From IMG/VR virus record IMGVR_UViG_3300045988_102840, positions 1 to 61,582 of that record: a stretch of DNA of 61,582 nt. One strand, written 5' to 3'. The notes beneath the pieces are model-generated. The model did not search any database, had not been told where the DNA came from, and saw only the letters and a list, made by a program, of their open reading frames with translations. The stretch is from a virus. The translations under genes and the position numbers were made by a program. Positions 1 through 61,582 of this stretch are shown one piece after another; positions within the stretch are counted from its first letter, which is position 1; each line of letters begins with the position of its first letter.

Positions 1-30
1 TCGAACCCGCGACCCTCAGCTTGGGAAGCT
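1..30. repeat. attL core: left copy of the 30-nt direct repeat (displaced 3' fragment of tRNA-Gly)
   Basis: TCGAACCCGCGACCCTCAGCTTGGGAAGCT at 1-30 is identical to 61553-61582. The window edges hide its true extent. Confidence 0.85.
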
Positions 31-85
31 CTTTTTTGGTGCATCTATAATACTATATATCAAATATTTATTTTACATACAAAAA

Positions 86-107
86 CAATTTGCATACAAT
101 TTGCATA
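86..107 (+). promoter_or_regulatory. tandem CAATTTGCATA x2, putative integrase arm-type sites (attL side)
   Basis: The 11-mer is repeated head to tail at 86-96 and 97-107. The same ATTTGCATA core occurs three times at 61396-61430 beside the integrase gene. Confidence 0.4.
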
Positions 108-127
108 ATAAATATCCCCACGAACAT

Positions 128-325
128 TTACATAATCATTTTTGTGGTAGTTAAAATGAAGCAACATGAATCACTAACAATTCTCCCCTCTCCAATAATT
201 TCACGCATTGGAGGATACTTGACTTCGCTTCGCAACGTCCATCCCAGTCTATCACCTTTAGGCTTTAGACGATGCGGATACTTTGAAGAGCACTTTGCTT
301 TCTTGCTTTCCATTACACTCCCCAT
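128..325 (-). CDS. hypothetical protein (65 aa)
   Basis: ORF track. It is the last of four co-directional small ORFs next to attL and has no recognisable motif. Confidence 0.3.
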   Translation of the reverse strand: MGSVMESKKAKCSSKYPHRLKPKGDRLGWTLRSEVKYPPMREIIGEGRIVSDSCCFILTTTKMIM

Positions 326-370
326 ATTGTTTTGATATTGAATTTATCTGTTCCCTTTTTATCCTTCTGC

Positions 371-475
371 TTACAAGCTTGCAAGCCACTTCTTGCCTTT
401 TCGAGTATTCAGCCAAAGAGCAAATAAAAAGGCTAAAGCCCCAGAACCTCCTAAAACGATTAATAGACCTTCCAT
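371..475 (-). CDS. hypothetical 34-aa hydrophobic peptide
   Basis: Read by hand (below the ORF-track cutoff). The ATG at 475 is 2 nt after the stop of 478..723. MEGLLIVLGGSGALAFLFALWLNTRKGKKWLASL is one TM helix plus a basic tail. Confidence 0.3.
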   Translation of the reverse strand: MEGLLIVLGGSGALAFLFALWLNTRKGKKWLASL

Positions 476-477
476 AA

Positions 478-723
478 TTACCTCCTTATCACTTTATAAC
501 CAATATAAGCAAATACTATTGTTGAAAAAGCTCCAATCAAAAGCAAAAGCCAATATAACTCATTGTTTGAACTTGTGAAAAATGACACAGCCCCACCTGC
601 TACCATTGCAGCAAATGATGTTTTTGCCAAATCATAAAAGAACTTTCCAAGCGTCTCTCGGCTTATTTTCTCTTTTTCCTTGACCTCTTTCTTTACTTCT
701 TGTCTTTCACTCCAGCTTCCCAT
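478..723 (-). CDS. hypothetical membrane protein (81 aa, two hydrophobic helices)
   Basis: ORF track. It has a charged N-terminus followed by two TM-like stretches (FAAMVAGGAVSFF, WLLLLIGAFSTIVFAYIGY). Confidence 0.55.
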   Translation of the reverse strand: MGSWSERQEVKKEVKEKEKISRETLGKFFYDLAKTSFAAMVAGGAVSFFTSSNNELYWLLLLIGAFSTIVFAYIGYKVIRR

Positions 724-732
724 GCACTCCTA

Positions 733-888
733 TTATAGCAAATATGAATATACGGGTATTCTTCTTTTATCAAGTTCCTCTTTGGAAATATCAGACAATA
801 CAAACTTCTTCCCTGAGTTAGATTTATTCAAATCAGAGATGTTCTTTTTAAACGAACGAGGATTTTGTTTTAATCTTATATTACCCAT
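733..888 (-). CDS. hypothetical 51-aa basic protein
   Basis: Read by hand: MGNIRLKQNPRSFKKNISDLNKSNSGKKFVLSDISKEELDKRRIPVYSYLL. Its stop is 9 nt upstream of the start of 478..723. Confidence 0.3.
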   Translation of the reverse strand: MGNIRLKQNPRSFKKNISDLNKSNSGKKFVLSDISKEELDKRRIPVYSYLL

Positions 889-954
889 ACCACCTTTATT
901 CTATAATATTGTAGAACGATAGAACGAACGACGCAATTTAAACATAACATTACC

Positions 955-977
955 TAACAATGTTTACTACATTGTTA
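955..977. repeat. perfect hairpin TAACAATGT-ttact-ACATTGTTA
   Basis: 9-bp arms at 955-963 and 969-977 in a non-coding stretch. It could be an operator or terminator; the role is unknown. Confidence 0.5.
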
Positions 978-1078
978 ATAATGTTGTTTCTGATACAAAT
1001 TAAAGCAGAAATAGGGATGTGACCAAAATGTGAGACAGATTTATTTGTAATTTAGACTGATTATAAATAACAACATTT

Positions 1079-1114
1079 ACGTTATGATACCCCGCCAGTA
1101 ATACGGCTGTGGGG
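1079..1114 (+). repeat. 36-nt hairpin element, copy 1
   Basis: ACGTTATGATACCCCGCCAGTAATACGGCTGTGGGG matches 50624-50659 at 32 of 36 positions. Copy 2 folds as a 9-bp stem; copy 1 has two central mismatches. Confidence 0.7.
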
Positions 1115-1153
1115 TAAATAAACTATTTGTTTATTCTATTTTACATAAACCAA

Positions 1154-1340
1154 ATGATGAAGCACATTTCCGCTTTTTGTATCAACTTCCGCCAACCTGG
1201 CTACCTAAAATTTTCATATTATAAATTTTCTTTTCCTTTACCTTTCCGCCTTTCAGTATTGCGACTTCTTGCCTCAGTTGTGCAACTTCGTTCAGTAATT
1301 TCTCATACGCTTCTGCGAGACGGAGCATGTGCTTCATCAT
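1154..1340. repeat. segment bounded by a perfect 14-bp inverted repeat (candidate invertible element)
   Basis: ATGATGAAGCACAT at 1154-1167 has its exact reverse complement at 1327-1340. Including flanks, 18 of 20 positions match. Confidence 0.8.
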
Positions 1341-1361
1341 TAGATTTACATTTTCATTCAT
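1182..1361 (-). CDS. 59-aa coiled-coil-like protein, paralog of 50701..50880
   Basis: Read by hand: MNENVNLMMKHMLRLAEAYEKLLNEVAQLRQEVAILKGGKVKEKK... It aligns with MEISTAMMQHILRLTEGYTDLLNELKEVKAELAELKGEKPKKP... and both are 59 aa. Confidence 0.5.
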   Translation of the reverse strand: MNENVNLMMKHMLRLAEAYEKLLNEVAQLRQEVAILKGGKVKEKKIYNMKILGSQVGGS

Positions 1362-1460
1362 TATATTTCAAATTAATAAATTGTGTCTTGTCGAAATAAA
1401 ATATCAACAAATTTTATATTGAAAAGGTTTTATTTCAAAATATGTTTGTAAACATATATA

Positions 1461-2156
1461 TTAAACAGCCTTTCTTCTCACACTGAATAGGTCTTGTATT
1501 TCTTCCACAGATTTGTTTAGAGCGTTAAATCGCCTTTGCAAATCCTCAAATTGCGCTTCATACATGACTACTGTCGTTTCATACATTCGCTTCCAGTATT
1601 CAGCAGTTTCCGGAGATGGCAAATCTTCCACATCTTTTTCAGACAAAGACGAATGTGAAGTTTCATTGTCAAGGAACATTGGACCTTTGCCGGTGAGGAT
1701 GTAGTTGGCGTTGACTTTATACATTTGACAAAACTCTTGTAACGTGTTCATAGACACACCGCATATTCCACGTCTTATTTTAGACATGGTGGCCTTTGAT
1801 AAATTTTCTAAAGTGTTCCACACCTTATAATCGGTAAGTTCCAACTTTTCTATCGTCTCTAAAAAACGATAAGTGTAATCGTTAAACGCTTCATTATTAA
1901 TATCATGTTCGGCATTATTTTTTTCATTGCCCAAATAGATATATTTCATATTTGCATCTGGAAAACATTCTGCAAACTTAGATAAGAACTTCTTGCTTGG
2001 CTCTTGTATCCCCCTTTTTATTTTAGTGAACATAGCCTCTTTAACCCCAGTGCTCTTCGCTATATTATAGAAAGATACTCCCATCCTTTCGACTTCTTCT
2101 AGAAATCTTTTTGTTAAATCACTAAGATTTGCTTCGTTTTTATTTTTACTTTCCAT
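1461..2156 (-). CDS. phage repressor-like protein with two HTH repeats (cI/XRE type)
   Basis: ORF track gives 1461..2207. I moved the start to Met18 because a + strand TAtcTTTG box sits at 2166-2173. Two tandem HTH-like units are present (..TKIKRGIQEPS.., ..SKIRRGICGVS..NANYILTGKGPMF). The gene is divergent from the early operon. Confidence 0.7.
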   Translation of the reverse strand: MESKNKNEANLSDLTKRFLEEVERMGVSFYNIAKSTGVKEAMFTKIKRGIQEPSKKFLSKFAECFPDANMKYIYLGNEKNNAEHDINNEAFNDYTYRFLETIEKLELTDYKVWNTLENLSKATMSKIRRGICGVSMNTLQEFCQMYKVNANYILTGKGPMFLDNETSHSSLSEKDVEDLPSPETAEYWKRMYETTVVMYEAQFEDLQRRFNALNKSVEEIQDLFSVRRKAV

Positions 2157-2158
2157 TT

Positions 2159-2176
2159 TAGATAGTATCTTTGCAC
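2159..2176 (+). promoter_or_regulatory. early promoter, Bacteroides-type -7 box TAtcTTTG (2166-2173)
   Basis: The 18-mer TAGATAGTATCTTTGCAC is identical to 4053-4070 and faces the + strand early genes. Confidence 0.5.
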
Positions 2177-2246
2177 ACGTAACAAGTAGCAGTTGTTCGA
2201 TTGACATTGTTTATACTTACCCCTTTCCGGGCTAATTATATGAGAT

Positions 2247-2281
2247 GAATCCTGTGATAGCTGCTACCTATTACGGGATTC
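2247..2281. promoter_or_regulatory. imperfect inverted repeat in the repressor/early intergenic region (operator candidate)
   Basis: GAATCCTGTGATAG (2247-2260) pairs with CTATTACGGGATTC (2268-2281) at 12 of 14 positions, with a 7-nt spacer. Confidence 0.35.
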
Positions 2282-2308
2282 ATTCTTTATATAAAATACA
2301 ATCGGTCA

Positions 2309-3157
2309 ATGGACATACTTAATATACCAATAGATATAATCAAAAGATACAAGGCAAGCAAGGCTGAAAAAGAATTGCTTGCCTTTGCTATTGGCATCAA
2401 GTGTCTGTATTCAAATTCTGTACTTACCGATGTAACCCCTTATAAAGTGATGAAACTGTTTCATGTTTCTCACGATAAAGCCAAACGCCTTATTAACGGA
2501 GCGTTAAACGACAGTTTTCTGTTTTCCGTAAAAGGAGGCAGCTTTCTTGCAAACACTTTTAAAAGCAAGGAAATCAAAAGGTCAATAGGGCGTACGCCTT
2601 TTATTTACACCTCTGATTATTGCTATAAACTGAATAAGAAGGAATATTCAATTCGCATGCTTGTGCATGAGCTGAACTGTATTATGCTTCTTTGTGCAGT
2701 CAATTCTATTGATAGAGACAACTTTCCGCAGAGTAACGGGAAACCGAAACAAAAACGTTGTGCCCTTACCAAGGATTTGACTTTGCGCAAACTTGGAAAT
2801 ATATCCGGTTCAAGCAAAAGTACCGCACACAGACTGATGAATGAAATGTTCCGAAACGGAGTAATCTCCAAGACAAGGGCGCACGGGGAAATGGTTATCC
2901 ATACCGTGAATGCCAACACCGTTGAAGAGTGGCGCAAAAGAACGGGAAGGAAACATTTTATCTATAACCCCAAAGACGGAAGCGGATGGATTGTCATTCC
3001 TTGTTCTTACTCTATATGCGACAGAGGGACTACCGAGAAATATAAGCACGTTATTTATAATCACAAGAAGCGTGTAGAATCATCAAATCTCAAAGTGTCC
3101 AAGCATCCTGTTTATGAGAATCCGTTTGATAATCCCATTAACGCTGCTTATTTATGA
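2309..3157 (+). CDS. hypothetical DNA-binding protein (winged-HTH-like segment)
   Basis: ORF track. It is the first early gene and contains LTLRKLGNISGSSKSTAHRLMNEMFRNGVISK, which looks like an HTH. Confidence 0.65.
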   Translation: MDILNIPIDIIKRYKASKAEKELLAFAIGIKCLYSNSVLTDVTPYKVMKLFHVSHDKAKRLINGALNDSFLFSVKGGSFLANTFKSKEIKRSIGRTPFIYTSDYCYKLNKKEYSIRMLVHELNCIMLLCAVNSIDRDNFPQSNGKPKQKRCALTKDLTLRKLGNISGSSKSTAHRLMNEMFRNGVISKTRAHGEMVIHTVNANTVEEWRKRTGRKHFIYNPKDGSGWIVIPCSYSICDRGTTEKYKHVIYNHKKRVESSNLKVSKHPVYENPFDNPINAAYL

Positions 3158-3326
3158 TATTTCTATTTTGGGAACATATATTATTTACAGAGAGAATGGG
3201 ATTACATGGCGTATATAAACACATACGTGCGTGATAATTTAATATATAAAATATCAAGACAATGAGTAGATATTATACATTGAATTTGAATAATAACCGA
3301 TTGTACAACATTTCAAAGAACGAATT

Positions 3327-3638
3327 ATGAAAAATGAACCTAATTACACAATTACAATTTCCCGTAGATACGTTGAGGGAAAAAACAGCCTTAATGTAGA
3401 GAGAACCGTTACAAACGCCGAAGACGGTGAAGTAATATTTCATTCACTGCATGAAATTAGCAGCGACAGTGAAAAAGAATCACCTATTACGTTTCTTGAA
3501 AAACATTTAGGGCTGTACCCTCCCGAAAGCAAAAGCCAATGCAGATGTAATAGATGCCGCAATTTCAGTGATGGTTTTTACTTTCTCCGAAATGGGCGGT
3601 TCCACCGTTTTTTTAAGAGATTCAAGTTCAAGTTTTAG
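3327..3638 (+). CDS. hypothetical protein (C-terminal extent doubtful)
   Basis: ORF track. The first 60 aa or so look protein-like. The last 43 aa overlap the convergent 3507..3959 and look like antisense read-through. Confidence 0.35.
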   Translation: MKNEPNYTITISRRYVEGKNSLNVERTVTNAEDGEVIFHSLHEISSDSEKESPITFLEKHLGLYPPESKSQCRCNRCRNFSDGFYFLRNGRFHRFFKRFKFKF

Positions 3639-3959
3639 TCTCTCCAAATCATTTGAAAGTATTTTGTCTTGCATCTTAAATCCCCCATAGCGGTAGAATG
3701 TATCCAATTTTGAATTAAGATATATTTTACCGCCATTCTTATAACCTTCAATTTTAAGCATCCCCATATCTTCAAGTTCAATCATCACTTTTTCAAATTG
3801 CACCATACTGATATTAAGGTCTGGGACATTTTTATATTCAAAATAAAAACCATTTCCTTCTTTATTAAGAAGTTCATGCACTATTTTATCCTTTTCCTCC
3901 GGCATTATTACCTTAGGATGCTCCTTTCTCCCCTTCGATGCTGTCCTAAACTCAAACAT
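3507..3959 (-). CDS. hypothetical protein (wHTH-like N-terminus, coiled coil, hydrophobic tail)
   Basis: ORF track. It is the only minus-strand gene inside the early arm and is divergent from the second copy of the early promoter at 4053-4070. Confidence 0.6.
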   Translation of the reverse strand: MFEFRTASKGRKEHPKVIMPEEKDKIVHELLNKEGNGFYFEYKNVPDLNISMVQFEKVMIELEDMGMLKIEGYKNGGKIYLNSKLDTFYRYGGFKMQDKILSNDLERLKLELESLKKTVEPPISEKVKTITEIAASITSALAFAFGRVQP

Positions 3960-4052
3960 AACAATATATTAATCAGAGTTTTACTAAAAACATGTTTTAT
4001 AACATATAAAATACTAACTAAAAAAGAAAGTATTTCTTTGTGCTTTCTAAAA

Positions 4053-4070
4053 TAGATAGTATCTTTGCAC
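4053..4070 (+). promoter_or_regulatory. second copy of the early promoter, -7 box TAtcTTTG (4060-4067)
   Basis: TAGATAGTATCTTTGCAC is identical to 2159-2176 and lies about 85 nt upstream of the ORF at 4152. Confidence 0.5.
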
Positions 4071-4151
4071 TGTTGTTTTAAACAACGTTTTAAGCAAGGC
4101 TATAAAACTAAAGTAAATACAAAGATAAGAAAATAAATAAAGAAAGCAAAT

Positions 4152-4463
4152 ATGAAGTACGATTTATCAGACATAATGAAAAAGGCTCACAACTTCTACA
4201 AGACCGGAAAATACACCTGGTCTGAAAGCTTGAAAAAGTCATGGAAGATGGCAAAGTTTTCTGTCCGCGTAAAAGAGGAAATAGCCAATATGGTAGACTA
4301 TAAGTCTGCTGACGATAAAGCGTTCACTAATAGATTGAGAAAGGAGAATGAAGGCTATAAGCCGGCAAAAAGAAGCGCCTATGATAATTTCAATGCTCCG
4401 GCTTCCGTCTATTATACTTCTAACAACAGAGGGCGTTTTGGCTCTTGTTTCGTGGGTGATTAA
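4152..4463 (+). CDS. hypothetical protein (103 aa)
   Basis: ORF track. It is the first gene after the promoter at 4053-4070. Confidence 0.6.
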   Translation: MKYDLSDIMKKAHNFYKTGKYTWSESLKKSWKMAKFSVRVKEEIANMVDYKSADDKAFTNRLRKENEGYKPAKRSAYDNFNAPASVYYTSNNRGRFGSCFVGD

Positions 4464-4483
4464 CAATAAAAACAATTAATAAA

Positions 4484-4687
4484 ATGACTGATTGGGCAAA
4501 TATTGTAAAGGTAGTTTCTGCAACTAAAACATTAGAGTATCTCCCGTTGGGAAAGCCTAAGGGAATAAAACATAAAGATATTACTGAGACTGTTATACGT
4601 TCTACTGTCACTCGGTTGTCAAAAAAAGGGTATTCGTTTTATGTAAAACCGACTTTTTATGGTACAGAAGTAACAAGAATTAAATAA
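4484..4687 (+). CDS. hypothetical protein (67 aa)
   Basis: ORF track. It is tightly packed in the + strand operon. Confidence 0.55.
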   Translation: MTDWANIVKVVSATKTLEYLPLGKPKGIKHKDITETVIRSTVTRLSKKGYSFYVKPTFYGTEVTRIK

Positions 4688-4696
4688 AATTTCCTT

Positions 4697-4930
4697 ATGA
4701 ATATCAACAGAATATCAAAACAGACAGCCATGTTTGCAATAGGATTTATCGGCTTCTTATTCCTTCTCGGCATCGCAGGTAAATCAGATTATAATCAGGA
4801 AGTCATATACAACATGACGGAAACGGCTTACAATGTTATTGTAGATTCTCTCGGCGAAGGTTGTAGCGATACTCAAATCGTAAAGACTTATTTAAATAAC
4901 AAAGAATATTACGACAGTCTAAGTTGGTAG
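4697..4930 (+). CDS. hypothetical membrane-anchored protein (77 aa)
   Basis: ORF track. It has an N-terminal TM helix (AMFAIGFIGFLFLLGIAG). Confidence 0.55.
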   Translation: MNINRISKQTAMFAIGFIGFLFLLGIAGKSDYNQEVIYNMTETAYNVIVDSLGEGCSDTQIVKTYLNNKEYYDSLSW

Positions 4931-4933
4931 GTT

Positions 4934-5146
4934 ATGGGAAGAACGAAATCTGTAGGAAAGGTAGAGCCGGTCAACAAACTATGGCTCTCCGCTAAGGAAG
5001 CAATGGCATACTTAGGATGCAGTGATAAACTGTTGGAAAAACTAAGGAACAATGCCGAAATATCATTTTCTAAATATAATAACCGTACCATTTGGTACGA
5101 CTTGAAAAGCATTGAAAGGTTTATAGAAAGAAACCGCGTTGTGTGA
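4934..5146 (+). CDS. excisionase-family / MerR-like HTH DNA-binding protein
   Basis: WLSAKEAMAYLGCSDKLLEKLRNN...ISFSK...IWYDLKSIERFIE fits the small Xis/AlpA-type HTH pattern (70 aa). Confidence 0.65.
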   Translation: MGRTKSVGKVEPVNKLWLSAKEAMAYLGCSDKLLEKLRNNAEISFSKYNNRTIWYDLKSIERFIERNRVV

Positions 5147-5153
5147 ACAACGC
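5136..5153 (+). other. hairpin GCGTTG-TGTGAA-CAACGC directly 5' of tRNA-like gene 1
   Basis: 6-bp stem with a UGUGAA loop. It overlaps the stop codon of 4934..5146. Confidence 0.5.
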
Positions 5154-5156
5154 TCC

Positions 5157-5266
5157 TTCCTCTTAGCTCAGCCAGGCAGAGCATCGCTATGGTTACTTGT
5201 TCGAAGGTTTAGTATCCGGTAATTTCCGGTTAGCGAAGGTCGCACGTTCGAGTCGTGCAGAGGGAG
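5157..5266 (+). tRNA. tRNA-like gene 1: canonical acceptor, D, anticodon-stem and T arms, but 43 nt where the 7-nt anticodon loop should be
   Basis: Acceptor 5157-5163/5259-5265. D arm GCTC/GAGC. Anticodon stem TCGCT/AGCGA (5184-5188/5232-5236). Variable loop AGGTC. T arm GCACG-TTCGAGT-CGTGC. No canonical anticodon could be assigned. Confidence 0.6.
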
Positions 5267-5269
5267 CAA

Positions 5270-5637
5270 AATACATAGTTCTTTGACGTATTGAATGTGA
5301 AATAAGGTTTAAGCATTTGATATTTAGACTTATTTCAATATAACCGAGGATTACGGATAGCGGAAACGCGGGGACTCCGTATAGGCTTGGTTATCGTGAT
5401 TGTCTCTTCGCACCGAAATGTCCTACGGTAGAGAGTATGCGGTTTGGGCGCCCGTATCGCAAGAGACAAAGGTCATAAAGACAACATAAGCGTCCGATAC
5501 AGTCTTAAATCGGTATAAAGTATGCGGTGGTAATGAAAGGCGCCCGTACACGCTTATTATATATACTCCCTTCCCGTCAAATTCGGGCACGCTGAAAAGC
5601 CAAACACGTATTGTTGCGTTGAAGGGAGCAATGCTTA
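5270..5637 (+). ncRNA. about 370-nt ORF-poor, helix-rich region (candidate structured RNA or long leader)
   Basis: Helices seen: GAAATAAG/CTTATTTC, a GCG-GAAA-CGC tetraloop hairpin, TGTCTCTT/AAGAGACA, a duplicated AGTATGCGGT..GGCGCCCGTA module, and CTCCCTTC/GAAGGGAG ending 6 nt before the ATG at 5638. Confidence 0.4.
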
Positions 5638-5964
5638 ATGAATAATGATACGAGAAAGGTAAAAACATTTACGGATTTGGTATTTAATCCACATTCTCTT
5701 AGCAAGGATGCACGTCATCTTCCTTCTCCGCTCCGTGAGGAATATATGGAAGCCAAACAAGCTGTAATGCAATTTAAAAACGGTTATGGAATAAGTGTCA
5801 TAAAAGGAACTGTGTTCTATTCCAACGGCATAGATACCTATGAGGTTGCTGTCCTTAAAGATGGTGCTATTTGTTATGATACCTCAATTACAGATGATGT
5901 AATTGGTTATGTAAATGCAGATGAGGTATCTAATATAATGAAACAAATTCAAGAATTAAAATAG
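5638..5964 (+). CDS. hypothetical protein (108 aa)
   Basis: ORF track, with protein-like composition. Confidence 0.65.
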   Translation: MNNDTRKVKTFTDLVFNPHSLSKDARHLPSPLREEYMEAKQAVMQFKNGYGISVIKGTVFYSNGIDTYEVAVLKDGAICYDTSITDDVIGYVNADEVSNIMKQIQELK

Positions 5965-6055
5965 AGAATTCCCGTGGCTTTCAATAGATGCTTGAGAGTA
6001 GTAAGGCAACCATCGGAACGCTCACGGGAACAATAATAACCAAATAATCAGAATT

Positions 6056-6223
6056 ATGAATAAGTACATCAAATTAATAGCACTTTTGATTATCGGAATT
6101 GCTATTGGGAACAGGATTTTTAATCACCTACACGCTTGGCTGGGTGTAGCAGTAATATCAGCCACTACAATTTATTTTTTTTATAAACTAATTAAAAACT
6201 TAAAAAATGAAGAGATTGATTAA
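6056..6223 (+). CDS. hypothetical 55-aa two-TM membrane protein
   Basis: Read by hand: MNKYIKLIALLIIGIAIGNRIFNHLHAWLGVAVISATTIYFFYKLIKNLKNEEID. It overlaps the start of 6207..7013 by 17 nt. Confidence 0.4.
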   Translation: MNKYIKLIALLIIGIAIGNRIFNHLHAWLGVAVISATTIYFFYKLIKNLKNEEID

Positions 6224-7013
6224 TCTGACATTGGTCTGTATGACCTTATTGGTATTCGCTTCTTGCGAAAGAGTAGCCCCTAACTATGCTGGGGTTCTGA
6301 TGGAGAACTACGGTAAGCAAGGGAAAGAGGATTTCAAGGTGGTATCGGGTAGAGTTTCCACTTGGGAATGGGGTACAGAGTTGTTTCAAGTCCCATTATT
6401 TGACCAAAGAGGTGAATTTGCCAAACCTGTCACTTTGAAAGCTGCCGATAACACAGAATTTAATGCACGTCCCACCTATTCATATAAAGTTATAAAAAAT
6501 AGGGCTGTTGATGTTGTATTCGATAATAAACATATAGATAAAGCCGATACGGAATCCGGGAAAGATGGTTTTATGCAAAGCCTTGAAGACAACATACTTG
6601 AACCGCGTATTTATGACTTGATAAAAGAAGAAAGCCGGAAACATAAGACAGACAGTTTGATGGCTGATGGCGGTTCTCTTCTTTTTGAAAAACGGCTGGA
6701 ACAGATAGTAGATAAAGAATTTGAGAAAAGAGGGCTTCAATTGTTGACTTTTTCCGCGCAGCTTGAATTTTCAAGAGCAGTACGTGAAAAGATTGATAGC
6801 CGTAATGAGGTTAATACCAATATCTCAGTGTTAGACCAGCAAATAGCAGAACAGAGAAAACGAAATGAGCTTGAACAGTTAAAGACAGAACAGGCTCTAA
6901 TTACGTCAAGAGGATTGACGAAAGAAATCTTATACAAACAATTTATTGATAAATGGGATGGCAAAACGCCCTTATATGGGATTTCTCCTGATTTCTTAAA
7001 AATTACTCAATAA
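6207..7013 (+). CDS. SPFH/Band-7 (prohibitin-like) domain lipoprotein
   Basis: Signal peptide with lipobox LVFASC. The N-terminal half fits the SPFH pattern and the C-terminal half is coiled coil (QQIAEQRKRNELEQLKTEQ). Confidence 0.6.
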   Translation: MKRLINLTLVCMTLLVFASCERVAPNYAGVLMENYGKQGKEDFKVVSGRVSTWEWGTELFQVPLFDQRGEFAKPVTLKAADNTEFNARPTYSYKVIKNRAVDVVFDNKHIDKADTESGKDGFMQSLEDNILEPRIYDLIKEESRKHKTDSLMADGGSLLFEKRLEQIVDKEFEKRGLQLLTFSAQLEFSRAVREKIDSRNEVNTNISVLDQQIAEQRKRNELEQLKTEQALITSRGLTKEILYKQFIDKWDGKTPLYGISPDFLKITQ

Positions 7014-7085
7014 GCCCGTGAGGGTGAATAATTCATGATATATTTTAATATAAACAGTCCCGTCCACGTGCTGGTCGGGAAACAC

Positions 7086-7189
7086 TGCGACATGGTGGAA
7101 TGGTAGACGCAGCACTCTATGATAGGAATGTCAAACCTTAGATGTGTGGAGCTTGACAACTCGTCCCGGTTCGAGTCCGGGTGTCGCAA
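7086..7189 (+). tRNA. tRNA-like gene 2: class-II-like acceptor, D and T arms, but a 53-nt non-canonical middle
   Basis: Acceptor TGCGACA/TGTCGCA (7086-7092/7182-7188). U8. D arm GTG-GAATGGTAGA-CGC. T arm CCCGG-TTCGAGT-CCGGG. No 5+7+5 anticodon arm can be drawn in 7112-7164. Confidence 0.5.
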
Positions 7190-7224
7190 CATCTTCACTA
7201 CAGATGAAGTATTTGTTTAGTCGT

Positions 7225-7254
7225 AGCCGGGCGGTCTGTGAAGATAGTCCGGTT
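7225..7254 (+). other. hairpin with loop GGTCTGTGAAGATA, followed by a T-run
   Basis: Stem AGCCGGGC/GTCCGGTT (8 bp, 2 G-U). The 13-nt loop core is identical to the one at 11650-11662. Confidence 0.6.
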
Positions 7255-7282
7255 TTTCTTGAAACCAATTAATAACAATCAT

Positions 7283-7759
7283 ATGAAAACATTACAATTA
7301 AGTGAACAAAAAGCCCGTGAACTATATCGGAGCGGTTCAAAAGAATTAAAAACAGTATTGGAAGAATCTTTTGGAAAGGATTTCTTTTCACAAGACGTTA
7401 CAGAAAGAGTGAAAACCTACCTTGATGCTTGCCACGAGTTGGGAAGGGAACCACTCGATGAGAAAAAGCTATTGGAGTTAGGCTTGACGGAACACGATAT
7501 TGCTTATCAAAAGCTGGCTATCGTTACGGAAGCTCTAAATGAAGGTCAGAAACTTAATGTGTGCGATGCTAACGTGAAACGCTGGTATCCGTGGTTCAAG
7601 CCTAATGGGTCTCCTTCCTCTTTCGCTTTCCACGGTTCGCATTGCGGTCTTGCGTGTGCGTTTGCGGGTAGCGGGTCTCGCCTTTGTTTGAAAAGCGAAA
7701 AGCTTTCCAATTATTGCGGGAAACAATTCATTGATTTGTGGAAACAATTTATTCTATAA
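7283..7759 (+). CDS. hypothetical protein, paralog A (C-terminal SPSSFAF...AGSGSRLC motif)
   Basis: ORF track gives 7238..7759. I moved the start to Met16 (7283), downstream of the hairpin. It is similar to 7778..8251 along its whole length. Confidence 0.65.
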   Translation: MKTLQLSEQKARELYRSGSKELKTVLEESFGKDFFSQDVTERVKTYLDACHELGREPLDEKKLLELGLTEHDIAYQKLAIVTEALNEGQKLNVCDANVKRWYPWFKPNGSPSSFAFHGSHCGLACAFAGSGSRLCLKSEKLSNYCGKQFIDLWKQFIL

Positions 7760-7777
7760 CCCTATAAACTTACAATT

Positions 7778-8251
7778 ATGACTTTAAATGTAGATAAAAA
7801 GAACGCTTTAAAGGCTTGGAGAGAAGCGGACAATAAAGGAAAGCAGATGCTTGAAAATCTATACGGCAAAGAAATATTTGCCAATCAAAACGTAATGGAT
7901 AGAATCAAAACGTTTGAAGACGCAATGGAAGAAACAGGAAGAAAAGGTGTCCCTGATTTTTCAGATTTACCCAAAGACATGCGCAGGCATTTCATTGCGT
8001 TATATAAAATGGAAGTTATTACGGAAGCTCTGAATGAAGGCTGGAAAGCAGACTGGGATAACTCGGATGAGAACAAGTATTATCCCTATTTCATTATGTC
8101 TCCTTCCTCTTTCGCTTTCGACTTTTCGCATTACGCTTATGCGTTTGCGAATGCGGGTAGCGGGTCTCGCCTTTGTTATAAAACACGCGGACTTGCGGAA
8201 TATTCGGCAAAAAAATTTATTGACATTTGGAAAGACATCCAGATAGGATAA
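7778..8251 (+). CDS. hypothetical protein, paralog B of 7283..7759
   Basis: Shared blocks: ITEALNEGW/VTEALNEGQ, SPSSFAF, AGSGSRLC, FIDIWK/FIDLWK. Confidence 0.7.
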   Translation: MTLNVDKKNALKAWREADNKGKQMLENLYGKEIFANQNVMDRIKTFEDAMEETGRKGVPDFSDLPKDMRRHFIALYKMEVITEALNEGWKADWDNSDENKYYPYFIMSPSSFAFDFSHYAYAFANAGSGSRLCYKTRGLAEYSAKKFIDIWKDIQIG

Positions 8252-8299
8252 GCATACAAAGGTCGTCTGCCCTTGTCTCCTTCCTCTTAAAAATAAATT

Positions 8300-8863
8300 A
8301 TGGAACAAGAAATTTGGAAAGATATAATTGGATATGAAGGGATATATCAAATATCCAGTTTAGGTAGAGTAAAATCTGTGAGCAGATATGTAAACCATAT
8401 AAATGGAGTAAGACATGTTCATAGTAAAATTTTAAAGCCTAATAGTTGTTCTCTTTATTTAAATATTAGTCTTAGTAGAAAATGTGTAATGAATAGATTC
8501 ACTATACATAGGCTTGTAGCTAAAGCTTTTATTCCTAACCCTAATAATCTTCCACAAGTTAATCATAGAGACGGTAATAAATTTAATAATAAAGTAGAAA
8601 ATCTTGAATGGTGTTCTTCCTCTGATAATCAAAAACACGCATATAGAATTGGGTTAAAAAAAACTCCTAATTTAGGCAGATTCGGCAGTCTAAATCATTC
8701 ATCTAAAGTTATAATACAATATAGTTTAACAGGAGTGCCAATTCAAGAATACGGAAGCACAAGAGAGGCTTCCAGAGTTACTAAAATAAATCAAGGAACT
8801 ATAGCAGCATGCGCAAGAGGGGAAAGAGCATCAGCCGGTTCTTATAAATGGAGATATAAATAA
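8300..8863 (+). CDS. HNH homing endonuclease (NUMOD4-like N-terminus, HNH core, C-terminal DNA-binding module)
   Basis: EIWKDIIGYEGIYQISSLGRVKS (NUMOD4-type) and HRLVAKAFIPNPNNLPQVNHRDGNKFNNKVENLEW (HNH). The coding sequence is visibly AT-rich. Confidence 0.85.
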   Translation: MEQEIWKDIIGYEGIYQISSLGRVKSVSRYVNHINGVRHVHSKILKPNSCSLYLNISLSRKCVMNRFTIHRLVAKAFIPNPNNLPQVNHRDGNKFNNKVENLEWCSSSDNQKHAYRIGLKKTPNLGRFGSLNHSSKVIIQYSLTGVPIQEYGSTREASRVTKINQGTIAACARGERASAGSYKWRYK

Positions 8864-8977
8864 CCAAATTCAGCCGCAGAAAAGGTCAGAGCTATTACCG
8901 TACTAAAAGCCGTGAGAGAAGCGAAGTGCGCACCGCTTCCCTTTAACCTTGTACGGGCGGTTTAAAAACACAATACA

Positions 8978-9214
8978 ATGGAAAATGAACTTGAAGAACT
9001 GTACAAGGAGCTGAACGAAGTCAAAGCTTGTGATTTGGAATATCTTCCCAAATACGGCTATTCTTCAAAAGAAGAAATCATTCAGCTTATAGAGGAAGAT
9101 ATTGAGGAGTTGCGCGCAGAACTCGAATGTAATCAATATGATTATACACCTGAAGAACTCGAAGACGAAAGTATGTTTCTTTGCGTTAGTCAAGGGCTAT
9201 CAAGATATTGTTAA
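8978..9214 (+). CDS. hypothetical acidic protein (78 aa)
   Basis: ORF track. It lies directly upstream of recT. Confidence 0.55.
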   Translation: MENELEELYKELNEVKACDLEYLPKYGYSSKEEIIQLIEEDIEELRAELECNQYDYTPEELEDESMFLCVSQGLSRYC

Positions 9215-9232
9215 ACTAAAAAAACATTTATA

Positions 9233-10048
9233 ATGAGTACAATAACGACAATCCCGCAGCTTAAATCAATGCTTGCGAATGACAATGTGAAAGCACGTTT
9301 CAAAGAAATTCTCGGAAAGAAAGCGCCGGGATTTATCAGTTCGATAGTAGCGGTTGCCAATAGCAATACATTGCTTCAAAAGGCAGAACCACAGTCTATC
9401 ATGAATGCCGCTGTGGTAGCAGCTACTTTAGATTTACCTATCAATCCCAATCTCGGATTTGCTTACGTTGTCCCTTACGGTAATCAAGCGCAATTTCAAA
9501 TGGGCTGGAGAGGTTTTGTTCAACTTGCTATGCGTAGCGGTCAATATAAGACAATAAACGTAAATGAGATATATGAGGGGGAGATAAAGAAGTCGAACCG
9601 ATTTACCGGAGAATATGAATTTGGAGAACGCTCTTCTGATAAGATAGTAGGCTATATGGCTTATTTCAGTCTCATCAACGGTTTTGAGAAGTTTCTCTAT
9701 ATGAGCAAGGAAGATTGCGAAAAACACGGAAGGAAGTTTTCACAAACGTATAAACGCGGCACAGGCATATGGTCTACCGACTTTGACTCTATGGCAAAGA
9801 AGACAGTTTTAAAAATGCTACTTTCTAAGTTTGGTATCTTAAGTATTGAAATGCAACGCGCCCAAACATTCGACCAGGCTATTATAAAAGATAACCTGAC
9901 AGAAACCGACATAGACGAAGCCGAAGTGTCGTACAATGATAATCCCGACAATGAGGAAGCCAGACGCAATGCAATGAAAGAGGCTTTGCAGGAAGCGGAA
10001 GTTGTCGATGAAAATACAGGCGAATTATTTAATACTGAGACAAAATGA
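9233..10048 (+). CDS. recT: RecT-family single-strand annealing recombinase
   Basis: The blocks SIMNAAVVAATLDLPINPNLGFAYVVPYG...FQMGWRGFVQLAMRSGQYK are characteristic of RecT. Confidence 0.85.
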   Translation: MSTITTIPQLKSMLANDNVKARFKEILGKKAPGFISSIVAVANSNTLLQKAEPQSIMNAAVVAATLDLPINPNLGFAYVVPYGNQAQFQMGWRGFVQLAMRSGQYKTINVNEIYEGEIKKSNRFTGEYEFGERSSDKIVGYMAYFSLINGFEKFLYMSKEDCEKHGRKFSQTYKRGTGIWSTDFDSMAKKTVLKMLLSKFGILSIEMQRAQTFDQAIIKDNLTETDIDEAEVSYNDNPDNEEARRNAMKEALQEAEVVDENTGELFNTETK

Positions 10049-10713
10049 TTGAACAGGGTAGTTTTGGATGGCTTCGCCAACGCCTGGGGAACTTTACGGG
10101 AAGTCGCATCGGGGACTTAATGACAAGCGGAAAGAAAGGGGAGCTGTTTGGGAAGACAGCCCTTTCATACATATATGAAGTCGCAGCAGAAAGAAACCTA
10201 CTCCCTAAGTATATTGAAGATGATTATCTGTTTGAGATATACCAAAACCAGGTAAGCATCAACAACAAGTTTATAGAGTTCGGACACGAAAATGAAGATT
10301 TTGCCGCCGAACGTTACCAGCTTGTCACAAGATTCGAACTTGAAGAGTGCGAAAGTATACAGCACCCTACAATACCTTACTTCTCCGCTTCTCCCGACCG
10401 CATAGCGATTAAAGACGGCTTAAGAAAGGTGGTGGAAATAAAATGTCCAACTCCTAAAAAGTTCATGGAGTATATGAATGAGGTTAAGGATAACGATACG
10501 CTTAAATCAGTAAATCCTCTATACTTCTACCAAGTACAAGCGGAGATGTCCTGTACAGGATTGAGCAAAGCTGATTTTGTCGTTTTCTGCCCTTTCCTGA
10601 AACATAACATTCACATTGTAGAGATAACAAGGGACGATGCCGTAATCGCTGAATTTGAGAGACGGATAACCGAAGCAAACAAAATCATTAATCAAATACT
10701 GAATAAAAAATGA
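10045..10713 (+). CDS. YqaJ-like viral recombinase exonuclease (PD-(D/E)xK)
   Basis: GSFGWLRQRLGNFTGSRIGDLM...SASPDRI...VVEIKCP...YFYQVQAEM. The start overlaps the recT stop (ATGA). Confidence 0.8.
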   Translation: MIEQGSFGWLRQRLGNFTGSRIGDLMTSGKKGELFGKTALSYIYEVAAERNLLPKYIEDDYLFEIYQNQVSINNKFIEFGHENEDFAAERYQLVTRFELEECESIQHPTIPYFSASPDRIAIKDGLRKVVEIKCPTPKKFMEYMNEVKDNDTLKSVNPLYFYQVQAEMSCTGLSKADFVVFCPFLKHNIHIVEITRDDAVIAEFERRITEANKIINQILNKK

Positions 10714-11090
10714 ATTTAACCGGAAGCGTAAATTTGCTAAAGCTCGAAAAAGCGGGCATAGCAACAATCAAGAATAAGAAATGCGTTGTCATTCCGATAG
10801 AAGAAAACGACCTTTATGTAAGTATAGACGAGAACCTGAAAGCAAAAGCCGTCTATCTTAACGTTAATATTAATGAGCGTAGAGAGCCGAACCAATACGG
10901 CAATACCCATTACTGCAAACAATACTTATCAAAGCAGTATAAGGATGCGAACAAGGCAGAAGCAGAAGCCAAGTCAAAAGTTTACCTGGGAGACTTCAAG
11001 CCTTATGAATTTGAGGGTTCCGGGAATGCTGCGGCTACGGTGGATGCACCATCCCTACAGACTGACGGGGAAGACGACCTCCCGTTCTAA
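10710..11090 (+). CDS. putative single-stranded-DNA-binding protein (non-canonical body, SSB-type acidic tail ...GEDDLPF)
   Basis: It is the third gene of the recT-exo module and has the C-terminal DDLPF partner-binding tip typical of SSBs. Confidence 0.5.
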   Translation: MNLTGSVNLLKLEKAGIATIKNKKCVVIPIEENDLYVSIDENLKAKAVYLNVNINERREPNQYGNTHYCKQYLSKQYKDANKAEAEAKSKVYLGDFKPYEFEGSGNAAATVDAPSLQTDGEDDLPF

Positions 11091-11116
11091 TGTGTAACCT
11101 ATAAACATATAATATC

Positions 11117-11515
11117 ATGCTGTACGAATTTAAGCTAAAAGTAAACAAGGTTAACGAGAAAGGCGATGAAAAGGAAGTCACCGAACATTACATAACCGAT
11201 GATGAGCTTTTCGGTCATGTGGAATTGAAAGGCAATGAGCTATACAACGGTGAGTGTGATGTTTTCGCAATCAGCCGGAGTAAGATACGTGAGATTGTCA
11301 ATGAGAAGCAGGAAGATGAGTTCTTTTATAAGGTTACTCTTGTTGAGATTTTCGTAGACGAAAACGGGAAAGAAAAAGAGAGCAAGTATTATGTTCTAAT
11401 AGCCGCAAAAGACATGGACGATGCCAACAGAAAGGCGGCGGAATACATGAAACAGGGGCTTCAAGACATGAAGCTGGACGCTATTGCAAAGACAAAGATT
11501 TTAGACTTGATATAA
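11117..11515 (+). CDS. hypothetical protein (132 aa)
   Basis: ORF track, with protein-like composition. Confidence 0.6.
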   Translation: MLYEFKLKVNKVNEKGDEKEVTEHYITDDELFGHVELKGNELYNGECDVFAISRSKIREIVNEKQEDEFFYKVTLVEIFVDENGKEKESKYYVLIAAKDMDDANRKAAEYMKQGLQDMKLDAIAKTKILDLI

Positions 11516-11641
11516 TTAACCGAAAGCCCTCTGCTCACACAGAAGTCCCGTGAAAGGTTCGGGTTAAGTGATTTAATTTCAGCTAACAGTTAACTATCCC
11601 GGTGTGGCTTGACCGCCTATCCGGGAACTATTTGTTAACCT

Positions 11642-11671
11642 GCCTGTCCGGTCTGTGAAGATTGGGCGGGC
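11642..11671 (+). other. hairpin with loop GGTCTGTGAAGATT, second copy of the motif
   Basis: Stem GCCTGTCC/GGGCGGGC (8 bp, 2 G-U). The stem sequence differs from 7225-7254 but pairing is kept. It ends 6 nt before tRNA-like frame 3. Confidence 0.6.
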
Positions 11672-11677
11672 AAAAAT

Positions 11678-11887
11678 GGTGGTATGGCGGAACAACGAGA
11701 GACGCTAAAGTGAAGCTCTTATAGATAGGTTGGTAAGTCAATGTGTTACGGTTAGCCGTAAAAAAAAATTCAAACCACTGAGTTAATAACGGGTAATGCC
11801 GAATAGACCGCAATGTCAATGAATAAACTACTTGGTGAAAGTCCAAGAAAAACTCCTATCATGCAGGTGCAAGTCCTGCTACCACCT
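11678..11887 (+). ncRNA. tRNA-like frame 3: 7-bp acceptor, D-arm-like and T-arm-like helices enclosing about 155 nt
   Basis: GGTGGTA (11678-11684) pairs perfectly with TACCACC (11880-11886). TG-GCG...CGC D-arm mimic. GCAGG-TGCAAGT-CCTGC hairpin abuts the 3' acceptor strand. AATGTCAA is shared with frame 2. Confidence 0.35.
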
Positions 11888-11976
11888 CATAAATGTGAGC
11901 CACACGTAAATGGCATGGGTTAGTAATAATGGTTGTGCCCTGGAGAATACGCTTCGGGGCTTTAATAAAAAACATC

Positions 11977-12432
11977 ATGGAAACAAAAGAAATTACCAAG
12001 ACTATTTACACTGCAAATGACGGGAAAGAGTTCTTAACGAAAGAAGATTGCGAAAAGCATGAAAGGTTTGTTGAAGAAATACTTTCACGTATTAAGTATT
12101 TCTGTATCAGATGTAATCCTGACTTAACAGAAACAGGAAATTTCTCTCATAAAATATATGTGGCTGTGTTTTCTAAACATTACCTATATAAAGATATTGC
12201 ATTTCAATGGGCTTTAAAGAAGTTTGGTACTTACTTAGGGGAAAGCGTAATGGGATATGGCTTCCAACCCCATTTTAATGTAAGTGAAGTTTCTAAAGAA
12301 GAATACGAAAACTGCCCACCTACTGAATGGGGAGGCTCGAAATTAGAAAGTGAGAAAATATTCCTTAGTCCCAAATCGGTAGAAGGATTTCCTGAAAACA
12401 TTGACTACATGGAAGAATGGGGATTCAAATAA
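11977..12432 (+). CDS. hypothetical protein (151 aa)
   Basis: ORF track gives 11929..12432. I moved the start to Met17 (METKEITK), downstream of the structured region. Confidence 0.6.
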   Translation: METKEITKTIYTANDGKEFLTKEDCEKHERFVEEILSRIKYFCIRCNPDLTETGNFSHKIYVAVFSKHYLYKDIAFQWALKKFGTYLGESVMGYGFQPHFNVSEVSKEEYENCPPTEWGGSKLESEKIFLSPKSVEGFPENIDYMEEWGFK

Positions 12433-12440
12433 AAACTTGA

Positions 12441-12605
12441 ATGAAACTTACAATAACCAAATCCGAAGGTGCAATCATTCAGAAGCTTATCGCAGACCGA
12501 AAGTCAGACATTCATAATATTGGAGGTGACAGCAAGCAGGCAGAGCGTCTAAGTAAGCTGAACAAGAAGATTGCAAGGCAGATAAAGAAACAATACAAGA
12601 CATGA
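12441..12605 (+). CDS. hypothetical 54-aa protein
   Basis: Read by hand: MKLTITKSEGAIIQKLIADRKSDIHNIGGDSKQAERLSKLNKKIARQIKKQYKT. Its stop overlaps the next ATG (ATGA at 12602). Confidence 0.5.
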   Translation: MKLTITKSEGAIIQKLIADRKSDIHNIGGDSKQAERLSKLNKKIARQIKKQYKT

Positions 12606-12787
12606 GTCCTTACGTAATAACTTCTGCGGTTCTTATTACTTATGACGGAAAGAAGATACCATTGGAAAACATAGAGAGTGAAATAATGACCCGACCTATC
12701 CAGTTGACTAAGGAGAGGATACTCGATGCTTTCTCCACGATGAAGGACAAGCCGGTGAATGTTGAACTTAAAATAAAGCATATATGA
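12602..12787 (+). CDS. hypothetical protein (61 aa)
   Basis: ORF track. It is translationally coupled on both sides. Confidence 0.5.
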   Translation: MSPYVITSAVLITYDGKKIPLENIESEIMTRPIQLTKERILDAFSTMKDKPVNVELKIKHI

Positions 12788-12788
12788 T

Positions 12789-13151
12789 ATGGAATATAAA
12801 GCTGCCATAAAAGGTAACGCCCCATCAAAGGCTAATTGCTACAAGATAGTAACCATTAACGGACACAGATGTTTGGCTAAGACTCCTGCATTAAAAAAAT
12901 ATGAGGAATCTTTTATTTGGCAGGCTGGAAAGTTGAGGGATTTGAATATAAACGAGCCGTTTGAGTTCCACATTGACGTGTATTATCCGAGCAAACGTAG
13001 TGATTTGGATAATGTATTGAAACTGCAACTTGACGTGTTACAGCGTATAAAGTGTATAAAGAACGATAATAACTGTTGCCTTATCCATGCACGCAAATTC
13101 GTTGATAAGGACAATCCTCGTGTTGAGATTACTATCAAGACTTTGGATTAA
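12789..13151 (+). CDS. rusA: RusA-family Holliday junction resolvase
   Basis: 120 aa, with ..DVYYPSKRSDLDNVLKLQLDVLQ.., which fits the RusA acidic catalytic motif. Confidence 0.7.
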   Translation: MEYKAAIKGNAPSKANCYKIVTINGHRCLAKTPALKKYEESFIWQAGKLRDLNINEPFEFHIDVYYPSKRSDLDNVLKLQLDVLQRIKCIKNDNNCCLIHARKFVDKDNPRVEITIKTLD

Positions 13152-13190
13152 AAAAATATAGTTTTCCTTTGGCATTTTGATTTGAGTGTG

Positions 13191-13398
13191 TATCTTTGCG
13201 GTGTTTTCCCGCCAAGAAAACATCTTTATTAGCTTAGATATATGGATTTTTTATATCCATTCGACAGATTATATCTATAAATATAGGCTGTTCGTATTCC
13301 CTTGTGAACTATGTATCTTTGCTGATAGTAGTGTTTCTTGGCGGAAAACAGGGAAGCGGACAGCTTTCTTTTTATACATAACTCAAATTCTAATCACA
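13191..13398 (+). promoter_or_regulatory. leader D: two TAtcTTTG boxes plus a 19-21-nt long-range inverted repeat upstream of the AntA-like gene
   Basis: -7 boxes at 13191-13198 and 13314-13321. TGTTTTCCCGCCAAGAAAACA (13202-13222) pairs with TGTTTCTTGGCGGAAAACA (13332-13350). Confidence 0.5.
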
Positions 13399-14025
13399 AT
13401 GCCAAGAAACTTAGAATTGGAGAATGGGAGAATAATATGTACCCCACAATCTACGTTAGTTGCTAACGAGAAAGCAACAACTCTATCCTTATCTTCTTCA
13501 ACCGAAGAAATCAAACGCTATTTCAAAGCTATTTTAGAACTTTCAAAACTGAATGTTCCCTACCCTGTTAACCTTGATAGTTGCTGGATGCTTGCCTATT
13601 CAAGAAAAGATAATGCGACTAAAGAATTAACTAAAAACTTCATCCAAGACGTTGATTATCAAGTTTTGCGCCAAAAAGCGGAAAACCCAAAAGGCGGCAG
13701 ACCAACAATAGAATACCACCTCTCCGTCTCCTGCTTAGAATACTTCATCGCCCGCAAAGTTCGCCCCGTATTTGACGTGTACCGTGAAGTCTTTCACAAG
13801 GTGAACGAAATTGCGCCAAAGGTTGCCAAGTCAAGTGCAGCCGACAAGCGTAAAATCGCAAAGCTTGAAAAGGAACTGGAGTTTACGAAAAAACTTCTCG
13901 AATGGACAAGATGGAGCGAACGCAGGGAGATTGAATTAAAATGCTCGTGCTTCTCTTTCCTCGTAAAGACGAAGCAGTACGACAAGTGGGCGGAATACAG
14001 AAAAACGGGAATAGTCAAGAAGTAA
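13399..14025 (+). CDS. AntA/AntB-like antirepressor domain protein
   Basis: ORF track gives 13186..14025. I moved the start to Met72 (MPRNLELENG). VNLDSCWMLAYSRKDNATKELTKNFIQDVDYQV resembles the AntA N-terminal domain, followed by a coiled-coil tail. Confidence 0.55.
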   Translation: MPRNLELENGRIICTPQSTLVANEKATTLSLSSSTEEIKRYFKAILELSKLNVPYPVNLDSCWMLAYSRKDNATKELTKNFIQDVDYQVLRQKAENPKGGRPTIEYHLSVSCLEYFIARKVRPVFDVYREVFHKVNEIAPKVAKSSAADKRKIAKLEKELEFTKKLLEWTRWSERREIELKCSCFSFLVKTKQYDKWAEYRKTGIVKK

Positions 14026-14138
14026 CAACCATGATTGAAATACTTATCGTGTTGGGTAGCCTTTTATCGGGCTACCTCACTTTCCGAAAAAAGGGAGAGA
14101 AACTTTTCTATTGAGCAAAATCTAAAAAATTAAATATT

Positions 14139-14951
14139 ATGAATACTTCAATTATTAAATTCGATTACAACGGAAATATAATTCCTTTTGAGAAAGGGAG
14201 TGATGTTATGGTAAACCTTACGGCTATGGCGAAAGCCTATCCCGATAAGAATTTATCCACAATTGTTAACTCGCAGGAAATCAGCGATTATTGCACATCA
14301 CTTTCCAAACTAAAAAATTTTAGTTTGGCTGATTTACTGATAGTTAAGAGAGGTGGAGATAATCCAGGCACTTGGGCACACCGTCTTGTCGCTATTCGTG
14401 TTGCACAAAAACTAAATTCCGATTTAGCGGTATGGGTGGATATGAGAGTAGATGAGCTTCTTAAATACGGTATGACCGCCACGCAGCCAACTTTGGAGCA
14501 GATGATAAACAACCCCGACCTTGTTATCAGCCTTGCCACGCAGTTAAAGAATGAGCGTGAGGAAAAGCAAAGAATGGCTTGCGAAAATCAAATTCTCAAA
14601 GAACAGAACAAAAATATAATTGAAGAAACCAAACCTGCTGTAACCTTTACAAACGCATTTAGTGGAGCGGAAAATTCATGCCTTATCGGAGAGCTTGCAA
14701 AATTAATTGCGCAGAATGGATACGATATAGGCGAAAAGAGATTGTTTGCATGGATGCGTAAAAACGGATATTTGGGCAAGCATGGAGAAAGATATAACGT
14801 GCCAAATCAGAAATACATAGAACAAGGGTTGTTTGTAATCAAAAAAGGCGTACGCTCTGGAAGTAATGGCGTTTTACATACGACATTGACTACAAAAGTT
14901 AGTGGCAAAGGACAAGTTTACTTCGTGAACAAATTTCTTAATACCATATAG
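14139..14951 (+). CDS. KilA-N domain plus KilAC (antirepressor C-terminal) domain protein
   Basis: VNLTAMAKAYPDKNLSTIVNS...GTWAHRLVAIRVAQKLNSDLAVWV (KilA-N). LIGELAKLIAQNGYDIGEKRLFAWMRKNGYL...KVSGKGQVYFVNKF (KilAC). Confidence 0.75.
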   Translation: MNTSIIKFDYNGNIIPFEKGSDVMVNLTAMAKAYPDKNLSTIVNSQEISDYCTSLSKLKNFSLADLLIVKRGGDNPGTWAHRLVAIRVAQKLNSDLAVWVDMRVDELLKYGMTATQPTLEQMINNPDLVISLATQLKNEREEKQRMACENQILKEQNKNIIEETKPAVTFTNAFSGAENSCLIGELAKLIAQNGYDIGEKRLFAWMRKNGYLGKHGERYNVPNQKYIEQGLFVIKKGVRSGSNGVLHTTLTTKVSGKGQVYFVNKFLNTI

Positions 14952-14962
14952 AAAGTAATAAT

Positions 14963-15379
14963 ATGAAAACAATAAAGCAGCAATCAGAAGAGTATGCGTT
15001 GAAATATCCTTCCGAAATCCGAAATGAAATAGCGAAAGCATGGATAGACGGGAGAAACTCAATAAGGAAGAAAGAGGTACTTGACCTCTATTTCGTAGAG
15101 GAAGAATACAAGGATATATTCATATACTGGCTCAACTACAAAAAAGAGAGGGGGCAGCCATACAAGCAGACCGGAGCAGAGGCATGTTACCGGAAGCTAT
15201 TAACTCTTTCGGGAGGTGACAAGCAGATGATGATTGCAATAATAGAGCAAAGCATGAGTAATAATTACCAAGGGTTATTTCCACTAAAAGACAATGGGAA
15301 CAGAAATCACACTAACAAGCAAGGAAATAGCGGTTCTATCTTCCAGGCAGCTGATTGCTATCTGCAAGAACATCAGTAA
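14963..15379 (+). CDS. hypothetical protein (138 aa)
   Basis: ORF track. The last 86 nt overlap the next ORF in another frame. Confidence 0.5.
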   Translation: MKTIKQQSEEYALKYPSEIRNEIAKAWIDGRNSIRKKEVLDLYFVEEEYKDIFIYWLNYKKERGQPYKQTGAEACYRKLLTLSGGDKQMMIAIIEQSMSNNYQGLFPLKDNGNRNHTNKQGNSGSIFQAADCYLQEHQ

Positions 15380-15938
15380 TGAGATAACTTCCATAAGCCA
15401 AGCGATAAACGCACCTCCCATACAATTATCACAATGGAGGAAAGATAACGAAACCTGCATAAAGGCGGTTCTTGTAAAGTTCATAGAAGGTACTCTGTTG
15501 TTTTACGGCCGTAGCCGCGAGGATATGAATGACTATCAAGTAGCATCCATTGTAAACTCTATCCTTGACAAGTATTATTATTTCAGAATTGAGGACGTTT
15601 GCCTTTGTTTTAAACGGGCAAGGGAAAACTCATCATACGGTGGATTTTACGGCAAAATAGACGGTTCTGTCATCATGAGCTGGTTTGCCACTTACGATAA
15701 GGAGCGGGATGAAGTGATACACTCAATGCCGGAAGAAAAAATTAATGTTTTTACTGGAGAAGAGTATAGCCGGGAAGAGTACATTGAGATGTTGAAAGCT
15801 AAGATAGCCGGTGGAGACCTGTACGCAAACGAAGCATTGCGGCGTGTTGGTACATTCGAGCGTATAATGTTTGATAGACGTGGAGAGTACGCCAGTTGTA
15901 AGTATTGGCGAAAACATAAATTTGACAATAAAGTATGA
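15294..15938 (+). CDS. hypothetical protein with N-terminal HTH-like segment (214 aa)
   Basis: ORF track. LSSRQLIAICKNISNEITSISQAINAPPIQLSQWRK looks like an HTH. Confidence 0.55.
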   Translation: MGTEITLTSKEIAVLSSRQLIAICKNISNEITSISQAINAPPIQLSQWRKDNETCIKAVLVKFIEGTLLFYGRSREDMNDYQVASIVNSILDKYYYFRIEDVCLCFKRARENSSYGGFYGKIDGSVIMSWFATYDKERDEVIHSMPEEKINVFTGEEYSREEYIEMLKAKIAGGDLYANEALRRVGTFERIMFDRRGEYASCKYWRKHKFDNKV

Positions 15939-16126
15939 GACTTACAATATGTTGGACGACAAGAGGCAGGCAAAGACGCTTTTACTATGATATATGCAAA
16001 AAGTTTGGCATATCGGATTACATGAGTGTTAATCATGAGACGCCATGCGATATAAGGGATGAAGATATGGAACTGTTGAAGGAATGCGAAAAACGAGGGT
16101 TTATCCAAATAAGAAACAAACGGTAA
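15935..16126 (+). CDS. hypothetical protein (63 aa)
   Basis: ORF track. The start overlaps the upstream stop (ATGA). Confidence 0.45.
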   Translation: MRLTICWTTRGRQRRFYYDICKKFGISDYMSVNHETPCDIRDEDMELLKECEKRGFIQIRNKR

Positions 16127-16132
16127 ATAATC

Positions 16133-16300
16133 ATGGACATAGAGATTGAAAAGAAAATCGAACAATTGGAGTGGCAGCGTGACAATGCAATGCGCATACG
16201 CTGCCCGTTGGTGGCAAGGAAGTATCAGCGCATGATTGATGAACTTGCAAAAGAGAGCAGAAACAAGAATATGAACAAGGCAGAACACGCAAGGCAATGA
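16133..16300 (+). CDS. hypothetical 55-aa protein
   Basis: Read by hand: MDIEIEKKIEQLEWQRDNAMRIRCPLVARKYQRMIDELAKESRNKNMNKAEHARQ. Its stop overlaps the ATG of 16297. Confidence 0.5.
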   Translation: MDIEIEKKIEQLEWQRDNAMRIRCPLVARKYQRMIDELAKESRNKNMNKAEHARQ

Positions 16301-16929
16301 CCACCGACACGGCAAATCAGATAATCAGCAAATATGAGAGTCTTGTAGTTCTGTGCACCTACAACATTCTGTTCACGAACGACATCTGTTGCGGGCAGGT
16401 TATCGAGTGCCTGCATGCGATGAAGAGAACGCCTTATTACAAACAGGCATTCAAGCGGTATTTGAATGATGCCGATAAGGCAAGAAAGGAATACGAGCGT
16501 ACTGTAAACAGCGTTATCGGTTCAGACCGGAGCGAGTTTTTCGCCGACTGCAACGACAAGTATACGGAAGAAGTGAACAAGCACGTGGATATGTTGTATT
16601 GGCAGTTCAAGCAGGTTCTCGACGATAACGGCATATCCCATTCCGCAGAGATTGCAAGGTTCGAACTTGCAAGGACATTGTGTGATTACGCCTGCATCCA
16701 GTTTGATGAAAGGATTAAAGAGCTTCGGAAGAAAGATTCACGGTTCAACGGGTTTACGTTGGAATACCTGAAGCTTTCAAATGTGGCAAGGATGATGAAC
16801 CTTGCTTCCGATAGTTTGAAAATCGGGAAAACAGTCAATATGAACACAGAGCGGTGTACAGCAGCGTTTGATGTGCTGGTAAGAAAGCTGTCGGATGCGG
16901 ATAATATTGCCAACGCGATAAAAGTTTAG
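16297..16929 (+). CDS. hypothetical protein (210 aa)
   Basis: ORF track, with protein-like helical composition. Confidence 0.6.
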   Translation: MTTDTANQIISKYESLVVLCTYNILFTNDICCGQVIECLHAMKRTPYYKQAFKRYLNDADKARKEYERTVNSVIGSDRSEFFADCNDKYTEEVNKHVDMLYWQFKQVLDDNGISHSAEIARFELARTLCDYACIQFDERIKELRKKDSRFNGFTLEYLKLSNVARMMNLASDSLKIGKTVNMNTERCTAAFDVLVRKLSDADNIANAIKV

Positions 16930-17082
16930 TGAAATGAAACCTATTTATAACCTTATATTCCTCCTCATGGACTGGCTTTCGGTAGAGGTTGGAGCGAATG
17001 AAGAGTGGTTCTGAACAAAGACATCATGGTGCAAAATGTGTGTTTCGGAAGACAATCGGGAACGGAATAAAAGAAAAGATAT

Positions 17083-18006
17083 ATGAATATAGGAATATTA
17101 GCAGTTGACAGCAATTACCCTAATCTTGCGTTGATGAAGATAAGTGCATATCACAAGAAGAAGGGCGACATCGTGGATTGGTACAATCCATTTAACCATT
17201 ACGATAAACTCTATATGGCTAAGGTTTTCAGCTTCACCGAGGATTACAGACAATGGGTAACCAATGCCGACATTATAGAGAAAGGCGGTACCGGATATGA
17301 CATCAGCAAGACATTGCCTACAGAGGTTGACCGGATGCAGCCCGACTATTCTCTTTATCCGCAGATAGATTCCAAAACTGCATACGGATTCCTTACTCGC
17401 GGATGCCCTAATCACTGTAAGTGGTGTGTGGTTTCCAAGAAAGAAGGTAATATTATGCCATACATGGATATTGAAGAGATAGCGGTTAACGGAAGAAAGA
17501 ATATCATCCTTATGGATAATAATGTACTCGCATCTGACTATGGTTTACAGCAGATAGAAAAGATTGTCAAGCTGAAACTGCATGTAGATTTCAATCAAGG
17601 GCTGGATGCCCGATTGGTTACTGATGATATTGCAAAGCTGCTTGCTAAGGTCAAATGGATAAAGCGTATTCGGTTTGGGTGTGATACACCAGGACAGATT
17701 GCCGAGTGTGAGCGTGCTACAGCATTAATTGATAAGTACGGCTATAAAGGTGAATACTTCTTTTACTGCATCCTACTTCATGACTTTAAAGAATCATTCG
17801 AGCGCATCAATCATTGGCGAAATAGAGGGAGTAGATTCTTGCCTCATGCACAACCGTATAGAGACTTAAACAATCCGCATCAAATCATCCCGCAATGGCA
17901 AAAAGACTTAGCCGGGTGGGCTGACAAGAAATGGGTGTTTAGGAGCTGTGAATTTAAAGACTTTATGCCACGGAAAGGATTTAAATGTGCCAAGTATTTT
18001 AATTAA
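17083..18006 (+). CDS. radical SAM superfamily protein
   Basis: TRGCPNHCKWC is a CxxxCxxC cluster motif (Cys108/112/115, nt 17404-17427). 307 aa. Confidence 0.75.
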   Translation: MNIGILAVDSNYPNLALMKISAYHKKKGDIVDWYNPFNHYDKLYMAKVFSFTEDYRQWVTNADIIEKGGTGYDISKTLPTEVDRMQPDYSLYPQIDSKTAYGFLTRGCPNHCKWCVVSKKEGNIMPYMDIEEIAVNGRKNIILMDNNVLASDYGLQQIEKIVKLKLHVDFNQGLDARLVTDDIAKLLAKVKWIKRIRFGCDTPGQIAECERATALIDKYGYKGEYFFYCILLHDFKESFERINHWRNRGSRFLPHAQPYRDLNNPHQIIPQWQKDLAGWADKKWVFRSCEFKDFMPRKGFKCAKYFN

Positions 18007-18017
18007 TTGAATATCCC

Positions 18018-18206
18018 ATGAAAACAGTTAAACTTTCCAATTTAAAAGTAGGTGACCTTTTCATCCATAAAGGAACGGTGTACGAGATTATTACAAAGAG
18101 TAAGTGGACTTCCATATGTAGGTATCTAAATGATAAATATCGCTTCGGTGGTTGGTGTCAATACTTGTATTGTGATTTTAGTAACTACACAAAAGTGGAA
18201 ATTTAA
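18018..18206 (+). CDS. hypothetical protein (62 aa)
   Basis: ORF track. Confidence 0.45.
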   Translation: MKTVKLSNLKVGDLFIHKGTVYEIITKSKWTSICRYLNDKYRFGGWCQYLYCDFSNYTKVEI

Positions 18207-18222
18207 TATTAGCAGATTGATT

Positions 18223-18591
18223 ATGAAACAGACAGTAGAAGAAGCGGCAAGGGAAGCAATTCATAAGCATTATAATTGTAATGGAACCTATCCATGTTCA
18301 GAACGTGAATATTGCGAACATTGTAACGGTCATAATACAGCATTCGATTGTTGCGAATGTGGTGCAGATGAATTTAAAGAAGGATTTATTGCCGGTGCGA
18401 ACTGGCGTATCAATAGCGTATGGCATAGTAACAATCGAACGTATAAAGCGCAAAAAACAGCTTTGGTTATATTCAAAAACGGCAAATCCAAGGTATATGA
18501 TAACCTCACTGATTTGACAATCGAAAGTCTTTGGGGTGAGGTAGATAGATTTGCTTACATCGAAGATTTACTACCTAATATGGAGGATTAA
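18223..18591 (+). CDS. hypothetical Cys-rich protein (122 aa), N-terminal paralog of 18672..19085
   Basis: ORF track gives 18130..18591. I moved the start to Met32. Both proteins begin MKQTVEEAAR. Confidence 0.55.
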   Translation: MKQTVEEAAREAIHKHYNCNGTYPCSEREYCEHCNGHNTAFDCCECGADEFKEGFIAGANWRINSVWHSNNRTYKAQKTALVIFKNGKSKVYDNLTDLTIESLWGEVDRFAYIEDLLPNMED

Positions 18592-18671
18592 ATCATGAAA
18601 CCAATTTTGCTTCAAGCAAGTTGGAAAAGATTGTGAACTACATAAATCAGAACATTCAATAAGGATAAGTT

Positions 18672-19085
18672 ATGAAACAGACAGTAGAAGAAGCAGCCCG
18701 CACTCATTGGAGTGAAAGTACATATAATAAAGATGCAGAGCTTGCCTATGATGAAAGAGACAGTATAGCTATCAAGGCATTGGCAAAATCGGTTGCATTA
18801 CGGGCTTTTAAGAAAGGTGCCGAATGGCAGGCAAAGCAATCTCCGTGGATAAGCGTTGAGGACAAGGCTGGTTGTGACACATCTGGCGATTGTATTGTAA
18901 TGGTTATGAATGGTGATATATTCAAAGCGTATTTTTCATCTGAAAACAAATGGATGAAAAGTAATGGCGGCTATTATGATGAAGTGATAGATGATGTTGT
19001 TGCATGGTTTCCCATCCCCTCTTTCGATGAGACACTCGAAGTCAACAAGGATGTACTGGAACGGATTAAAGAGAAAGAAGACTGA
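18672..19085 (+). CDS. hypothetical protein (137 aa), DUF551-like C-terminus
   Basis: It begins MKQTVEEAAR like 18223. SPWISVEDK...VVAWFPIPSFDE resembles the phage DUF551 pattern (from memory). Confidence 0.55.
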   Translation: MKQTVEEAARTHWSESTYNKDAELAYDERDSIAIKALAKSVALRAFKKGAEWQAKQSPWISVEDKAGCDTSGDCIVMVMNGDIFKAYFSSENKWMKSNGGYYDEVIDDVVAWFPIPSFDETLEVNKDVLERIKEKED

Positions 19086-19088
19086 ATT

Positions 19089-19280
19089 ATGGATAAACAA
19101 ACCAACAATATTTGCTGTGAAAAATGCAAGCATTATCTCCATGTGGTAGATAGAGAGAACCGTTCTCGCGGATATGTATGTGCTTTATGGCTGGACGGGA
19201 TAGCTGGTAGTTTGGACTGGTTCTATCCGGATGTGAAATGTTTCGAGAAAAATACAAGAGATGGAAAAGTACAGAATTAA
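19089..19280 (+). CDS. hypothetical Cys-rich protein (63 aa)
   Basis: ORF track. Contains CCEKCKHY...C...C. Confidence 0.45.
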   Translation: MDKQTNNICCEKCKHYLHVVDRENRSRGYVCALWLDGIAGSLDWFYPDVKCFEKNTRDGKVQN

Positions 19281-19455
19281 GACACATGGAGTATATGGCC
19301 ATATTTTTGACGTTCAAGTGAAAAAATGGTATGGCTGGGTACTTGTTAAGAGGTTTAAGGCGGATGTGAGTTCTAACGACACGATGATAGACAATATTTA
19401 TTACTGTGAAATACTATCCAAGGAACTTTTGGAAAAATTGGAGGAGGAATTATGA
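19261..19455 (+). CDS. hypothetical protein (64 aa), paralog of 20329..20502
   Basis: MEKYRIKTHGVYGH..VQVKKWYGW compares with MERYRIIQGHGYNG..VQVREDGFF. Confidence 0.45.
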   Translation: MEKYRIKTHGVYGHIFDVQVKKWYGWVLVKRFKADVSSNDTMIDNIYYCEILSKELLEKLEEEL

Positions 19456-19847
19456 AATCAAAACAAGTATTATCAGTCGAACAGATGGAACATTTGCAGG
19501 AGCTTGGGTTGGATACAAGCGATGGAAGCATGTGTTTCGAGTGGAATGAATCAGATGCAGACAACATGGTTGTAACCTCTCCGGATGCCGATACGAATTA
19601 CGACTATTATCATGAAACTTACACTTTGCAGGACATTCTCGATAAGCTGCCGCGATACATAAATGTCTTCTGTATAACGTATAAGCTGTGCGTTAAGCCT
19701 CTTTTTGCTTGTCCTTGGGCTATAAGTTATCAAAAAAGCATGTCTGAACCATTCATCGTTAAAGTTTCCGGAAATCTATTGGATGCAGCCTACGAGATGC
19801 TGTGCTGGTGTATTAAAAACGGATATGTTGAAAAGGAGGGTAAATAA
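19452..19847 (+). CDS. hypothetical protein (131 aa)
   Basis: ORF track, with a 4-nt start/stop overlap. Confidence 0.55.
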   Translation: MKSKQVLSVEQMEHLQELGLDTSDGSMCFEWNESDADNMVVTSPDADTNYDYYHETYTLQDILDKLPRYINVFCITYKLCVKPLFACPWAISYQKSMSEPFIVKVSGNLLDAAYEMLCWCIKNGYVEKEGK

Positions 19848-20134
19848 TGAAAGCGAGAATAAAAGAGACTGGAGAGATTGTAGAGGTTGAAGGCTTATTC
19901 GACGTTGGGACTGCCTTAGTGAAAGGTAGGTATTTCAAAGTGTCAGAACTCGACTTCTTTGATAATTTTGAAACTATTGATTGGGAGCAAAGGCGTTATG
20001 AATTGGCAAAATCCGCTATGCAAGGGTATTGTATTGCTTTAGGAATAAACGATGACAGTGAAACTTATGATGATATTGCAATAGGCTCTTTGAGGGTGGC
20101 TGATGTACTAATAAAGAAATTGAAAGGGAAATAA
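19847..20134 (+). CDS. hypothetical protein (95 aa)
   Basis: ORF track, with a TAATG junction. Confidence 0.55.
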   Translation: MKARIKETGEIVEVEGLFDVGTALVKGRYFKVSELDFFDNFETIDWEQRRYELAKSAMQGYCIALGINDDSETYDDIAIGSLRVADVLIKKLKGK

Positions 20135-20136
20135 CC

Positions 20137-20325
20137 ATGGATATAGAAGAAGCAAAAAACAAGAAAGCGAAAGCCGAAATGGAGATAGCTCATATTCTGG
20201 AAAAACTTGAAGCCGAGACAGGCATGAATGTTAATGTTATATATCCGGTACGGCAATATGCAGAGTCGAAACTAACAGTCGAACCCGCAGAGCACATAAA
20301 AGTAGATATAACTTTAACGCTATAA
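20137..20325 (+). CDS. hypothetical protein (62 aa)
   Basis: ORF track, tightly packed. Confidence 0.45.
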   Translation: MDIEEAKNKKAKAEMEIAHILEKLEAETGMNVNVIYPVRQYAESKLTVEPAEHIKVDITLTL

Positions 20326-20328
20326 ATC

Positions 20329-20502
20329 ATGGAACGATATAGGATTATACAAGGTCATGGATATAACGGTTGTATCCCTATAACAGTATATTGGGTTCAG
20401 GTACGAGAAGATGGCTTCTTTTCTGATAAATGGAGAAACATAAAAGGCTTTGATACATATAAAAGAGCGAAAGAATTACTTGAAATTTTGAAAGGGAAAT
20501 AA
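20329..20502 (+). CDS. hypothetical 57-aa protein
   Basis: Read by hand: MERYRIIQGHGYNGCIPITVYWVQVREDGFFSDKWRNIKGFDTYKRAKELLEILKGK. It fills the gap between 20325 and 20505. Confidence 0.45.
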   Translation: MERYRIIQGHGYNGCIPITVYWVQVREDGFFSDKWRNIKGFDTYKRAKELLEILKGK

Positions 20503-20504
20503 TC

Positions 20505-20702
20505 ATGGAAGTAAAGAACGGAATAATAATAGACGGAGTGCTGCATGAAGCGGTGCATGATAGTATTCATTGTGCCTCATGCTCTCTGTACGAGAAATGC
20601 GCAGAGGTGAACTACACAGCATGTATAACCGATTTGTTTAGCTGTGGCGGTTTTATCAATCGTGGCAAAGTAACAGATATTAAGATAGATAAGGAGGAAT
20701 GA
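20505..20702 (+). CDS. hypothetical Cys-containing protein (65 aa)
   Basis: ORF track. Confidence 0.45.
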   Translation: MEVKNGIIIDGVLHEAVHDSIHCASCSLYEKCAEVNYTACITDLFSCGGFINRGKVTDIKIDKEE

Positions 20703-21151
20703 CTATGGGATTTACAACACCGTGCTTTATAAGAAAAAGTACACCGGAGCTTCGGAAGAAGTTGGAGGAGTTGGGATATAGATTATTTGGGGCGGAACTT
20801 AACGAAGATTTATGTATTTTCACTGAACCCGAATACAGTCTATATAGTGTTGAGTTTTTCAGTAACATTCCACATCCTGACGAAACCGATAGTGTTGATT
20901 GCGGAACCAACGAAGAGCTTTTATTGGCTATTGCTGCATTAAGGGATGATAGTAACTATATGCAGTGGTTTATAGCAGACTCCATTCTTAGCGTTTCTTA
21001 TGACGATTCTATTGGCAACGATCATTATTTCACAGAACCCAAAGGCATTATGTTCTTTTGGGATGAAAATTGGAATCATGAAACTATTATTTCAGGACGT
21101 TATCACAAGGCTACCGTAAACGAACTGATTGAACATTTTAATAAAAGTTAA
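20699..21151 (+). CDS. hypothetical protein (150 aa)
   Basis: ORF track, with a 4-nt overlap. Confidence 0.55.
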   Translation: MTMGFTTPCFIRKSTPELRKKLEELGYRLFGAELNEDLCIFTEPEYSLYSVEFFSNIPHPDETDSVDCGTNEELLLAIAALRDDSNYMQWFIADSILSVSYDDSIGNDHYFTEPKGIMFFWDENWNHETIISGRYHKATVNELIEHFNKS

Positions 21152-21153
21152 CT

Positions 21154-21555
21154 ATGACCGAAGAACTCGTAACATTAGAGACTGCGAAGCAGCTGAAAGA
21201 GAAGGGTTTCAATTGGAAGTGTGAACACATAATAGGCTGCAATAAGGTTATTACAAAATATGACCTTCCGCAAAGTATGTCGTGTTGTACGGAAATAGAT
21301 GACGAACCAGTTGAATTTTTGTGTCCAGTATTGTATATCGCCCAAAAGTGGCTGCGTGAAATAAGAGGTGTGTATGTATATGTAGAACCTGTTATTGGAA
21401 AAAGATGGAAGCTTTCTTTTTGTGATTTCAATGTTCCAACAGAAGAAAGCGACTGGATGGAGAACGAAATAAACAAAGGGAATGGCTATAAAGTATATGT
21501 CACCTACGAGGAAGCACTGGAAGCTGGAATACAAGAAGCATTAAAACTTATATGA
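21154..21555 (+). CDS. hypothetical protein (133 aa)
   Basis: ORF track. Confidence 0.55.
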   Translation: MTEELVTLETAKQLKEKGFNWKCEHIIGCNKVITKYDLPQSMSCCTEIDDEPVEFLCPVLYIAQKWLREIRGVYVYVEPVIGKRWKLSFCDFNVPTEESDWMENEINKGNGYKVYVTYEEALEAGIQEALKLI

Positions 21556-21968
21556 GAATGGACCCTGTTGTAAATGATGCTTATAGGCTTAGAAAACTTT
21601 TAGAAAAAGCAACGGGGCTAAAAGTATATAAGTCGGAACTAATAGCCAACTATTTTAATGGCTATCTAAGTATAGTACAAGAGTATAAGAATGAAACCAA
21701 TCCGCACATTACAGTAGCACAAGGTAGCTGGTCGATAGAAAACGGTGGGGAGTATAAAATTTCACTCTATACACCTACAATCGTTATTAAAGGCAAGAGG
21801 ATACTTAATACTCGTTTTGTAAAAGATGTAGCCTATAAGATAGTGGAAGCATTAAATGATGAATTTGGGGAAGATAATTGGAATACGTGCAATGAGGAGC
21901 AAAAGTGTTGGCTTCCCATGTCTCGAAACTCTTTCTATTTACAAATCCCAAATTTTGAGAAATATTAA
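21552..21968 (+). CDS. hypothetical protein (138 aa)
   Basis: ORF track, with a 4-nt overlap. Confidence 0.55.
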   Translation: MRMDPVVNDAYRLRKLLEKATGLKVYKSELIANYFNGYLSIVQEYKNETNPHITVAQGSWSIENGGEYKISLYTPTIVIKGKRILNTRFVKDVAYKIVEALNDEFGEDNWNTCNEEQKCWLPMSRNSFYLQIPNFEKY

Positions 21969-21975
21969 AACTTAT

Positions 21976-22227
21976 ATGATTATGAAAGCAAACCTAATAT
22001 TTTTTCTTGCGATATTCATCATATCAGCATTATTCATCGGTCACTTCCGACTGACATTCTCACCGTTCAGTGTATCCTTTCTCTATTGGCATAGGACTGT
22101 AGGAGTTATTCTTATCGTTGCAGGATGCTTGGTTTACAACATAGGTGAGCATATGTCCGGCTATCAGAAAGGACTGGATGAAGGTATGGAGATTGTTTTT
22201 GAAAGAGTTAAAAAAAAGATACAATGA
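21976..22227 (+). CDS. hypothetical membrane protein (83 aa)
   Basis: ORF track gives 21856..22227. I moved the start to Met41 (MIMKANLIFFLAIFIISALF). It has two or three TM helices. Confidence 0.5.
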   Translation: MIMKANLIFFLAIFIISALFIGHFRLTFSPFSVSFLYWHRTVGVILIVAGCLVYNIGEHMSGYQKGLDEGMEIVFERVKKKIQ

Positions 22228-22871
22228 AGAAGATAATGTTCAATGATAAATATAGCCTAACCCAGGCTGTATTGGATGGTCGGAAGGCTATGACGAGAAG
22301 AGTCTGCAAGTATGACAGACCAAATGAAACTTATGATATTGTATTCCCCGTTTTTGAATCAAATGATTACGATAATGACGGGAACATAGTATCTCCATTA
22401 AATTATGCTTTTGGTTGGAAAAACGACAAAGGAGACTTTACGGGTTGGAATATTCCAAAATATAAAGTCGGTGAGGTTGTTGCCATTGCGCAAAACTATA
22501 GCGATTGTGGTAATATGCCTGATTACGAATTGGACGAAGATGGCTATCCTATAATGCCAAAGAGAAGCGGATTTTTTAATAAAATGTTTGTCCGCGCTGA
22601 CCTCATGCCCCATCATATCCGTATTACCAACATTAAAATCGAAAGATTGCAAGACATCTCCGATAAAGATTGCTTGAAAGAAGGAATTTACAAAGGACAA
22701 TGCGGAAGTGCAGATACACATTTTATGGATGCTTATTATTATAAAGGGGACATTCAGCCTTATTGCACCCCTCGTGAAGCCTTTGCCGCCCTCATAGATA
22801 AAGTCTCCGGCAAAGGTACATGGGCGTCCAATCCTTATGTTTTCGTATATGAATTTGAACTGATTGATTAA
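22224..22871 (+). CDS. ASCH-like domain protein (putative)
   Basis: LDGRKAMTRRV resembles the GxKxxExR ASCH signature. Typical phage early-region protein, 215 aa. Confidence 0.45.
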   Translation: MKKIMFNDKYSLTQAVLDGRKAMTRRVCKYDRPNETYDIVFPVFESNDYDNDGNIVSPLNYAFGWKNDKGDFTGWNIPKYKVGEVVAIAQNYSDCGNMPDYELDEDGYPIMPKRSGFFNKMFVRADLMPHHIRITNIKIERLQDISDKDCLKEGIYKGQCGSADTHFMDAYYYKGDIQPYCTPREAFAALIDKVSGKGTWASNPYVFVYEFELID

Positions 22872-22886
22872 AAACGAGAAAAGATA

Positions 22887-23306
22887 TTGATTATGAAACG
22901 TGAAATAAAATTCAGAGGGAAAAGTACTGATACGGGGAAATGGATATATGGATTTCTCTCTTTTTTCTATACTGCCGGAAGGGGCGAAAACGGACTTATC
23001 TTCACAGGCAAGGCAAAGATATATTCTCCGGAAAACTGCCGGTGCGATGACGTATGGGCTGAAACTGTTGGGCAGTTCACGGGAGTTAAATACAATGATA
23101 GAGAAATATATGAGCATGATTTGGTTGAATGCACTGGTGTACTATGTGAAGTAGTGTATAGTGATAAAATCGGTTCTTTTGTGCTATTAGAAGTTCTGTC
23201 TCAAAATCTTGGAAATAAGCCAATAGGACAAATGATAGATATGTTCGGGATTAGATATGCAGGCAATATTTACGACAGCCCGGAATTATTGAAAAAGCAA
23301 CTATGA
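22887..23306 (+). CDS. YopX-family protein
   Basis: IKFRGKS...GKWIYG...TVGQFTGVKYNDREIYEHDLV...GNIYDSPELL matches the YopX pattern. Confidence 0.75.
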   Translation: MIMKREIKFRGKSTDTGKWIYGFLSFFYTAGRGENGLIFTGKAKIYSPENCRCDDVWAETVGQFTGVKYNDREIYEHDLVECTGVLCEVVYSDKIGSFVLLEVLSQNLGNKPIGQMIDMFGIRYAGNIYDSPELLKKQL

Positions 23307-23563
23307 GTAATTTAGAACACGTCGCCACAATTGATTACTGCTACTGGAGATTAAACAAGCTCAAAGAACAGCTTTCCAAGCCTAAATCGACTATGGAGCA
23401 GTTGGTTGATAAAGCTTGCGGTTATAATGAAGTAGAAGAAGTGAGAAAGGAAGCTATGACCCTTTTGGAACAGATTGTTGAAAGTAAAAAGGCTATCGGT
23501 GTGAATTATTCGGGAGATAGCAAGTTCCTTGATAAATTAAAGAACAAAGAAACGCATGAGTAA
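23303..23563 (+). CDS. hypothetical protein (86 aa)
   Basis: ORF track, with a 4-nt overlap. Confidence 0.5.
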   Translation: MSNLEHVATIDYCYWRLNKLKEQLSKPKSTMEQLVDKACGYNEVEEVRKEAMTLLEQIVESKKAIGVNYSGDSKFLDKLKNKETHE

Positions 23564-23656
23564 ACTATACAAAGCAACCCTCTTCGGTAAATCATTCATT
23601 ATAGGATGGTTCAGTTATGCAGATAAATGGTATCATAAATTTAGTATAATAAAATA

Positions 23657-23881
23657 ATGGATATAACAGAATTAAAAATCGGTGACCGGGTGAGAATAAA
23701 ACTCCCGTCACCACAAGGAGAAAGACTTTCCATACCCATGCAGGTAATAGGGCTGCTTTCTAGTTTCAACAATCCAAGCCCTAAAGATACGGTATATCTT
23801 GACTTTGAAGGAAATGAGGGAGATATATGGGAAGAAGAAGTACAAAATTTAGTGTTTTCAGACAATGAAGAGAAGTCATGA
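23657..23881 (+). CDS. hypothetical protein (74 aa)
   Basis: ORF track. Confidence 0.5.
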   Translation: MDITELKIGDRVRIKLPSPQGERLSIPMQVIGLLSSFNNPSPKDTVYLDFEGNEGDIWEEEVQNLVFSDNEEKS

Positions 23882-24105
23882 GAAAAGCAGACAAAATAAT
23901 CAGAGACAGACATTCCCGCATCCCGGACAAATACAAGAAGATTGACACTACGGTCAACGGGGATGTAGAAAGCCTTGCCAACAACACAAGGAATTGGAAA
24001 GAAGGCTGTTCCCTCTACGCCTTAACAAGACCACCGTTATTTACGTCACAAAAGACAAACAAAATGAAGCATATGCAGCGAAAGCACGTAAACGGATGGG
24101 GATAG
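23878..24105 (+). CDS. hypothetical protein (75 aa; C-terminal part doubtful)
   Basis: ORF track. The ATGA junction couples it to 23657..23881. It overlaps 23994..24275 by 112 nt. Confidence 0.4.
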   Translation: MRKADKIIRDRHSRIPDKYKKIDTTVNGDVESLANNTRNWKEGCSLYALTRPPLFTSQKTNKMKHMQRKHVNGWG

Positions 24106-24275
24106 CAGAGCCGAAGAAACCTTTCGTTGACCCGCTTTCGGAAGAAAACATTACCAAGCTATACAAGGAAGAAAACATGCCGCCCCGCAGAATGGCTGAA
24201 ATGTTGGATGTAAGTGTAAGGACGATATATCTAAGATTGGCTAAGTATGGACTTACAAAAGTTAAATGCAGATAA
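23994..24275 (+). CDS. small HTH protein (sigma-70 region-4-like); alternative start at 24096
   Basis: ITKLYKEENMPPRRMAEMLDVSVRTIYLRLAKYGL looks like an HTH. Met35 (24096) would cut the overlap with the upstream ORF to 10 nt. Confidence 0.55.
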   Translation: MERRLFPLRLNKTTVIYVTKDKQNEAYAAKARKRMGIAEPKKPFVDPLSEENITKLYKEENMPPRRMAEMLDVSVRTIYLRLAKYGLTKVKCR

Positions 24276-24429
24276 CATGAAAGAGAATAATATTTTAAAC
24301 AAAGAGATTTATACAGAGGCTATGATAGCAGCTTCTAAGGTTGATTTCCTTGAGAGCAAGGAAGAGATTAAGATGTATGCTACTTCGCTGTATAACGCGA
24401 TGATATGGGGTAGAAAAGTAAAATATTAA
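24247..24429 (+). CDS. hypothetical protein (60 aa)
   Basis: ORF track. Confidence 0.4.
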   Translation: MDLQKLNADNMKENNILNKEIYTEAMIAASKVDFLESKEEIKMYATSLYNAMIWGRKVKY

Positions 24430-24460
24430 GTTTTTTATTTGGTGTTATAGAAATTAGAGG

Positions 24461-24705
24461 TATATTTGCAGCGTTCAACTTTTATCCAAAGGCAAGCGGA
24501 AGCCTGCCATAAGCGGGCATTTTTTATGCTTGCGAGTTTGACGCTACAATATAGTGGCTGCCACCCCCATAGGTATAGTTAATGCTATATCTGCCTTTGG
24601 ATAGGTTGAACAATGGGACAGGGCAGCCTTTTTCTTTGCCCTATCCGAAAAGCCGGATATGGGCAGGCTACCAGCCCTATAATGCCAATAAAGTTCAATA
24701 AATCT
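24461..24705 (+). promoter_or_regulatory. leader A: TAtaTTTG box plus a structured 5' leader closed by a 7+11-bp long-range helix
   Basis: -7 box at 24461-24468. GTTCAACTTTTATCCAAAGGCA (24473-24494) pairs with TGCCTTTGGATAGGTTGAAC (24592-24611). Inner hairpins are present. GTTCAA recurs at 24693-24698, 7 nt before the ATG. Confidence 0.5.
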
Positions 24706-25596
24706 ATGGCACAGTTAAATGGAAATTACTTAAACGGCACAAACATTGCTGTATTGGGTACGTCTGCTCACGAAACGAGCGAAATTATGGTTTACGAACA
24801 CCCTCTATTCGGTAAAGTTCGCATGTTTATAAAAAATGAAAAGGCTTGGTTTTGCGGAATGGATATTGCAACCTCTTTGCAGTATTCAAATACGCGTGAC
24901 GCTATCGCAAGACACTGTAAATCACAGGGCGTCGTGATTCACGACGTCATAGATTCAATGGGAAGAACACAGCAAATGAAGTTTATCAGCGAAGGTAACA
25001 TCTACCGGCTAACCGCCAAAAGCCAAATGCCGAAAGCTGATGAGTTTGAGAGTTGGATATTTGATGATGTTGTCCCGTCAGTAATTAATACCGGGAGCTA
25101 TTCTCTCCAACCCCAACTTCCAAATTTCAATAATCCGGCAGAGTCTGCGCGGGCATGGGCGGACCAATACGAGAAGAACCAAATGCTTTCTTTAGAAGTA
25201 AAGAAGAAAGAAGAGGAAAAACAGGCTATCATAAAGGAAACAAAACCAGCTGTAATATTCAAAGACTGCGTGACTGGCTCAGCTACAAACATTCTTGTAG
25301 GAGACCTCGCAAAACTCATTACCCAAAACGGATATAACATCGGAGAAATAAGGCTTTACGACTGGATGGTAGAGAACAAATACCTTATCAGAAAGCAAAG
25401 ATACAGCAAGTCGAAGGATAAATACATAAATGACTATATGCCCACACAGCGGGCTATCGAAATGGGATTGTTCTTTGTAAGGGAAAGACCCATAGTGTCA
25501 GGTGATAGTCCCATATTCATAAAACATACATGTTATGTGACCGGGAGAGGACAAGTATATTTCTTGAATAAGTTTAAAACATTAATAGGAGCATAA
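24706..25596 (+). CDS. Bro-N domain plus KilAC antirepressor domain protein
   Basis: ORF track gives 24613..25596. I moved the start to Met32 (MAQLNGNY). FGKVRMFIKNEKAWFCGMDIATSLQYSNTRDAI...EFESWIFDDVVPSV is Bro-N. The C-terminus is homologous to that of 14139..14951. Confidence 0.75.
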   Translation: MAQLNGNYLNGTNIAVLGTSAHETSEIMVYEHPLFGKVRMFIKNEKAWFCGMDIATSLQYSNTRDAIARHCKSQGVVIHDVIDSMGRTQQMKFISEGNIYRLTAKSQMPKADEFESWIFDDVVPSVINTGSYSLQPQLPNFNNPAESARAWADQYEKNQMLSLEVKKKEEEKQAIIKETKPAVIFKDCVTGSATNILVGDLAKLITQNGYNIGEIRLYDWMVENKYLIRKQRYSKSKDKYINDYMPTQRAIEMGLFFVRERPIVSGDSPIFIKHTCYVTGRGQVYFLNKFKTLIGA

Positions 25597-25598
25597 TT

Positions 25599-26444
25599 AT
25601 GAAAAGAGATGCAAGAACTCCGTTTTATGACATTATGTGCAGGGTAGAAGAAGATTGTACCTTAGCTATCTATTTTAATAAAGTTATTAACGAACTCGAT
25701 ATAGTAAAGATATTATTTGCTCCAAAAACATTTGAAGATACCAAGGAAGAAAATAGAGACTTTGCTGAACGGTTTTATCAGAGTTGTTTATGGGAACTGT
25801 GGTTTTATCGCTCTTTATCAAGGCTTCATGAATGGGATGATACCCTCAATAAATACTTTTCTGAATACGAAGGGAAGTGGAAATTTTATGCTTGTTCAAA
25901 AAGGATTGAATCTATCAACGAATATGGAGGTGAAGAATCAGATTACAATGAGGACGGCAGCATAAGAACTTTAAACCTAACCGAAGATGATTTGAGACAT
26001 CATACAGCTCTTGGTGAAATGGTGCAAGATGATTGGAGGGATATTGTGCAAGAAACTACCTGTGCCGATTTACAGTACATGATTTCTTGTTTGAAAACTC
26101 ATGCAAGTTTTTCTTTATCCGATGCTTTTAAGGAATGTTTCGGAAAAGAAATTGCTACTTATAAGCAAGATGAAAACGGCAATATGGTTCCAATGAGTTT
26201 TGCGGATAAGGCTATGGATAAGGCAGTAGAGCAATATACGGCTGACGGAATGGCTATTGGTATTACATTGGTTTGCAAATTTATCCAACGCATAATCAGG
26301 GATATTAGGGCAATGGATAAGTTCAGTGACAATAGAGACAAACTTATCCAAATACACAAGGACGTAAGAAATATCCTTGATTTTAACCTCGATGAAGTTT
26401 CCTATGTAGAGGAAATGCTCGAAGAGGAACGTAAAAACAAATAA
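25599..26444 (+). CDS. hypothetical protein (281 aa)
   Basis: ORF track, with acidic helical composition. Confidence 0.6.
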   Translation: MKRDARTPFYDIMCRVEEDCTLAIYFNKVINELDIVKILFAPKTFEDTKEENRDFAERFYQSCLWELWFYRSLSRLHEWDDTLNKYFSEYEGKWKFYACSKRIESINEYGGEESDYNEDGSIRTLNLTEDDLRHHTALGEMVQDDWRDIVQETTCADLQYMISCLKTHASFSLSDAFKECFGKEIATYKQDENGNMVPMSFADKAMDKAVEQYTADGMAIGITLVCKFIQRIIRDIRAMDKFSDNRDKLIQIHKDVRNILDFNLDEVSYVEEMLEEERKNK

Positions 26445-26574
26445 CATCAAGCTTTGCTCGCTTTATAAACGAGGTGGGCAAGCTTTATTCAATTCGTTCC
26501 CAAACTACAAAATTATAGTTTGGCTGATTTACAACGAATTACATTTTAAATAAAAGACTAAACAAATATTCATC

Positions 26575-26808
26575 ATGGAAAGAAATACAACACCCGCTAA
26601 GAAGAAATACGACCTTAGCGCAATAGACGAATTATTCAAAGACTGCATATCTCCCGAAGAATTACGGGAAGAGCTTATTGAACTGGCTTTTGATTATGTG
26701 CAATACGTAGATGACGGGAATACAGATTTTGTCAAATCGAACATGAGCACCATATATGTATTGTGCTGTGCCCTACAAAAAGCAAAAGAATTAGAGACAC
26801 CAAGCTAA
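26575..26808 (+). CDS. hypothetical protein (77 aa)
   Basis: ORF track. It is the last + strand gene before the convergent junction. Confidence 0.5.
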   Translation: MERNTTPAKKKYDLSAIDELFKDCISPEELREELIELAFDYVQYVDDGNTDFVKSNMSTIYVLCCALQKAKELETPS

Positions 26809-26940
26809 TGCCCTCGCCAAAACGGCAAGCGGTATAACCCAATGGAGAACCCGTTCAAAGCGTTCTAAACGTTCCATTGGATAACCCGGAAAAGGCGGCA
26901 ATAGTCCATGTAAAGGACATTGTCCGCCAATTCAAGCAGT

Positions 26941-27111
26941 TCATCTATGTAATCCTTTTTTCGCATCACGTTCAAGTTTTCTACGTTGTTGGCGGTTTAT
27001 ATCATTTGCTATGGCAAGACTGTTCAGCGTCTCTTTCTGTTCGGGAGAAAGCATGTTATATACTTCTTCCCGTGATTTGCCTGATAAAATGGCTTGTACT
27101 ATTTTCCACAT
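26941..27111 (-). CDS. hypothetical 56-aa protein
   Basis: Read by hand: MWKIVQAILSGKSREEVYNMLSPEQKETLNSLAIANDINRQQRRKLERDAKKGLHR. Its ATG overlaps the stop of 27099..27521. Confidence 0.4.
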   Translation of the reverse strand: MWKIVQAILSGKSREEVYNMLSPEQKETLNSLAIANDINRQQRRKLERDAKKGLHR

Positions 27112-27521
27112 AAGCTACGTCTACAATGTTCACACAAAAATTTCTTCGCTACCGGGAACATCTTCTGTCCCACATATCCGCTAAGGTACTGCGCCTCTTC
27201 CCCGTATGGGTCGATGCCGAACACCCGTGAGATATGCCGGCATAGATGCCCCTTTTCATGGTCGAAAGAGTTCTGAAACTCTGCCGGGGAAGAAGTAAGG
27301 GCTATAACCATTACGGTTTGCCTGTTTCGGATATTGGAGTAAGTGATACCCGTATTCAGATTGCAGGAGCGCATGTTCTTATAGGCATTCACCAAATCCA
27401 GCCCCCTGCATCCAACCCGCCGAAGGTCGGCGATGATACGGTCGGTATAATAGCAGTCCACCGCATAATATACACGCACTTCCCAATCATAATCCGGTAT
27501 GTAAAATTCCTGTATTATCAT
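27099..27521 (-). CDS. hypothetical protein with HExxH motif (putative Zn-metallopeptidase-like)
   Basis: FDHEKGHLCRH contains HExxH. 140 aa. Confidence 0.5.
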   Translation of the reverse strand: MIIQEFYIPDYDWEVRVYYAVDCYYTDRIIADLRRVGCRGLDLVNAYKNMRSCNLNTGITYSNIRNRQTVMVIALTSSPAEFQNSFDHEKGHLCRHISRVFGIDPYGEEAQYLSGYVGQKMFPVAKKFLCEHCRRSLCGK

Positions 27522-27524
27522 AGG

Positions 27525-27944
27525 CTACATCATCTGTTCCCACATAATAGGATTGCCGGAGCCTATGCAGTCGGCATAGAACCGCGTGAAAGGCATTCCA
27601 TTGTAAGCGTCCACATCATCTATGTAATCCTTAATGAACAATGCGAGATGGGCTTCGTCAGTGATAGAACTTTTGTAGTAATCCGACTTCGCCATGTTTG
27701 CCACGTAAACGCTGTCGTACCCTGCATCCTTCTCCAGGTTTATACTGTACTTTTTAAGAAGTTCCTCTACCTGTTCTTTGCTGATTGGTTCAAGTTTTTC
27801 CTCCTTGCCCGTAGATTTGTTTTCCATCTTCATGCGGGAAACAGCCCATAGGCACATCTTCTTGCTGAAATGCCATCCGTACTGGCTGAGATAATCAGCC
27901 ATTGCAGGCGGTATTCTGTCGTATGTATCTAATCTTTGTTTCAT
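27525..27944 (-). CDS. hypothetical protein (139 aa)
   Basis: ORF track, protein-like. From memory it resembles a conserved unknown-function family seen on phages and plasmids. Confidence 0.6.
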   Translation of the reverse strand: MKQRLDTYDRIPPAMADYLSQYGWHFSKKMCLWAVSRMKMENKSTGKEEKLEPISKEQVEELLKKYSINLEKDAGYDSVYVANMAKSDYYKSSITDEAHLALFIKDYIDDVDAYNGMPFTRFYADCIGSGNPIMWEQMM

Positions 27945-27995
27945 ATTTTCCTGATTTTAAGTGATTGGCAAAAGAGGGGAATAATCCCCTCTCCA

Positions 27996-28328
27996 TTACA
28001 TGAACTCTCCGTTGGCGCGTCTGCGTCTGCGTTCGCCCATATCATCACCGTAAAGCTGTGAATCGCGGCGTTCGTTGTAAACCGGATATTCCGGGAAGTA
28101 ACCCGGCATGCGGCGTTCGCCCATATCTGAGCCGCCGCTATAGCTTCCACCGCGTGAACCACCGCTGTTACGATAGCCCATTTCACCGCCCTGCATCTCA
28201 CGCATGGCTTTCTCGTAACCATGACGACAACCCTCTCTATAGGCTTCTTCCATAGGATTACCGCCTCTCATACCGAAGTCACGGTCATATTCTCCGCGTC
28301 CTTCTTCCAATATTTCCCACATTCCCAT
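27996..28328 (-). CDS. Gly/Arg/Glu/Met-rich low-complexity protein (110 aa)
   Basis: ORF track gives 27996..28358. I moved the start to Met11 (MGMWEILEEG), just after the upstream stop. Repeated MGERR / GGxxG units. Confidence 0.5.
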   Translation of the reverse strand: MGMWEILEEGRGEYDRDFGMRGGNPMEEAYREGCRHGYEKAMREMQGGEMGYRNSGGSRGGSYSGGSDMGERRMPGYFPEYPVYNERRDSQLYGDDMGERRRRRANGEFM

Positions 28329-28329
28329 A

Positions 28330-28872
28330 TTATTTCTTTGTTTTAGATGTTTCAGCAACTCCGAGCTGTTCCATAAGCCGTTTGTTCAATTCCATAAGGT
28401 CGGACATGTTCTTGCTCATTTCCGCCATTTGCCCTTTCAGAGATGATATTTCCTGCTCCTGACGTTGTTTCTCTGCAAATTCGGGGTTCAAGAGCGTCAG
28501 CATCTTGTCACATCCCGCAATGACGGAATTGTGGAAGTCCATGCTATTGATAATGTCTATGCTTTTCTGCTTCATAGAAGCGACCTCGTTGTTCATCGCA
28601 TCACGAGAGCATGACACTACGATATTGCCGTTCTGTCCGAAGTCGGCTATATCCATGCCGGCAGGTAGATTTTGGAAAGTAGTGTTCTGCCCGTTGATAC
28701 AGACAACGACATCCACAACCATTTCCATTTGGGGCAACTGTCCCATAGGGGATGCCATAGGATATTTCGGCTTGGGAGCGGAAACGCTGACTACCGGACC
28801 GTATTCGATAAACGGATTAGCATCCTTATGAAGTATATACAACTGGTTATTGGTACGAAGTGATTGAAACAT
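28330..28872 (-). CDS. hypothetical protein (180 aa, C-terminal coiled coil)
   Basis: ORF track. Confidence 0.6.
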   Translation of the reverse strand: MFQSLRTNNQLYILHKDANPFIEYGPVVSVSAPKPKYPMASPMGQLPQMEMVVDVVVCINGQNTTFQNLPAGMDIADFGQNGNIVVSCSRDAMNNEVASMKQKSIDIINSMDFHNSVIAGCDKMLTLLNPEFAEKQRQEQEISSLKGQMAEMSKNMSDLMELNKRLMEQLGVAETSKTKK

Positions 28873-28938
28873 ATTGGTTTGATTTTAAAAGGGTGTGGCT
28901 ATTTCCATTTTGGAAACAACCACAAAGCCCCATGTTAA

Positions 28939-29361
28939 CTACTTGCTCTTTTGAGCGGTTGCTTCTGCTGTCGGAGTCGGTGTTGATGCGGTTGTCGGAC
29001 GATACCCACCGTTAACAAGGAACAGTTCGTTGGTGTACTTGTTATAGTGAATTTCGTAGATACCCGTTCCGGCAAGGTTGCCGACAGTCACCGGCTCATT
29101 GTTGTAAGCCAGCAACGGTCTTGTATCCCCGTTAGTCCCTATCAGTATCGGGAGTGTAGCAGTCGTACCGGCAGGTATTGCCTGGCGGAGACTGACATAG
29201 AAACCGCCTACATAGCTTCTGTTACGGAACGCATGGTTAGGAAGTTCCAAAGTCACGTTCTCCGTGCCGACCGTTACGGCTACCGTAGGAAGGGTATTGA
29301 AATTAGCCCTTCCAATAGTAGGGAACAAGAAAGGAAATCCTGTAAAAAAGTTAGGCCACAT
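28939..29361 (-). CDS. hypothetical beta-rich protein (140 aa, Thr/Pro-rich tail)
   Basis: ORF track. Confidence 0.6.
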   Translation of the reverse strand: MWPNFFTGFPFLFPTIGRANFNTLPTVAVTVGTENVTLELPNHAFRNRSYVGGFYVSLRQAIPAGTTATLPILIGTNGDTRPLLAYNNEPVTVGNLAGTGIYEIHYNKYTNELFLVNGGYRPTTASTPTPTAEATAQKSK

Positions 29362-29384
29362 AATTACCCCCTTTCTTACCGGAA

Positions 29385-30368
29385 TTAACCCCAGTAGTTG
29401 TTACAACCACAACCGCCACGTCCATACATTGCATCACCGGCGTAAGCACCGAAAGCCGCAGCACGGAAACAGTCTGTGTTGATGGCTTGAATATTAGGGT
29501 AAACAACCGGAACGGTGTTAGGCATCTTGCATTTTATTCCATCGACATCGGACTGCAATGCCTGCAAGCCTGCTGCCAAAGGAGCAATCTGTTGTCCTAC
29601 TGAATTCAGGATAGTAGCATTCTGGTTACGTTGGGAGATTTCAGCAGTCAAAGTGGCTTTTTCTGCTGTAAGAGCCGCAATCTTGTCCTGCAATGCCTGG
29701 TTCTGCATAGCGTCCAACTTCGCAAGGATAGCATTGGTATTGGCGGTCGCACCGTCACGCAATGAAAGAGCATTCTGATTGGCCGTGTTGACAAGCGCGT
29801 TGGTCTGATTGCACATCGCAAGCTGGTTCTCATAGCCCATTGTGGTAATGGCGTTCTGAGTCTTGCAGCAGCAATCTGCAATCTGAGTAAGAACAGCCTG
29901 ATTTCCGGACTGGAATGCGTTGATGATTTGCTGGCTTGACATGCCCACCTGATTTCCTACATTGGCGATAAGTCCCTGGATGTTGCACAGGGCGCTCTGT
30001 AACTGTTGGGTAGAGCAGTTCAAAGAAGAAGCAAGCTGGTTGATGGCATTGCCATTGCCCTGAATGGCTGACATCAGGTATTCACGACCGACATCACCGT
30101 TAAGCTCGGCAGGCAGACCGCCACCATTGCCAAAGCGGTTGCCAAAGCCGTTGCCGCCCCAACAGAACCACAAAAGGATAATCCAGATGAACCACCACGA
30201 GCCGCCCCATTGGTCTTGGCTGCCACGTCCCTGGTTCAGTAAAGCGAGAAGTCCGGGGTCTACACCCTTGCTTCCCATCAAGTTGGGCAACATAGCCATG
30301 ATGTCGAATTTGCTTCCGCCACCATTTCCGTTGTTCCCGTCTTGATTGAAGACATACGTTCTTTCCAT
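29385..30368 (-). CDS. Asn/Gln/Gly-rich membrane protein with Trp-rich TM helix and Cys-rich C-terminus (327 aa)
   Basis: Contains GGSWWFIWIILLWFCWGGNGFGNRFGNGGG, long N/Q/A-rich coiled-coil-like repeats, and ends ...YGRGGCGCNNYWG. Confidence 0.6.
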   Translation of the reverse strand: MERTYVFNQDGNNGNGGGSKFDIMAMLPNLMGSKGVDPGLLALLNQGRGSQDQWGGSWWFIWIILLWFCWGGNGFGNRFGNGGGLPAELNGDVGREYLMSAIQGNGNAINQLASSLNCSTQQLQSALCNIQGLIANVGNQVGMSSQQIINAFQSGNQAVLTQIADCCCKTQNAITTMGYENQLAMCNQTNALVNTANQNALSLRDGATANTNAILAKLDAMQNQALQDKIAALTAEKATLTAEISQRNQNATILNSVGQQIAPLAAGLQALQSDVDGIKCKMPNTVPVVYPNIQAINTDCFRAAAFGAYAGDAMYGRGGCGCNNYWG

Positions 30369-30441
30369 AGAGATTTATATTTTGTATTACGGTCAAAATC
30401 AACCGCATCACAAAAGTATAAATACCGATACTGCCATGAAA

Positions 30442-30735
30442 TCAGTTGTTTCCCAACGCTTTCCTAATGTTTTCCCAATATATTCTCAACATTTTCCCGC
30501 CTTCCATACGTTCCTGGAAATTGGAAATCATGTAGTTTATCGCGCGTTTGGTCTTGTGAATTTTAGGAGCTATCTGTGAAGGGTACATTCCCCTTTCAAC
30601 AAGCAACTGTACAAGCAGATAGCGGGCGTCTACGGTTTCCGTATCCTTATCCGAAGATAGTATTCGGCTGGCGGGTATTTCGGTCTCCTGCGCCACTAGA
30701 TTGATTGTTTCGGCAAAGATTTCTGACTTACACAT
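30442..30735 (-). CDS. small DnaA-domain-IV-like HTH protein (putative regulator)
   Basis: INLVAQETEIPASRILSSDKDTETVDARYLLVQLLVERGMYPSQIAPKIHKTKRAINYMISNFQER follows the DnaA C-terminal HTH pattern. Confidence 0.45.
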   Translation of the reverse strand: MCKSEIFAETINLVAQETEIPASRILSSDKDTETVDARYLLVQLLVERGMYPSQIAPKIHKTKRAINYMISNFQERMEGGKMLRIYWENIRKALGNN

Positions 30736-30799
30736 AGTTTTTCTGAATTTTATATTTATCTTTGCCCTGCCACATAAAATATTTAATTATATACGAACA

Positions 30800-30861
30800 A
30801 AGCATAAGATACCGTGTTGAAGATATTAAAGCCTCCAACGTGCGGTGTCTTATGCTTTTTT
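30800..30861. terminator. long hairpin plus T6 (intrinsic terminator, possibly bidirectional)
   Basis: AAGCATAAGATACCG (30800-30814) pairs with CGGTGTCTTATGCTT (30843-30857), then TTTTTT. It is nested in an outer inverted repeat GCCACATAAAA/TTTTTATGTGGC (30769-30779/30866-30877). Confidence 0.55.
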
Positions 30862-30969
30862 CAAATTTTTATGTGGCAATAATTATTTGAACGTTGGGGG
30901 CTTTCTTTTTACTCTAAGCCCCGAAAGAGTGTCAGCTACAAGCCAACTTCTACATCGTTAATTTCTTTC

Positions 30970-31431
30970 TTACCATACAAATAGATTATAACTTATTCCT
31001 GCGCCTACGTACATGCCGCCTGGATACCCATACCCAGCCTGCAACCCTAATCCCCAACGTTTCTTTTTTGGCTTGATGGGAACCGGATGGTAGACGTCAT
31101 TCGTCACCGTCTGATAAACCGTCTTCGGATACACAGTCATACTATCCAGCCGTGGGTCTACATATCCGCTCACCACCGCACGGTACAGGCTATCTTCATA
31201 CACAACCCGTTTGCGATGAAGCAAGGTGTCACCTATACGTACTGTGTCATTCGGCAATATCTGCCAAAAGACCGCTATCGGTGCGGAGATAAGAACCGTA
31301 TCAAGTTTGACAACCGTCTGTATCTTTGTTTCGGTACGTATTTCTGCCGGCAAAGGCTCGTGCGGACGGAACAACGCCGCCACACAAGCGATTGCCAGCA
31401 ATACAACTAATAGCCAGGGTAGTTTTTTCAT
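30970..31431 (-). CDS. putative lipoprotein with OM-like C-terminal strand (spanin-like or lysis-associated?)
   Basis: ORF track gives 30970..31509. I moved the start to Met27 (MKKLPWLLVVLLAIAC, a lipobox-like signal). It ends ..GAGISYNLFVW. The ATGA junction couples it to the upstream 2-TM ORF. Confidence 0.5.
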   Translation of the reverse strand: MKKLPWLLVVLLAIACVAALFRPHEPLPAEIRTETKIQTVVKLDTVLISAPIAVFWQILPNDTVRIGDTLLHRKRVVYEDSLYRAVVSGYVDPRLDSMTVYPKTVYQTVTNDVYHPVPIKPKKKRWGLGLQAGYGYPGGMYVGAGISYNLFVW

Positions 31432-31634
31432 AACCTCAACAAATAATGATTTACAACCATACCTGCACATATTGCGGCAACTCCATACAGCAAGTCTGCT
31501 TTGTTCCACTTGCCGTTATAGTAGTGGCAACGGTCGCTGTTCTCCTTGATAAAGAGCATCAGCAGTGCAGTACTGCCACCGAATACTATGGCGGTGGATA
31601 GATAGACCACCGCACCTAAGATGTTATTTCTCAT
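31428..31634 (-). CDS. small two-TM membrane protein (holin-like)
   Basis: ORF track. 68 aa with two hydrophobic helices. Confidence 0.5.
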   Translation of the reverse strand: MRNNILGAVVYLSTAIVFGGSTALLMLFIKENSDRCHYYNGKWNKADLLYGVAAICAGMVVNHYLLRL

Positions 31635-31707
31635 AACAATTAGTGTATATTTATGATATTAATTTCATCCCGGACCGTGAAGTGCCGGGATGAGTCAGTG
31701 CTTCTCC

Positions 31708-33945
31708 TTATAAAGAATCTATAAATTTCATGATTGCATCATTCATCATGGTATTATACCCTATTGCAGATGGATGGTAATTGAACGTTCCATTCGTATT
31801 CGTGCACCAGAACAATCTTGAGGCTTCTGATTTTTCAGAAACAATACTCATTCTTTTCAAGTTACCTAAATTAAGATACGGAACTCCATACTTGTCGCAT
31901 ACATCACGAATGGCTTTTGCATATTGGTCATTCCATACGGAATTACCTGGTTGCGGCATAATCAGAAAACCCAGTTTCGTTGCCGGGAGCTTAAAAACAG
32001 CCTCTCTGACCATGTGCTCAAGTGCGCCACAGAAAGTCTTGTCATCGAATTTGTCTGTTGTATAATCGTCTGAAGATAATAATTCGCCAAATGGTACATG
32101 GGTTCCCGGATTATCCCCTCTTTGGTACATGTCATTCAGACCACCTTCCATAATCAGGTAATGGCATCTGTTCAAGCATACCTGCACTTTGGCCTCCCCC
32201 TGAATGACGTTGCCATCCATCGTTTTAAAGCTGGCAGAAGTGTTACTCTTGTATGCTAATCCGATTGTAAACTCTATACCGATACACTCTCCTTCAAGAG
32301 CAGATATTTTATGCCTAAATGTATATTCAATGACATTTGGCTGTGTATTAAAACGTACCAACTGAGTTTTATTGTAGTTATCCTTGTTAACAGAATATAT
32401 GATAACAGAACCACCTTTGGAGTTGTATATGACCCTATCCATTTCCGTAACGTCCTCAAACAATATTGATTTGACGGAATATATCAAATCTGAAACATCT
32501 TCAAAATTCACGGTTTCCGGTATTCTCTGATACCCGAAATCTGTACATATATTCAACACAGATTTCAGAATATTGTCCGATGTGAAAGTGGAAATAGTTC
32601 TGCCACTCCATACATAAGAACCTCCGAACTGTGCGTCAGCAAGCGGATGCCGATATGCAAAATCATTTGGATAACCGTTAAATTCCAAGGCATTTACTCC
32701 AGCTGCATAGCTGTCTCCCACAAAAAAGACCGATTTATCAACATATTTATCATATACATATTTTTTCAATTCGTCTATTAGGGCAGTGTTTGACAATGCC
32801 TTGTAAATACTTGGAGTAAGGAGTTGCGTCAATATATCAGTAACATAGTACGGAACAATTGTGGGGCTTTTTGTCAAGTTCGCATCATACGATATGATTG
32901 GTTCCCCATACAAAGTCCTTGCCGGTCTTGCCACAAGCATGAAGTCGGAATCTCCGGTTTCTATGTTCGTACTACTATATCCCTCACCGCTTGTGACAAA
33001 ATCACCTTTATCATTATAGAGTTTCCACACCAGGTAGTGTTTGTGGTAAATAGTCGAGCTTCTGTTTACTGAAATCAATGCCATATCCCCATAAGATGAA
33101 ACCATTTGAAGCCCTAAGATATTATTGCTTGATGCGGGCTCTCCTTTTCCTATGACATATTCTTCATTCCATAAGTTTCCGCTTAATGTTTCATTTACAG
33201 AATGTTCCACAATCTTGCCTTCCAAAATTATTTTATCATCCGATAACTCATTTTGCGAGATAATATATGCAATATTCGCACTTGTAAGTTGTATGATCGG
33301 CTCCAAATTTAAAGTCACATTATCTTCACATGACACATAAAAAGCAAAATCATTGTCTTTTTGGAAAACAATAACCTTGTATGAGTTGTTTGATAAATCC
33401 ACTGTGAGCTTCTTTGAATCAAGCAATGATATTTTTTTGTAAAATCTGTTTTCCCCCTCTAATATTGATTTTGATGCGATGTCAAAACCTCCACATCTTC
33501 CGGATTCAACTATGCCGGAATATATGCTATGTTGGATTTCAACTATATTATTGCGTATATCGGAAAGGTCTGTTCTACGTACTTGTTGTATCCAGCTTCC
33601 GATATTCGTAAATGTCCCTCCCTGGAACTCCCACGTTTCTACCTTACCGTCCGAATTTATGAACGATACCTTCAGCCCGATATTTCTAAGTTCCTGCGGA
33701 ACTTGGGCAATAGCGCCTTCTAATGTATATTTATTGCCACTATCAATTCCAGATGAAGGATGATGAATGGAAACATTATACTCGGTTATATAGCTTATAT
33801 ATCCACCCTTTCCGAAACTAATGAAACTCTTTAGGACGTTAGGGGTGATAGAACCATTTTCTCTGTCTTCTTGAAATGGAAACTCCTCATTACCCGTCAA
33901 AACGTATCTTTTGGGGAGTTGTCCTATTTGTAATCCTTCTGCCAT
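31708..33945 (-). CDS. tail fibre / receptor-binding protein with C-terminal SGNH (GDSL-type) hydrolase-like domain
   Basis: 745 aa. FFVGDSYAAG (GDS at aa 410-412, nt 32710-32718), EGGLNDMY (GxND) and FNYHPS blocks. Confidence 0.6.
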   Translation of the reverse strand: MAEGLQIGQLPKRYVLTGNEEFPFQEDRENGSITPNVLKSFISFGKGGYISYITEYNVSIHHPSSGIDSGNKYTLEGAIAQVPQELRNIGLKVSFINSDGKVETWEFQGGTFTNIGSWIQQVRRTDLSDIRNNIVEIQHSIYSGIVESGRCGGFDIASKSILEGENRFYKKISLLDSKKLTVDLSNNSYKVIVFQKDNDFAFYVSCEDNVTLNLEPIIQLTSANIAYIISQNELSDDKIILEGKIVEHSVNETLSGNLWNEEYVIGKGEPASSNNILGLQMVSSYGDMALISVNRSSTIYHKHYLVWKLYNDKGDFVTSGEGYSSTNIETGDSDFMLVARPARTLYGEPIISYDANLTKSPTIVPYYVTDILTQLLTPSIYKALSNTALIDELKKYVYDKYVDKSVFFVGDSYAAGVNALEFNGYPNDFAYRHPLADAQFGGSYVWSGRTISTFTSDNILKSVLNICTDFGYQRIPETVNFEDVSDLIYSVKSILFEDVTEMDRVIYNSKGGSVIIYSVNKDNYNKTQLVRFNTQPNVIEYTFRHKISALEGECIGIEFTIGLAYKSNTSASFKTMDGNVIQGEAKVQVCLNRCHYLIMEGGLNDMYQRGDNPGTHVPFGELLSSDDYTTDKFDDKTFCGALEHMVREAVFKLPATKLGFLIMPQPGNSVWNDQYAKAIRDVCDKYGVPYLNLGNLKRMSIVSEKSEASRLFWCTNTNGTFNYHPSAIGYNTMMNDAIMKFIDSL

Positions 33946-33966
33946 ATCTTTTTATTTTTTATCATT

Positions 33967-34173
33967 TTATTTTTTGTTATCTGCAAGTAATATCGGCTCT
34001 TCGTTAGCCAACAATAACGGAGTGCCATCCGACAATAATAAATACTTTCCGTCAGGGGATGGGTTTGGTCCCGGTTTATTATCCTTGATATATGAATACC
34101 CTATAGTAAGTATACTGATAGTAGGAATACCGATTGTCGGGATGCTGATGTTAGGGATAGTGATTGGGTTCAT
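33967..34173 (-). CDS. hypothetical protein (68 aa, IPTI repeats)
   Basis: ORF track. Confidence 0.4.
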   Translation of the reverse strand: MNPITIPNISIPTIGIPTISILTIGYSYIKDNKPGPNPSPDGKYLLLSDGTPLLLANEEPILLADNKK

Positions 34174-34176
34174 AGG

Positions 34177-34467
34177 CTATCCCTCTTTAATCATTTTGGC
34201 TTCCAATACTTCGGTAGCACTCTTGATTGTGATTTCCACGCCCGCCACTATTCCGGCGACACGGAATATAGAGTCGGAGGCACCGTTGTTGTCACGCGCG
34301 TTAGGATACAATGCCACGGGCTTCATGCCCTCGATATTGGCAAATACAGTCACCATTCCGCCCTTGTTCTTTATCTGTATGGTAACGGGATTACCGTCAC
34401 TGACAAACGTTGCGTAATACGCTGTTTTGCCTTCTTCTTTTTGAAATGATAAAACTTCTGCTGCCAT
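34177..34467 (-). CDS. hypothetical protein (96 aa)
   Basis: ORF track. Confidence 0.55.
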   Translation of the reverse strand: MAAEVLSFQKEEGKTAYYATFVSDGNPVTIQIKNKGGMVTVFANIEGMKPVALYPNARDNNGASDSIFRVAGIVAGVEITIKSATEVLEAKMIKEG

Positions 34468-34472
34468 GATGT

Positions 34473-35060
34473 TTACTTTTTAGAGTTATTCAAATAGTTC
34501 ACAATTCCCTGCACATGCAAGTCCACTATTGCCCGTTTTCCCTCTTCCGATAATAAGAAGCCAACATCTTCCTTATTGTCTTGGAATAGGTTCTCTGTAA
34601 GGGCTGCCGGGCACTTCGTGTGCTTCAAGATGTAGAACCCGCTTTCCTTATCAGGGTCGCCATCCGTCATATCCTTGCGTATCTTCATACCCGGCAAAAG
34701 TCGTTCGGCTGCCGCATATAAGCTGTCAGCTAATTTATCGGCTTTCGTCTGACCTGCCGAAGTCCACGCTTCCCAACCACGTGCCTGCATCCATTCAGAG
34801 CCGCTTCCCGCTGCATTACAGTGGATAGATACGAGGATTGTGTCACTTGCCTTGTATTCGTTCGCCCTACGGCAACGCTCCGATAGGGGAACGTCTATTT
34901 CCTCTTTGACGATATGTTCTGCGTCAATGCCTTTCTTTCGCAGCTCCGCTTCCAATCGTATGGCAATCTCACGGGTATACGCATACTCTTTCAATCTTCC
35001 GTCCGGTGAACACTTGCCCGAAGTGTTACTTCCGTGCCCGTTGTCAATCAATATTTTCAT
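34473..35060 (-). CDS. N-acetylmuramoyl-L-alanine amidase (endolysin)
   Basis: ORF track gives 34473..35090. I moved the start to Met11 (MKILIDNGHG). ...VSIHCNAAGSG...LTENLFQDNKED fits the MurNAc-LAA amidase pattern. Confidence 0.85.
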   Translation of the reverse strand: MKILIDNGHGSNTSGKCSPDGRLKEYAYTREIAIRLEAELRKKGIDAEHIVKEEIDVPLSERCRRANEYKASDTILVSIHCNAAGSGSEWMQARGWEAWTSAGQTKADKLADSLYAAAERLLPGMKIRKDMTDGDPDKESGFYILKHTKCPAALTENLFQDNKEDVGFLLSEEGKRAIVDLHVQGIVNYLNNSKK

Positions 35061-35241
35061 TCTGCACATCCTCCTTGAAATATTTGTCATAAACTAAACG
35101 AGCCACCCATCCGGCAACAACACCGACACCGAATGATACAACAGTAGTCAGGTTCACCCAAAACGGAGTGTAGTGCATGTACAGCATAACTCCCACGATG
35201 ATAGCGATAACAATCGCTGCGATAATCAGTTTCTTTTTCAT
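35044..35241 (-). CDS. holin-like two-TM protein (65 aa)
   Basis: MKKKLIIAAIVIAIIVGVMLY...VVSFGVGVVAGWVARLV. It lies immediately upstream of the amidase and overlaps it. Confidence 0.6.
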   Translation of the reverse strand: MKKKLIIAAIVIAIIVGVMLYMHYTPFWVNLTTVVSFGVGVVAGWVARLVYDKYFKEDVQNENID

Positions 35242-35252
35242 TTTGTTACTCC

Positions 35253-35906
35253 TTATCTTTCATTCAAATTGTGATAAAATTCTAATCTTATATTCGCATA
35301 GACCGACTCTACATTCGTGTATGCCCTCCCGTTGTTCGCTCCGTTTTCATTGTAAATCTCCGCTTCAACGGCTTTGGCAACCTGTTCTATCCATTTCCTT
35401 TCCGTGTATTCGGAAAGCCTGTTCCCACGATACGAAAAGCAGTCAAGTTTTGAATTCCTGTCCTCGTGTATGTTTGTAAGCAATGTACGTATCTTTCTTG
35501 CAGTAGCTTCCTTGTCTGATATATGGTTTTCTTCACGCACTTTCTTGATAATACGGCACACCTTCTCAACGGAAAGGTCGAAGAATACATTGCTTAGCGT
35601 TTTTATACGCAGCTGCGTTTCGGGCATGAGACTTTCCGATAGCACGTTCAACCGCTCGTTCTGCGCACGGGTTTCTTCCAATAGCTGCCTCATGGTGTCC
35701 TTATAGTCTTGGTTTATCTCTTTCTGTGATGTCATAAGCTGGTTTACCATATTCATAAACCAACGGAAACACGCCACCATCAACAAGGCTGATAACACAA
35801 GGAAAAAACCTGCGGTTATAGCCATCATTCCGAAATCACTAATCCCCTTACTTGTTTGAAGGGCTGCATTTACAACTTCTGTACTCATCTTATCGTTATT
35901 TGTCAA
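35253..35906 (-). CDS. hypothetical membrane-anchored protein (217 aa)
   Basis: ORF track. One TM helix (FGMMAITAGFFLVLSALLMVACF), then a helical domain. Confidence 0.6.
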   Translation of the reverse strand: MTNNDKMSTEVVNAALQTSKGISDFGMMAITAGFFLVLSALLMVACFRWFMNMVNQLMTSQKEINQDYKDTMRQLLEETRAQNERLNVLSESLMPETQLRIKTLSNVFFDLSVEKVCRIIKKVREENHISDKEATARKIRTLLTNIHEDRNSKLDCFSYRGNRLSEYTERKWIEQVAKAVEAEIYNENGANNGRAYTNVESVYANIRLEFYHNLNER

Positions 35907-35985
35907 TTATTCATATCTTTGTGTCTCTTATCAAATAAGCGAACTACTGTCATTCCGTTTTGCTCGTGAGAGTAGGACGGGATTT

Positions 35986-36435
35986 TTATATCTTGCCGTA
36001 ATAGCGGAACCACGCTCCCCATTTACGTTCTTTCAAATAGTTCGGATTGTCCTGGTTGAGTTTGGCTTCCATTTCAAATGCGCCCGCACGGTAAGCGTTT
36101 TTATTGACCTTACCGTCCCCAATCTTGTTGTCTGTGAACAAGTGATACACGAAGCTCACAAACCATTCTGCCAAATACAGAATGTAATAGAATAGCGGGA
36201 TAAGGAGCAACCACCATGCGCTGACATGAAACGCCAACAATACGGATGGGATAGCCGCTATCTCCATGCACTCGAAGAACTGTTTCTGATGTGTACGTTC
36301 ATGACGTATGGTTGTTTCGGACAACTCTTTCAGCTTCGTAAGGATGAAGCCGATGAACATGATTGTTGTGTAGCCTCCAAAGAGGATAAGTTTGGCTAAT
36401 TTGCTGTTGTAGTAGATTGTTTTCATATACATCAT
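35986..36435 (-). CDS. polytopic membrane protein with HExxH motif
   Basis: TIRHERTHQKQ lies between TM helices. 149 aa. Confidence 0.55.
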   Translation of the reverse strand: MMYMKTIYYNSKLAKLILFGGYTTIMFIGFILTKLKELSETTIRHERTHQKQFFECMEIAAIPSVLLAFHVSAWWLLLIPLFYYILYLAEWFVSFVYHLFTDNKIGDGKVNKNAYRAGAFEMEAKLNQDNPNYLKERKWGAWFRYYGKI

Positions 36436-36440
36436 CTTAT

Positions 36441-36896
36441 TTATTCATTATAATCAAAAACAAAAAGTACATAATCTAAATCATCAAAATCGCCAGCAAT
36501 AAAACTTTGAATAGCACTTCCAGGTTGACATATATTTTCATTAATTTCCATTTGCGAATCACTACTACCTACAAGTCTACATTTATAGATTTCTAAATAT
36601 CTAACAGGGCCGTTGCTTTCATTTTGTATATCAAAATCAATATTACTACCTACACCATTAGAATACCAATCTATTTTACCACTTTCAACAATAGTTAATC
36701 GTCCACTTCTATATAGACTAATATCGTGTGAACTAAGATTGGCTATTATTAACATTCTTGTTCTATATTGTGTATCAGTAGGTGGTAAATAGGTTAAAGC
36801 ATCATATAATTTGCTCCAATCAAATTCTTTGCCCGCAATCAGCTTATCTCCAGCAAATAGCCCTGAGGTCAATTCTCCTATTTTTAACATAATCAT
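36441..36896 (-). CDS. hypothetical protein (151 aa; AT-rich, possibly fibre-associated)
   Basis: ORF track. It lies directly downstream of the collagen-like fibre gene and shares its AT-rich composition. Confidence 0.55.
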   Translation of the reverse strand: MIMLKIGELTSGLFAGDKLIAGKEFDWSKLYDALTYLPPTDTQYRTRMLIIANLSSHDISLYRSGRLTIVESGKIDWYSNGVGSNIDFDIQNESNGPVRYLEIYKCRLVGSSDSQMEINENICQPGSAIQSFIAGDFDDLDYVLFVFDYNE

Positions 36897-36902
36897 TATC
36901 CT

Positions 36903-37904
36903 TTAATCGGTTACACAATATGCTGTATTGTCATCCTTAGAGCCAATAGCCTCGTACTCGGCAGCGGTTTTCTTGGTGAGGGTGGTGAGGTTGTCGGAAA
37001 CGAGTATATCTTTTACTACGAAAAAATTTGTAGTATTTGAATTCAATGCAATAAAAATTCTTTTTGTAACTAAGCTAATATTATTTGCATCGGCAATAGA
37101 AGTATAAGTATAAATAAACGAAAGTTCATAAGCTCCATTATCGGGATTGCAATATGTGTGACTCGTACTTACTTTAAAGATTTCTTTTTCTGTAATTTTT
37201 AGGAATAAAATATTATCACTTAATAATCTCTGTATAATATTTTTAAAATTATCAATGCTTCCAAATACAAGATTTATTTTTGATTCGGCTTCTCCTGCTT
37301 TAACTTCTTGATTTGAAATTAACTGTTGGTGAGCTTCATCTGTAATCGTAAGCATAATGTGTTTATCATCCACATACTTCTTCGTTGCAGGCTGGTAATC
37401 GCCCGTAGGGGTGAAACTTTCACTGTTGGTTTTGGTGAGGACGTCGGATTTTTCAGGAACTTCCGCCCAATTCCCATTCTTACGACCGTATGCCTTGCCA
37501 TCAGTTGGCGCTTCGTCCATGCCGCCAATCTTCCCCTGGCTTACCCATTCACCGTTCACCCACGCGTAGTAATCATAAGGGGCTTCCGTACCTACAGCCA
37601 TGAACCCGTCAACTGCCGAACCATCGGGAACAGCAGATTTCAAGGCTTCAAGGGTGGCGTATTCGCCGGCTACCTTAAATGACTTCCCAGGTTCTCCTTG
37701 TATACCTGGCTCGCCTTGTTCTCCTTTCAAAAATTCTAAAGGGTAATTGACCACAGAAGCTTCACTGTTGCTTCCAGAAGGTTTAAATGCAGGCAATGAC
37801 GTTACATCATCCGCTTTGTCCGCATTCGGTACTTCATTAACCCCTATGGAGCTAGCCATAAGGCGGGCAACTATTTCCTGATAATCCTGTTCTGTCCAAG
37901 CCAT
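36903..37904 (-). CDS. tail fibre protein with short collagen-like G-X-Y run
   Basis: Contains GEQGEPGIQGEPGKS. The 3' half of the gene (about 36903-37330) is visibly more AT-rich. Confidence 0.65.
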   Translation of the reverse strand: MAWTEQDYQEIVARLMASSIGVNEVPNADKADDVTSLPAFKPSGSNSEASVVNYPLEFLKGEQGEPGIQGEPGKSFKVAGEYATLEALKSAVPDGSAVDGFMAVGTEAPYDYYAWVNGEWVSQGKIGGMDEAPTDGKAYGRKNGNWAEVPEKSDVLTKTNSESFTPTGDYQPATKKYVDDKHIMLTITDEAHQQLISNQEVKAGEAESKINLVFGSIDNFKNIIQRLLSDNILFLKITEKEIFKVSTSHTYCNPDNGAYELSFIYTYTSIADANNISLVTKRIFIALNSNTTNFFVVKDILVSDNLTTLTKKTAAEYEAIGSKDDNTAYCVTD

Positions 37905-37906
37905 AA

Positions 37907-38203
37907 TTATTCCTGTTTATCGGTTGCTTCTTCCGGTTGATTGTTGATAGCACGATTGAGCGCGTCAATAAAGAAGGGTTTGCAAAAAGTATTTGCATGC
38001 TCTTGTATCAAGGACACTTCTTCATCAGTATATTCTGTCTCTTCATTGGAATTGTATATCTTCAAAGCGAGTGCATGCGATGCGATACCGTTACCGTTCC
38101 GGTATAATACATTCGCAAAATTCTCTCTACAATCTATATTTTCACAATGCTTACGGGTAATGTCCGTAGCAATCAGTAATTGTTTAAAATTTATCTTTTT
38201 CAT
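37907..38203 (-). CDS. hypothetical protein (98 aa)
   Basis: ORF track. Confidence 0.55.
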   Translation of the reverse strand: MKKINFKQLLIATDITRKHCENIDCRENFANVLYRNGNGIASHALALKIYNSNEETEYTDEEVSLIQEHANTFCKPFFIDALNRAINNQPEEATDKQE

Positions 38204-38217
38204 AACTTTTGCGTTTA

Positions 38218-40494
38218 TTAATTTGCTGGATACGATTTGGTCCTAATATTGTCTTTATAGAAGAAAAGGCCCGCTCTAGGTTCTAAATTGCAGAAATAAT
38301 TATGTCCTCCCATATTTACCGATATTGACATGTTTCCACCCGATAAACTTACGTCAGAAATTTCTTCGTCTCCATGATATGTATGTAACCTAATTTTGGG
38401 ATAGTAATTATTCGAACCTCCCCATTCTTCAACCATAAAATTAATACTTCCCACTTCCTTACCGTTTTGATTATACATCCGAATAGAATTAGTATTTGGG
38501 TCTATTTCTATTTTTGTGCCTGACGAAGCAGTTGACATTTTGCCAACAATGCTAACATTCCCATTTTCGTCTATCACCAAAGAGTTGTTAGGAGTTCTTA
38601 CATTTTTAAACACCCCGCTGTTTGCATTTATCTCTCCTTCAAAATATCCACCAATAGCCTTTATTGTCCCGTCTGCCTGAATAGACACATTCCCGTTGGC
38701 GGATATATTTCCGGTAAAGTATATATTTTTGGAAACCACGGAAATGTTATCAAGTGCCACATTGATTTCTGAACCTAATCCGTCTTTTTTGACATATAAT
38801 TTAAGTTCATCGGTAACCCCATTGATATCCAGTCCCAACTGCGTTACATCTTCCTCTATTTTTGTAACAGACAATTTGAGGTTTTCCGCTGTCTGCTCAA
38901 TCTGCGAGAACCTTTGATTGTTGCTTTCCGAGAGTTCCTTTACTTCCAGCCTGATACTTTCCGCAGTCTGCTTTATTTCGGAACTTAATTTAGTATACAA
39001 ATCCTCGAATGCGTTTTCGGTAAGAGCCAGCGAGTGTATGTATATATCCCCCGTAAACTTCAACTCAAAATCGCCCGTTCCGTCCCATGTGCCGGAATAC
39101 TCCTTTATTGCGTATTCCTCACTCGGTTCAAGACGTTCGGTGAAATGCAGGTTCTGACCGGGAAATCCTATTGTCAGCGTTCCGGCTGTAGCTACCTTAT
39201 ACCGGAAAGAGATAAAGAACTTCTTCGGTTCTTCTCCTTCCTCATAGGTAGGCTTATTGGCTAAGTCCGCATTTGACTGTTTTATTCCGGAAGAAAGAAT
39301 ACGAAGCACGTTTCTATCCCCGTCTCTGATAACGGCAGCCATGGCGTCCTTGCGGGAATAGAACTTGTCGTTAACCAATAAGAACTTTCCGTTTACAGTG
39401 AAGAAATGAACATCGTTCTTTGTCTCCCAACCGTTCGTATTGCTTGCAAATGATGCATTGTACAGATAATTATCCTTTGCCTGCACCTCGTCAAGCACTT
39501 TGGAGATTTCAGAGTAAATCAAATCTTCCAGTATCTTGAATTGGGTCATAATGTTTATTCCCGTTTTCAAGATAAAGTCTCCCATGAACTTGTTGCCTTG
39601 CGGACTGATAACCGTCACTTCCTTACCTGCTAAAGAATAAGAATTTATTCCTGCATACTGGTGGATACTCGGTGCATCATCGCCATATACGGACAAGGTG
39701 ATTGCGTTCTGACGCTTCTTGTCTGTTCTGTTTCCGAGTTGTACAAGACTATCACCTTCCTGCGGTATGTCGCTGTTTGCATCACAGGCCGTCTTGCTAA
39801 GGTCTATGTAGTCCTCGCCAACACCTACGCATAGGCGCCAATAGTAACGGTTGGATACATTCTCGTAGACACCCGGCTTGATATTGAAGTCTTGAAAACG
39901 TACCTGGTCGCCTTCCTTGAACGGGTTCTCGATAGCCGTCTCCCCATCATCAACCAGCAGATAGCACCGCCAAAAATCCTCGTGTTCCTCAACCTTTCCG
40001 CATTTCATTCCGGCAGCGGTGAACATGTAGTTCCCGCCTGCATAAGAGAGTTTCTTTATCTCCAGTTCGGAGAACATCGCTTTGATACGCACAAAGAGTT
40101 CGTCCACTTCAATGTAGGATTTACCCGTCTTGCTGTCTACTTTAATAACAAAGCCTTCACCGAGAGCACCGGAAGAAAAGTTCATGGACTGGATGTAGTC
40201 TGAAAACAATCCACCTAAGAACTTTATTAAAAATCCAGCTTCGTCCGGTCTGTCTTTTCTTATAAAGAACTTGGATAAAGCCTCTATATCAAGAGCCTTA
40301 AAGTAGACAATTCGGTCGGCGGAAGTCCTGATGAACAGTGCTGGGTCGGCATCTGCGACGCATATATATATTTCCCCGAGATTCAGACCTTGTAAATGCT
40401 CTTCATCACTCGGAGATAAAGCAGGGGGAGCTGCCTGATTGTTTTCATTAAGAGCATCACCAAACCATAATATTTTACTAAGCCTTTTTTTCAT
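38218..40494 (-). CDS. large tail / host-specificity protein (758 aa)
   Basis: Assigned by position in the tail module. It has a coiled-coil middle and a repetitive beta-rich C-terminus. Confidence 0.6.
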   Translation of the reverse strand: MKKRLSKILWFGDALNENNQAAPPALSPSDEEHLQGLNLGEIYICVADADPALFIRTSADRIVYFKALDIEALSKFFIRKDRPDEAGFLIKFLGGLFSDYIQSMNFSSGALGEGFVIKVDSKTGKSYIEVDELFVRIKAMFSELEIKKLSYAGGNYMFTAAGMKCGKVEEHEDFWRCYLLVDDGETAIENPFKEGDQVRFQDFNIKPGVYENVSNRYYWRLCVGVGEDYIDLSKTACDANSDIPQEGDSLVQLGNRTDKKRQNAITLSVYGDDAPSIHQYAGINSYSLAGKEVTVISPQGNKFMGDFILKTGINIMTQFKILEDLIYSEISKVLDEVQAKDNYLYNASFASNTNGWETKNDVHFFTVNGKFLLVNDKFYSRKDAMAAVIRDGDRNVLRILSSGIKQSNADLANKPTYEEGEEPKKFFISFRYKVATAGTLTIGFPGQNLHFTERLEPSEEYAIKEYSGTWDGTGDFELKFTGDIYIHSLALTENAFEDLYTKLSSEIKQTAESIRLEVKELSESNNQRFSQIEQTAENLKLSVTKIEEDVTQLGLDINGVTDELKLYVKKDGLGSEINVALDNISVVSKNIYFTGNISANGNVSIQADGTIKAIGGYFEGEINANSGVFKNVRTPNNSLVIDENGNVSIVGKMSTASSGTKIEIDPNTNSIRMYNQNGKEVGSINFMVEEWGGSNNYYPKIRLHTYHGDEEISDVSLSGGNMSISVNMGGHNYFCNLEPRAGLFFYKDNIRTKSYPAN

Positions 40495-41405
40495 ACCTCA
40501 ACCTTATCAACATTAGTAAATGCAGCTTTTTCTGCGCTGAATTGCAACATCTCTCCATCTTTGGCGTGGTCTATCAGGAATGCAGGGAAAGAGGCGGAAG
40601 AACCAGCTTCAGGAGAGCCGCCAATACCTGCAATATCGTTATTCTGCAATTCAAGAGCCATATTTATATGGAACAGCTGGCTATCTTCAATAACTTGCGT
40701 CATTTCCGGAACAGAACTTTCCGAACGGACATATCTTGTCCCGTCAATTTCCACCATAGAAAGGCATAAAATACGGTTTATGTGTTTTGCAAACCAATAA
40801 GGGACGCCGCTTGAATTTCCTATCGTAAGATTATACACATCATAAGGTACTGCGTATAATTCTTCTATCTCTTGCATTTGGTTGCGATATTGCTCATTAT
40901 CTATTCGAGGGGAATATCCTCCAGGTTTAAATCCTGCTTCCACACGAAAATTAAATACTTGCTGAATATCATCTACCCAAAATATGTTATCAAAAGCGGA
41001 GTTATTGCTTTTATGGGAATAACGGATAAGTACAGTTTCCTCTAACAAGTCGTCAGAGGAGCATACAATAAAAGGTTCTGATGTATATTCGTTGATTGTA
41101 ACCGTATATACGGCATCCTCCAAGTCTCGAAGAATGGCGTAATACATCACTACATTGTCATTATGATTATATGTGGAAAGTGATATTGGTGTAGAATTTC
41201 CTGCGGCAAGATTGTTCAGGCTCGCTGAAACTTCCTCAGAAGCATTAGTGAATACCTGTATATGGATTTTATCAGAAGCGTGGAACTTCTGAATATAGTC
41301 CATATCAAGCCCAAACTTATCTTTTACAGGTGAGAAAAAAAGAGGGCAAACATCACCAACTTTTACCATGTCCTTTCGTCCTTTTATAGTGACGTGCAAC
41401 TTCAC
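40491..41405 (-). CDS. tail-module structural protein (304 aa)
   Basis: ORF track. A 4-nt overlap joins it to the downstream gene. Confidence 0.55.
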   Translation of the reverse strand: MKLHVTIKGRKDMVKVGDVCPLFFSPVKDKFGLDMDYIQKFHASDKIHIQVFTNASEEVSASLNNLAAGNSTPISLSTYNHNDNVVMYYAILRDLEDAVYTVTINEYTSEPFIVCSSDDLLEETVLIRYSHKSNNSAFDNIFWVDDIQQVFNFRVEAGFKPGGYSPRIDNEQYRNQMQEIEELYAVPYDVYNLTIGNSSGVPYWFAKHINRILCLSMVEIDGTRYVRSESSVPEMTQVIEDSQLFHINMALELQNNDIAGIGGSPEAGSSASFPAFLIDHAKDGEMLQFSAEKAAFTNVDKVEV

Positions 41406-41450
41406 ACATCATGCGCAAATATACATACTATTTAGACCAATTCCAAATAA
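41394..41450 (-). promoter_or_regulatory. late promoter copy 3 (minus strand): TTTG -33, 20-nt spacer, TAtaTTTG -7, then GTGTGAAGTTGCACG box
   Basis: On the + strand, CAAATATA is at 41416-41423 and CAAA at 41444-41447. The block is homologous to 57524-57594 and 47724-47782. Confidence 0.55.
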
Positions 41451-41503
41451 TACCTTATAAAATAACGAGTGCCTGATAGACTTATATGGAATCTCCTCAT
41501 CTA

Positions 41504-43474
41504 TTAATCCACACTCTTGACTATCAAATAATATTTTACCGCTTCCGGTCGTCCATAATTATAGCTTGCACTTTTTACGTAGCCTTTATAAATATGTCCG
41601 TTCTTTTCCACCCGAATGTAACCCGTCAAGTCTGACGGTATTTCCAAATCTCCGGTCTTGACGGAAAGTTCTCCTACTGTGAACAGTTTGTTTCCCAATA
41701 CAATGCTCGACCTTTCGCTAACTCCATTGATTGTCACATCACTGTTACCGTCAGATGATGTAAACTCCAACGCGTTGGCAAAAGCACCTATATACCTTGC
41801 GTTTGCTTCAATCATAAACCTTTGGGAATACATGGCATTGAACATAGTAGAAGGAGATATGACACCGGATATTGTATATCCATCCCTTACAAGCTTGTAT
41901 TTTTCTCCGTCAAGTGATGCTCCAACAAAGAATATATCATTATCACTGTCGCTGTCAGTCGTATCTTCACCTCTTTTTTCCGCAAGAAATTCCATACCAT
42001 AAGCATCGGCTCTATATGGGCTAACTAATTCCAATACGTTATCTGTCAATGTAATGCCGGTGGTGTATTCATTGGTAAAGCGGAATTCATCGCGACCATT
42101 TACACTGTCGTAATCCTGTTTGTCATACCCGACTTTTACCCCCGAATAAACCAGTCCGGCATTCACATTGTATTCCAAATCGGAAGTGCTGTCCTGCAAG
42201 TCCTTTATTTCTGTATCTTGGAATAAAGTATCACGATGAACAAATGTCACCTTCTCGTCACCGATTACAGGGACAAACCCGAATTCCGCGCTCATCCAAT
42301 TGGCGAATTTGATATAAGATGTATATATTTTGGCATTGGGAAGTCCTCGTATGCTTTCTGCCGGAACTATCATCGCCATGTCTAAACGCTCATCTACTCC
42401 GGTGGCGATTTCACCCGTTACATTGTTCTTATCAGTTATAGACCTCAGTAAACGGTTAAGCAATACTTTAGGACTGATACAATCTATTTTTACAGATTTT
42501 CCACGCTCGGAAAAACTTATATTTAACGGTGTGTCAAGACTGTTGAATTTAAAATTAACGGGAAAATTTTGATATATAGGGTCAGATTTTGCAAGTGCTA
42601 TATTGAAATTAATCATCTCACCTGGAGATATTGTCAAATTCTCATCAATATCGACAGTGTATGTATTAAATGTTTGAATTGTAGCGGATTGATAATATAT
42701 TTTAAGCTCTTTACTATTTTCATTATAAGAGGAAAGCCGTATATATATCGGGAAGGATACGCCTGGTCTCTGATACGTAATGAATACACTGAATTTTACT
42801 TTTATCCGTATGGTCAAATCCCTGTCAGATATATTTTTGAACAGATATTCTCCGAATAGACTTTCCGTACTTTCAAATCGGTTTTCAGCCGTATCAAAAA
42901 CCTCTACAATGTCCTTTGTTGCAATTTCCGGTTGTCCTAACATATAAAAAGGAATAGTATAATAAGCATTAGGATAAGCAGTCATTACATGGGAAACATT
43001 AGGCTCCTCTGCGTCACTTGGTATAGACCATTTTATATCACTGTTCATTAACAATCTGTCATAATCCAAAGGTTGGGACTCCTTTATTTCTTTTACCGGG
43101 TATTCATACTGCGTGCCTTTCTTTGCCTTAATCAAGCTTGCGAGACTGTTGTCGACGGCATTTATTTCGCACGTCGTATCATTGTAGGAAAATGTGGAGT
43201 AGTCCAAAGCACATCTGAACTTTTCATTTAACAGCCATGAGTTATTCCGGGTATAAAACACGAGTGTTGCAGATGAGTTCAGGTAATTCGACAAATATTC
43301 TTTCAGCAATAGCGAATAAGCGCCGTTGGTAAACTCAAATTTTGTGGAAAAACTACGAACAACTCCGTCATAATCCCCTCTCTTGAAAGACATCTCTACA
43401 TCGTCCCAATTAACAAGCTCATTTGTGGCGTCATATGTCATTCCGCCTATCAACAGTTCACATCTGTAATACAT
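41504..43474 (-). CDS. tail-module structural protein (656 aa; distal-tail or baseplate candidate)
   Basis: Assigned by size and by position two genes after the tape measure. Confidence 0.55.
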   Translation of the reverse strand: MYYRCELLIGGMTYDATNELVNWDDVEMSFKRGDYDGVVRSFSTKFEFTNGAYSLLLKEYLSNYLNSSATLVFYTRNNSWLLNEKFRCALDYSTFSYNDTTCEINAVDNSLASLIKAKKGTQYEYPVKEIKESQPLDYDRLLMNSDIKWSIPSDAEEPNVSHVMTAYPNAYYTIPFYMLGQPEIATKDIVEVFDTAENRFESTESLFGEYLFKNISDRDLTIRIKVKFSVFITYQRPGVSFPIYIRLSSYNENSKELKIYYQSATIQTFNTYTVDIDENLTISPGEMINFNIALAKSDPIYQNFPVNFKFNSLDTPLNISFSERGKSVKIDCISPKVLLNRLLRSITDKNNVTGEIATGVDERLDMAMIVPAESIRGLPNAKIYTSYIKFANWMSAEFGFVPVIGDEKVTFVHRDTLFQDTEIKDLQDSTSDLEYNVNAGLVYSGVKVGYDKQDYDSVNGRDEFRFTNEYTTGITLTDNVLELVSPYRADAYGMEFLAEKRGEDTTDSDSDNDIFFVGASLDGEKYKLVRDGYTISGVISPSTMFNAMYSQRFMIEANARYIGAFANALEFTSSDGNSDVTINGVSERSSIVLGNKLFTVGELSVKTGDLEIPSDLTGYIRVEKNGHIYKGYVKSASYNYGRPEAVKYYLIVKSVD

Positions 43475-43476
43475 AT

Positions 43477-44055
43477 CTATTTCTTTTTTGAAGTTGAACG
43501 TATCATAGCATCTATGTCATCACACATACGTTTGACCATATAGGCATATTCTTTGGCGGAGAACGTGTTTTCATCAATGTGCATTTTTACATGAGACATT
43601 AAAGAAACGCGTTCTTTGGTAAAATATTCCCTATCCATTTTTATTTTCCCTATATCAGGAGATGTTTCCTGCAATTTTGCAAGGCGGTAGTTGTCAGAAG
43701 CGGAAACGCTGCTTATCCGGTTCTTTATCTTATCATGTTCGTCCTCTCTGAATTTATAACCCAAAGCAGACATGACTTCTACAGCATCACTCCAGTTTCC
43801 AGAAGAAATGAGTTCCTGACATATGGCAAGGCAATTTAATCGGATTTGAATTTTCAGCACTTCATTTTTCCGGTTTATTTGGGCAGAAACAGACTTTCCC
43901 CCTATTATTGATAAGTATTCATTGCATAGCTTCTCGGCCGCCAAAGCCTTTTCTCTGATACTATATCTTCCGCCTTGAACAACCTTATCAATATCCCCCA
44001 GGAATATGTTTATAAAGCGGGAAAGGCATATTTTGTTTAAGTCATTATATATCAT
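43477..44055 (-). CDS. hypothetical helical protein (192 aa)
   Basis: ORF track. It lies immediately downstream of the tape measure gene. Confidence 0.55.
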   Translation of the reverse strand: MIYNDLNKICLSRFINIFLGDIDKVVQGGRYSIREKALAAEKLCNEYLSIIGGKSVSAQINRKNEVLKIQIRLNCLAICQELISSGNWSDAVEVMSALGYKFREDEHDKIKNRISSVSASDNYRLAKLQETSPDIGKIKMDREYFTKERVSLMSHVKMHIDENTFSAKEYAYMVKRMCDDIDAMIRSTSKKK

Positions 44056-44058
44056 ATC

Positions 44059-47000
44059 TTATACTCTGCTTGAAATCCAATTGTAATCCGCAATATGGTT
44101 GGCTTTCTTCATAATCCGACCAATGTTCTGCAATTGTTTGGTATTGCTTTCCATCTTTCTTTCAAGTCGGCTGTAATCGTTGTTTACATTAACAACAATC
44201 CCCTCTTCTCTCATATTCTTTAGCTTTTGTTCCAATAAACCATAATCCGATGTAAGTCCTCTACGGTCATAGATATATGACAAATCAGGGATTACCTGCG
44301 CATGCGCCGGAAGGTCTACCAATGTCGGCTTATCAGGAGTGATAAAAAGCCCGTTATTAGTTACGATACCCTCTTTCTTGCCGCCATCACCTACTATTGC
44401 CAAACCGCCGGGATGGTCTTTTGTTCCTTTGGCGTATTTGGGAATGGGCTGGGCTGCTATTAGGGCTACTTGGGCGGCTCCCATAGCACCGACTAATGCA
44501 GCAAGAACTAAATTTGGAAGTGCTTTTGTCACAGCTAAAGCGGTTGCTATTCCTGCCTGAACAATAGAATTTGCTTTATCCCATTTGGCTTGCTTCTCTT
44601 GTAATGCAGCTTTTTTCTTTTCCAGCTCTGCATTTTTGGCGGCTGTCTTATCTTCGGCTGCACGTTTGCGAGCTTCTGCCTCTTCGGTGGAAATTGCACC
44701 ATTTTCTTCAAGGGCTTCTATACGTTCTATTTCTTTATCGTATGCTTCATCGTTGGCTTCTTGTTCTTTTTCAATATTTTCTATTCGAGCATCGTATATA
44801 TCAGTCATTAACGAAGTGATACCAAATACGATTTTTTCTACGCTTTTTAAGATGTATCCAAAACTTTTTATCACATCTTCTGCCGTTCCTTTAAAAGTCA
44901 ATTTTCCTTTCTCTGCTACACCCACCATTATATCAGATAATCCCTCAAATATTCCTGCCGTTTCACCAAGAGTATCTCTTGCCGCATCATTCATTTCTGA
45001 TAGACCACTCTTGAATTTGTCTATCCATTCTTTTTGTTTTTTATTGGCATCGTCATTATTCAGTTCATCTATTTGCGCTTGAATTTTATTAATCCTTTCT
45101 TGTAATTCCTTAGCCTTTTCACTGTTAATATCAACAAGCGCCATTTCTGCTTTTGCTTCCGCAAGAAGAGTCTGGAGACGCGCCTTAGCATACTTAACCC
45201 CAATATCATATAATTTCTTTTCGTAATCCTCTTTGCTGATTTCGCCATTTGCATATTGTTTTTTTATGATATTAGCTTCTTTCAAGGCGGATGTTTCCTG
45301 CTCGTTTACCACCTTATCAGTATTTGCCTCAATCAACCCAATTCTTTCTTGGAGGTTTCGCATTATGAGAGAATTTTCCCGTTGCATGTACTTCATGCGT
45401 ATCGCCACAACATCCTCTCCATTCTTTTCAGCGTCCTTTATTTCCGCATCACGCATCATATTATTGAGTTGTATTTGGAGATTAAGCCTTTTGTCTAATT
45501 CTTCATTCGAGTTTTCTCCAATGGAAGCCAATCTGTTTTCAAGATTTGTTTTTTCTATTTCAAGCAGTCCCTTATCGTATTTATCGTTTATTTCCGCAAT
45601 GGCTTTTCCTTTCAGCGTTTCAAGATTTTTCCGAAGCTCTATTTCTTCGTCTGTCCTACCCTTTATCTCTTTAATCCTATCATCGTATTCCTTACTGATT
45701 TCAGCTATTTCTCTTTCTCTACCGTCAGCTATCAATTCTATTTTAGATTTGGATAAATCCTCTGTTATCTTCTTGATATATTCAGCGTATTCTTCCGCTT
45801 TCTTTTTTTCATCGTCATAAGCTTTATTATTTTTACCCGGGTCATTAACCAATGCTTTTACATTGATATTTTTAGCCATTCCCTCCAAAGTCTTATCGTA
45901 ATCGGTCGTCACTTTCAATAAGAACTTCCAAGCCTCTTCCTCTTTTTTGGTTTGCTCTTGTGCTTTTTCTAAATCAGACCTTCTTTTTGATAAATACACA
46001 GATTCTCGCTTACTACCTTCTTCTATGCCTTTTTCTCTCGCCTTTTGGGTAGCCTTTTCTAATGCTAATTTTGCTTCTTCTTCTTTTCTCTGTGCTTTTA
46101 AATACGTGTTATATTGATTAGTCCTTTTTATCCAAGCTTCATATCTTTGTGATGAAATTTCTGTCATTTTATCCAATTGAGCCCTTGCAATAGCATTTGC
46201 AACAAGTTCTGTACGAAGTTCTTTATAAGATTTGGTTGCTTTGCCTGCAAGAATTTCCTCGTTTGACATATTTTCAAAATATGAAGGATATTTACTTCGC
46301 AACTCATCAATGGCAGCAATACGTTCTTGCATAGAACGCTTGTTGTCTTGCGTTGCCTTGTATAACAAATCCAGCTCTGTTCTTTCCTTAATACTATCAG
46401 AAACTCCCCTACGCCTTGCATTTGCCAAGTTAGTTTCCGCACTCGCTATTTCACTGATTGACTTCTTTGCCTTAAACAAACTCGCAACCCAATCTATAAT
46501 CTCCGAACTATACGCAGACAATAATGTTATACCTATTACAAGTGCTGATTGCCAAGAAAATAAACTGCCAAGAAGTTGTTTCCATACCGGAACCGCAGTT
46601 TGTCCTTCGGCTTTCATCCGCTTAAACTCTTCATTTGCTCTTTTTAATTCATCCACAAACATTGGCAAGTTGTTGGATATGGCAAGGAAGAATTGATTGA
46701 AACTCATTGTCAAAGACGGTAACTCTCGCAATAACTGCTGCGTCTGAACATTAAGCCCATTCCAAGAGGACGCATAATTACCTACATTCCTTTGATAATT
46801 TCCAAATTGAGAGTCAATTTCTTTCAACTTATTATTCAAAGCATTGGCTTGCGCTATCAAATTCTTCCCGACACTACTTTCCCGGTCAGCTTCACTCAAC
46901 GCCTTATACCTTTTCTGCAACTCAAGCATGGCGGCATTCATTTCATAATAGCTGCCGGAAGCTGAAATAATTGCCGTGGAATGATTTTTTATCAAAGCCG

Positions 47001-47706
47001 AATATTGCTGATTTTGCGCCATCAGTTCCGTATGCCTTTGTTTTAATAGCGAAGACTGCCTTATATATTCAGACAAAGTAATTTCTCCGTCTTTATAAGA
47101 TTTTCCAAGAGATTTAATATCCGCATCAATCTTTTTCATAGCCTCTTTATTGGCTATGGTATCAGCCGTTAGCTTGGTAACTTCGCCATCATATGCCTGT
47201 ACGGTGTCGATTATGGCGGCATAGTTCATATTTGCCGCCTGCAATTGAGTGGATGCCTGGCTTATTATATTACTTGCTGTTTGGGTACTTTTAGCCGCAT
47301 TATCCTGCGCCGAAGACACCTGGTTGGATGCGGAAGATAATCCGGCAAGCATATCACTTGCATTCTTGATATTTTTGGCGAACTGTTCGAACAAAAGGTT
47401 TAACTTTTGCAAAGATGACATTGAATTTAGTTGCTGGGATACTTGACGTAGCACGGTAAGTTGTTTCGCCTGAATAGATGCCATCTTTTCCTGCGTCTTA
47501 TTCAATTTCTCCAACAGCGAGGTATAATTACGTGCTTTTTGGGAAAGTTCATCAAATGTTTTGGGATTAGTTTTTACTCCTTGCGCCAACTCCTTAGCAA
47601 GTTCCACATAAGACCCTTTTGTACTATCAAATTCAAGACGGAGTTCCTTTAATTGTTGTACGGCTTTCTTGTCGACTAAATCGGTAATTATAAATTCGTT
47701 TGCCAT
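44059..47706 (-). CDS. tail tape measure protein (1215 aa)
   Basis: Very long and mostly coiled coil, with internal hydrophobic segments and a C-terminal ...YAKGTKDHPGGLAIVGDGGKKE... motif. Confidence 0.85.
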   Translation of the reverse strand: MANEFIITDLVDKKAVQQLKELRLEFDSTKGSYVELAKELAQGVKTNPKTFDELSQKARNYTSLLEKLNKTQEKMASIQAKQLTVLRQVSQQLNSMSSLQKLNLLFEQFAKNIKNASDMLAGLSSASNQVSSAQDNAAKSTQTASNIISQASTQLQAANMNYAAIIDTVQAYDGEVTKLTADTIANKEAMKKIDADIKSLGKSYKDGEITLSEYIRQSSLLKQRHTELMAQNQQYSALIKNHSTAIISASGSYYEMNAAMLELQKRYKALSEADRESSVGKNLIAQANALNNKLKEIDSQFGNYQRNVGNYASSWNGLNVQTQQLLRELPSLTMSFNQFFLAISNNLPMFVDELKRANEEFKRMKAEGQTAVPVWKQLLGSLFSWQSALVIGITLLSAYSSEIIDWVASLFKAKKSISEIASAETNLANARRRGVSDSIKERTELDLLYKATQDNKRSMQERIAAIDELRSKYPSYFENMSNEEILAGKATKSYKELRTELVANAIARAQLDKMTEISSQRYEAWIKRTNQYNTYLKAQRKEEEAKLALEKATQKAREKGIEEGSKRESVYLSKRRSDLEKAQEQTKKEEEAWKFLLKVTTDYDKTLEGMAKNINVKALVNDPGKNNKAYDDEKKKAEEYAEYIKKITEDLSKSKIELIADGREREIAEISKEYDDRIKEIKGRTDEEIELRKNLETLKGKAIAEINDKYDKGLLEIEKTNLENRLASIGENSNEELDKRLNLQIQLNNMMRDAEIKDAEKNGEDVVAIRMKYMQRENSLIMRNLQERIGLIEANTDKVVNEQETSALKEANIIKKQYANGEISKEDYEKKLYDIGVKYAKARLQTLLAEAKAEMALVDINSEKAKELQERINKIQAQIDELNNDDANKKQKEWIDKFKSGLSEMNDAARDTLGETAGIFEGLSDIMVGVAEKGKLTFKGTAEDVIKSFGYILKSVEKIVFGITSLMTDIYDARIENIEKEQEANDEAYDKEIERIEALEENGAISTEEAEARKRAAEDKTAAKNAELEKKKAALQEKQAKWDKANSIVQAGIATALAVTKALPNLVLAALVGAMGAAQVALIAAQPIPKYAKGTKDHPGGLAIVGDGGKKEGIVTNNGLFITPDKPTLVDLPAHAQVIPDLSYIYDRRGLTSDYGLLEQKLKNMREEGIVVNVNNDYSRLERKMESNTKQLQNIGRIMKKANHIADYNWISSRV

Positions 47707-47723
47707 AAGTCCTAATATTGGGT

Positions 47724-47782
47724 GTCATGCAACATCACATGATAATGCAAAGATATTGAATTATTTAGAATTTTCTAAATAA
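47724..47782 (-). promoter_or_regulatory. late promoter copy 2 (minus strand), directly upstream of the tape measure gene
   Basis: On the + strand, CAAAGATA is at 47748-47755. The minus strand reads TTATTTAGAAAATTCTAAATAATTCAATATCTTTGC...ATGTGATGTTGCATG. Confidence 0.5.
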
Positions 47783-47909
47783 GAAAGGCAAAAATGAAAA
47801 TCAGAAAAGGGAAGAGAAAAAGAAAAAGCCAGACATTACATCTGGCTTTATTATTTGGTAATAACCTAAGTAAGGCGATAAAACGGAATTATATATAGAT
47901 ATTTTTTAT

Positions 47910-48602
47910 TTACCAATCGTCATTTTCATTTCCCACCAGTCCGTTTTTAACCACTTCCTCAATCTTATCCATAATAACGTTTGAGTAGGCATGAGCCATA
48001 ACCAATGCCTTGGAGGATGTTTTTTTTGCTTTATGCTTATCTTTTTCTGCGAATGGATAACACGTATCAATAGGCCATTTTTCTATATTTGTTTGCGGTC
48101 TTTGAGTTCCATCTGAAAATGCAGATATTATTCCACCTCCTATAACTTTTATAATATTATAATATTGAAGGGTATAAGTAATACGTATCTTAGTATCTTT
48201 TATGTCAACTTTTATAATAGGAGTAATACTCACCTTGTATCGGCTCATTCCTCCTAAGTGTTCGGATATACCATCCACAAACCCTTCTCCAATTATAGTT
48301 CCTAATTCCTTATCATTTAATTTTATTACAGAATTTGCGTCATTAAATGTTGCAGTAAACCAATAATTCAGAATTACATATAATTGTTCTTTTGTGGCTT
48401 TTCCACAATCTACTATTTGTGTATAGGTTAAAGAATTGTTTTTATCAAGAGTTAATTGAGATGAGAGCGTTTCTGCTGCTTCAACCCAACTATCCCCATA
48501 TTTCTCCTTTGCATATTTTTCCAATTCCTCAGCCCTCATAACTTGGGCGTTCACCGATATACAACTCCATAAAACAATAATTACAAATAAAATCTTTTTC
48601 AT
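47910..48602 (-). CDS. secreted protein, DUF4468-like (from memory)
   Basis: ORF track gives 47910..48728. I moved the start to Met43 (MKKILFVIIVLWSCISVNAQ, a signal peptide). Confidence 0.55.
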   Translation of the reverse strand: MKKILFVIIVLWSCISVNAQVMRAEELEKYAKEKYGDSWVEAAETLSSQLTLDKNNSLTYTQIVDCGKATKEQLYVILNYWFTATFNDANSVIKLNDKELGTIIGEGFVDGISEHLGGMSRYKVSITPIIKVDIKDTKIRITYTLQYYNIIKVIGGGIISAFSDGTQRPQTNIEKWPIDTCYPFAEKDKHKAKKTSSKALVMAHAYSNVIMDKIEEVVKNGLVGNENDDW

Positions 48603-48736
48603 AATCAATATAATTTTAAGTTTTATTTGCAAAATAACCTCAAATAAAGCATTCTGACAATATATTCTACTGAAATCTTCATAATTTATACTCCATCTAA
48701 ATAACGCAAATCCTTTGCAGATTAACAAAATGTTCG

Positions 48737-48927
48737 TATCTTTGCAGTGTTCAAATTATCGCGGTGCAAAGCCGCAAACATAGCGGCATTTTTTGTGCCC
48801 ATACATAAAGTAGTCTTTAAAATATAAAGATATAACTGCGCCGTGTCGTGGAGTAGAAATACCCACGGAGTTTGCGATAAACTTGAACAACACGTAGCGC
48901 AGTTTTTTTATTGTTCAAATTATCGTT
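48737..48927 (+). promoter_or_regulatory. leader B: TAtcTTTG box plus X / X' / X2 three-part leader with a T7 run
   Basis: X is TGTTCAAATTATCG (48748-48761). X' is GCGATAAACTTGAAC (48874-48888). X2 is an exact 14-nt repeat of X at 48912-48925, 2 nt before the ATG. ACTGCGC/GCGCAGT helix at 48835-48841/48897-48903 is followed by TTTTTTT. Confidence 0.55.
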
Positions 48928-49569
48928 ATGGAAGAATTAAAACTATTCCAATCGCCTATTTTCGGGCAAGTACGTACCGTGGTAATAAACGGTCAAGTAA
49001 TGTTTGCTGCAACAGATGTTGCAAAATGCTTAGGATATGCGAATCCACGTGATGCGATTTCAAAACATTGTAAATCAGACGGGGTCGCGTTTTGCGACGG
49101 GGTGGTTAAAACTGGTCAGAGGAAAGACGGTACTATCTATGAACAAACAGGAGAAATCAAAATAATCACAAAAGGTAACTTAATCCGTTTAGTTGCCAAT
49201 TCAGAACTTCCGCAAGCTGAAGAAGTCGAAAGTTGGATTTTCGATGAAGTTATTCCTACCGTATTAGAAACAGGCGGCTACATTGCCACCAAGCAGGACG
49301 ACACCCCCGAAGAAATCATGGCACGTGCTCTAACCATCGCACAAGCTACAAAAAAATATCTGTTTTTGTTTGGTGATTTATATAATTGTTGTACATTTGC
49401 AGTGCGACAGTTTTATTATCATATTCGGATTGGGGATTTTTTATGCCCGATATTGAAGTATTGCTTAAAATATAAGCAGAGGTTTCTCCGTACATATTCG
49501 CCCCAAAGCCGATATGGAACTGTCGCAAGTTGGAGAAATTCTCTGCTTTCTTTATTTATTAACTTTTAA
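48928..49569 (+). CDS. Bro-N domain protein, apparently truncated (C-terminal 70+ aa read through a promoter and leader)
   Basis: Bro-N blocks FGQVRTVVINGQVMFAATDVAKCLGYANPRDAI...EVESWIFDEVIPTV. After ..ALTIAQAT (about nt 49345) the sequence becomes non-protein-like. Confidence 0.55.
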   Translation: MEELKLFQSPIFGQVRTVVINGQVMFAATDVAKCLGYANPRDAISKHCKSDGVAFCDGVVKTGQRKDGTIYEQTGEIKIITKGNLIRLVANSELPQAEEVESWIFDEVIPTVLETGGYIATKQDDTPEEIMARALTIAQATKKYLFLFGDLYNCCTFAVRQFYYHIRIGDFLCPILKYCLKYKQRFLRTYSPQSRYGTVASWRNSLLSLFINF

Positions 49570-49580
49570 TTTTCATTATT
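49392..49580 (+). promoter_or_regulatory. leader C: TAcaTTTG box plus X / X' / X2 leader, with X2 overlapping the start codon
   Basis: TGCGACAGTT occurs at 49403-49412 and again at 49582-49591 (ATG at 49581). Its complement AACTGTCGCA is at 49518-49527. The long interrupted helix 49404-49435/49501-49526 has about 23 bp. Confidence 0.55.
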
Positions 49581-50501
49581 ATGCGACAGTTGAATGAAAA
49601 TTACTCAAACAGCAATAGCGTTGCTGTGTTAGGTACGGCAAGCCCTTCCGACATGGGGCAAATCTTTTCTTATAATGGGAATAGTGTAAGAATGCGCAAA
49701 ATGAATGGGTATATTCTTGTGTGCCTTACAGACTTTGCAAAACCTTTTCCTGACAAGAATCTTTCTCACATTGTAAACTCAAAGGAGTTAAGCGATTATG
49801 TAGCACGAATGAGTGAAATACAAAATTGTAGTTCACTTGATTTACTGCAAGTTACAAAAGGGAATCATTCAGATGGAAGAGAACAAGGTACATGGGCACA
49901 TCATCGTGTTGCTATCCGTGTCGCTCAAAAATTATCCACTGATTTTGCTATATGGGTAGATGATAAAATAGAGGAGTTATTAACTACTGGAAGCGCATCA
50001 CTCCAACCTCAACTCCCAAATTTTAATAATCCTGCCGAAGCCGCCCGTGCATGGGCAGACCAATACGAGAAAAATCAAGCTCTTGCATTAGAAGTCCAAC
50101 AGCAACAGGAAACTATCGAACTCCAACAGAAAGAGCTTACACAATCTGCACCAAAAGTCAGTTACTACGACAACCACTTACAGAGTGTGAATACGCAGAC
50201 GAGCACACAAGCCGCCAAGCAGATAGGAATGGATGCTGAAAAGCTGCACAAGAAGCTGAAAGAAATCGGAATCATTTACCGGCAAAGCGGGCAGTGGATA
50301 TTACATGCACCTTATTCTACATGGGGGATGCACTCAACTCGTACACAGACGTACACACGTTCGGACGGTTCGACAGGAACAAGTGTATATACGGTATGGA
50401 CTACCAAAGGTGTGCGTTTCATTATTGCTCTATATGAAAATGATTGGGACGTGAAGAAAGCCATTAAGCAGATAAAAGGAGAATTAGAACCCGCTGCGTA
50501 A
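49581..50501 (+). CDS. KilA-N domain plus KilAC antirepressor domain protein
   Basis: GTWAHHRVAIRVAQKLSTDFAIWV is KilA-N. The linker SLQPQLPNFNNPAEAARAWADQYEKNQ is nearly identical to that of 24706..25596. KVSYYDNHLQS...AKQIGMDAEKLHKKLKEIGII is KilAC. Confidence 0.75.
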   Translation: MRQLNENYSNSNSVAVLGTASPSDMGQIFSYNGNSVRMRKMNGYILVCLTDFAKPFPDKNLSHIVNSKELSDYVARMSEIQNCSSLDLLQVTKGNHSDGREQGTWAHHRVAIRVAQKLSTDFAIWVDDKIEELLTTGSASLQPQLPNFNNPAEAARAWADQYEKNQALALEVQQQQETIELQQKELTQSAPKVSYYDNHLQSVNTQTSTQAAKQIGMDAEKLHKKLKEIGIIYRQSGQWILHAPYSTWGMHSTRTQTYTRSDGSTGTSVYTVWTTKGVRFIIALYENDWDVKKAIKQIKGELEPAA

Positions 50502-50623
50502 TCTAAAGTTTATAAACCAACTACTTGTGTTATCCGCATTTATGCGGACAGATATAACTATACCCAAAAATATATTGCCACATAACCAAGCATAGATGCA
50601 CGTTGAGGTTTCGACCAACGTTC

Positions 50624-50659
50624 ACGTTATGATACCCCGTCAGCAATACGGCTGGCGGG
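50624..50659 (+). repeat. 36-nt hairpin element, copy 2
   Basis: ACGTTATGATACCCCGTCAGCAATACGGCTGGCGGG. The stem CCCGTCAGC/GCTGGCGGG has 9 bp. Confidence 0.7.
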
Positions 50660-50700
50660 CAGATGGCAGGAATAATGACTAAAACAAATATTCATCTATT

Positions 50701-50880
50701 ATGGAAATCAGCACAGCAATGATGCAACACATCCTCCGATTGACGGAAGGATATACGGATTTATTGAACGAACTTAAGGAAGTCAAGGCGGAACTTGCAG
50801 AACTCAAAGGAGAAAAGCCCAAGAAGCCGACAATTCATGAAACCAAATACCCACACATGAGTATAATAACCAGGAAATGA
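50701..50880 (+). CDS. 59-aa coiled-coil-like protein, paralog of 1182..1361
   Basis: Read by hand: MEISTAMMQHILRLTEGYTDLLNELKEVKAELAELKGEKPKKPTIHETKYPHMSIITRK. A terminator follows. Confidence 0.5.
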   Translation: MEISTAMMQHILRLTEGYTDLLNELKEVKAELAELKGEKPKKPTIHETKYPHMSIITRK

Positions 50881-50886
50881 TTGTAT

Positions 50887-50920
50887 AAGGCGGGAGTTAT
50901 CCCGCCTTTGTTCTGTTTTT
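50887..50920. terminator. intrinsic terminator AAGGCGGG-agttat-CCCGCCTT plus T-rich tail
   Basis: 8-bp GC-rich stem at 50887-50894/50901-50908. It sits between convergent genes. Confidence 0.6.
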
Positions 50921-50988
50921 AATATTTTTCAATTTAAAGGCAGAAAAATTACGGGGGTTATACAAAAAACAGTGTTCTTTTTTTAATA

Positions 50989-51171
50989 TCAGAACCAAAC
51001 ATATTCAATCAGTTTCCCGTTGAACATTTCGCCTCTTGGGCAAAAATTGAAAACCCCGTCTTTCTCATAAAGGATATATACTTTCCCCTCCATCTTTGCG
51101 GCTTTTCTTGCAAGCGAACGCATCTTAGCTATATCTGCCATTCTCTTTTTGTTTTCACACGCACATCCCAT
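50989..51171 (-). CDS. hypothetical protein (60 aa)
   Basis: ORF track. It is the last gene of the head-tail joining block before the insertion. Confidence 0.45.
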   Translation of the reverse strand: MGCACENKKRMADIAKMRSLARKAAKMEGKVYILYEKDGVFNFCPRGEMFNGKLIEYVWF

Positions 51172-51701
51172 TATAAACCGAATTTTCTAAAATAATCCGC
51201 AATGCCTTGCTTTATATGCCTTTCCATGAATGCCTTTCTCGCATAAGAACCGACCTTGTAAATCGCCTGTCCGTATTTCTTTTCTATATCACCGCTAAAG
51301 CTTATCCCCACACTTTCAATCCTTAGCCCCTTATCTATCGGTACGGCTGTAATAGAATCGTGAAATTCACCCGTAATTATCAGGTTTGGCGTCCCTTTTG
51401 AACTTACAGGAGCGTTTATCAGCGAAGAATACATAAGCGGGGCTACCCTTTGCTTGAAAGCAGCATAGCCTTTGGCGTTCTTATACCAATACCCCGCTTC
51501 TTTGGTATTGAAATACGGGTCATTAAAGTAAGTAGGGCGTAACGGTTTGTCATTTCCGTTAATACCTGACCATAGTTGTTCTACAATATATTGGGAAACT
51601 TCTTCTCTGTTTTTTACCATAATATCCCGTATCATCGGTTCAAATCCGGTAGCAAACCGTCTGAAATTTTCTTCTGCTTCAATAATGTTAGCCATAGTCA
51701 A
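51171..51701 (-). CDS. virion morphogenesis / tail-completion-like protein (HK97 gp10-like, tentative)
   Basis: 176 aa. ..PNLIITGEFHDSITAVPI.. resembles the TGxLxxSI motif of gp10-type proteins (from memory). Confidence 0.4.
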   Translation of the reverse strand: MTMANIIEAEENFRRFATGFEPMIRDIMVKNREEVSQYIVEQLWSGINGNDKPLRPTYFNDPYFNTKEAGYWYKNAKGYAAFKQRVAPLMYSSLINAPVSSKGTPNLIITGEFHDSITAVPIDKGLRIESVGISFSGDIEKKYGQAIYKVGSYARKAFMERHIKQGIADYFRKFGL

Positions 51702-51747
51702 GACAATTTAGGGGCGAATGAACGCCCCCAATTAAACGATACCACCA

Positions 51748-51948
51748 TCATAATATACAATCATCTTTTTTCTGTCTTGCCGCACCGGAAGATGCTATAT
51801 CATCGTAGATGGACGAAAGGGTTTTCTCCCTTTCTTCGGGCGGGCGGTCAAGAAAAAACACATTCTTATGTGTGTTTATGAAGTCCCTCTTCTTCATATT
51901 TCTCACCCTCTCTTCATTGAATGTTACACCTTCTACTATCATGTCCAA
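51748..51948 (-). CDS. hypothetical protein (66 aa)
   Basis: ORF track. Confidence 0.45.
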   Translation of the reverse strand: MDMIVEGVTFNEERVRNMKKRDFINTHKNVFFLDRPPEEREKTLSSIYDDIASSGAARQKKDDCIL

Positions 51949-52775
51949 GCCTCAATACCTGTAATTCCGGCTTCTTGCAATACAGAGGGAGATGCAAGGG
52001 TAACGGGGTCCTCGCCAACGGTAGTAATGACCCCGTTAGCATAAGAAGCACTTGTCGCCCCGTCCAACGCTTTTTCTGCATTCTTTGCCAGTAATTCACC
52101 GTAATACTCCGTAATATCCAAATTTCCGAAGTGCTCAATCAATTTATACTTGTTTGGTTCCGTTGATACCAAATCGACATAAACCAACCCTTTCAATGCG
52201 TCAACGACATCAAAATCATAAGCTCTCACATCCGCATTCTTGATATATTTCTCGTAATCCTTGAACATGGTTGCGATAGTCAAGTTGGCTTCTGTGCCAG
52301 AAGAATCCCAGTCCTGACCGCCCGGATAAACGCCGGACAGTGGAATGCCCGCCAAATCTTTCGTACCGTCATTCATTCCGTAAATGACGTTGTTCTCATC
52401 TACAAAATAAGCATCAAATGCCACATTCTTTGCCACCATGATGTTTGCTTTCAAGCTGGCATCGTAGTCCTGCAAAGTCCATACATCATTTTTAGCTGAA
52501 TAGCTTGTGATTTTAGTAGGGCCGTATCCCGTAGCAGAAGTTTGAGCCTCTCCACCGGAAGGTGCATATTCCACAATCGTTTTGATAGGGAATATTCTTC
52601 CCGGACGGTCTGCATGGCAAGCCTTTTCAAAGGCTTCCGCTGTTTTCTCTGTAGGTATCTTATGACCGTGAATAGTCAGTATGATAGCTTTTATTTTACC
52701 GGGGTCAAGCACACACACGGAACTACCTGTATTAAAAGTTGCAACGCCCGGACACTTTCTATAATCTGTTGCCAT
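51939..52775 (-). CDS. putative major tail (tube) protein (278 aa)
   Basis: Assigned only by position and size within the head-to-tail module and by its beta-rich composition. Confidence 0.4.
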   Translation of the reverse strand: MATDYRKCPGVATFNTGSSVCVLDPGKIKAIILTIHGHKIPTEKTAEAFEKACHADRPGRIFPIKTIVEYAPSGGEAQTSATGYGPTKITSYSAKNDVWTLQDYDASLKANIMVAKNVAFDAYFVDENNVIYGMNDGTKDLAGIPLSGVYPGGQDWDSSGTEANLTIATMFKDYEKYIKNADVRAYDFDVVDALKGLVYVDLVSTEPNKYKLIEHFGNLDITEYYGELLAKNAEKALDGATSASYANGVITTVGEDPVTLASPSVLQEAGITGIEAWT

Positions 52776-53280
52776 AACATTTTACTTCTTTAATGGTTAA
52801 ATTTACATTTTTCATCTCGATAGCATCAATAAAATCACTGAATGGCTTCCCGTCTTCTCCTATAACTCCAACCCTTCCATATCTGTAGTTTTCAATGTAG
52901 GAATGTGGAACCACATCATTGTAACTACGGACAATGTTTATGTCTTTCTTGATTTCATCCAAGAAAAGATTGTATATAGGTCGCAATACCTGCTCAAAGG
53001 AAGTCTTTTGCCGGTCTTCATTCGAATACCCTTTCAAAGTGTTTACCATAATAATAAACTCCAGGCTAACCTCTGTCTCGGCAGAACTTCTATCTTCCGT
53101 GAACGGAGAATAAAGACATATTATAGGAAACTTCAATTTACTTGTCTTGGGGCTTTTACCCCATAAAGTTAATTGATTGCTTATGTAGGCCCAGTCTCCG
53201 AATAAAAACGACACATTGCTTCCGTATCTTTTCGATACCTTTTTTACAATGTCCGCAAATATATCATTTACCGGCTTCAT
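52759..53280 (-). CDS. head-tail joining / neck protein candidate (173 aa)
   Basis: Assigned by position. Confidence 0.4.
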   Translation of the reverse strand: MKPVNDIFADIVKKVSKRYGSNVSFLFGDWAYISNQLTLWGKSPKTSKLKFPIICLYSPFTEDRSSAETEVSLEFIIMVNTLKGYSNEDRQKTSFEQVLRPIYNLFLDEIKKDINIVRSYNDVVPHSYIENYRYGRVGVIGEDGKPFSDFIDAIEMKNVNLTIKEVKCYGNRL

Positions 53281-53771
53281 ATTCCCATACAGTTTATTTT
53301 ACGCAACATACATGGATTGAAACATACACCAGCATATTCCTTTCCTTGCAAAAGTTTATAAACACGCTTGTTCATATTTACCATATCATTCCATGCCCTA
53401 ATTTGCAAAACTTGTGGAGAAACAGCATCTCCATCGGCAGAAGTTACTGTTCCAACATTTGTTACGCTGTAATTACCGTCCGCTATATACTTGAAAAATA
53501 TATAGCAAGCAATAGGGCTGTATTTTTCTGATAAAATAGCAAGCAGCCTATCCCATTTATCATCAACGCTATCTTCTTTTGAGTTAAGATAATCGGTAAA
53601 AGCCTTACACATATCCTCACCAAGTATACGAATCAAATATTCCTGTTCATATACGGAAATATATGATTCTATTTTGCCCAACTCCGCATCTCTTGTTATA
53701 GAGGGAGCGCCAGTGTCAGGATTTATCCCGACACTCAGCAACCCGGTGAAAGATTCGTAGTCAATTATCAT
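53277..53771 (-). CDS. head-tail connector candidate (164 aa)
   Basis: Assigned by position, two genes after the capsid gene. Confidence 0.4.
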   Translation of the reverse strand: MIIDYESFTGLLSVGINPDTGAPSITRDAELGKIESYISVYEQEYLIRILGEDMCKAFTDYLNSKEDSVDDKWDRLLAILSEKYSPIACYIFFKYIADGNYSVTNVGTVTSADGDAVSPQVLQIRAWNDMVNMNKRVYKLLQGKEYAGVCFNPCMLRKINCMGI

Positions 53772-53998
53772 ACCGTATCTTTTTTCGCAGATTTACGTTT
53801 AGTGAACAACTCCTCGCAACCCAACGCTCTGGCATCATTAATCAGTTCGTTTGTCGCTTCAATTTTACCCTCGGCATAAAACTTGCTCGCAAGAGCCATT
53901 CCGACTGAAACTTCATCGCCTGTTTTATACTTCACACCATCCTTGACAAATGTTACGTTATAACGCTTAGTCAGGTTTATTCTATATTCTTTTCCCAT
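53768..53998 (-). CDS. hypothetical protein (76 aa)
   Basis: ORF track. It lies directly after the capsid gene. Confidence 0.5.
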   Translation of the reverse strand: MGKEYRINLTKRYNVTFVKDGVKYKTGDEVSVGMALASKFYAEGKIEATNELINDARALGCEELFTKRKSAKKDTV

Positions 53999-54009
53999 AA
54001 TTATTCTCC

Positions 54010-55347
54010 TTATGCTTCTTGAGTGATACCTTCTATTACAGTAGAGAATGTGTCCTTTACAAATGCGGTCTTATATTGCGACTTGATATAACACATCAGC
54101 CTCTTCTCTGCGATTACAGTCACGATATTCTTGCGGAAATCGTCATTCTCCCATCCTAAGGTAATAGACAATTCCCACAAGTCACGAATGTTCAAGTATG
54201 AGAAATCACCCATGATGAAATCTCCTTGTTTCACTGCTGTAGTAGTTTCTACACGCAATCCCTGAATCAATTCATCTCCATATCGGAATGGGCGGAGATA
54301 TTGACCGTTAGCATCCTTAGCCAACTGCATGGACGCGTAATCCAATGGGTTCATCAGTACAAGGTTCGGACGATAAGCCATTTCGCTGGTGGATACAATT
54401 TGCGAATATCCAGCCACAAGAGCATCAAACATATTTGGCTTCTCAACATAGAAAGTAGAGAGAGAGAATGCCGGCATATCCGATGCAACGCCTTTTATTT
54501 CTCCACTAGAGCCATTGCCTGACAAAATTCCCTGCTCTTCTTTGATTCCAAGTTTATTTACCATTTCCGTTTCAACTTCATTGACGAAGCTGGGAAAATC
54601 CGACAGCGTTTCCTCTGTAAATTTAGCAGCAATAGCCACTTTGGCAGCGGTTATTGTTTTTTCTGTCAATGTCGCATCCATCAAAGGCTTTAGCCCACCT
54701 TCAGGAACCCATGCAGCATCTCCGTCCTTGCTTGTATATTCCGCATAAACCAAAGCCCTATTATTTGTGCTTGATACATTTGCATATTTTCTAATGACGG
54801 TTTGCGCTCTCGGATTGACTGATAAATTTGGGTCAACCTCAAGTCCGTAATGCGGAGCAAGGGACCCGGAAGTAATAGTTGCAGCGTCTTTCTTTTCCAG
54901 CACAAGATTTAATCCCAACTTATTGCCGGGAGCCGACTGACAAGCCGATTTCAAATCAAGAGACATAACGCCCTTCTTGTCCGCAGCAATATACTCCTTG
55001 AGCTGTTCGTGTAGCTGCTCATAAACAGATTTAATCTTTACCTCCCCGTTTTTACCTACTTCGGTAGAAGCCTTTACACGTAAAATGGCATTCTCCAATT
55101 CATTAACCTTCTCCTCAAAAGTCTTTTTGTCAATGCCGGCAAAATCCTTTTCCTTGATGTCATTTATGGAATCAGCGGCATCCTTTATGGATTTACGCAA
55201 ATCTTCCAATTTCACTTCATCCGCAAGATAACCTTTCACTTGTTTTTCAAAGGCTTCTCCCATTTTTTCGTCCAAAGATTCAAAAAACTTCTTGTTTTCT
55301 TCGGACAAGCCGGATGTGTCCATAAGTTCTAAAAATCCTAATTTCAT
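54010..55347 (-). CDS. major capsid protein, HK97-like
   Basis: 445 aa with an N-terminal coiled-coil delta-domain-like region. It follows the prohead protease. Confidence 0.75.
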   Translation of the reverse strand: MKLGFLELMDTSGLSEENKKFFESLDEKMGEAFEKQVKGYLADEVKLEDLRKSIKDAADSINDIKEKDFAGIDKKTFEEKVNELENAILRVKASTEVGKNGEVKIKSVYEQLHEQLKEYIAADKKGVMSLDLKSACQSAPGNKLGLNLVLEKKDAATITSGSLAPHYGLEVDPNLSVNPRAQTVIRKYANVSSTNNRALVYAEYTSKDGDAAWVPEGGLKPLMDATLTEKTITAAKVAIAAKFTEETLSDFPSFVNEVETEMVNKLGIKEEQGILSGNGSSGEIKGVASDMPAFSLSTFYVEKPNMFDALVAGYSQIVSTSEMAYRPNLVLMNPLDYASMQLAKDANGQYLRPFRYGDELIQGLRVETTTAVKQGDFIMGDFSYLNIRDLWELSITLGWENDDFRKNIVTVIAEKRLMCYIKSQYKTAFVKDTFSTVIEGITQEA

Positions 55348-56102
55348 ACCGATTTTAGTTTTAATAAATTACATAATGATTTTTCTTCCGTTTTGCCATT
55401 ACTGCCGGCTTCCATCCCTTTGGGTGGAGCAGGTATAACACCGTCCGGCCTAAAAGATGCAAGTGACATTGCTTTGGCTATAATTTTTTGCAAACGCTGT
55501 TGCTTGGTTGTACTCATATTTTTACATAACAAGGAAATTTCACCGCTTAAATCCTTATAAGCGTTTTCGTAGTCTTCAATTGACTTCAATCCCAAATACT
55601 CGGTTTCTCCATTACAGCCAATTGATACCACCGATATTTCATACAGCTTAACCTCTCTAACAATCAGGGCTTCTTTTTCGTAATCCCATTCGCAATTCTC
55701 CCATACATACTCATAACCAATAGAGAATTGATTAAGCGTGCCTGACTCAAGTTGTTTTATGGCCCTATCTCCAAGTTCAATCTCATCAATGCGCGCCTCA
55801 AAATAAAGCCCTCTATCATCTTCTTTCAATTCTGTAATAAATCCCAAAGGCTCTGACATGTCGTGCATCCAAAGGAGTATAATTTTGTCATTTGCCTGGC
55901 TTTGCGGCCCTCTTTCATTGATACTTTTTGAAAAGCAACCTTTCAATAGAATATCATGAGCCTTATCCATGTTTCCGAATACAGCAGCGTATCCGCTGAT
56001 AGTCCGGCTTTCGGGGCTATATTGGACATCCTTTGAGTTTATGGAGAACAATTTATACTGCATCCCCATCTTATCTTTGTATTTATTTGTCATTGTTTCC
56101 AT
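55344..56102 (-). CDS. prohead protease, HK97 family
   Basis: ISGYAAVFGNMDKAHDILLKGCFSKSI...ILLWMHD. The start is ambiguous (Met30 at 56102 or Met41 at 56069 of ORF 55344..56189). Confidence 0.8.
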   Translation of the reverse strand: METMTNKYKDKMGMQYKLFSINSKDVQYSPESRTISGYAAVFGNMDKAHDILLKGCFSKSINERGPQSQANDKIILLWMHDMSEPLGFITELKEDDRGLYFEARIDEIELGDRAIKQLESGTLNQFSIGYEYVWENCEWDYEKEALIVREVKLYEISVVSIGCNGETEYLGLKSIEDYENAYKDLSGEISLLCKNMSTTKQQRLQKIIAKAMSLASFRPDGVIPAPPKGMEAGSNGKTEEKSLCNLLKLKSV

Positions 56103-57453
56103 TTTCCTTACTGTTATTGACGTTATTTTCAACAGATGCACTGCTTGCTGCGCTGCTATCAAAATCTCCTTTTGGATTATCTGGATCAATATCTATGTAT
56201 CTTGCAACTTCTATACGTGCCTCATCATGTGTTATCAAAGACTTATCTATCAATCTCTGTAAGGCATCAGCAACTTTAACCAATGTATTGGCTTCTGTCT
56301 CCTTGTTGGTTTGAAGGCATTCAACATCTGTAAAATCAATCTTAATAAAAACACCTTCCGGACATATAGCTTTTGAAAGACATTCTGCTATCTTTCGGCT
56401 ATCGGGAATGATTACGTCCTGATAAGCCTTTTTCCCGGCACTTTCAAGGTTGTCGTATTTGGCGTCCGTAAAAAGATTGGCATTTATGCCCATTGCATTG
56501 GCAATCTTATCTGTACACCTCTTATCCTCTTCATGAAGTTTTAATTCATCAGCATTAAAATCAAGAGGAAGCCATCCTAATTTGTAACGTGTCACCAAAA
56601 TGGGATATTCCTTGTTTACTAAGCCATAATCACGTTTAAATCTGTCCTTTATATCCTTTTCATCTTCCGAGGAAAGGGCAACATTTCCCATCTGGTCAGT
56701 ATAATCATTATAGAGCACGCCTTTAGGACCACCATTTACAAGCAATGTATGGCTTGCAGACATAGAAGCTACCCAGTTTGATATAGGCTGGGAAAGGCTA
56801 TCTGAAACGGACTCAAATTTGACATCAGCAGTCGCACCGCTATTTATTACTATATTGCTGTCATATATTACAAGATATTCATAGTCCTCCAACTCTAATC
56901 GAGTTCCGTTACAGTCTATATATACACTTGATATAATATTTTTCAGTTCGTATTGGCGAAACACCTTACCGGTTCCTTCCATATGGAAAATCTCAGGTGG
57001 AATTATCCACATTGCCTTAGGAGTGCTTGTTTTTGTCGCTCTAACAAGAACAATCGGACAATAGCCGAATACCTTAAGACATATTTCAATTTGCTTTACA
57101 AATGAAGAGAATGTTTGCAGCGGATTGGGAGCGTTGAGTATATTACGTATATCGGCAAATGTCCTTTTTTCATTTCCATCCTTATCTACCACATAAGGAA
57201 TACCACGGGACATCATAGAACCGATTTTATCAACTACAGTGAAGAAAGGCGTACAGGAAACAAGCGCTCCGGCTTTATCCAAATTGTTAGTCATGTCATA
57301 ATATACTTTCCATTTGGAACACCTTCCGAACAAATCGGACAAAAACCAGTAGTTTCCTGCTGCATCTCTTTCTACCCGATTTACATTATCATACATCGGG
57401 ATAGACTTTTTATTTTCTGGCTTCCAAAATTTAGTAAATATGCCCATATACAA
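56083..57453 (-). CDS. portal protein
   Basis: 456 aa, lying between the large terminase and the protease. Confidence 0.7.
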   Translation of the reverse strand: MYMGIFTKFWKPENKKSIPMYDNVNRVERDAAGNYWFLSDLFGRCSKWKVYYDMTNNLDKAGALVSCTPFFTVVDKIGSMMSRGIPYVVDKDGNEKRTFADIRNILNAPNPLQTFSSFVKQIEICLKVFGYCPIVLVRATKTSTPKAMWIIPPEIFHMEGTGKVFRQYELKNIISSVYIDCNGTRLELEDYEYLVIYDSNIVINSGATADVKFESVSDSLSQPISNWVASMSASHTLLVNGGPKGVLYNDYTDQMGNVALSSEDEKDIKDRFKRDYGLVNKEYPILVTRYKLGWLPLDFNADELKLHEEDKRCTDKIANAMGINANLFTDAKYDNLESAGKKAYQDVIIPDSRKIAECLSKAICPEGVFIKIDFTDVECLQTNKETEANTLVKVADALQRLIDKSLITHDEARIEVARYIDIDPDNPKGDFDSSAASSASVENNVNNSKENGNNDK

Positions 57454-57523
57454 AGCAGGAGCGACAGCAAATTAATGCGGCCACTCCCATATATTTAGTG
57501 TTTTAGTCCATTAATACGGTTGC

Positions 57524-57594
57524 GTGCAACTTCACACGCTTGTAGTGACCCTACGTGTGCAAATATATATATTATTTAGACTAATTCCAAATAA
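57524..57594 (-). promoter_or_regulatory. late promoter copy 1 (minus strand), upstream of the portal gene
   Basis: On the + strand, CAAATATA is at 57560-57567 and CAAA at 57588-57591, with a 20-nt spacer. The GTGTGAAGTTGCACG box is shared with copy 3. Confidence 0.55.
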
Positions 57595-57612
57595 CTAATA
57601 GCATTTTTATGA

Positions 57613-59493
57613 TTATTTTTTTGATTTTCTTTTTACTCTATCCGCTATACAACACAATACATACATTGCTTCATAGACATCTTTGCCGTCATAGTCCATT
57701 AGATTACGCATAAATAAGGACATTTTATTATCTCTCTTGAATTTAAAATCTCGAATTAGCCCCTTAAATGCTTCAATATAAGAAAGTTTCCCTGTATTTT
57801 CTTGCCTTGCCCACACATCACCTATTTCAGCCCTATAATCGCGTATATAATGAAGCATCGCCTGCGAAGTCTCAATGTTTACATCGGCACCAGCGACCAG
57901 CGCGGCGATTTCTTTGATGGGAATCAATTCTCCTATATACGCATCGTCCACATATATTGTATCATGTACAACATACGCTTTCGCATACAGAAAACGCCCA
58001 TTAAGCAGTGGATGTATTTCTACAATTGGAATGCCGGAAAATGCGACTGTCGCAGCCTCATAGCTGTCATATTCAAAATCTCCGCGTTTTTCTACGGTTC
58101 CGGTAAGAGCATCTGCCCCATCATCATGTGCGTTTTTCCCGAACTTCCTAAAAGATTTTATCTCTGCATAAAACTCAGGAAAGAGCACTTCCCAACCTTC
58201 TGGCATATATGTAAGATTCATAACCTCAGCGGAGTGGGTAAATATTCGAACTTCCTTATTTCCCGACTGATGAAACCATTTTATTTCTGTTTCATTATTG
58301 CCCATTATGCGTGATTGCCGCTCTACGTTTCGGGCAAAACCACGTCCACCGTTATTGCTTTCGATATTAGCCACGGTTATTCCGTCCTTAGCAAGCATGG
58401 TTGCAACTTTCGGCTCCGTAACCTCCATAGGAGCGTCCGTATATAGTATGCTTAAAACAAAGTTGCCTATTTCTGTATCCACATAATCTATGGAACATAA
58501 TCTGTCACTGCCCGTATCTGCGGTATCGGTATAATTTTTCCGAATGGCACGGTTGGTATATGGTATTTCCCTATAAGTCTTGAATGTACCGTACATAAGA
58601 CCTTCTATAGGTGTAGGGTTCTGCATATATTGTGTTTCAAAGACGAATGGATTTATTCTATTAAGATTATGCAATTCATCCAATGTGTGTTTAAATTCCC
58701 ACAAAGGAAATTCTTTCCCGTCCGCTTCTTTTTCTATGACCGGCAATGAAAGAACAGTCCATTGCCCTGGCTCTGTTTTCATAAGATAGCCGCACAAATC
58801 ATTCTCATGCAGGCGCTGCATGATTATTACAATCGGGGTATTTCGGCTGTTCACTCGGTTACGGATAGTAGTTTCAAAGCGTTGGTTAACCTTTTCCCTT
58901 TTCACGTCAGACAAAGCATCCTCCGGCTTAATAGGGTCGTCTATGACAATGGCGCCGGAAAACCTTGCCCCCTTTAATATGCTATCTATTTCTTTTTCTG
59001 TTTCTTTATCATCTATATCGTCCACCTCTCCAGCGCCAAATCCCGTTATCTGTCCACCTGTTGACACCGCATATACACCACCGCCAGCAGTGGTACTCCA
59101 CTTCTTTTTGCTGTCTGTTCCTCTCTTTATCTGGACATACGGGAACAGCTGTTGATACTCTTCTGATTTAACTATGTCTCTAATCTCTTCTGAATTATCG
59201 TGAGCCAAATCGTCAGAATATGAGAGATGGACAAACTTTGAGGAAGGGTTGAGTGCCAATCCGTATGATATAAAGTTCTTTACGGCTAATTCGGTCTTTC
59301 CATATCGTGGTGCAATATTGATTATCAGTTTTTGAATTTTTCCGGAAATAACATCATCCAACGCATTACATATGCGTTCATGGTGTCTGCTCACCACAAA
59401 TTTGCGCCCTGTTTTACTTTTAAAGAAAAATTTTGTGTAATTGAGAACGCCCGACATACAAAATGCTTGTAGATACCGTACACCGTCCATCAT
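57613..59493 (-). CDS. terL: terminase large subunit
   Basis: 626 aa. Walker-A-like APRYGKTE, ..VIDDPIKPEDA.., ..IIMQRLHENDL... It overlaps the terS stop. Confidence 0.8.
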   Translation of the reverse strand: MMDGVRYLQAFCMSGVLNYTKFFFKSKTGRKFVVSRHHERICNALDDVISGKIQKLIINIAPRYGKTELAVKNFISYGLALNPSSKFVHLSYSDDLAHDNSEEIRDIVKSEEYQQLFPYVQIKRGTDSKKKWSTTAGGGVYAVSTGGQITGFGAGEVDDIDDKETEKEIDSILKGARFSGAIVIDDPIKPEDALSDVKREKVNQRFETTIRNRVNSRNTPIVIIMQRLHENDLCGYLMKTEPGQWTVLSLPVIEKEADGKEFPLWEFKHTLDELHNLNRINPFVFETQYMQNPTPIEGLMYGTFKTYREIPYTNRAIRKNYTDTADTGSDRLCSIDYVDTEIGNFVLSILYTDAPMEVTEPKVATMLAKDGITVANIESNNGGRGFARNVERQSRIMGNNETEIKWFHQSGNKEVRIFTHSAEVMNLTYMPEGWEVLFPEFYAEIKSFRKFGKNAHDDGADALTGTVEKRGDFEYDSYEAATVAFSGIPIVEIHPLLNGRFLYAKAYVVHDTIYVDDAYIGELIPIKEIAALVAGADVNIETSQAMLHYIRDYRAEIGDVWARQENTGKLSYIEAFKGLIRDFKFKRDNKMSLFMRNLMDYDGKDVYEAMYVLCCIADRVKRKSKK

Positions 59494-60038
59494 AGCCTTT
59501 CTATCAGTTTCTTTGCATCCTCGACACTTATGGGTTTGCTGGTATTCATCTCTATTTCGGTAGGCTCATCAAACCCAAGCATTTTACATATACGCTCAAT
59601 AGCCTTTATCTTATCATAAAGTTCTATCTTCACATATTTAACATCTACAATTTCCGGAGCATCACTTGTTCCGATATTTTTTTTCAATATTTTGGTGGAT
59701 ATGCTTTTTATTGCCGATTTCTCTTTGTCAGAGAGTTCATCAAATTCTTTACGCTCTATCCATGTATTGTGCATGCTGGCAATGGATGAGAAAGCTATAC
59801 TGGACAATTCTTGTAGAATGCGTTCTTTAGTTATGTCTGATTTGTTTTTTTGTTCTTCCTGCAACTCTTTAACCCTTTGGGCTACATTTGGGTTAGACAA
59901 CAATTTGCAAGATTCTTCCCACACTTGTTTGTCTCTCATCTTCTCGCACGAATAGGCACGACGATAAGCATCGGAAGCATTGCCGCTTTCGATGTAGTAG
60001 TTGCAAAAATTCTCTTGTTTGATTGTAAGTTTTTTCAT
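59490..60038 (-). CDS. terS: terminase small subunit
   Basis: LTIKQENFCNYYIESGNASDAYRRAY fits the small-terminase N-terminal HTH pattern. Confidence 0.7.
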   Translation of the reverse strand: MKKLTIKQENFCNYYIESGNASDAYRRAYSCEKMRDKQVWEESCKLLSNPNVAQRVKELQEEQKNKSDITKERILQELSSIAFSSIASMHNTWIERKEFDELSDKEKSAIKSISTKILKKNIGTSDAPEIVDVKYVKIELYDKIKAIERICKMLGFDEPTEIEMNTSKPISVEDAKKLIERL

Positions 60039-60082
60039 GTCTTTTCGTCAGTATGGGAAGCATGCCACTTGACATGCTTTCG

Positions 60083-60090
60083 CAAAGATA
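60083..60090 (-). promoter_or_regulatory. -7 box TAtcTTTG (minus strand) upstream of terS
   Basis: On the + strand this reads CAAAGATA. An AGCATG/CATGCT hairpin lies in the predicted 5' UTR (60056-60075). Confidence 0.45.
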
Positions 60091-60171
60091 TGTAATTATT
60101 TGGAATATCATACCTATCTATCCGAAATAACTGGTATAATTATCGAAAATATTTATCTCCCCACTTCCTTA

Positions 60172-61377
60172 TTACTTCTTAAAAACATTTACATAATCGA
60201 TAACTTTCCGATTAGCTTTATCTACTTTTCGCATGTCAAAATGGATATAGATGTCAGTCGTTGTGCTGTTCGCCCAACTATGCCCAAGCGCGTGGGCGAT
60301 TACCTCTTTGGGGACATCGAGCTCTGCCGCTACCGTGGCCCATGTGTGTCTTGCCCAATATGAAGACAAATCAGGGAATAAAGGATTTCTACTCTTTTTC
60401 CCTCCCAATCCCTTCCTTTCTGTCTCTCCAATCTGTTTTAACCCTATTCCCATACGATGTAGGAAATCCTTGTAATTTCCGTAGTCATCCATTATATTAA
60501 GAAGATAATCCTTCCCTTTGTATTTCTCAATTATAGCCTGCGCTTCCGGTTCTACTTTAATACTGTATAATTTCCCCGTCTTAGCTCTTTTATATTCAAA
60601 ACGACCATTTACCAATGCAGAATGTTTTGCGTTAAACAAATCGGCTGCATTTACTCCTATGAGATAGAACATGAGCATGAACATATCCCTATATCTAATC
60701 TGGTATTCCTCACATGGATAATCTCTCAATAACCTAAGTTGTTCTGCTGTAAGGCTGCGTTTTCGGGTTTCCTCTTTCTTTATTGAAAACCTTCTGAATG
60801 GATACAATGTTGTGTACTCCTCATCAATGGCGTAGTTGAATACACTACGTATGTTCCGTAAATGAATAGCGTAGGCATTAACCTTCATCGTCTTTGCCAT
60901 CCACGCTTCAAAGTTTTCCAGCCACGACTTATCCATGCTCTCAAAAGTACAATGACTATCGTATTCCTCAATCTTGTTTCTTGTGGTTGTATATATAGAC
61001 TTAGTCCCCTGATTGGTTTTCTTGGAAACGAATTCATCAAGATAATAGAGAAACGTCTTTTGATTTTCAACCTTGCTACTTATAGCGTCCTCTATCAACT
61101 TCTTCAAAGCTTTGTCTGTAGTTGATTTCAACTTTTCTTGTTGCTCTAAAGTAAATATTACTGTTTCCGCCTTGTTTATTATTCCACGGGCAACTATATT
61201 TCTCGGCTTGTAATTTTGTGCACGCACAGAATATTCGTTCCCATTCCATTCTTTTTCCGATGCACTTAGCTGCGTAGCTATCATTATTTGTTTGTTGTGG
61301 AATACATTCAACTTTATCGGATAAGTACCATCTTTTTTTTGCCTTCTTTTATCAAGGTAGAATTTAACCGTTGCCAT
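60172..61377 (-). CDS. int: tyrosine site-specific integrase
   Basis: 401 aa. Arm-binding-type N-terminus (MATVKFYLDKRRQKKDGTYPI) and C-terminal ..ARHTWATVAA...HALGHS...TDIYIHF catalytic blocks. It lies adjacent to attR. Confidence 0.9.
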   Translation of the reverse strand: MATVKFYLDKRRQKKDGTYPIKLNVFHNKQIMIATQLSASEKEWNGNEYSVRAQNYKPRNIVARGIINKAETVIFTLEQQEKLKSTTDKALKKLIEDAISSKVENQKTFLYYLDEFVSKKTNQGTKSIYTTTRNKIEEYDSHCTFESMDKSWLENFEAWMAKTMKVNAYAIHLRNIRSVFNYAIDEEYTTLYPFRRFSIKKEETRKRSLTAEQLRLLRDYPCEEYQIRYRDMFMLMFYLIGVNAADLFNAKHSALVNGRFEYKRAKTGKLYSIKVEPEAQAIIEKYKGKDYLLNIMDDYGNYKDFLHRMGIGLKQIGETERKGLGGKKSRNPLFPDLSSYWARHTWATVAAELDVPKEVIAHALGHSWANSTTTDIYIHFDMRKVDKANRKVIDYVNVFKK

Positions 61378-61395
61378 ATATCTATGTTTTTAGTT

Positions 61396-61430
61396 TATGC
61401 AAATCTGAAAATTTGCATAGGATTTGCATA
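61396..61430. promoter_or_regulatory. three ATTTGCATA cores (one inverted), putative integrase arm-type sites (attR side)
   Basis: TATGCAAAT at 61396-61404 (inverted). ATTTGCATA at 61411-61419 and 61422-61430. Confidence 0.4.
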
Positions 61431-61537
61431 CAAAGATAAGATTAAAAGGGTTTAAAAGGGTCTAAAAGCGGAATGTTATTCAGCATACATAAAAAAATAA
61501 GCAGCTACTTTATTTGTAACTGCTTGATTTTCAAGAG

Positions 61538-61582
61538 AGCGGAAAACGGGATTCGAACCCGCGACCCTCAGCTTGGGAAGCT
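61538..61582 (-). tRNA. tRNA-Gly (anticodon CCC), 3' portion only; the 5' part lies beyond the window
   Basis: The reverse complement reads AGC-TTCCCAA-GCTGA-GGGTC-GCGGG-TTCGAAT-CCCGT-TTTCCGC-T. This gives the anticodon loop with CCC, the T arm, the acceptor 3' strand and U73. Confidence 0.8.
61553..61582. repeat. attR core: right copy of the 30-nt direct repeat
   Basis: Identical to 1-30. Confidence 0.85.

What the first reader, a model, noticed from the sequence alone, without database searches (positions are those of the whole stretch)
5157..5266. tRNA-like gene 1: every arm canonical except a 43-nt anticodon loop
The following elements are textbook: a 7-bp acceptor stem, U8, a 4-bp D arm with a GG-containing loop, a 5-bp anticodon stem (TCGCT/AGCGA), a 5-nt variable loop, a T arm with TTCGAGT and discriminator G. 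However, 43 nt (5189-5231) separate the anticodon-stem strands instead of 7. This stretch includes the hairpin CCGG-TAATTT-CCGG at 5216-5229. That amounts to a 36-nt insertion, far shorter than bacterial group I tRNA introns. No splice choice I tried leaves a loop with U33 and a purine at 37. It may be a tRNA with an unusual mini-intron, a tRNA-derived ncRNA or a decayed tRNA.
Basis: seen in the sequence. Interest (0 to 1): 0.65.

Follow-up and report, generated by a model that had tools for sequence, protein, structure and literature searches.

The report
Non-decoding tRNA-like RNA in prophage
A widespread gut Bacteroides prophage carries a gene descended from an arginine tRNA that keeps the full tRNA shape but has a 36-43-base insertion where the anticodon loop should be, so it most likely serves as a folded RNA-processing/stability module rather than as a working tRNA.

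Summary
Window 5157-5266 is a cloverleaf with a 41-43-nt anticodon "loop". Default ARAGORN and Rfam miss it. ARAGORN in intron mode calls it tRNA-Arg(CCG) and gives no hits in 60 shuffles of the window.

It is not a decaying pseudogene. The insert is fixed in about 100 viral contigs, in isolate genomes and in three diverged lineages. The tRNA body has been kept through compensatory changes at 2:71, 31:39 and the tertiary 15:48 pair. No insert-free copy was found in metagenomes or viral contigs.

It descends from a tRNA-Arg but has lost A20, which all 13 ordinary tRNA-Arg genes compared here carry. Removing the insert gives a 6-bp anticodon stem in the window's own lineage. No group I core, bulge-helix-bulge motif or splicing enzyme was found.

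Two sibling elements lie in the same early operon (7086-7190 and 11678-11887), and related Leu-like scaffolds in other Bacteroides phages carry unrelated central domains. Each element in the window follows a stable hairpin by 3-6 nt.

Best reading: a tRNA-derived, non-decoding RNA cut out by RNase P and RNase Z, comparable to plant mitochondrial t-elements. A new kind of mini-intron is not excluded (about 0.1).

The parts
5136..5153 (+). Hairpin GCGUUGU-GUGA-ACAACGC overlapping the stop codon of the xis-like gene, ending 3 nt before the tRNA-like 5' end. It is the proposed protective 3' end of the upstream mRNA after RNase P cleavage.
   Evidence: -10.5 kcal/mol, z = -3.96. Its role is inferred.
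5157..5188 (+). 5' part of the tRNA body: acceptor strand TTCCTCT, U8, A9, D arm (GCTC-AGCCAGGCA-GAGC), A26, and anticodon-stem 5' strand TCGCT.
   Evidence: Pairs are kept across lineages. Position 20 is C, not the A of tRNA-Arg.
5189..5223 (+). Insert (A5189 plus ARAGORN's 34-nt 'intron'): motifs GGTTAC, GTTCG, GGTTTAG and the proximal CCGG.
   Evidence: It is present, 36-43 nt long, in lineages a-c. It diverges 26-35% between lineages, about the same as xis third codon positions. No covarying helix lies inside it.
5224..5230 (+). Heptamer TTCCGGT, the remnant of the anticodon loop (U33, CCG, G37). Its CCGG can pair with the proximal CCGG at 5216-5219.
   Evidence: Invariant in lineages a-c. 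Absent in lineage d.
5231..5266 (+). 3' part of the tRNA body: U5231 (pairs with A5189), anticodon-stem 3' strand AGCGA, variable loop AGGTC, T arm GCACG-TTCGAGT-CGTGC, acceptor strand AGAGGGA, discriminator G.
   Evidence: The T arm and 3' acceptor are identical to those of an ordinary tRNA-Arg(CCU) gene in metagenome contigs L261/L266.
5267..5269 (+). Trailer CAA. No CCA is encoded, so RNase Z cleavage followed by CCA addition would be needed.
   Evidence: The processing step is inferred.

Best explanation
Window 5157-5266 is a descendant of a phage-borne tRNA-Arg gene that no longer decodes. A 36-43-nt expansion sits between the 5' anticodon-stem strand and the old anticodon loop, and the ArgRS identity base A20 is gone. 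The acceptor, D and T arms, the anticodon stem and the tertiary core are still under selection. It is transcribed with the early (+ strand) operon, starting 10 nt after the stop codon of the xis-like gene. The proposed mechanism is as follows. The L-shaped fold is recognised by RNase P at 5156/5157 and by RNase Z after G5266. This cuts the polycistronic early RNA and leaves the upstream mRNA with a GNRA-capped hairpin at its 3' end. It also gives the downstream structured RNA and genes a new 5' end, and it releases a stable RNA of about 110 nt. The enlarged anticodon domain is tolerated and only loosely constrained, and the former anticodon may be base-paired (an unverified CCGG/CCGG hairpin). 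What is shown: the fold, its descent from tRNA-Arg, fixation of the insert, compensatory evolution, loss of A20, the operon position and the flanking hairpins. What is inferred: transcription, RNase P/Z cleavage, lack of aminoacylation, and the effect on flanking transcripts.
For: The cloverleaf is beyond chance. The insert is fixed in about 100 IMG/VR contigs, in isolate genomes and in metagenome contigs, across three lineages. No insert-free or short-insert copy exists in the metagenome or viral collections. On the alignment, 98.4% of cells are paired, with changes on both sides at 2:71 (U.G/U-A/C-G), 31:39 (U-A/C-G) and the tertiary Levitt pair 15:48 (G:C/A:U). Among type-a haplotypes, 35% of xis third codon positions vary but only 2 of 110 element columns do. 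The T arm and 3' acceptor are identical to an ordinary tRNA-Arg(CCU). All 13 ordinary tRNA-Arg genes compared have A20, whereas the four lineages of this element have C or U. Removing the insert gives a 6-bp anticodon stem in lineages a and b. Lineage d has lost the anticodon heptamer but keeps the scaffold, including A15:U48. The insert diverges about as fast as third codon positions. The sibling element 7086-7190 has a covariation-supported extended arm, A37 instead of G37 and a loop-loop pairing, so it does not decode either. Leu-like scaffolds carry unrelated central domains. Each of the three elements follows a stable hairpin by 3-6 nt. Plant mitochondrial t-elements give a documented precedent for non-canonical tRNA-like structures that serve as RNase P/Z signals (PMC1920247).
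Against: There are no expression or end-mapping data. The heptamer TTCCGGT (U33, CCG, G37) is invariant in lineages a-c and sits exactly where a spliced tRNA-Arg(CCG) would need it, and lineage c would be fully canonical after removal. A pure processing signal would not need this, nor the conserved insert motifs. The low diversity within type a could reflect recent spread of one block rather than purifying selection. Only 3-4 independent lineages are available, so covariation rests on few events. The A20 argument assumes that Bacteroides ArgRS behaves like the studied bacterial enzymes (textbook knowledge, not tested here).
Confidence: 0.5

Rival explanations
1. The element is a tRNA-scaffolded effector RNA. 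The tRNA body only provides processing and stability, and the inserted domain is the functional part: a protein-binding site, a decoy for a tRNA-targeting host factor, or a regulator.
For: Motifs GGTTAYT, GTTCG, GTTTAG, TCCGGT and TTCCGGT persist in lineages a-c. The insert length is kept at 36-43 nt. In sibling element #2 the central domain ATAGGAAT[G/A]TCAA[A/C]CCTTAGATG is nearly invariant across four different acceptor stems. Scaffolds with exchangeable central domains look like cassettes.
Against: For this element the insert diverges 26-35% between lineages, about the same as xis third codon positions. No helix inside it is supported. Lineage d has lost half of it. No complementary target beyond chance exists in the phage. 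An apparent match to the 16S rRNA 3' region is broken by natural polymorphisms.
Confidence: 0.2
2. It is a working tRNA-Arg(CCG) gene with a new kind of short intron lying between positions 31 and 32. The intron would be removed by an unknown endonuclease and ligase, or by some other route, to give a decoding tRNA.
For: Removing the insert gives sequences that default ARAGORN calls tRNA-Arg(CCG) in lineages a, b and c. Lineage c is canonical. The heptamer has U33 and G37, as expected for a CCG anticodon, and is invariant. The scaffold descends from tRNA-Arg. The exon-like parts are conserved with compensation while the insert evolves near the third-codon rate. Element #2 has the same layout (CTTAGAT before the 3' strand).
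Against: 34-43 nt is far too short for a group I core, and Rfam finds none. There is no conserved bulge-helix-bulge motif (sequence inspection of lineages a-c). No RNA ligase or splicing endonuclease turned up among the 45 window proteins scanned. A20 is missing. The spliced form has a 6-bp anticodon stem in lineages a and b. Lineage c has a U10.U25 mismatch. Lineage d lacks the heptamer. CGG is a rare codon in the phage (8.8% of Arg codons). In #2, covariation does not distinguish the unspliced arm from a spliced stem, every spliced version is out of canonical register, and position 37 is A.
Confidence: 0.12
3. It is a dead tRNA gene: slippage duplicated part of the anticodon loop and 3' stem, and the copy persists only by hitch-hiking in a successful phage.
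For: The insert resembles degenerate tandem copies of TTCCGGTTAGCG (sequence inspection). The insert evolves at roughly the third-codon rate. Standard tools do not call it a tRNA.
Against: Three lineages that all carry the insert have kept every stem, with compensatory changes that include a tertiary pair. A dead gene would accumulate stem-breaking changes at the 14-27% divergence seen in the scaffold. No deletion to an insert-free form or loss of the element was seen among contigs that carry this scaffold; loss of the whole element could not have been detected by these searches.
Confidence: 0.08
4. It is a DNA-level site, for example binding sites for the adjacent HTH/xis-like protein or an attachment site, and only looks like a tRNA.
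For: It has direct TTCCGG repeats and the palindromes TTCGAA and CCGG, and it lies next to an HTH_17 gene.
Against: The pattern of change is RNA-like: G.U intermediates, compensatory pairs and the Levitt pair. The repeat spacing varies (6 to 10 nt). The prophage's own att site is elsewhere (window 1-30 = 61553-61582).
Confidence: 0.03

Closest known systems
Plant mitochondrial t-elements (non-canonical tRNA-like structures used as RNase P/RNase Z signals for mRNA ends; PMC1920247)
   Same: Both are tRNA-derived cloverleaves that keep the acceptor and T arms but are not decoders. Both lie between genes or at mRNA ends, in the same orientation as the genes. Here the element starts 10 nt after a stop codon and follows a stable hairpin.
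   Different: t-elements are organellar and their ends have been mapped experimentally, whereas nothing is mapped here. This element keeps all four arms and the tertiary core and differs only by a large, partly conserved expansion of the anticodon loop.
Ordinary phage-encoded tRNA genes, such as the tRNA-Arg(CCT) at the same site in relatives L076-L079
   Same: Same genomic position directly after the xis-like gene, same tRNA-Arg ancestry, and a nearly identical D arm in lineage b (AACGGTTA against AACGGATA).
   Different: The anticodon loop is 41-43 nt instead of 7 nt, A20 is replaced, pair 1:72 is U-A, and default ARAGORN and Rfam do not detect it.
Intron-containing tRNAs: bacterial group I introns in tRNA-Leu(UAA) and tRNA-Arg(CCU), and archaeal/eukaryal bulge-helix-bulge introns (own knowledge)
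   Same: An insertion in the anticodon region. The anticodon can pair with the insert. Removing the insert restores a tRNA-like sequence.
   Different: There is no ribozyme core, since 34-43 nt compares with more than 200 nt. There is no BHB motif. The insert lies at position 31/32. No such splicing machinery is known in bacteria, and the spliced stem has 6 bp in two of three lineages.
tRNA-like RNAs released by tRNA-processing enzymes: mascRNA from MALAT1, the tRNA-like parts of MHV68 TMERs, and the RNase P-processed c4 RNA of phage P1 (own knowledge)
   Same: A tRNA-like fold is used to recruit RNase P or RNase Z, defining the ends of neighbouring RNAs and yielding a stable small RNA.
   Different: Those are eukaryotic or viral-eukaryotic, or, for c4, not a full cloverleaf. 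None has an intact tRNA core with an expanded anticodon loop.
YrlA bacterial Y-RNA tRNA mimics and tmRNA (own knowledge)
   Same: Non-decoding RNAs that keep a tRNA-like top half.
   Different: In YrlA the RNA ends lie in the Ro-binding stem. In tmRNA the D and anticodon arms are absent and an ORF is present. Neither Rfam nor ARAGORN matches these families.
Engineered 'tRNA scaffold' for expressing recombinant RNA (own knowledge)
   Same: A foreign domain replaces or extends the anticodon arm of an otherwise intact tRNA, which is then processed and stabilised by the cell.
   Different: That scaffold is man-made. Here the arrangement is natural and recurs in several phage loci with different central domains.

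Membership tests
Canonical decoding tRNA (bacterial/phage) | Cloverleaf with a 7-bp acceptor stem, D and T arms, and conserved tertiary pairs (U8-A14, G18G19/T-loop, 15:48) | tested here: met
   98.4% of cells are paired and 15:48 covaries G:C/A:U.
Canonical decoding tRNA (bacterial/phage) | 5-bp anticodon stem closing a 7-nt loop with U33 and a purine at 37 | tested here: not met
   The loop is 41-43 nt.
Canonical decoding tRNA (bacterial/phage) | Detected by default ARAGORN or reaches the Rfam RF00005 gathering score | tested here: not met
   No tRNA hit at this locus even at E<=10.
Canonical decoding tRNA (bacterial/phage) | Isoacceptor identity element for ArgRS (A20) | tested here: not met
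   C20 in lineages a, c and d, and U20 in b, whereas 13 of 13 ordinary tRNA-Arg genes have A20. A rare variant (L004) has A20.
Canonical decoding tRNA (bacterial/phage) | CCA end and aminoacylation | not testable with these tools
   The trailer is CAA, so CCA is not encoded. Charging needs an experiment.
tRNA with group I intron | Intron with a P1-P9 catalytic core (at least about 200 nt) and a match to the Rfam group I model | tested here: not met
   The insert is 34-43 nt. There are no Rfam hits.
tRNA with protein-spliced (BHB) intron | Bulge-helix-bulge (3-4-3) motif at the splice sites, conserved among relatives | tested here: not met
   Inspection of lineages a-c and their folds. The only candidate 4-bp helix, TTAC/GTAA in lineage a, is absent in b and c and lacks the second bulge.
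tRNA with protein-spliced (BHB) intron | Splicing endonuclease and RNA ligase available | tested here: inconclusive
   None was found among the 45 window proteins scanned with Pfam or PHROGs. Many proteins have no annotation, and the host was not examined.
tRNA with protein-spliced (BHB) intron | Removing the insert yields a canonical tRNA | tested here: inconclusive
   Lineage c gives a canonical 5-bp stem and 7-nt loop. Lineages a and b give a 6-bp stem.
t-element-like processing signal | Non-canonical tRNA-like fold that keeps the acceptor/T-arm minihelix | tested here: met
t-element-like processing signal | Lies between co-oriented genes or at mRNA ends | tested here: met
   It starts 10 nt after the stop codon of ORF 4934-5146 on the + strand, within a run of + strand early genes. 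A stable hairpin ends 3 nt upstream.
t-element-like processing signal | Transcript ends coincide with the element's ends, and RNase P/Z cleave it | not testable with these tools
   Needs RNA end mapping or in vitro cleavage.
YrlA / tmRNA tRNA mimics | Match to the family model, and an Ro60 partner gene (YrlA) or a tag ORF (tmRNA) | tested here: not met
   No Rfam or ARAGORN tmRNA hit. No TROVE/Ro60 domain in the scanned proteins.

The most novel reading that the evidence does not exclude
The insert is a genuine, very short tRNA intron of a type unknown in bacteria and their phages, lying between positions 31 and 32 with the anticodon paired to the intron. An unidentified host or phage activity would remove it to give a functional tRNA-Arg(CCG). 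The sibling element at 7086-7190 would then be a second example, tRNA-Leu(UAG).
Probability: 0.1. Interest if true: 0.9.

Novelty: new variant of a known kind. Interest (0 to 1): 0.58.

Why it matters
The element sits in a very common human-gut Bacteroides prophage family. A neighbouring protein occurs in 2,904 blocks of the assembly collection. The element is one of at least three tRNA-shaped RNAs with enlarged or replaced anticodon domains in the same early operon, and related scaffolds with unrelated central domains occur in LoVEphage and other Bacteroides phages.

If the processing model is right, these phages use former tRNA genes to punctuate and stabilise their early transcripts. That would be a bacterial-virus counterpart of mitochondrial tRNA punctuation and t-elements, and a natural version of the engineered tRNA scaffold, which could be useful for RNA expression in Bacteroides.

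There is also a practical annotation point. Default tools miss these genes, and intron-tolerant tools label them as intron-containing tRNAs. The LoVEphage GenBank record has a two-piece 'tRNA-His/Undet' feature. This can mislead tRNA counts and codon-usage arguments.

If the insert is instead spliced, it would be a new class of bacterial tRNA intron.

Tried and rejected
1. Antisense regulator of a phage transcript. The longest complementary matches of the inserts of #1 and #2 anywhere in the window are 10-11 nt, no better than shuffled inserts at 10-13 nt. An earlier duplex-energy scan timed out.
2. Pairing with the 16S rRNA 3' region. GGTTAC-TTGTT resembles the 1492R primer and TTCCGGT is complementary to ACCGGAA of helix 45, both judged from a 16S sequence recalled from memory. 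I rejected this because the two matches are in the wrong order for a continuous duplex and are short enough to arise by chance. Natural variants (GATTAC, TTATT) would also break pairs with invariant rRNA bases.
3. Known RNA families. Rfam at gathering and at E<=10 gave nothing at this locus.
4. Group I or BHB intron. No core and no motif were found.
5. Insert-free alleles. There were none in metagenome contigs, and the three viral hits were unrelated chance matches.
6. Conserved helices inside the insert. None was found by RNAalifold or by a column-pair scan. The single-sequence folds of lineages a, b and c disagree.
7. Codon-supply argument. CGG is 8.8% of Arg codons and CTA 6.7% of Leu codons in the phage, so there is no enrichment.
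8. Phage-encoded RNA ligase, endonuclease or Ro60. None was found.
9. The phage's own att site. That is at the window ends, in a tRNA 3' half.
10. Genome-representative scan with the xis-like protein. It gave one distant locus only, without this element.
11. Literature searches for a described equivalent. No description of this element class was found.

Full report
**Setting.** The window is a Bacteroides prophage. Its first 30 bases repeat at 61553-61582 and form part of the 3' half of a tRNA gene on the minus strand, with loop TTCCCAA, which by inspection is tRNA-Gly(CCC). A tyrosine integrase lies next to it at 60172-61377. The left arm holds a repressor-like gene and a rightward early operon with an HTH_17/xis-like gene at 4934-5146, a band-7 gene, RecT, YqaJ, RusA and others. 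The nearest named relative is LoVEphage, at about 73% identity over the band-7 gene only. No cultured phage in the collection matches the element.

- RNAfold gives the cloverleaf as the MFE, with one extra pair (A5189-U5231) and a 41-nt loop. The energy by itself is not exceptional (z = -1.2).
- Default ARAGORN and Rfam do not report it.
It also calls a second element at 7086-7190.
- Sixty dinucleotide shuffles of the window gave no such call.
ARAGORN reaches loop TTCCGGT only by sliding the stem, which amounts to a 6-bp anticodon stem.

**Relatives.** The xis-like protein and exact DNA patterns retrieved several hundred loci. The element occurs in four forms:
- Type a is the window's own form. 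It is found in about 100 viral contigs and in two isolate genomes, and has a 36-nt insert.
- Type b has a 40-nt insert.
- Type c has a 42-43-nt insert.
- Type d occurs in two contigs and has a shorter 29-nt loop that lacks the CCGG...TTCCGGT part.

Types a-c all end the insert with TTCCGGT directly before the 3' strand of the anticodon stem. A pattern allowing 0-30 nt between the stem strand and TTCCGGT found nothing in the metagenome collection. In viral contigs it found only three unrelated chance matches. More distant relatives (xis 64% identical) carry an ordinary tRNA-Arg(CCT) at the same place.

**Is it a decaying gene?** No.
- On the alignment of 14 distinct sequences, 98.4% of cells in the cloverleaf are paired. 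This compares with 38-51% when the partners are slid by one to three columns.
- Three pairs changed on both sides: 2:71 (U.G, U-A, C-G), 31:39 (U-A, C-G) and the tertiary Levitt pair 15:48 (G:C in a and c, A:U in b and d).
- All four lineages carry an enlarged loop, so the insertion predates their split and the tRNA fold has been maintained since.
- Within type a, 35% of xis third codon positions vary among haplotypes, but only 2 of 110 element columns do.
- Caveat: only a few independent lineages exist, and the low diversity within type a could also reflect recent spread of one block.

**Ancestry and loss of decoding features.**
- A metagenome scan for the T arm and acceptor found an ordinary tRNA-Arg(CCU) gene in a tRNA array (L261/L266). 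Its T arm and 3' acceptor strand are identical to those of type c, and the rest of its body is similar.
- All 13 ordinary tRNA-Arg genes seen here have A at position 20. The element has C (a, c, d) or U (b). Lineage b's D loop, AACGGTTA, differs from the neighbouring phages' real tRNA-Arg loop, AACGGATA, at exactly that base.
- A20 is the main ArgRS identity element in studied bacteria (established knowledge, not tested for Bacteroides).
- Removing the insert gives a default-ARAGORN tRNA-Arg(CCG) in a, b and c. Only c has a 5-bp anticodon stem, while a and b have 6 bp.
- Lineage c has U10.U25 in the D stem. Lineage d has no anticodon-like heptamer.
- CGG is a rare codon in the phage (8.8% of Arg codons).

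**The insert itself.**
- Between lineages it differs by 26-35% (substitutions alone about 20%). xis third codon positions differ by 24-39%, and the scaffold by 14-27%.
- It keeps the motifs GGTTAYT, GTTCG, GTTTAG, TCCGGT and TTCCGGT.
- No helix inside it is supported by covariation, and single-sequence folds differ between lineages.
- The two CCGG blocks can form a 4-bp hairpin. Alternatively the GG after the 5' stem strand can pair with C34-C35. In either case the former anticodon could be base-paired, but neither pairing is supported by covariation.
- There is no group I core, no bulge-helix-bulge motif, and no match to any Rfam family.
- None of the 45 window proteins scanned is an RNA ligase, splicing endonuclease or Ro60.
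- No complementary target beyond chance exists in the phage.

**Sibling elements.**
- *Element #2 (7086-7190)* is derived from a class II, Leu-like tRNA. Fifteen distinct variants include three other acceptor stems. They support an extended anticodon arm (GCAC-TCTA...TAGA-U-GTGY, then AGG/CCT), with 97% of cells paired and eight pairs changed on both sides. The apical loop TGTCAA can pair with the variable-arm loop TTGACA, and one G-C to A-U change occurs in two related variants (likely a single event). Position 37 is A, not the G expected for a CUN-reading tRNA. Its central domain is almost invariant.
- *Element #3 (11678-11887)* has a 7-bp acceptor stem, a Leu-like D arm, an atypical T loop and a central domain of about 150 nt.
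- *Exchangeable centres.* The same 5' and 3' scaffold ends occur with unrelated central domains. Examples are a 188-nt allele of #2, an allele of #3 with an unrelated, longer central domain, and 129-, 144- and 163-nt elements. The 163-nt one lies within the feature annotated as a two-piece tRNA in the LoVEphage record.
- *Flanking hairpins.* Each element in the window follows a stable hairpin by 3-6 nt: 5136-5153 (-10.5 kcal/mol, z = -4.0, GUGA loop), 7058-7081 (-12.2, z = -2.7) and 11641-11672 (-23.8, z = -6.9, GUGA loop).

**Interpretation.** The best-supported reading is a tRNA-Arg-derived RNA that keeps the tRNA shape but no longer decodes. The most likely mechanism is inferred rather than shown. 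RNase P and RNase Z would recognise the fold and cut the early polycistronic RNA at 5156/5157 and after 5266. The upstream mRNA would then end in a hairpin, the downstream structured RNA (5267-5637) and genes would get a new 5' end, and a stable RNA of about 110 nt would be released.

This parallels plant mitochondrial t-elements, non-canonical tRNA-like structures whose ends coincide with mRNA termini and which RNase P and RNase Z cleave (PMC1920247). It explains several things at once:
- why the acceptor, T and D arms and the tertiary core are conserved;
- why identity and anticodon features could be lost;
- why the central domain is free to expand or be exchanged.

It does not explain the invariant TTCCGGT heptamer or the conserved insert motifs. 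For that reason I keep two rivals open: an effector or decoy role for the insert, and a new kind of mini-intron.

**Verdict.** I rate it as a new variant of a known kind, of moderate-to-high interest because it is part of a recurrent, undescribed class in a very common gut phage group and can be tested directly by RNA end mapping.

Noticed in passing
window 7086-7190 (+): Second tRNA-like element, derived from a class II (Leu-like) tRNA with A73. It has an extended anticodon arm, and its apical loop TGTCAA is complementary to the variable-arm loop TTGACA. Covariation supports the structure (97% paired, 8 pairs changed on both sides). The central domain is nearly invariant across four different acceptor stems.
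   Followed up: yes
window 11678-11887 (+): Third tRNA-shaped element: acceptor GGTGGTA/TACCACC, a Leu-like D arm, the atypical T loop TGCAAGT, and a central domain of about 150 nt with GATAGG and AATGTCAA motifs like those of #2. Locus L168 has the same ends with an unrelated, longer centre.
   Followed up: partly
L238 7314-7475 (LoVEphage MW660583.1, annotated feature 29237-29439); L199 8882-9024; L202 8181-8308 (-); L016 4195-4381: Other Bacteroides phages carry Leu-like tRNA scaffolds (same T arm CCCGG-TTCGAG[T/C]-CCGGG) with unrelated central domains of 60-140 nt. GenBank annotates the LoVEphage one as a two-piece tRNA-His/Undet.
   Followed up: partly
window 5267-5637 (+): A 370-nt non-coding stretch between tRNA-like #1 and the next ORF. 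It is built of exchangeable modules: a leading hairpin, a ~215-nt core with two similar hairpins (GTATGCGG...CCCGTA), and a long stem (CTCCCTTC...GAAGGGAG) just before the start codon. Relatives show compensatory changes in the hairpins. There is no Rfam match.
   Followed up: partly
window 7058-7081 and 11597-11627 (+): Repeated hairpin TCCCG...CGGGAA upstream of tRNA-like #2 and #3 (3 matches in the window against 0.09 expected). A 35-nt stretch containing the 11597-11627 copy is 100% identical to a stretch of LoVEphage.
   Followed up: partly
window 7225-7254 and 11641-11672 (+): Two long GC-rich hairpins sharing GGTCTGTGAAGAT with a GUGA tetraloop. The first is followed by a U run (terminator-like) after #2. 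The second lies 6 nt before #3. Lineages b and c of #1 carry CCGGTCTGT inside their insert.
   Followed up: partly
window 48834-48906 (+): c4-2 antisense RNA (Rfam RF02944, 49.6 bits) directly upstream of a Bro-N gene (48928-49569) and a KilA-N/ANT antirepressor gene (49581-50501). The layout resembles the c4-icd-ant immunity region of phage P1.
   Followed up: partly
window 1-30 and 61553-61582; 61538-61582 (-); 60172-61377 (-): A 30-nt direct repeat at both window ends, lying in the 3' half of a tRNA gene (loop TTCCCAA, read by inspection as tRNA-Gly(CCC)) next to a tyrosine integrase. These are the prophage att sites.
   Followed up: partly
window 7238-8863 (+): Two paralogous ORFs (7238-7759 and 7778-8251, both phrog_11581), each ending with the same hairpin GCGGGTAGCGGGTCTCGC (7664-7681 and 8153-8170). 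They are followed by a NUMOD4 + HNH_3 homing-endonuclease-like gene (8300-8863).
   Followed up: no
L237 1623-1671; L237 3321-3425: An uncultured Bacteroides chromosome carries a DUF2693-FD RNA (Rfam, 68 bits). It also has a divergent copy of tRNA-like #2, lying upstream of its xis-like gene instead of after a band-7 gene.
   Followed up: partly

What the first reader, a model, noticed from the sequence alone, without database searches (positions are those of the whole stretch)
11520..11976. About 450-nt non-coding gap containing a 210-nt tRNA-like frame
No credible ORF lies between 11515 and 11977. Inside, GGTGGTA (11678-11684) pairs perfectly with TACCACC (11880-11886). The 5' strand is followed by TG-GCG-(13 nt)-CGC, which mimics a D arm. 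The 3' strand is preceded directly by GCAGG-TGCAAGT-CCTGC, which mimics a T arm with a non-canonical G at the second loop position (tRNA position 55). The roughly 155-nt interior shares CT(T)ATAGATAGG..GTCAA and AATGTCAA (11812-11819) with the middle of tRNA-like gene 2 (AATGTCAA at 7127-7134). Further helices lie on both sides (TCCCGG/CCGGGA, CCCTG/CGGGG). This looks like an expanded relative of gene 2 or a novel tRNA-scaffolded RNA. It is too short for tmRNA and has no obvious tag ORF.
Basis: seen in the sequence. Interest (0 to 1): 0.65.

Follow-up and report, generated by a model that had tools for sequence, protein, structure and literature searches.

The report
Phage tRNA-shaped RNA carrying structured cargo
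The gap holds a real gene for a roughly 210-base RNA that keeps the outer shape of a leucine-type tRNA but has a folded multi-hairpin domain instead of an anticodon arm, and it belongs to a large, apparently undescribed, mix-and-match family in Bacteroides gut phages.

Summary
Window 11678-11887 (+) encodes a structured, non-coding, tRNA-like RNA. It has a 7-bp acceptor stem, a 3-bp class-II (tRNA-Leu-type) D stem, and a T arm beside the 3' acceptor strand. A 6-bp helix (GATAGG/CCTATC) closes about 125 nt of hairpins where the anticodon arm should be. No anticodon loop exists, and ARAGORN and Rfam see nothing. Homologues occur in over 100 IMG/VR and metagenome contigs and in Bacteroides genomes. 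On 16 distinct homologues 98.7% of pair cells are standard pairs, 10 pairs show compensatory changes, and 0 of 500 shuffles reach this. The D-loop and T-loop co-vary (28 and 14 frames against 1 mixed). The same interior sits in three different acceptor/T-arm frames, and one frame carries at least five different interiors. Many copies lie in a cassette of a 5' GNRA-capped hairpin, the tRNA-like RNA, a conserved 3' block and a terminator. Best reading: a non-decoding tRNA mimic cut out by tRNA-maturation enzymes, whose interior is the working part. Function is unproven. Intron-bearing tRNA, tmRNA, group I intron, small protein and antisense RNA were tested and not supported. The closest described analogue is phage T4 species 1 RNA (rnaC), itself unexplained.

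The parts
11641..11672 (+). 5' leader hairpin. A 14-bp stem (11641-54 with 11659-72) is capped by a GTGA (GNRA-type) tetraloop at 11655-58. It ends 5 nt before the RNA body and is preceded by a conserved TTTGTT (11632-37).
   Evidence: RNAfold of 38 distinct leaders gives the same hairpin. The apical GGTCTGTGAAGAT is conserved and the lower stem covaries, for example CTGCCTGTCC/GGGGCGGGC against CTGCCTACTC/GAGTAGGC. The hairpin is absent in some loci (L110, L112, L116), so it is a separable module.
11678..11887 (+). The tRNA-like RNA body, 210 nt including discriminator T11887.
   Evidence: The exact 3' arm 24-mer occurs in 98 IMG/VR loci.
11678..11684 (+). Acceptor stem 5' strand GGTGGTA, pairing with 11880-11886 TACCACC.
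   Evidence: Three of the 7 pairs show double compensatory changes (GC/UA/AU, UA/CG/AU, GC/AU/UA). The stem is replaced wholesale by GTCAGTA/TGCTGAC and GAATGAG/CTCATTC in homologues with the same interior.
11687..11705 (+). D arm. A 3-bp stem (GCG 11687-89 with CGC 11703-05) encloses a 13-nt loop that lacks the GG pair. U8, A14, A15, A21 and U48 equivalents are present.
   Evidence: The middle pair is CG in 9, UA in 5 and UG in 2 of 16 sequences. The D arm resembles tRNA-Leu TGGCGGAATTGGTAGACGC. D-loops without GG go with T-loop TGC in 28 frames, D-loops with GG go with TTC in 14, and 1 is mixed.
11714..11718 (+). Candidate pseudoknot strand AGCTC, pairing with GAGTT 11780-11784. This pairing crosses the closing helix.
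   Evidence: Support is moderate. L116 changes G.U to G-C. L292 swaps both strands to ATCCTT/AAGGAT (6 Watson-Crick pairs). L262 has CGCTC/GAGTG, L281 has GACTC/GAGTT and the 221-nt class has CATAC/GTATG. Against it, the pairing is broken in L286, and RNAalifold prefers a local TTCA/TGAG hairpin.
11724..11729 (+). Closing helix 5' strand GATAGG, pairing with CCTATC 11855-11860. The helix occupies the place of the anticodon stem and encloses the roughly 125-nt cargo.
   Evidence: It is predicted by the MFE fold and by RNAalifold. It is invariant within this class. Related classes have GATAG/CTATC, GATGG/CCATC, CTTGG/CCAAG or GATTGATGCT/AGCAT..CAATC at the same place.
11746..11761 (+). Cargo hairpin H1: TTACGG, TTAG loop, CCGTAA.
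   Evidence: GC changes to GU in 6 of 16 sequences and to AU in 1.
11790..11801 (+). Cargo hairpin H2: CGG, GTAATG loop, CCG.
   Evidence: The middle pair is GC in 10, AU in 4 and GU in 2 of 16 sequences.
11806..11817 (+). Cargo hairpin H3: GAC, CGCAAT loop, GTC.
   Evidence: The outer pair is GC in 9 and CG in 7 of 16 sequences.
11831..11847 (+). Cargo hairpin H4: CTTGG, TGAAAGT loop, CCAAG. It has anticodon-arm geometry (5 bp plus a 7-nt loop) but G where U33 would be.
   Evidence: It is invariant in this class. L281 has a different stem (ACGT/ACGT) with the same GAAAG loop.
11863..11879 (+). T arm: GCAGG, TGCAAGT loop, CCTGC.
   Evidence: Two pairs show double changes (CG/UA and AU/GC). Homologues with canonical TTCGATC or TTCAAGT loops carry the same or related cargo.
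11888..11936 (+). Conserved 3' block CATAAATGTGAGCCACACRTAAATGGCAWGGGTTAGTAAATAATGGTTGT, starting right after the discriminator.
   Evidence: It is more than 90% conserved behind at least 10 different tRNA-like frames. It has no conserved fold. It also occurs without a tRNA-like RNA in L022.
11937..11968 (+). Terminator-type hairpin: GCCCTGGAG, AATACG loop, CTTCGGGGC, then TTTAATAAAAAA.
   Evidence: This is the only helix RNAalifold finds in 51 distinct downstream sequences. The window's copy has a weak T tail and is not called by the consensus scan. Most homologues have TTTTAAT.

Best explanation
Window 11678-11887 is a gene for a stable, non-decoding tRNA mimic. It derives from a class-II (leucine-type) phage tRNA. 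It keeps everything that tRNA-maturation enzymes read: a 7-bp acceptor stem with a discriminator, the coaxial T arm, the D arm, and the D-loop/T-loop elbow. The anticodon arm is replaced by a cargo domain of about 125 nt, made of four hairpins closed by a 6-bp helix, with a possible pseudoknot to the linker.

Inferred mechanism:
1. The RNA is transcribed in the early (recombination/replication) region of a temperate Bacteroides phage. It comes either from its own start just upstream of the 5' hairpin or as part of the operon transcript.
2. RNase P cuts at G11678. RNase Z or exonucleases trim after T11887.
3. CCA is added, since Bacteroides tRNA genes do not encode it.
4. The tRNA-shaped frame gives defined ends and stability. 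The cargo is the working part and acts in trans by binding a host or phage factor.

Shown here: the RNA structure, its conservation and covariation, the modular frame/cargo exchange, and the absence of an anticodon loop, a coding potential or any known family. Inferred only: processing, CCA addition, action in trans, and the identity of the partner.
For: 1. The structure is real.
- 43 pairs in 9 helices give 98.7% standard pairs over 16 distinct homologues.
- 10 pairs have changes on both sides.
- 0 of 500 shuffles reach these values, and slid controls give 33-40% paired.
- RNAalifold finds the same nested helices on its own.

2. tRNA tertiary logic is kept.
- The U8, A14, A15/U48 and A21 equivalents are read directly from the sequence.
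- The D-loop GG and T-loop position 55 co-vary: 28 frames lack GG and have G55, 14 have GG and U55, and 1 is mixed.
- A 187-nt sibling passes the Rfam tRNA gathering score only with a 122-nt insertion in place of the anticodon arm.

3. It does not decode.
- Default ARAGORN and Rfam find no tRNA.
- No 7-nt YU-NNN-R loop closes any hairpin. The H4 loop is UGAAAGU.

4. The cargo is the selected module.
- The identical cargo sits in the frames GGTGGTA/TACCACC, GTCAGTA/TGCTGAC and GAATGAG/CTCATTC. Their discriminators are U or A and their T-loops differ.
- The cargo's own hairpins show compensatory changes.
- Conversely, the GGTGGTA frame carries interiors that give 156-, 187-, 210-, 221- and 253-nt RNAs.

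5. It is co-transcribed and needs excision in some loci. The frame starts a few nt after an ORF's stop codon, with no hairpin or promoter room, in L110 and L116.

6. It is widespread. The 24-mer hits 98 IMG/VR loci, and more than 119 loci carry the 3' block. True genome hits are all Bacteroides.

7. There is a precedent. T4 rnaC (species 1 RNA) lies in the T4 tRNA cluster. It has a canonical T arm next to a terminal helix and hairpins in between. Its function is still unknown (PMC9697503).
Against: - There are no expression, end-mapping or CCA data, so every processing step is inferred.
- Within the window's own class, most of the covariation comes from two or three diverged lineages (the L116 group, L254/L300 and L292). 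The number of independent events is therefore small.
- The closing helix is invariant in the 16-sequence alignment. In the other classes retrieved by the metagenome scan its sequence was fixed by the search pattern.
- The pseudoknot is only moderately supported and is broken in L286.
- No partner for the cargo was found. There is no antisense target in the window and no obligatory neighbouring protein. DUF4494 lies upstream in only 82 of 185 loci.
- A73 is kept in most Leu-type frames (read from the sequences). That could mean the acceptor end itself matters, which favours the rival in which the RNA is aminoacylated.
Confidence: 0.55

Rival explanations
1. It is an aminoacylatable tRNA mimic whose acceptor end is the working part. 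Host LeuRS ignores the anticodon and would charge it. It would then act through its charged or uncharged 3' end, either by titrating LeuRS, EF-Tu or the CCA-adding enzyme, or by entering a non-ribosomal or tmRNA-like pathway. The cargo would serve as a modulator or localiser.
For: - The frames come from tRNA types whose synthetases do not read the anticodon. The D arm is Leu-type, with A14, A15/U48 and a 3-bp D stem.
- Other classes in the same cassette carry G3.U70 plus A73, the alanine identity set. One of them hits the tmRNA model's tRNA-like domain (28 bits against a gathering score of 47).
- A73 is present in most cargo-bearing Leu-type frames.
Against: - The window's copy and the commonest variant have U73, not A73. 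Among 43 distinct frames, A occurs 23 times, T 19 times and G once.
- The same cargo occurs with three unrelated acceptor stems and two discriminators. Acceptor identity therefore does not travel with the function.
- The T-loop has G55 and the D-loop lacks G18-G19 in this class.
- There is no tag ORF.
Confidence: 0.13
2. It is a decoy for a host defence or toxin that recognises tRNA shape, meaning the acceptor/T-arm minihelix or the elbow. The diversity of frames would reflect an arms race.
For: - At least 13 sequence classes with at least 10 different acceptor/T arms sit at the same cassette position.
- Up to three such genes occur per phage, all in the early region.
- Phage tRNAs are known to counter tRNA-targeting defences (background knowledge, not tested here).
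Against: - A decoy needs no conserved, covarying 125-nt cargo.
- Anticodon nucleases, the best-known tRNA-targeting defences, could not be decoyed by an RNA without an anticodon loop.
- No defence or anti-defence gene association was seen.
Confidence: 0.12
3. It is a cis-acting processing and termination element of the early operon ('tRNA punctuation'). RNase P/Z cleavage at the tRNA-like fold, together with the terminator, would separate and differentially stabilise the upstream and downstream mRNAs. The RNA itself would be a by-product.
For: - The element lies between genes of one strand and is followed by a terminator.
- Some copies abut the stop codon of the upstream ORF.
- The 3' block and terminator also exist without the tRNA-like part (L022).
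Against: A minimal acceptor/T-arm hairpin would be enough for cleavage. This rival does not explain the conserved, covarying cargo, the maintained D arm and elbow, or the exchange of whole cargo modules.
Confidence: 0.1
4. It is a true tRNA gene interrupted by an intron, like the 'enigmatic introns' of Lak megaphage tRNAs. The intron would be removed to give a decoding tRNA.
For:
- It also calls many similar genes in related phages.
- Intron-bearing phage tRNAs have been reported (bioRxiv 10.1101/356790).
- A sister class (L102/L002) has a hairpin with a CUUAAAA loop.
Against: - For this locus ARAGORN -i finds no solution spanning the frame. At a lowered threshold it calls only an unrelated internal 'tRNA-Asn' at 11714-11856.
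- Removing any single contiguous segment leaves no anticodon stem-loop, because 17 nt separate the D stem from the closing helix and only 2 nt separate that helix from the T stem.
- There is no group I or group II intron match in Rfam.
- No intron-less allele of the frame turned up among 116 distinct Leu-type D-arm hits.
- No RNA ligase or splicing endonuclease is found among the 58 window ORFs compared with PHROGs or Pfam.
- The gene 2 'intron' solution is itself broken in a homologue.
Confidence: 0.06
5. It is a decaying tRNA pseudogene, or an attachment-site relic, without RNA function.
For: It is not recognised by tRNA finders. The prophage integrates next to a tRNA, with an integrase at 60172-61377 and a tRNA fragment at the window end.
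Against: - There are compensatory changes in nine helices.
- The sequence is near-identical in about 100 contigs, apart from A-run length.
- A full 5' half with a D arm is present, which an att relic would lack.
Confidence: 0.03

Closest known systems
Phage T4 species 1 RNA (rnaC), and rnaD, the small stable RNAs of the T4 tRNA cluster
   Same: - Both are phage-encoded stable RNAs sitting among tRNA or tRNA-like genes.
- rnaC (139 nt) ends in a canonical T arm (CCGGG UUCGAAU CCCGG). This is followed by a 3' strand that pairs with the 5' end, with long hairpins in between.
- rnaC has no anticodon loop.
- Its function is still unknown (PMC9697503).
- Processing of rnaC together with the tRNAs is recalled from the older literature and was not tested here.
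   Different: - No sequence similarity was looked for or seen.
- rnaC has an irregular, short terminal helix and no D arm. The present RNA keeps a perfect 7-bp acceptor stem, a D arm and elbow covariation.
- The present RNA carries a four-hairpin cargo.
- It belongs to a family in which frames and cargos are exchanged.
tRNAs with 'enigmatic introns' in Lak megaphages of Prevotella (Devoto et al., bioRxiv 10.1101/356790)
   Same: Both are oversized tRNA-like genes in phages of Bacteroidota, missed by bacterial tRNA finders. Their inserts are highly conserved and no splicing mechanism is known.
   Different: The Lak genes were read as tRNAs with an assignable anticodon once the insert is removed. 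Here no anticodon arm can be restored. Homology between the two sets was not tested.
tmRNA (SsrA)
   Same: Both have a tRNA-like acceptor/T-arm domain that encloses a large structured interior with pseudoknots. Both are non-decoding in the usual sense.
   Different: - tmRNA needs G3.U70 and A73, a tag reading frame, a reduced D arm and SmpB.
- Here position 3-70 is U-A, there is a real D stem, there is no conserved ORF, and the length is 210 nt.
- Neither Rfam nor ARAGORN gives a tmRNA match for the window.
Class-II tRNA-Leu of phages and bacteria
   Same: - The D arm is TGGCGG..AGACGC with a 3-bp stem.
- U8, A14 and A15/U48 are present.
- The T arm and the 7-bp acceptor stem are present.
- The 20-mer ATGGCGGAATTGGTAGACGC retrieves both normal tRNA-Leu genes and cargo-bearing relatives.
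   Different: There is no anticodon stem-loop and no variable arm. The T-loop has G55 and the D-loop has no GG. The discriminator is U. The RNA is 210 nt rather than about 85.
Engineered 'tRNA scaffolds' for expressing recombinant RNAs, and the tRNA-miRNA chimeras (TMERs) of murine gammaherpesvirus 68. Both are recalled from memory and serve as leads only.
   Same: In both, a tRNA body is used as a handle for processing and stability of a non-tRNA payload. In the engineered scaffold the payload replaces the anticodon arm, as it does here.
   Different: One is man-made and the other is eukaryotic-viral and transcribed by RNA polymerase III, with the payload downstream of the tRNA. Neither is related by descent.

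Membership tests
Canonical tRNA (Rfam RF00005 / ARAGORN) | 7-bp acceptor stem plus an unpaired discriminator | tested here: met
   11678-84 pairs with 11880-86 perfectly, and the discriminator is T11887. The pairs covary.
Canonical tRNA (Rfam RF00005 / ARAGORN) | D arm and T arm forming the elbow (G18-G19 with U55-C56) | tested here: inconclusive
   The arms are present and covary. This class has G55 and no GG in the D-loop. The two features co-vary across frames (28, 14 and 1), which suggests an altered but maintained elbow.
Canonical tRNA (Rfam RF00005 / ARAGORN) | Anticodon stem of 5 bp closing a 7-nt loop with U33 and a readable anticodon | tested here: not met
   No such hairpin exists. 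The only 5-bp/7-nt hairpin has the loop UGAAAGU (11836-42). The closing helix encloses about 125 nt.
Canonical tRNA (Rfam RF00005 / ARAGORN) | Passes the family model | tested here: not met
   There is no RF00005 match at E up to 10 in 11400-12100. Default ARAGORN finds 0 genes in the window.
Intron-containing tRNA (group I self-splicing or enzyme-spliced) | Removing one contiguous insert restores a cloverleaf | tested here: not met
   ARAGORN -i 0-300 gives no solution for 11678-11887. The linker lengths of 17 nt and 2 nt forbid it.
Intron-containing tRNA (group I self-splicing or enzyme-spliced) | Intron core recognisable (P3-P7 and so on) | tested here: not met
   There are no intron families in the Rfam scans at E up to 10.
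Intron-containing tRNA (group I self-splicing or enzyme-spliced) | Spliced product exists | not testable with these tools
   This needs RNA-seq.
tmRNA | G3.U70 and A73 alanine identity | tested here: not met
   Position 3-70 is U-A and the discriminator is U.
tmRNA | Conserved tag reading frame | tested here: not met
   The ATG of the only plus-strand ORF is lost in the L116 group, and there are indels in the A-run.
tmRNA | Passes the RF00023 or ARAGORN tmRNA models | tested here: not met
   Searches give no match. A different class in the same cassette (98 nt, L142) scores 28 bits against a gathering score of 47.
Bacterial Y RNA (YrlA) tRNA mimics | Matches the Rfam model, with the tRNA-like module internal to a Ro-binding terminal stem | tested here: not met
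   There is no Rfam match. The topology is the reverse, because here the tRNA-like helices are terminal.
HDV-like 'theta' ribozyme directly 3' of phage tRNAs (considered for the 3' block 11888-11936) | Nested double-pseudoknot fold starting at the tRNA 3' end | tested here: not met
   RNAalifold on 51 distinct 3' blocks finds only the terminator hairpin. No HDV-type family appears in the Rfam scans. Whether Rfam 15 holds a theta model is not known to me.
Phage 'species 1'-type stable tRNA-like RNAs (T4 rnaC). This is an informal group, not a curated family. | Phage-encoded, terminal helix next to a canonical T arm, non-tRNA interior, lying among tRNA or tRNA-like genes | tested here: met
   The anatomy of rnaC was read and folded. 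The window has three tRNA-like genes in its early region. Relatives in other phages lie next to normal tRNAs.
Phage 'species 1'-type stable tRNA-like RNAs (T4 rnaC). This is an informal group, not a curated family. | Common descent or sequence homology | not tested
   No alignment was attempted. Nothing suggests homology.

The most novel reading that the evidence does not exclude
Gut Bacteroides phages, and judging from the Leu D-arm scan many other phages, maintain a modular system. A small set of tRNA-shaped frames serves as interchangeable 'expression handles' for a diverse library of structured cargo RNAs. These cargos would be aptamer-like domains that bind host or phage proteins, for example as sponges or anti-defence decoys. 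This would be a natural counterpart of the engineered tRNA scaffold and a general explanation for 'oversized' phage tRNA genes, the Lak 'enigmatic introns' and T4 species 1 RNA.
Probability: 0.3. Interest if true: 0.8.

Novelty: new variant of a known kind. Interest (0 to 1): 0.66.

Why it matters
- Phage tRNA-like genes that tRNA finders miss are usually ignored or filed as pseudo-tRNAs or 'introns'. Here one of them proves to be a conserved, covarying, modular RNA present in hundreds of human-gut phage contigs.
- If the frames are processing and stability handles for diverse cargo domains, this is a sizeable unexplored class of phage non-coding RNAs in the most abundant gut bacteria.
- It would also give a testable model for RNAs that have been unexplained for decades (T4 rnaC and rnaD) or for years (the Lak tRNA 'introns').
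- The cargos are compact, naturally stabilised RNA modules. They could be mined as protein-binding or regulatory parts.

Tried and rejected
- **Known RNA families.** Rfam at gathering score and at E up to 10 gave nothing in the region. This covered the window, the region alone, and 13 loci holding other classes. The only window hits were c4-2 at 48834-48906 and a tRNA fragment at the window end.
- **tRNA with intron.** ARAGORN -i gave no solution for this locus. Its solutions for relatives at lowered thresholds have mismatched anticodon stems. The gene 2 solution is not kept in a homologue.
- **Intron-less allele.** None with the GGTGGTA frame appeared among the tRNA-Leu-type hits.
- **Small protein.** The ORFs are not conserved.
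- **Antisense regulator of its own phage.** Only chance 9-11-mers are complementary to the window.
- **Ribozyme or other fold in the conserved 3' block.** Only the terminator is found.
- **The 3' block or 5' hairpin as obligatory partners.** Both are separable from the tRNA-like part.
- **DUF4494 (the upstream gene) as obligatory protein partner.** It is present in only 82 of 185 loci. Its model (pLDDT 94) is a tandem beta-beta-alpha-beta-beta fold whose best PDB matches are ribosomal protein eL20, at weak scores (E 3e-3, TM 0.32). This hints at RNA binding and nothing more.
- **RNA-repair or splicing enzymes in the window.** None were found among the 58 ORFs compared with PHROGs or Pfam.
They are chance level.
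- **Literature.** Seven full-text searches found no description of this family. The supplement of the csRNA catalogue was not available.
- **Genome scan.** The genome-contig scan with a 17-mer returned mostly chance hits. Only the Bacteroides ones are real.
Full report
**1. What the window is**

The window is a temperate Bacteroides-type prophage.
- An integrase (60172-61377, minus strand) lies next to the 3' part of a host tRNA at the window end.
- Head, portal, terminase and tail genes lie on the minus strand.
- An early plus-strand region holds RecT, an exonuclease, RusA, an HNH endonuclease and antirepressors.
- A c4-2 antisense RNA lies at 48834-48906, just upstream of an antirepressor gene.
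- DNA matches go to unannotated human-faecal phage contigs and, for short stretches, to Bacteroides and Phocaeicola phages.

The finding lies in the early region. It sits between a DUF4494 gene (11117-11515; Pfam PF14902) and an unassigned 151-aa ORF that starts at 11977.

**2. The observation**

A strict search looked for a T arm (5-bp stem with a T[TG]C[AG]ANN loop) followed by a 7-nt strand that has a perfect 7-bp partner within 300 nt. It returns exactly three sites on both strands of the 61.6-kb window: 5157-5265, 7086-7188 and 11678-11886. Default ARAGORN finds no tRNA or tmRNA in the window. Rfam finds nothing in the gap, even at E up to 10.

Short ORFs overlap the gap but are not conserved. 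The start codon of the 36-aa plus-strand ORF is ACG in the L116 group. An A-run inside the 72-aa minus-strand ORF varies between 7 and 10 residues among otherwise identical copies.

**3. Homologues and structure**

The 24-mer covering the T arm and 3' acceptor strand occurs exactly in 98 IMG/VR loci. A metagenome scan for the two strands of the closing helix brought in further variants. Sixteen distinct sequences of the window's class were aligned.

The tested structure had nine helices: the acceptor stem, the D stem, the closing helix GATAGG/CCTATC, four cargo hairpins, the T stem, and a candidate pseudoknot.
- 98.7% of 681 cells are standard pairs.
- 10 of 43 pairs show changes on both sides.
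- None of 500 column shuffles reaches the observed values.
- Sliding the partners by 1-3 columns drops pairing to 33-40%.
- RNAalifold, run blind on the same alignment, returns the same nested helices.

Caveats apply. Most variation comes from three diverged lineages. The structure was first drawn from these sequences. The closing helix never varies within this class. However, related classes have GATAG/CTATC, GATGG/CCATC, CTTGG/CCAAG or a 10-bp GATTGATGCT/AGCAT..CAATC helix at the same position.

The candidate pseudoknot joins AGCTC (11714-18), in the linker, to GAGTT (11780-84).
- In its favour: a G.U to G-C change in L116, and a complete two-sided swap to ATCCTT/AAGGAT in L292.
- In its favour: matching pairs at the homologous place in four other cargo classes.
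- Against it: the pairing is broken in L286, and RNAalifold prefers a local hairpin.

I treat it as likely but unproven.

**4. It is tRNA-shaped but not a tRNA**

The frame carries class-II tRNA marks.
- U8 is present, and the D stem has 3 bp.
- A14 and A15 are present, with a U just before the T stem. Together these match the A15/U48 pair of tRNA-Leu.
- A21 is present, and the T-loop has T54 and A58.
- The D arm is a variant of the tRNA-Leu D arm TGGCGGAATTGGTAGACGC.

In this class the D-loop has lost the GG and the T-loop has G at position 55. Across 43 distinct frames of this type the two features go together: 28 frames lack GG and have G55, 14 have GG and U55, and 1 is mixed. That pattern is expected if the 18-55 elbow contact is maintained. 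A 187-nt sibling with canonical loops passes the Rfam tRNA gathering score, but only by skipping a 122-nt insertion where the anticodon arm should be.

No hairpin in the window's RNA has a 7-nt loop with U33. Seventeen nucleotides separate the D stem from the closing helix, and only two separate that helix from the T stem. Removing a single insert therefore cannot restore a cloverleaf. ARAGORN with introns allowed gives no solution for this frame.

**5. The family is modular**

Downstream of the discriminator lies a block, CATAAATGTGAGCCACAC..., followed by a strong hairpin and a T-run. Searching for this block gave more than 119 IMG/VR loci.
- The sequences just upstream end in at least ten different T arms and acceptor strands.
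- None of about 90 distinct upstream sequences is recognised by default ARAGORN.
- Matching 5' strands define RNAs of 74 to 255 nt in at least 13 sequence classes.
- The GGTGGTA frame occurs with interiors that give 156, 187, 210, 221 and 253 nt.
- The window's cargo occurs in the frames GGTGGTA/TACCACC, GTCAGTA/TGCTGAC and GAATGAG/CTCATTC. The last has a canonical TTCGATC T-loop.
- The 187-nt cargo also occurs in a GGATAAG/CTTATCC frame (L286).

Many copies are preceded by a 14-bp hairpin with a GTGA tetraloop, a conserved apex and a covarying lower stem. This hairpin and the 3' block are separable from the tRNA-like part. Some copies follow an ORF's stop codon directly, and the 3' block can stand alone. 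The 3' block has no conserved fold apart from the terminator. True genome hits are all in Bacteroides.

A scan with the tRNA-Leu D-arm 20-mer shows the phenomenon is much wider. Of 116 distinct IMG/VR sequences, 62 are normal tRNAs and 54 are not recognised. Many of the 54 have the same architecture, and a few look like group I intron hosts.

**6. What it most likely does**

Facts to explain:
1. The tRNA features kept are those read by RNase P, RNase Z and the CCA-adding enzyme: the acceptor/T-arm helix and the elbow.
2. The decoding part is gone.
3. The cargo is conserved and covaries.
4. The cargo moves between frames whose acceptor sequence, discriminator and T-loop differ.

The simplest account is that the frame is a handle giving defined ends and stability, and the cargo is the effector acting in trans. 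I put this at about 0.55. Processing, CCA addition and action in trans are inferences.

The rivals are:
- An aminoacylatable mimic. It is attractive because Leu- and Ala-type frames are exactly those whose synthetases ignore the anticodon, and A73 is common. It is weakened by U73 here and by frame swapping.
- A decoy for tRNA-shape-recognising host factors.
- A cis-acting punctuation and termination element.
- An intron-bearing tRNA.
- A pseudogene.

No cargo partner was identified. There is no antisense target in the window. The upstream DUF4494 protein has a confident model (pLDDT 94) with a tandem beta-beta-alpha-beta-beta fold. Its best, weak PDB matches are ribosomal protein eL20. It accompanies the cassette in only 82 of 185 loci.

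**7. Comparison with what is known**

Tests for membership in tRNA, tmRNA, group I intron, Y RNA and HDV-like ribozyme families all fail on a defining feature (see the membership table).

The nearest described object is T4 species 1 RNA (rnaC). It is a 139-nt stable RNA in the T4 tRNA cluster. It has a canonical T arm next to a terminal helix and hairpins in place of the rest. Its function is still listed as unknown (PMC9697503).

Oversized tRNA genes with 'enigmatic introns' were reported in Lak megaphages of Prevotella (bioRxiv 10.1101/356790). A catalogue of viral candidate structured RNAs mentions tRNA-like candidates in general terms (PMC10690425). Seven full-text searches found no description of this family or of frame/cargo modularity.

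**8. Verdict**

The region encodes a tRNA-scaffolded structured RNA, one member of a large modular family in gut Bacteroides phages. It is a new variant of a known kind (phage tRNA-like stable RNAs). Its function is unknown, but the open questions are well defined and testable.

Noticed in passing
window 5157-5267 (+): tRNA-Arg(CCG)-like gene with 34 extra nt at the 5' edge of the anticodon loop (ARAGORN -i). The insert holds a near-copy (TCCGGT) of the anticodon loop TTCCGGT. A diverged homologue has a perfect 7-nt duplicate. The two CCGG could pair and hide the anticodon.
   Followed up: partly
window 7086-7190 (+): tRNA-Leu-type frame ('gene 2') with 19 extra nt. ARAGORN's tRNA-Leu(tag) solution has a U.U mismatch and is broken in a homologue. 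An alternative fold is a 12-bp extended arm capped by a GGAA tetraloop. The same frame occurs with a 189-nt body in a related phage.
   Followed up: partly
window 7227-7252 (+) and 11641-11672 (+): The same hairpin apex, GGTCTGTGAAGAT (GTGA tetraloop), occurs twice. One copy lies about 40 nt downstream of gene 2, where a T-run follows it. The other lies just upstream of the finding, where an A-run follows it.
   Followed up: partly
window 11597-11631 (+): A 35-nt hairpin, TATCCCGGTGTGGCTTGACCGCCTATCCGGGAACT, is 97-100% identical in otherwise unrelated Bacteroides phages (LoVEphage, BI-TP1, PV4-TP1). It sits in unannotated spacers at different genome positions.
   Followed up: no
window 11888-11960 (+); L022: The 3' block (about 50 nt) plus terminator is more than 90% conserved behind many different tRNA-like RNAs and once behind a protein gene. 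It contains three ATAAATG-like repeats and no conserved fold. It could be a protein-binding or 3'-trailer sRNA element.
   Followed up: partly
L165 2150-2520 (also L118, L138): Two tRNA-like RNAs of different classes lie in tandem, only 4 nt apart: a 187-nt GGTGGTA frame followed by a 189-nt GGGATAA frame. The shared 3' block follows them.
   Followed up: no
L142 640-740; L103 and relatives: The 98-nt and 143-nt classes in the same cassette have G3.U70 plus A73, the alanine identity set. The 98-nt one hits the tmRNA model's tRNA-like domain at 28 bits (gathering score 47). No tag ORF was examined.
   Followed up: partly
L102, L002, L333, L344: A cargo class has a hairpin with loop CUUAAAA, like a tRNA-Leu(UAA) anticodon loop. 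It follows an insert of about 80 nt placed after the D arm. This class might still decode.
   Followed up: no
window 11117-11515 (+): The DUF4494 protein gives a confident model (pLDDT 94) with two beta-beta-alpha-beta-beta repeats. Its best PDB matches are ribosomal protein eL20, with weak scores (E 3e-3, TM 0.32).
   Followed up: partly
window 48834-48906 (+) and 48928-50501 (+): A c4-2 antisense RNA (49.6 bits) lies immediately upstream of two antirepressor genes. This is a P1-like immunity arrangement in a Bacteroides prophage.
   Followed up: no
window 61538-61582 (-) and 60172-61377 (-): The 3' half of a host tRNA lies at the window edge next to the integrase. It is probably the attachment site. 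The host tRNA gene does not encode CCA.
   Followed up: partly
Many come from phages unrelated to the window, and some lie inside normal tRNA arrays.
   Followed up: partly
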